In this document: positions 1 to 5,894 of the stretch, piece after piece | Position numbering within the stretch: the stretch's first letter is position 1 | Layout: every line of letters begins with the position of its first letter | Assembly: GCA_049973735.1 (NCBI GenBank) | Contig: JBMFJL010000036.1 | Span: 1 to 5,894, forward strand | Length of the DNA stretch: 5,894 nucleotides | Direction of reading: 5' to 3' | DNA from: Nanopusillaceae archaeon | Lineage (GTDB): Archaea; Nanobdellota; Nanobdellia; Nanobdellales; Nanobdellaceae | Notes under the pieces: model-generated | What the model was told of the DNA's origin: nothing | Database searches by the model: none | The model's input: the letters and a program-made list of their open reading frames with translations, nothing else | Translations under genes and position numbers: made by a program

Positions 1-64
1 CACACATCCTTCCAGCTTCTCTTCCCCTTAATTTTACACATACTCTACCAACTTGTAAGACCAT
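1..64 (-). CDS. rpl14e: 50S ribosomal protein L14e, N-terminal 21 codons (partial; continues beyond the left edge)
   Basis: The reverse complement of 1..64 reads ATG GTC TTA CAA GTT GGT AGA GTA TGT GTA AAA TTA AGG GGA AGA GAA GCT GGA AGG ATG TGT G, which is MVLQVGRVCVKLRGREAGRMC(V..). This matches the conserved N-terminal motif of archaeal L14e as I recall it (..VGRxCVKxxGREAGxxCV..). The + strand is unusually pyrimidine-rich here, so the - strand is purine-rich, as coding strands are elsewhere in this window. The ORF is too short to appear in the supplied track. Confidence 0.7.
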   Translation of the reverse strand, partial: MVLQVGRVCVKLRGREAGRMC

Positions 65-69
65 TTTTA

Positions 70-363
70 TTGATTAATAGTAAAAAATCTGTAGAAGAAT
101 TTAAATATCATGAGTATGTTAAAATGTGGAGAAAATTTACATGGGAAGAATTTGCAAATGGGTATCTAGAAAAGGTTAAAGAAAGAATTAAAAATGGTGA
201 TAAAACTGCAAAATGGGTAGTATATAATGTTTATAAAGCTATACTAGTCTTCTTGCATCCTATAATACCATTTGTTACCGAATATATATATCAAAAATTG
301 TATGGAGAAAAGAGTACTATACTAGAAGAAAAATTTGAAAATTTACTTAAAGCCTTCAGCTAG
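70..363 (+). CDS. Orphan ORF matching only the C-terminal anticodon-binding helical segment of a class Ia (ValRS-type) aminoacyl-tRNA synthetase; the catalytic body is absent at this locus (split-gene half or gene relic)
   Basis: The segment EFKYHEYVKMWRKFTWEEFANGYLEKVKERIK..AKWVVYNVYKAILVFLHPIIPFVTEYIYQKL follows the ValRS/IleRS C-terminal pattern (..F.W..FcD.YlE..K.Rl...a...ly.vl...l.LLhPfmPFitEEiwq.l). The start is uncertain: TTG at 70 lies only 5 nt from the divergent L14e ATG, and the first ATG is at 124 (80 aa). About 97 stop-free codons are unlikely by chance in DNA this AT-rich. No TATA-like box sits at the 24-nt spacing seen for other first genes here. A T6 run (372-377) follows the stop. 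Confidence 0.55.
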   Translation: MINSKKSVEEFKYHEYVKMWRKFTWEEFANGYLEKVKERIKNGDKTAKWVVYNVYKAILVFLHPIIPFVTEYIYQKLYGEKSTILEEKFENLLKAFS

Positions 364-1005
364 TTCTTTAATTTTTTCATAAAAATTAGGCGCTTTTGCT
401 ACTGCAGATGCAAGTAAAACCCCTTCTGCACCCAATTCAATTGCCCTTTTTACATCATCTTTATTACTTATTCCTGCTCCAACTAATAATTTTACTCTTG
501 GATTTGCTTCCTTTATCATTCTTACAGAGTTTACAATTATATCTGGTTTTGCTTTAGAAACCGAAATTCCAGTACCTATTAATTCTGGAGGCTCTATGGC
601 TATATAATCTGGATCTAATTTTGCTAGAGCAGAACCAACTAAATTATCATTAGCACATACAATGGTTTTTAATCCTAATTTTTTAGCTATCTCTATGATT
701 TTTTCTATTTCACTTATTTTTAATTGTCTTTCAGAATGATTGACCAAAGTTCCGACCGCACCGGCCTCTTTGACTGCTTCAGGTAGTATATGACCAGTAA
801 ATGCACCAGACTCTATTGGATCGATATGTTGAGCAAAGATTTTAACTCTTTTAGCTCTCTGAGACAATAAATATATATCAGTAAACTGTGGCGCAATAAC
901 TATTTCTATTCCATATTCGCTAACAACCCTTTCTGCAGCTTCTAATAATTCCAATCCCTTTTTTCCTATTGTTTCTTTATATGCTTTCAGATTTATAACT
1001 AGCAT
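343..1005 (-). CDS. tpiA: Triosephosphate isomerase, short (~220 aa) archaeal type
   Basis: The 220-aa ORF aligns end to end, from memory, with archaeal TIMs such as the Methanocaldococcus enzyme. Catalytic positions are present: Lys in INLKAY, His in VNHSE, Glu in AIEPPELIGTG. The GAGIS phosphate-binding loop and the C-terminal GVLLASAV motif are also there. Confidence 0.95.
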   Translation of the reverse strand: MLVINLKAYKETIGKKGLELLEAAERVVSEYGIEIVIAPQFTDIYLLSQRAKRVKIFAQHIDPIESGAFTGHILPEAVKEAGAVGTLVNHSERQLKISEIEKIIEIAKKLGLKTIVCANDNLVGSALAKLDPDYIAIEPPELIGTGISVSKAKPDIIVNSVRMIKEANPRVKLLVGAGISNKDDVKRAIELGAEGVLLASAVAKAPNFYEKIKELAEGFK

Positions 1006-1028
1006 AAAATAATAATATGACCTTCTTT

Positions 1029-1050
1029 ATTTATAAAATATTTATAAAAT
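1029..1050. promoter_or_regulatory. Perfect tandem duplication ATTTATAAAAT x2, each copy holding a palindromic TATA-box-like 8-mer TTTATAAA; candidate paired promoters for divergent tpiA and the ATPase gene
   Basis: Units 1029-1039 and 1040-1050 are identical. TTTATAAA (1030-1037 and 1041-1048) is its own reverse complement. The left 8-mer is separated by exactly 24 nt (1006-1029) from the tpiA ATG (A at 1005, - strand). The right 8-mer is separated by exactly 24 nt (1049-1072) from the ATPase ATG (1073). That spacing fits archaeal TATA-to-TSS distances combined with leaderless mRNAs. Confidence 0.5.
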
Positions 1051-1072
1051 TCTCAGACCATAACTCGTTATA

Positions 1073-3640
1073 ATGTGGCATTCTTTACCGATCGAAGAAG
1101 TATTAAGAAGACTTAATACATCTTTAAATGGTCTAACCGATGAAGAAGTAAAAAATAGATTAAAAATATATGGAAAAAATGAAATAAAATTAAAAGAGGA
1201 ATCATTAATATTTAAAATTATTGAAATTATAAAAAATCCTTTTTTATTATTATTTATATTTGCAGATATAATATCATTTATTTTTCAAGGGTTTATAGAT
1301 GGAATTGCTATTTTCATGTTTCTATTACTATACATTATCTTTGACCTAATAAATGAAAGAAGATACAGTAAAATAATAAAATCTTTGATGAAAAGCATAG
1401 AAAAAGATGTAATGGTTGTAAGAAATGGGACAATAACACATGTAAAGGCTTCAGAAATTGTGCCTGGTGACATAATAATACTTAGGTATGGAGAATTTGT
1501 ACCTGCAGACATTAGGATTATAGAGGAAAAAGATTTGGAAGTTGATGAAAGTGCATTGACCGGAGAAAGCGATCCTGTAAGAAAAAAAGTAGACATAGTA
1601 TCTACAAATGCACCGGTAAAGGATAGAATAAATATGCTTTTTTTCGGAACACATATTGTAAGAGGCTATTGCAAAGGAGTTGTTGTAGCTACAGGAAACA
1701 ATACTTATTATGGAAGTATATATAAGAATTTAGAAAAAGAGAAAAGAGAGAAAACTTTATTACAGATTGAATTAGAAAAGTTCTCTGTTTATATGACTGT
1801 AATTGTAGTTATAATAATGATAATTTCTGCAATTTATATTTATATATTTAATATACTACCATTAAACCAATTGCTAATATTTGTTGTAGCAATTGGAGTA
1901 CTTGTAATTCCAGAAGGTTTGCCTGCAGCCCTAACACTAATATATGCCCTTAGTGTAGATAAATTAAGAAGAGAAAATATATTTGTCAAAAATCCAAATA
2001 TATTAGAGGATTTGGGTAATGTTGACACAGTAATTCTAGACAAAACAGGAACTTTATCATATAATTATATAGATTTAAAGGGCTTTTATTTCAATGGAAA
2101 AATTTACAAAGTAAAATATGAAGATAACAAGATAAAAATACTTAAAAAAGATAAAGAAGTTGATTTAAACGGTTTACAGGTATTTCTAACTTTTTTATAC
2201 AATTCTATTGATGATTACAGTTATGATATATATGAAAATGGTTTTGGAAACCCAATAAATCTAGCTATATATAGGGTAGGTAAACAATTAAACTTAAAAT
2301 TTTTAGAAAGAATAGATGTAAACTATTTTGATTCTTATAGAAAAAGATCATCAGTCATAGTAAATTATGAAGGTAAAAAATACTCTATAGTAAAAGGTTC
2401 TGTAGATTCGATCATAAAAATATCTAAATATATATATTTAGATAATGAAATAAAAGAAATTAACAAAAATATAGACAAAATAAAAAACATAACTGAAAAA
2501 TATAGCAAAAAAGGATTTAAAATATTGGCTTTAGGCATAAAAATCCTAGATAATGATAACGATGTAGAAAAAGATGTAATTTTTTATGGAATTATATTGC
2601 TCAAAGAGAAAATTAGGAAAGGTGTCAAGAATTACATTGATTTTCTAAAGTTTTTAAATTTAAATATTTATATAGTTACTGGTGATAATAGGGAGAATAC
2701 GGAAAATTTGCTTAAAATTTTGAAGCTTAATTTTAAAGTAAAAGATGCTAGAGAAATAAAAAAACTTAATGATGAAGAATTATATAAATTGTTAAAAAAC
2801 TATAATGCAATCGTAAATGCAGATCCTGAAGATAAGTATAGAATAGTAAAAGTATTAAAGAAAAAGGGACATAGAGTCTTGTTCGTTGGTGATGGTATAA
2901 ATGATTCTATAGCAATGAAAATATCAAATGTTGGCGTATCTTTTTACAATGCCGCAGATATAACTAAAGATTCTGCAAATGTATTATTATTAGATGAAGG
3001 AATAGAGGCAATTGTAGAATTGATAAAGGAGGGAAAGAGGATTATATATAGCCTAAAAACTTATATAGTAACAGTATTGTCTGCTATTATTGGTATATTT
3101 TTATTTATGGTAATAGGATTCTTCGTATATAAGCAAATATTCTTAGAATCTCTACAGCTATTGTTATTAAATTTGGTTGCAGAAACTATATTTTCAATAA
3201 CTATCAATGTATCGGAAGTAAAAGATGAAAAAATGTATAAACAATTAGATAATCGACTATTTGACAAAAATATAATCTATAATTTCATTAGAAATGCTAT
3301 TTTCATAGGATTAAACAGTGTGATAGTCGCATTAGCAACATTTAATAATGTTTATACTATCATGTTATTCTTAATTGTTTCTCAAGCTATATTATTAATG
3401 TATTACGAAAAGAAATTTAATTTATCTATAACTTCAAGCAAACAATATTATATTTCTATATTCCTATCCGTTATGATAATATCTATATTCTTATTACCAT
3501 ATTTAAGAGATCTTATAGGATTTGTCATACCAGCTATGATAGATATTTCCGTATTTGTCATCGTTGCCCTATATATGTATGCAATATTTGAAATATTATA
3601 TAGAGTAGAAAAATCAGCGGTATCTGAACATCTTCATTAA
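1073..3640 (+). CDS. P-type cation-transporting ATPase (P2/P3-like, about 10 predicted TM helices); transported ion unresolved
   Basis: The N-terminus is of the Cation_ATPase_N type (HSLPIEEVLRRLNTSLNGLTDEEVKNRLKIYGKNEI). All core motifs are present: A-domain LTGESDPV, M4 IPEGLPAALT, phosphorylation site ILDKTGTLS, N-domain FDSYRKRSSV and VKGS, then IVTGDN, ADPEDKYRIV and VGDGINDSIAMK. Hydrophobic segments fit M1-M10. Confidence 0.93.
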   Translation: MWHSLPIEEVLRRLNTSLNGLTDEEVKNRLKIYGKNEIKLKEESLIFKIIEIIKNPFLLLFIFADIISFIFQGFIDGIAIFMFLLLYIIFDLINERRYSKIIKSLMKSIEKDVMVVRNGTITHVKASEIVPGDIIILRYGEFVPADIRIIEEKDLEVDESALTGESDPVRKKVDIVSTNAPVKDRINMLFFGTHIVRGYCKGVVVATGNNTYYGSIYKNLEKEKREKTLLQIELEKFSVYMTVIVVIIMIISAIYIYIFNILPLNQLLIFVVAIGVLVIPEGLPAALTLIYALSVDKLRRENIFVKNPNILEDLGNVDTVILDKTGTLSYNYIDLKGFYFNGKIYKVKYEDNKIKILKKDKEVDLNGLQVFLTFLYNSIDDYSYDIYENGFGNPINLAIYRVGKQLNLKFLERIDVNYFDSYRKRSSVIVNYEGKKYSIVKGSVDSIIKISKYIYLDNEIKEINKNIDKIKNITEKYSKKGFKILALGIKILDNDNDVEKDVIFYGIILLKEKIRKGVKNYIDFLKFLNLNIYIVTGDNRENTENLLKILKLNFKVKDAREIKKLNDEELYKLLKNYNAIVNADPEDKYRIVKVLKKKGHRVLFVGDGINDSIAMKISNVGVSFYNAADITKDSANVLLLDEGIEAIVELIKEGKRIIYSLKTYIVTVLSAIIGIFLFMVIGFFVYKQIFLESLQLLLLNLVAETIFSITINVSEVKDEKMYKQLDNRLFDKNIIYNFIRNAIFIGLNSVIVALATFNNVYTIMLFLIVSQAILLMYYEKKFNLSITSSKQYYISIFLSVMIISIFLLPYLRDLIGFVIPAMIDISVFVIVALYMYAIFEILYRVEKSAVSEHLH

Positions 3641-3664
3641 TCAGGAATCTCTGACCTTCATCAT
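3614..3664 (-). ncRNA. Candidate box C/D sRNA (2'-O-methylation guide RNA), antisense to the last 9 codons and stop codon of the ATPase gene and extending into the intergenic spacer
   Basis: The - strand reads AUGAUGA (C, 3664-3658), AGGUCAGAGAUUC (13 nt), CUGA (D', 3644-3641), UUA, AUGAAGA (C' with one mismatch, 3637-3631), UGUUCAGAUACCG (13 nt), CUGA (D, 3617-3614). The total is 51 nt with two equal spacers. It is flanked by AAAAA (3669-3665) and UUUUU (3613-3609), which could form a terminal stem; the U5 could also act as a terminator. An A/T-only block (3686-3698) lies about 25-30 nt upstream on the - strand. I checked every other TGATGA/TCATCA site in the window, and none has a CUGA at guide spacing. 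Confidence 0.6.
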
Positions 3665-3680
3665 TTTTTATTAATTTTAT
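3664..3680 (+). promoter_or_regulatory. A/T block acting as a candidate TATA element for the GT2 gene; its T6 run (3664-3669) is also a candidate oligo-T terminator for the ATPase gene
   Basis: TTTTTTATTAATTTTAT ends about 17-24 nt upstream of the GT2 ATG (3697). TTTATTAA at 3667-3674 is 22 nt from the ATG, close to the 24-nt spacing at the tpiA/ATPase promoters. The T6 run starts 24 nt after the ATPase stop. This is weak evidence given the AT-rich background. Confidence 0.35.
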
Positions 3681-3696
3681 CTGACATATTTTTTAT

Positions 3697-4821
3697 ATGT
3701 ATAATAAAGTATCTTTTATATTTCCTATTTATAAAGATAGTGAAGCTATAGAAGATAATATTAAAAGAATATTTGAAGATAATTACCCAAACGATTTAAA
3801 AGAAATTATAGTTGCTGTGGACGTACCTACAGAAAATTTCATGGAAAAAATCAAAAAAATAAAAAGCAAATATAAAAATGTAAAATTTATAATATCGAAA
3901 GAAAGGAGGGGAAAAGTTGCTGCAACTAATGATGCTGTAAAATATTCTACTGGCGACATATTAGTTTTTATTGATGCAGACGCCTCTATAGTACATATAG
4001 ATTTACAATCTTTAGTAAAAGAAGTAAATGAATATGGTTTAGTAGAATTTTACAAAGATATGGAAAGAAAAGGGATAATAGGTAATATGCTTCATCTAGA
4101 GTATTCTATGTATTATGACATATTATCTATCATAAATAATAAGAGAAAAAAATCTTTAGGTGTCAATGGAGCTGGTTTTTCTGTTAAGAGAGAGATATTT
4201 GAAAAAGTTGGGGGATTTACTAGAGTCTATGTAGAAGATTTAGACTTTGCCATTAAGGCTCAAAAAGCAGGAAGTAAATATTATTTATCTAAATCTGTAA
4301 TTTTAAAAATAAAGCCGTTAGAAACTTTAAAACAGTTAATAGATCAAAAAAAGAGATGGACTTTCGGTGCTATAGAATTTGCTTTAAATCATTTTGACTT
4401 TTTTATTAAATATTTTATTGAAGATCCATTTTCTAGTATGGTTTTGATATTAATATTCTTTTTTCCATACATTTTGTTTTTCTATATATACTTCTTAATC
4501 CCATTATCTTATATATATGATATTGCAATAAAATTATACGAAAATTTTTTAGCTAATATAAATATAATATATGTTGCGCTAGTCAATCCTTTCTCTTTCT
4601 ATCAATTTTTCTCTGCAATTTATCTCACAATACTTTATATTGTAATATCTACCACTTATACTTTTTTACTATTTTCCATCGCCAAGAAAAAATTATATAA
4701 CCCGATATACTTTTTCATCTTATCCGTATTCTATGTACCTTTGTATGAGATAATCTTTATATACGTTTTGATATATTATGTTTTATTCGAAATGCCTCCA
4801 AAGATGAACTGGAAGGTCTAA
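3697..4821 (+). CDS. Membrane-integrated family-2 glycosyltransferase with the processive-type D,D,D,Q-x-x-R-W signature and a C-terminal multi-TM domain
   Basis: The N-terminus has a GT-A fold signature (VSFIFPIYKDSEAIEDNIKRI..YPNDLKEIIVAVD, then GKVAATNDAVKYSTGDILVFIDADA with the DxD motif). This is followed by GAGFSVKREIFEKVGGF, VEDLDFAIKA and QKKRWTFG (QxxRW). The last ~140 aa are strongly hydrophobic, about 4-5 TM segments. An in-frame TGA at 3682-3684 makes 3697 the first possible ATG. Confidence 0.9.
   Translation: MYNKVSFIFPIYKDSEAIEDNIKRIFEDNYPNDLKEIIVAVDVPTENFMEKIKKIKSKYKNVKFIISKERRGKVAATNDAVKYSTGDILVFIDADASIVHIDLQSLVKEVNEYGLVEFYKDMERKGIIGNMLHLEYSMYYDILSIINNKRKKSLGVNGAGFSVKREIFEKVGGFTRVYVEDLDFAIKAQKAGSKYYLSKSVILKIKPLETLKQLIDQKKRWTFGAIEFALNHFDFFIKYFIEDPFSSMVLILIFFFPYILFFYIYFLIPLSYIYDIAIKLYENFLANINIIYVALVNPFSFYQFFSAIYLTILYIVISTTYTFLLFSIAKKKLYNPIYFFILSVFYVPLYEIIFIYVLIYYVLFEMPPKMNWKV
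4811..4817 (+). promoter_or_regulatory. Shine-Dalgarno-like GGAAGGT upstream of the RNase Z start
   Basis: GGAAGGT partially matches the GGAGGT-type SD. It lies 3 nt before ATG 4821 and 6 nt before ATG 4824. This fits a distal operon gene using an SD while first genes look leaderless. The better spacing suggests the second ATG (4824) may be the real start. Confidence 0.4.
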
Positions 4822-5795
4822 TGATGAAACTATATATATTAGGAACAGCTTCTGCATTTCCAACAAAAAAGAGAAATCACCCTGGAATATTTATGAAATA
4901 TTTAGACAAAGGTATATTGTTTGATGCTGGCGAAAATATACAAAGACAAATGAGAATTGCAGGTTTATCTCCTACAGATATTGATATAATATTAATAACA
5001 CATTGGCATGGAGATCATATGCTAGGATTGCCTGGAATCTTATTTAGCTTATCCAATATGGAATATAAAAGAGAACTAAATATTATACTACCCAGAGAAA
5101 ACTTTGAAGATTTTTATAAATTAATGGACGGATTGAATATTCCGATTGAATTCAATATAAATTTAATAGAGGCAAAAAACGGATTGATATATGAAGATGA
5201 TAAATTCGAAATATATGGTATAGAGACTAGACATTCTGTAAAATCTTTTTCTTATTACTTTAAAGAGAAAGAATATATAAAAATAGATAAAGAAAAATTA
5301 AGATATTACAATTTATCTGTAAATCAAATAAAGAAAATAAAAAAAGGAGAAAAAATCTTTTATAATGGAAAAGAAATTGATTTCAATGATATTGGATATA
5401 TTAGAAAGGGTATAAAGATCTCATACATAACGGATACGATATTTTTTGAAGATCTAATAAAATTTGCTGAAAATAGTACTATTCTAATATGCGAATCTAC
5501 ATTTTTCTTCGATCCAGAAAAAGCTAAAGAACATTACCATATGGACTTTACAGAAGTTTTAAAGTTATATTTAGAAAGTAAAAGTAAAATATTGCTATTG
5601 ACTCATTTTAGCCAAAGATATGAAGAAGAACTGGATAAAATAAAAAAGGATATAGAGGAAAAATATGATGATGTATATATATTAAATGACTTCGATAGGA
5701 TAGAAATAGAAAAAAACATTATAAGTTTATACTTATCTAATAAATTAGTTAAATATAAATTTGATGAAAAAACTGGTTATGTTTTAAGAATATAG
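4821..5795 (+). CDS. rnz: Ribonuclease Z (tRNA 3' endonuclease), metallo-beta-lactamase fold, short form
   Basis: The N-terminus KLYILGTASAFPTKKRNHPGIFMKY..GILFDAGENIQRQM..IDIILITHWHGDHMLGLPGILFS matches the RNase Z consensus, including HxHxDH. Downstream metal ligands are plausible: TRHSV, ISYITDT, EHYHMDF and LLLTHFSQRY. The start overlaps the GT2 stop (TAATG, 4819-4823). Confidence 0.93.
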   Translation: MMKLYILGTASAFPTKKRNHPGIFMKYLDKGILFDAGENIQRQMRIAGLSPTDIDIILITHWHGDHMLGLPGILFSLSNMEYKRELNIILPRENFEDFYKLMDGLNIPIEFNINLIEAKNGLIYEDDKFEIYGIETRHSVKSFSYYFKEKEYIKIDKEKLRYYNLSVNQIKKIKKGEKIFYNGKEIDFNDIGYIRKGIKISYITDTIFFEDLIKFAENSTILICESTFFFDPEKAKEHYHMDFTEVLKLYLESKSKILLLTHFSQRYEEELDKIKKDIEEKYDDVYILNDFDRIEIEKNIISLYLSNKLVKYKFDEKTGYVLRI

Positions 5796-5894
5796 CAATT
5801 CTTCGAGTTCTCTTTTTAGTTCTTCTAACTCTCTGGAAATTTCATCCAATTCTTTCTTTACATTTTCTTTGATATCTTTTTGCTCAGCATCTTC
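5784..5894 (-). CDS. C-terminal 36 codons of an unidentified, highly charged coiled-coil-like protein (partial; start lies beyond the right edge)
   Basis: The reverse complement from 5894 reads EDAEQKDIKENVKKELDEISRELEELKRELEELLYS, followed by TAA (5786-5784). The other two - strand frames hit stops within about 12 codons. The - strand is purine-rich here, like other coding strands in the window. No family assignment is possible from 36 residues. Confidence 0.4.
   Translation of the reverse strand, partial: EDAEQKDIKENVKKELDEISRELEELKRELEELLYS

Follow-up and report, generated by a model that had tools for sequence, protein, structure and literature searches.

The C-terminal ValRS fragment beside an L14e start in a Nanopusillaceae genome bin: probably the end of an ordinary valS at a chimeric contig tip

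How does the C-terminal part of a ValRS come to lie directly beside the divergent start of a gene for ribosomal protein L14e in a nanoarchaeal genome? The first-pass annotation, made from the letters alone, had left three answers side by side, a split gene, a relic and an assembly junction. The stretch of DNA analysed here (the window) is the entire contig C36 of the bin G000, 5,894 bp in length; nt 1 is therefore a contig end. The bin belongs to the Nanopusillaceae and comprises 786 kb in 199 contigs, is 86% complete and has a G+C content of 27%. Its closest relative is the genome G013, to which it has a mean identity of 76% and a maximum of 88.8% (long alignments, 441 kb).

The plus-strand frame of interest is open from nt 1 through the TAG at 361-363 and contains ORF 70-363. 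The product of 70-360 matched Pfam Anticodon_1 (PF08264) at positions 16-105 of 148 with an E value of 2e-20 and 73.6 bits against a cut-off of 25.1, and a genome-wide profile scan of the bin returned the same PF08264 match as the ORF product alone. Among the NCBIfam models the valS equivalogs scored best (TIGR00422 / NF009687, E 4e-17 to 4e-16), ahead of ileS (2e-7) and leuS (4e-5). Together with 79% identity to an annotated 742-aa ValRS this assigns the fragment specifically to ValRS. The proposal that ORF 70-363 encodes a ValRS-type anticodon-binding end was thus borne out by the profile search. With 61.5 bits against a cut-off of 612 the fragment stays far below the full-length valS equivalog score, and so does a second valS part of the bin, located on contig C2 (321 bits against 738). 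Both scores are low because contig ends cut the gene and its middle 316 codons are unassembled.

When longer proteins were searched, about 20 ValRS from Nanopusillaceae, 742-746 aa in length, were retrieved. Among them P0001, the 742-aa contiguous ValRS of G013 (NCBI MGC9133213.1), matched best; window 79-360 shares with it 79% identity over residues 649-742 (94 residues) and an identical stop position. Neither of the two start codons that could be considered looks like the start of a gene: TTG 70-72 is the reverse complement of the final CAA codon of L34e, and ATG 124 is an internal ValRS position, where most relatives have Leu or Ile and one (P0004) has Lys. The ORF beginning at TTG 70 was created accidentally by the join and does not represent a separately expressed anticodon-binding protein. 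Its stop-free frame had been taken as a sign of selection on the fragment or of recent truncation; it is explained if the fragment is the genuine 3' terminus of an intact gene. This 3' end occupies 82-363 on the plus strand (about 93 codons plus the TAG stop at 361-363) and corresponds to residues 650-742 of the 742-aa ValRS and to Anticodon_1 profile positions 15-105.

The sequence to the left of the ValRS part has a different affiliation. The minus strand of nt 64-2 translates to MVLQVGRVCVKLRGREAGRMC, the first 21 residues of L14e, which confirms the L14e start reported for the opposite strand; the contig end truncates this gene. At the nucleotide level positions 1-64 (minus strand), holding the first 21 codons of L14e plus 1 nt, are identical to L14e on G013:C4 at 64/64 nt, and to the bin's own L14e on contig C97 at 52/64. 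Positions 65-81 on the same strand comprise two spacer nucleotides (65-66), the stop codon of L34e (TAA, 67-69) and the four final codons of that gene, T-I-N-Q (70-81). They match the G013:C4 sequence upstream of L14e at 17/17 nt, and the translation of L34e in G013 ends in ...KLKELTINQ*. Window 1-81 is thus identical to the L34e end and L14e start of G013:C4 at 81/81 nt. The earlier statement that a gene boundary marks the end of the synthetase homology has to be corrected, since the DNA of the ribosomal locus reaches nt 81 and includes the L34e stop, and the junction at 81/82 lies inside L34e.

The bin possesses its own L34e-L14e pair on C97, in the canonical SecY...L34e-L14e context and with 82% identity to the stub (window 1-67). 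The 17 relatives with a match contain L14e exactly once each. In 15 of the 16 loci read (C97 and 15 relatives; the sequence was translated as L34e for C97 and G013 only) the 46 nt upstream of L14e look like a gene end with a stop just before the ATG; the sixteenth, in G001, has no gene end there. As judged from these sequence comparisons, window 1-81 is in all likelihood DNA of a G013-like sister species that was joined to the contig tip and is alien to the valS locus of the bin.

The transition between the two parts is abrupt and can be placed at 79-84. Identity to the L34e/L14e locus of G013 ends at 81, and in-frame ValRS homology begins with AGT AAA (79-84), which encodes Ser-Lys and corresponds to P0001 residues 649-650. 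AGT(A)AA is a short microhomology common to both sources with a visible length of 3-6 nt. A longer microhomology between L14e antisense and valS (AAxTTGTxAGA..AT in a MAFFT alignment) was also considered; the two sides are offset by 5 nt in register, and it is probably due to chance. In BLAST searches window 1-84 mapped to G013:C4:65628-65711 (99%) and window 83-138 to G013:C5 (81%), so that the sides of the junction are not adjacent in the reference. In N. acidilobi L34e/L14e are Nps_03020/03025 and ValRS is Nps_02455 (PMC4935971). Against G013 the identity drops from 81/81 in the stub to 81% locally and to 72% for the remainder of C36. At the junction L34e is cut so that only its last four codons and the stop are left, and the ValRS is cut 14 residues into the Anticodon_1 domain (residues 635-735 in P0001), within the first helix; the stub duplicates L14e, a single-copy gene that is already present in its proper context on C97. 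The two sides of the junction differ in origin, because the 81/81 identity of the stub contrasts with the genome background of 76% and because they map to separate reference contigs.

Where, then, is the rest of the ValRS? Contig C2 encodes residues 1-332 on its minus strand (nt 997-2), with 85% identity to P0001 residues 1-332, and the frame is still open, with no stop codon, where the contig ends at residue 332. The observation that no Rossmann body lies upstream of the fragment is therefore right for the window and wrong for the genome: nt 1 is a contig end, and the N-terminal 332 residues are on C2. A scan of the whole genome had been suggested to find either a ValRS ORF ending just before this segment or a full-length ValRS elsewhere. 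It did find the N-terminal part of valS, cut at residue 332 and not just before the segment, and no full-length ValRS. A tblastn search with P0001 and P0003 for a middle piece or a second valS in the bin returned only C2, C36 and the IleRS/LeuRS/CysRS paralogues. IleRS (C5) and LeuRS (C1) of the bin are complete and separate from the valS pieces.

The arrangement in G013 accounts for both pieces. Colinear matches to G013:C5, on which valS lies at 43546-45771, were obtained for C2 nt 9-8260 (reversed) and for window 83-5866 (G013:C5:45493-51273), and the gap of 958 bp between the two fits the absent ValRS residues 333-648 (316 codons). Downstream of valS the window contains tpiA for triosephosphate isomerase (343-1005, minus strand; Pfam TIM, E 1.4e-44), which is convergent with valS. 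It is followed on the plus strand by genes with Pfam matches for a P-type cation ATPase (1073-3640), a GT2 glycosyltransferase (3697-4821) and a metallo-beta-lactamase-fold (MBL) hydrolase (4821-5795). This block (1073-5795) is colinear with G013:C5 at 72% identity, the value also found for C36 apart from the stub. In the cultured Nanopusillus acidilobi the gene table lists RpoD, a membrane protein, ValRS, TIM, a cation ATPase, a glycosyltransferase and an MBL hydrolase (PMC4935971), a gene order that matches C2 followed by C36. The loci are Nps_02455 for ValRS, Nps_02460 for TIM and Nps_02465 to Nps_02475 for the ATPase, glycosyltransferase and hydrolase, and the ValRS was detected in the proteome (PMC4935971). 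The fragment is thus, very probably, the normal 3' end of an ordinary valS that is cut by an assembly gap.

Some details of the contig may be mentioned in passing. The convergent 3' ends of valS and tpiA share 21 nt (343-363), with the valS stop at 361-363 and the tpiA stop at 343-345. At window 4818-4824 the GT2 stop overlaps the start of the hydrolase gene in an ATGA-type coupling at 4821. A partial gene on the minus strand (5784-5894) lies at the right contig edge and is convergent on the hydrolase gene.

Among the 16 relatives with a match, closed genomes included, 13 carry valS as a single frame of 744-770 aa. The remaining three are G015 with a frameshift, G004 with a frame break near the 3' end, and G011, where the match is cut by a contig start. 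In G015 the frame breaks at about residue 537 (G015:C1:66000-74000, segment nt 4081-4086). The resulting frame of 207 aa was considered as a conserved separate C-terminal gene; this was rejected, as the frame results from the frameshift and the gene is otherwise colinear. In G004, a single-contig genome, the break (G004:C1:~427748-427809) leaves frames of 725 and 57 aa. Both breaks may be either sequencing errors or real lesions.

From these comparisons we favor, at a probability of roughly 0.9, the interpretation that the locus combines a chimeric contig end with an assembly gap and hence is an artefact of the assembly rather than a split gene, relic or paralogue. Of the three answers left open at the outset, the assembly junction would be the one that stands, whereas the split gene and the relic fall. 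The true order in the genome would most likely be rpoD, a small membrane gene, valS (about 742 codons), the convergent tpiA, the P-type ATPase, GT2 and the MBL hydrolase. Two related Nanopusillaceae populations would have been present in the same data, and about 950 bp of the valS interior would have been lost in assembly. As a result the 5' third of valS would end C2, and its last approximately 93 codons would begin the native part of C36. The tip of C36 would then have been falsely extended, in inverted orientation, into the L34e-L14e junction of the sister species at the A-rich microhomology (AGT/AGTAAA, nt 79-84). In assemblies of mixed populations, be it from metagenomes or single cells, false de Bruijn-graph links arise at short shared k-mers, and inverted MDA chimeras arise at microhomology. 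The misjoin could accordingly be due to a false link in the assembly graph or to a chimeric amplification or read product.

A real rearrangement would bring the same sequences together. The end of L34e and the start of L14e of a sister species, perhaps with more of that locus, would have recombined into valS and left its 3' part as a recent relic. The join is present in the deposited contig, the 100% identity to G013 would suit a very recent transfer, and nanoarchaeal genomes are rearranged and contain broken genes (PMC4935971). However, the event would inactivate the only valS of the bin, an essential gene. It would also require the loss of 316 codons, yet the synteny and spacing of C2 and C36 agree exactly with G013. 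Decay is not seen in the remnant, which has 79% amino-acid identity, a stop-free frame and an unchanged stop position, and the join is located exactly at the contig tip. No other valS exists in the bin and the fragment occupies the syntenic valS position in front of tpiA, which also speaks against its being a relic or a paralogue. Taken together, these points make a rearrangement quite unlikely. Alternatively the stub might belong to a second, genuine L14e paralogue lying divergently beside the valS 3' part, as the L14e start and the open frame on the minus strand would allow. This is highly improbable: a single L14e was found in all 17 relatives with a match, the stub includes the last four codons of L34e and hence is a cut-out of an L34e-L14e locus and no free-standing gene, and 81/81 identity to another species against a background of 76% is unlike a paralogue.

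In favor of a split gene, Nanoarchaeota do have GatE, reverse gyrase, RpoB and Lhr encoded by split genes (PMC4935971). The catalytic body and the C-terminal anticodon-binding piece of ValRS would then be separate genes whose products assemble after translation. The fragment is stop-free and conserved, and the ValRS part of a public ORF, P0002, begins no more than a few codons from the break in C36. Yet the sole upstream start, TTG 70, lies inside DNA identical to L34e of another species, so that the C-terminal part has no start of its own outside foreign DNA, and ATG 124 is not conserved. The first helix of the anticodon domain would be divided by the break. It is the contig end that terminates the N-terminal part at residue 332, without a stop, and 316 residues would be unaccounted for. 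Among the relatives with a match 13 of 16 have the one frame of 744-770 aa, and of the others two have a frame break at another place in the gene and one has its match truncated by a contig start. ValRS is also outside the published core of split genes (PMC4935971), in line with the earlier remark that it is not among the known split genes of N. equitans: the list of split proteins for N. equitans, Nst1 and N. acidilobi does not contain it (PMC4935971, Supplementary Table 1). A trans-split ValRS is thus most unlikely.

P0002 is itself probably a chimera of MCM and ValRS. This protein of 203 aa (NCBI, on a contig of 2,090 bp) is an in-frame hybrid of an MCM C-terminus and a ValRS C-terminus joined at a shared 'ESKKY'. 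The MCM part comprises the lid and the winged-helix C-terminus and is 78% identical to the MCM on G000:C5; the ValRS part comprises about 90 C-terminal residues, and its break is within a few codons of that in C36. Probably the contig of P0002 is chimeric and belongs to another nanoarchaeal bin; it looks like an artefact similar to that in C36, at the same A-rich position. It is distinctly unlikely that real recombination between species disrupts valS in part of the population, or that P0002 marks the recurrence of a trans-split ValRS at this site.

Besides C36, only three contigs of the bin have G013-identical tips that map apart from the rest of the contig: C21 (1-35), C111 (4-116) and C170 (570-626). 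These tips are 98-100% identical to G013 DNA. The match of the C21 tip maps elsewhere than the neighboring sequence, in C111 and C170 the tip match is the sole strong match of the contig, and the stretch in C111 forms a dovetail overlap with the end of G013:C20 (its first 113 nt). These three may be further chimeric ends between populations, or mis-binned ends. In an Rfam search of the other G013-like tips no RNA family was found in C21, C111 and C170, and only a tRNA in C80. Systematic occurrence of G013-identical tips was rejected: most matches of at least 95% are tRNA genes or colinear conserved stretches (C80, C12). The 21-mers shared with G013 were not enriched at contig ends, where they touched 11 ends against about 15 by chance (a rough histogram estimate); therefore the bin is not riddled with such joins. 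A separate observation concerns a multi-copy family in G000:C144 229-583 and G000:C6:700-1350, with copies of 67-89% identity on G013 C1, the end of C2, C4, C25 and C30; a stretch of 190 nt in it matches the end of G013:C2 without a difference. A mobile element or a repeated gene family may be behind it.

For practical purposes, C2 and C36 are neighbors with about 950 bp of valS between them, which is useful for scaffolding the genome of the bin. More generally, gene fragments at contig tips can mimic nanoarchaeal split genes in fragmented bins with several related species, and caution is advised. In the present case artefact and biology were separated by the start of the window at a contig end, the synteny with the closest relative and the step in nucleotide identity across the junction.

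Compared with known split genes of Nanoarchaeota, the locus has in common the lineage and the fact that part of a large essential protein is apparently encoded alone. The split protein genes described are reverse gyrase, GatE, RpoB and Lhr, and AlaRS in N. equitans (PMC4935971 Supplementary Table 1). In true split genes both parts are complete ORFs with a start and a stop of their own, and the split sites are conserved across species. In contrast, the break in valS has neither a start nor a stop, is not conserved, and affects a protein that is absent from the list. With the ValRS genes of other Nanopusillaceae (P0001; N. acidilobi Nps_02455) valS of the bin shares the C-terminus, the stop position, the convergent tpiA, the ATPase-glycosyltransferase-MBL block and the N-terminal 332 residues. 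It differs from them in being present in two pieces on two contigs with about 316 codons unassembled, which is a difference of the assembly and not of biology. The locus also resembles chimeric contig ends in assemblies of mixed related populations, with which it shares the abrupt fall in identity to one reference genome, from 100% to about 76-81%, the location of the two sides on different reference contigs, and a join that is inverted, lies at the tip and coincides with a short microhomology.

Follow-up and report, generated by a model that had tools for sequence, protein, structure and literature searches.

A predicted box C/D sRNA gene antisense to the 3' end of an ATPase gene in Nanopusillaceae archaea

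Helices 68, 69 and 71 of archaeal 23S rRNA, at the subunit interface, are documented hotspots of methylation, and several described box C/D sRNAs are directed to them. In N. equitans, sRNA26 has been validated by RNA-seq with 55,200 reads (Randau 2012, PMC3491384; NeqsR26 in Dennis et al. 2015, PMC4644070); it lies between NEQ455 and NEQ457, its D guide (GGUUCAGGUACCGG) addresses 23S-1955 and its D' guide (UCGUUUACCGGCA) 23S-1989. The D guide (UUCACGUACCGG) of Pyrobaculum calidifontis sR124 (PCAsR124) and Thermoproteus tenax sR133 (TtesR133) is aimed at the same 23S site as that of sRNA26 (Dennis et al. 2015 supplement, PMC4644070). Two separate N. equitans sRNAs, sRNA11 (D' guide, 23S-2003) and sRNA22 (D guide, 23S-2010), address the helix 69 stem-loop at the equivalents of E. 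coli G1910 and U1917. Genes for sRNAs that overlap the 3' end of an open reading frame (ORF) in antisense form a documented category. In the Pyrobaculum 'category 3' sRNAs, the 3' half of the RNA, including the D guide, lies antisense over the end of the ORF and 40 of 47 overlapping guides keep their rRNA target; target migration by insertion or deletion and orphan guides produced by drift have been described in the same work (Lui et al. 2018, PMC6009581).

Here we describe a locus of this kind in a stretch of 5,894 nt (the window), which is one whole contig of a Nanopusillaceae (DPANN) metagenome-assembled genome (MAG) with ~26% G+C. We consider it about 90% probable that minus-strand positions 3664..3614 are an archaeal box C/D sRNA gene of this Nanopusillaceae archaeon that encodes a guide for 23S rRNA methylation (Table 1). 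The initial annotation, made from the letters of the window, had proposed a C/D'/C'/D layout of 51 nt with equal 13-nt spacers, antisense across the stop codon of a P-type ATPase gene. The minus strand reads exactly so (AUGAUGA-N13-CUGA-UUA-AUGAAGA-N13-CUGA), and conservation, synteny, rRNA targets and the validated N. equitans homolog all support the wider proposal. The element has boxes C and D, internal boxes D' and C' with a short linker, a symmetric layout and the spacer lengths of the class (13 and 13 nt in the window and 12-14 nt in orthologs, against a class expectation of about 12 nt). It is an ordinary archaeal C/D guide RNA gene and leaves the current understanding of C/D sRNAs unchanged.

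Table 1. Features of the predicted sRNA gene and its neighbours, with positions in the window.
Feature	Position	Strand	Remarks
P-type cation ATPase CDS	1073..3640	+	last 9 codons (SAVSEHLH*) overlap box D, D guide, box C' and linker
U5 tract 3' of box D	3609..3613	-	T-rich in most orthologs
Box D, CUGA	3614..3617	-	CUGA at the same place in every parsed ortholog
D guide, UGUUCAGAUACCG, 13 nt	3618..3630	-	N+5 = U3622; predicted target 23S CGGUAUCUGAAC, A at about E. coli 1848, helix 68 region
Box C', AUGAAGA	3631..3637	-	U-to-A at fifth position; orthologs AUGAUGA, AUGAUGU or GUGAUGU
D'-C' linker, UUA	3638..3640	-	complement of ATPase TAA stop; same arrangement in L170 (CUA/TAG) and L172 (UUA/TAA)
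Box D', CUGA	3641..3644	-	invariant in alignment A1
D' guide, AGGUCAGAGAUUC, 13 nt	3645..3657	-	N+5 = G3649; predicted ancestral target 23S helix 69 loop, C1914 (E. coli numbering)
Box C, AUGAUGA	3658..3664	-	UGAUG invariant in the 11-sequence alignment A1; full-length Rfam archaeal C/D model alignment
A5 5' flank	3665..3669	-	proposed partner of U5 tract; pairing not conserved among orthologs
TATAAA, candidate box A/TATA promoter element	3692..3697	-	33 nt upstream of box C; overlaps GT2 start codon
Family-2 glycosyltransferase (GT2) CDS	3697..4821	+	bounds the 56-nt intergenic region; synteny kept in all orthologous loci

Such an arrangement had been called very unlikely by chance and without parallel in the window, and both statements hold. 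A relaxed scan (UGAUGA, spacers of 10-14 nt, a linker of 2-9 nt and at most one mismatch in C') returned a single site, and the motif arose in 0 of 3,000 windows simulated with a first-order Markov model. In nanoarchaeal loci totalling 166 kb, the same scan matched only orthologs of the element. Comparison with covariance models, which the initial annotation had suggested as a check, gave a divided result. Six archaeal C/D families of Rfam (sR5, sR3, sR2, sR1, sR23 and snoPyro_CD) align end to end with 3611-3668 on the minus strand (E = 0.07-0.3), and all six score below the gathering threshold, the best being sR5 with 22 bits against a threshold of 40 (E = 0.073). Each model reflects the particular guides from which it was made, so the element does not belong to those specific families. 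The minimum free energy fold is not significant (z = -0.66), as expected of a protein-scaffolded RNA, for which such a fold is uninformative.

The element is present at the ATPase-glycosyltransferase junction in all nine fetched syntenic loci of Nanopusillaceae type, including that of the cultured Nanobdella aerobiophila, and in one locus of a distant MAG (L001). All four boxes are conserved across the 11 sequences of alignment A1, while the ATPase tail varies in frame and stop position, which is the pattern that the initial annotation had proposed to look for. The window sRNA is on average 80% identical to its orthologs (range 74-88%), compared with 63-69% for the flanking coding and intergenic DNA, and the ATPases of the 10 element-bearing loci are merely 38-58% identical. 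An exact-protein look-up of the window ATPase gave no match, and an ATPase-based scan of genome contigs recovered distant relatives only (at most 38% identity), among them L001 with its sRNA. In 8 of 10 orthologs, box C is preceded at a distance of 25-33 nt by a box-A-like hexamer, as against 15% of random positions; transcription in N. equitans starts ~26 nt downstream of box A (TTTAAA), and TATAAA is a candidate promoter element of the sRNA. At the other end, the U5 tract is a possible archaeal oligo-T terminator or 3' flank, and T-stretch terminators have been described for N. equitans small RNA genes. The A5 and U5 flanks had been thought able to close a terminal stem; both are present, but the stem, being absent in L046, L049 and L001, is not conserved and was rejected on that ground, and the ends of N. 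equitans C/D sRNAs are reported as not base-paired. N. equitans is reported to have fibrillarin (NEQ125) and NOP56 (NEQ342); none of the fetched loci contains a gene for L7Ae, Nop5 or fibrillarin, and a fibrillarin motif search across all of them gave no match. A literature search for C/D sRNAs or fibrillarin in Nanopusillus or Nanobdella returned nothing relevant, and a full-text search for the guide strings returned unrelated primers only.

To score the guides, we located the 23S and 16S rRNA of AP031373.1 through FlaI synteny, independently of the target pattern, and compared contiguous runs of Watson-Crick pairs covering the N+5 position with those of 1,000 shuffled guides; earlier scores, based on counts of paired positions or on runs in which G.U pairs were allowed, discriminated weakly and were replaced. 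The D guide of the window forms 12 contiguous Watson-Crick pairs, including position 5, with the 23S rRNA of AP031373.1 (L174) at CGGUAUCUGAAC, which 1 of 1,000 shuffles equalled, and 11 such pairs and one G.U pair with the 23S rRNA of Nanopusillus (L123). It is identical to the D guide of L170. The sRNA of AP031373.1 itself (L045) behaves likewise, its D guide forming 11 contiguous pairs at position 1925 of the large-subunit rRNA (LSU), the sole site with a run of at least 9 (1 of 1,000 shuffles). From the 23S rRNA of four relatives, we infer that the D target in the window organism is CGGUAUCUGAAC, at the equivalent of positions 1844-1855 in the helix 68 region of domain IV, and its own 23S rRNA is predicted to contain CGGUAUCUGAA. 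The target derived in the initial annotation by the N+5 rule, CGGUAmUCUGAAC, indeed exists in the 23S rRNA of the family.

Guide and rRNA change together at this site: UUCACGUACC in the guide accompanies GGUACGUGAA in the rRNA of Crenarchaeota (CG in PCAsR124 and TtesR133 facing CG in the rRNA), UUCAGGUACC accompanies GGUACCUGAA in N. equitans, and UUCAGAUACC accompanies GGUAUCUGAA in Nanopusillaceae. At guide position 12, a G:C pair in AP031373 corresponds to an A:U pair in Nanopusillus. A metagenome scan for both target 10-mers gave at least 120 matches, ~105 of them in archaeal 23S rRNA, with a fixed gap of 41 nt. The D guide of Nanobdella (AUUUAAACACCU) had no match in the 23S sequences of other lineages with which it was compared; were the same site used there, this diverged guide would pair with GGUGUUUAAAU.

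The D' guides of the orthologs point to a second site on the same rRNA. They carry (A/C/U)GGUCAGAGUUAG, which gives 11-13 pairs with the helix 69 loop, and they form 11 contiguous Watson-Crick pairs with GUAACUCUGACC in their own or the family's 23S rRNA; in the target, UAACUCUGACC, the N+5 nucleotide is C1914 (U1915 in L170), 51 nt downstream of the D site. For L045, the D' guide has its sole site with a run of at least 9 at LSU 1976 (11 contiguous pairs, 1 of 1,000 shuffles), and in L173 an A-to-G change in the guide yields a G.U pair. In the window itself, three of the four D' guide nucleotides that adjoin box D' are unlike those of every one of the nine orthologs; guide positions 2 and 4 are mismatched to helix 69 and eight contiguous pairs remain, which is no better than chance (152 of 1,000 shuffles do as well). 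With the 23S rRNA of relatives, the D guide exceeds the 9-10 nt of complementarity that had been set as a yardstick for both guides; the D' guide has eight contiguous pairs in the window and 11-13 pairs in orthologs. The D' target first predicted, GAAUCmUCUGACCU, was not found; orthologous guides target UAACmUCUGACC in helix 69, where the guide of the window is mismatched. The GAAUC of the target first predicted resembles a T-loop. None of tRNA-Val, -Gly and -Pro (ARAGORN; matches across line splits unscored) fits as a target. The D' arm in the window organism is probably weakened, orphaned or retargeted, and retargeting would hypothetically imply some RNA containing GAAUCUCUGACC.

The two 24-nt halves of the element are identical at 17 of 24 positions, as first noted, and 10 of these 17 matches fall within boxes. 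The UCAGA shared by the two guides, which had been read as a sign of internal duplication, reflects UCUGA in both rRNA targets. As both rRNA sites read GGUA..UCUGA, the D' half could conceivably be a duplicate of the D half that was retargeted to helix 69.

Comparison with the described sRNAs places the locus close to N. equitans sRNA26, which has the same architecture (box C, 13-nt guide, CUGA, UUA linker, C', 13-14-nt guide, CUGA). Its D guide is homologous to that of the window, from which it differs by one internal G/A difference that is compensated in the rRNA (C/U). This guide is one nucleotide longer, however, so that N+5 is U1847, whereas the 13-nt spacer of the window leads to A1848. 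The D' guide of sRNA26 is unrelated, with a target between the two sites of the window family, and its neighbours are not ATPase genes. PCAsR124 and TtesR133 belong to another phylum and have other D' guides, and the likeness of their D guide may reflect either common descent or convergence on a hotspot. The window sRNA thus shares with all three a D guide aimed at the 23S GGUA(NN)UGAA site, but not the same D' guide together with the same methylated nucleotide. In N. equitans, sRNA11 and sRNA22 reach the same helix 69 stem-loop as the Nanopusillaceae D' guide at other nucleotides. Relative to 'category 3' of Pyrobaculum, with which it shares the position of the D guide over the end of the ORF, the locus differs in its DPANN phylum, in the family-wide extent of the overlap and in the two alternative ORF frames and stops found in the complement of the sRNA.

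The overlap with the ATPase gene is present in all nine fetched syntenic loci (the stop of L001 lies outside this count). In the window, the linker is the complement of the TAA stop, as initially stated (3640-3638, with the ORF at 1073..3640), and the plus-strand TCAG that complements box D supplies a Ser codon and part of an Ala codon. In six of the nine loci, the ATPase stop is a TGA inside the complement of the D guide, 1-3 nt 3' of the N+5 nucleotide; in the remaining orthologs, it is a TAA or TAG in the D'-C' linker, so that two frames and two stop positions are used. In these six, the stop codon corresponds to the UGA within UCUGA, the same string that the guide recognizes in rRNA. Because the stops fall within the complement of the D guide or the linker, the last 4-9 codons of the ATPase are dictated by the sRNA sequence, in support of the early suggestion that the tail simply reads through the sRNA gene. 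With two tail frames and two stop positions in use, it seems to be the protein that adjusts to the sRNA and not the sRNA to the protein. Antisense overlap of this kind is a known category and not an oddity.

We propose that transcription of the sRNA would begin between the ATPase and GT2 genes and run towards the former, and that the C/D and C'/D' motifs of the RNA would fold as a k-turn and a k-loop, onto which L7Ae, Nop5 and fibrillarin would assemble. Pairing of the D guide at CGGUAUCUGAAC would set fibrillarin on the A opposite guide position 5, the equivalent of E. coli 1848. Because the D' guide of orthologs pairs 51 nt beyond the D site, the ortholog ribonucleoprotein (sRNP) may bind the helix 68 region and the neighbouring helix 69 loop of the subunit-interface region at the same time during ribosome assembly. 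The C-terminal tail of the ATPase is whatever the complement of the sRNA encodes.

Other readings of the element differ in how much of this evidence they can accommodate. That the boxes arose by chance from AT-rich sequence and the coding constraints of the ATPase, without RNA function, might be argued from the low G+C content of the genome, the shortness of UGAUGA and CUGA and a second C-box-like string at 4821. Yet simulations did not produce the motif, the element is kept in 10 loci despite the divergence of their ATPases, half of it is intergenic, and rRNA complementarity as good as that of each of two guides, with sites 51 nt apart, arose in 1 of 1,000 shuffles; simulations, conservation and complementarity effectively refute this reading. 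We also think it very unlikely that the element is a decaying relic in the window organism, with the diverged D' guide as the first sign. Orphan guides through drift are documented (Lui et al. 2018, PMC6009581), the D' guide has departed from all nine orthologs to a chance-level rRNA score, and box C' carries a U-to-A change. Against this, none of the four boxes is damaged, the D guide is that of L170 with a perfect 12-bp match to family 23S rRNA, and the identity of the sRNA to its orthologs exceeds that of its flanks. In k-turns, the changed fifth position of box C' is a tolerant, looped-out nucleotide, and an sRNA with a single guide would still be functional and a member of the class.

The overlap itself raises the question of whether the RNA acts in cis on the ATPase mRNA, besides or instead of guiding rRNA methylation, with a duplex, or a 2'-O-methylation in or adjoining the region of the stop codon, tuning expression of the ATPase and possibly of a co-transcribed GT2. 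By construction, the sRNA is a perfect complement of the final ~27 nt of the ATPase ORF and of the beginning of its 3' untranslated region, the overlap is retained throughout the syntenic loci with the TGA stop inside the D-guide duplex in six, and the possibility has been raised for 3'-antisense sRNAs (Lui et al. 2018, PMC6009581). What is conserved in the guides, however, is their complementarity to rRNA, and their changes follow those of rRNA rather than the needs of the ATPase; the N. equitans homolog sits between other genes, and the two frames and stops suggest that the protein yields to the sRNA. Action in cis seems very unlikely to us. We give similarly little weight to the idea that the family-wide overlap is functional, the sRNP engaging the ATPase mRNA through the D guide so that a 2'-O-methyl group or a duplex would come to lie on the stop codon or adjacent to it; if it were true, ribosome maturation would be coupled to expression of a cation pump.

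As a guide RNA gene for 23S rRNA, the element adds a previously unannotated non-coding gene to the Nanopusillaceae/Nanobdellaceae, a DPANN family that has been little studied and in which a C/D sRNA fixed at the ATPase-GT2 junction would serve as a family-wide marker. It predicts two sites of 2'-O-methylation at the subunit interface, one in the helix 68 region and one in the helix 69 loop. The locus also appears to record the evolution of guides, through covariation, migration of the target by one nucleotide, replacement of the D' guide relative to N. equitans and one lineage with a drifting guide, and it offers a probable example of an sRNA gene that dictates the C-terminal residues and stop codon of an overlapping protein gene.

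The Nanopusillaceae, a DPANN family, are relatives of Nanoarchaeum equitans in a lineage in which C/D sRNAs are known. We reproduced exactly the minus-strand sequence that the initial annotation had proposed as a C/D element, and a relaxed scan for the C/D′/C′/D layout found this site alone in the window (and none in 3,000 Markov-simulated windows), which agrees with the earlier statement that no other C-box-like site shows the layout. Six Rfam archaeal C/D families (sR5, sR3, sR2, sR1, sR23 and snoPyro_CD) aligned end to end with 3611–3668 (−), all under their gathering scores in E-value mode (best E-value 0.07), as expected given that Rfam C/D models are built around particular guides. Elsewhere in the window, a weak snR61-like match was judged to be chance, its source being the string TAATGATGA, which lacks a D box and is the overlap of the GT2 stop and the RNase Z start. 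A weak CRISPR-DR40-like match within the RNase Z-like ORF, where it occurs only once, is most likely also chance.

Genes in the window run from the ValRS 3′ end through TIM (minus strand), a P-type cation ATPase (by Pfam) and, downstream of it, the family-2 glycosyltransferase GT2 to an RNase Z-like metallo-beta-lactamase. The ATPase matches at 100% identity a protein annotated on a 5,894-bp contig of a "Nanopusillaceae archaeon" MAG, so the window is the complete contig. Orthologous loci were taken as contigs that encode ATPase homologs of 41–58% identity, the complete genomes AP031373.1 (L045) and Nanobdella aerobiophila AP019769.1 (L049) among them. All of these contigs share synteny with the window and every one has a minus-strand C/D sRNA at the ATPase–GT2 junction; the sRNA is present too in a MAG (L001) whose ATPase is only 38% identical. 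Box residues are invariant in the 11-sequence sRNA alignment, and mean sRNA identity to the window copy is 80%, compared with 63–69% for the flanks (adjacent ATPase coding sequence, remaining intergenic region and GT2 5′ end). Matches to a strict C/D scan of 166 kb of nanoarchaeal DNA were members of this sRNA family only. Between ValRS and TIM, the Nanopusillus-type loci L047 and L173 contain a HEPN, nucleotidyltransferase and AAA_14/DUF4143 cassette that is absent from the window and from L046; in L045, AAA_14 and HEPN genes lie several genes upstream of ValRS, not at the ValRS–TIM junction.

Coordinates of the element, its predicted targets and neighbouring or related features
Feature	Position	Strand	Description
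C/D element	3669..3609	−	AAAAA-AUGAUGA-AGGUCAGAGAUUC-CUGA-UUA-AUGAAGA-UGUUCAGAUACCG-CUGA-UUUUU
D′–C′ linker UUA	3640-3638	−	complement of the TAA ending the 855-aa ORF
ATPase ORF	1073..3640		P-type cation ATPase
Candidate box A	3697-3692	−	TATAAA; abuts GT2 start codon (CAT on minus strand)
snR61-like match	4816-4899	+	E = 1.4
CRISPR-DR40-like match	5725-5754	−	23.6 bits, E = 4.6
L045 D guide target	LSU 1925		11 contiguous WC pairs; 1/1000 shuffles as good
L045 D′ guide target	LSU 1976 (helix 69)		11 contiguous WC pairs; 1/1000 shuffles as good
Window D guide target	LSU 1925 of AP031373.1		12 contiguous WC pairs; 1/1000 shuffles as good
Window D′ guide target	LSU 1976 (helix 69) of AP031373.1		8 contiguous WC pairs; 152/1000 shuffles as good
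Crenarchaeota D guide core			UUCACGUACC; 23S site GGUACGUGAA
N. equitans D guide core			UUCAGGUACC; 23S site GGUACCUGAA
Nanopusillaceae D guide core			UUCAGAUACC; 23S site GGUAUCUGAA
Nanobdella aerobiophila sRNA	L049 12492-12541	−	D guide AUUUAAACACCU
HEPN-containing cassettes	L047 7189-9222; L173 195-2227		between ValRS and TIM
RNase P RNA match	L174 12259-12493	−	85.5 bits; gathering score 84
Unlinked 16S and 23S genes	L123 1415-11783; L174 70-10455		
Divergent 23S gene	L053 10272-14114		LSU span 3843 nt

The antisense overlap with the ATPase is kept across loci, and the ATPase reading frame is not. In L045, L046, L047, L173, L049 and L171 the ATPase is terminated by a TGA within the complement of the D guide (..GGTATCTGA); in the window, L170 and L172 it continues to a TAA or TAG in the D′–C′ linker. 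Because frame and stop positions fall within the sRNA, the ATPase tails (..VEKSAVSEHLH, ..LEKFENVRGI and ..YIERSAGT) are translations of the sRNA complement, in support of the earlier suggestion that the C-terminal tail reads through the sRNA gene. This genomic arrangement is a documented one: 3′-antisense overlap is among the three major overlap categories of Pyrobaculum sRNAs, and overlapping guides there kept their targets in 40 of 47 cases (Lui et al. 2018, PMC6009581). In 8 of 10 loci, versus 15% of random positions, box C is preceded at a distance of 25–33 nt by a TATA/box-A-like hexamer, but as an sRNA promoter element it is only suggestive, because the motif set was chosen post hoc and the orthologs are non-independent. 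The U5 after box D is a candidate terminator that fits the T-stretch terminators of N. equitans small RNA genes. As the candidate box A abuts the GT2 start, there is no room for an upstream GT2 promoter outside the sRNA gene, and GT2 probably shares the ATPase transcript, which would run antisense to the sRNA.

A metagenome scan for both targets (GGTAYCTGAA-N30-60-WAWCTCTGAC) returned at least 120 loci; about 105 of the matches listed come from a single conserved gene in which the gap is always 41 nt, and Rfam confirmed archaeal LSU rRNA in all three loci tested. One of these, the contig L123, belongs to Nanopusillus (FlaI 98% identical to that of Nanopusillus sp.) and has complete 23S and 16S genes. 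Because scan loci were chosen by the target pattern, we obtained rRNA independently: FlaI adjoins the 23S gene, and through its homolog P0195 we reached L174. That locus carries both rRNA genes (23S and 16S) of AP031373.1, the genome that also encodes the L045 sRNA. On this rRNA, guides were scored by contiguous WC pairs covering N+5 (the nucleotide opposite guide position 5) against 1,000 shuffles. For both L045 guides and the window D guide, the tabulated LSU site is the sole one with a run of at least 9. The window D′ guide mismatches AP031373.1 helix 69 at guide positions 2 and 4; these mismatches are probably real, since helix 69 is identical in all Nanopusillaceae-lineage 23S sequences obtained (L123, L064, L174, L175 and L176). 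A 10-position match of this guide at LSU 1298, from a G·U-allowing scan, was judged spurious. The known helix 69 pseudouridines gave a second anchor for numbering. The first was A1912 in the E. coli row of a published alignment, and N+5 corresponds to E. coli A1848 for the D guide and to C1914 for the ortholog D′ guide. In that alignment N. equitans 23S reads GCCGGUACCUGAACC at the D-guide site; helix 69, ~50 nt after it, is GUAACUGUAACUC in the same species, the crenarchaeal sequence being GUAACUCUGACCC (Dennis et al. 2015 and supplement, PMC4644070). The Nanobdella aerobiophila sRNA keeps the boxes and the D′ guide; its D guide was matched in none of the 23S sequences compared, all from other organisms.

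The D guide has counterparts in other lineages. N. equitans sRNA26 (AA-AUGAUGA-UCGUUUACCGGCA-CUGA-UUA-GUGAUGU-GGUUCAGGUACCGG-CUGA; 55,200 RNA-seq reads; Randau 2012, PMC3491384) has a D guide assigned to 23S-1955 (CCGGUmACCUGAACCC), the same site as that of the window D guide, and the crenarchaeal PCAsR124 and TtesR133 have UUCACGUACCGG as their D guide (Dennis et al. 2015 supplement, PMC4644070). Guide and rRNA differ together across the three lineages. Within the family, the GGUACCUGAA variant present in L175 and L176 suits the G-type guides found in L171, L172 and L001. At guide position 12 the pair is G:C for AP031373, whereas for Nanopusillus (L047 and L173 versus L123) it is A:U. An A-to-G change in the L173 D′ guide yields a G·U pair, and that of L170, displaced by 1 nt, forms 13 pairs with N+5 at U1915. 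D guides of 13 versus 14 nt place N+5 at A1848 versus U1847; such movement by guide length has been called 'target migration' (Lui et al. 2018, PMC6009581). From sequence comparison, this variation is consistent with a working guide. The sRNA26 D′ guide, in contrast, has a different site (23S-1989) from the Nanopusillaceae D′ guide, so the D′ guide was replaced at some point in one lineage; other sRNAs reach helix 69 in N. equitans (sRNA11 at 23S-2003 and sRNA22 at 23S-2010). Helices 68, 69 and 71, at the subunit interface, have been described as archaeal methylation hotspots.

The terminal stem proposed for the A5/U5 flanks did not hold up: their complementarity is not conserved, with a good 6-bp stem in L045 and none in L046, L049 or L001. 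The ends of N. equitans C/D sRNAs are reported to be unpaired, and the MFE fold of the sRNA was no better than shuffles. The 17/24 identity of the proposed internal repeat was confirmed as a count, 10 of the matches being boxes, but its attribution to duplication was not. Both rRNA targets contain UCUGA (GGUA-UCUGA and GGUAAC-UCUGA), which the shared UCAGA mirrors, so target-imposed similarity explains that shared motif; one half may still have been duplicated and then retargeted to a look-alike rRNA site.

The relatives' rRNA loci had further features. In three Nanopusillaceae lineages (L123, L174 and L175) the 16S and 23S genes are unlinked, with ~6 kb of protein genes between them (TGT, S19, two T2SSF and FlaI) in the same order. 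Metagenomic archaeal 23S genes in L053, L070, L076, L088, L142, L145, L159, L161, L162, L164 and L167 diverge right after helix 69, reading CTCTGACTCT... in place of CTTAAGGTAGC; the L053 span exceeds the 2987-position model, and the divergence probably reflects rRNA introns inserted immediately downstream of where the D′ guide pairs. In L174, an archaeal RNase P RNA match adjoins ProRS. To our knowledge, N. equitans, of the sister family, has no RNase P, which makes a match in a Nanopusillaceae-type complete genome noteworthy.

Conservation and guide–target covariation argue that the element is a true gene for a box C/D methylation guide, kept across the Nanopusillaceae and apparently an undescribed member of a well-known class. 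From relatives' rRNA, its D guide is predicted to target the 23S helix 68 region and the ancestral D′ guide the helix 69 loop; in the window's MAG, the D′ guide appears to have drifted from that target and may be orphaned.
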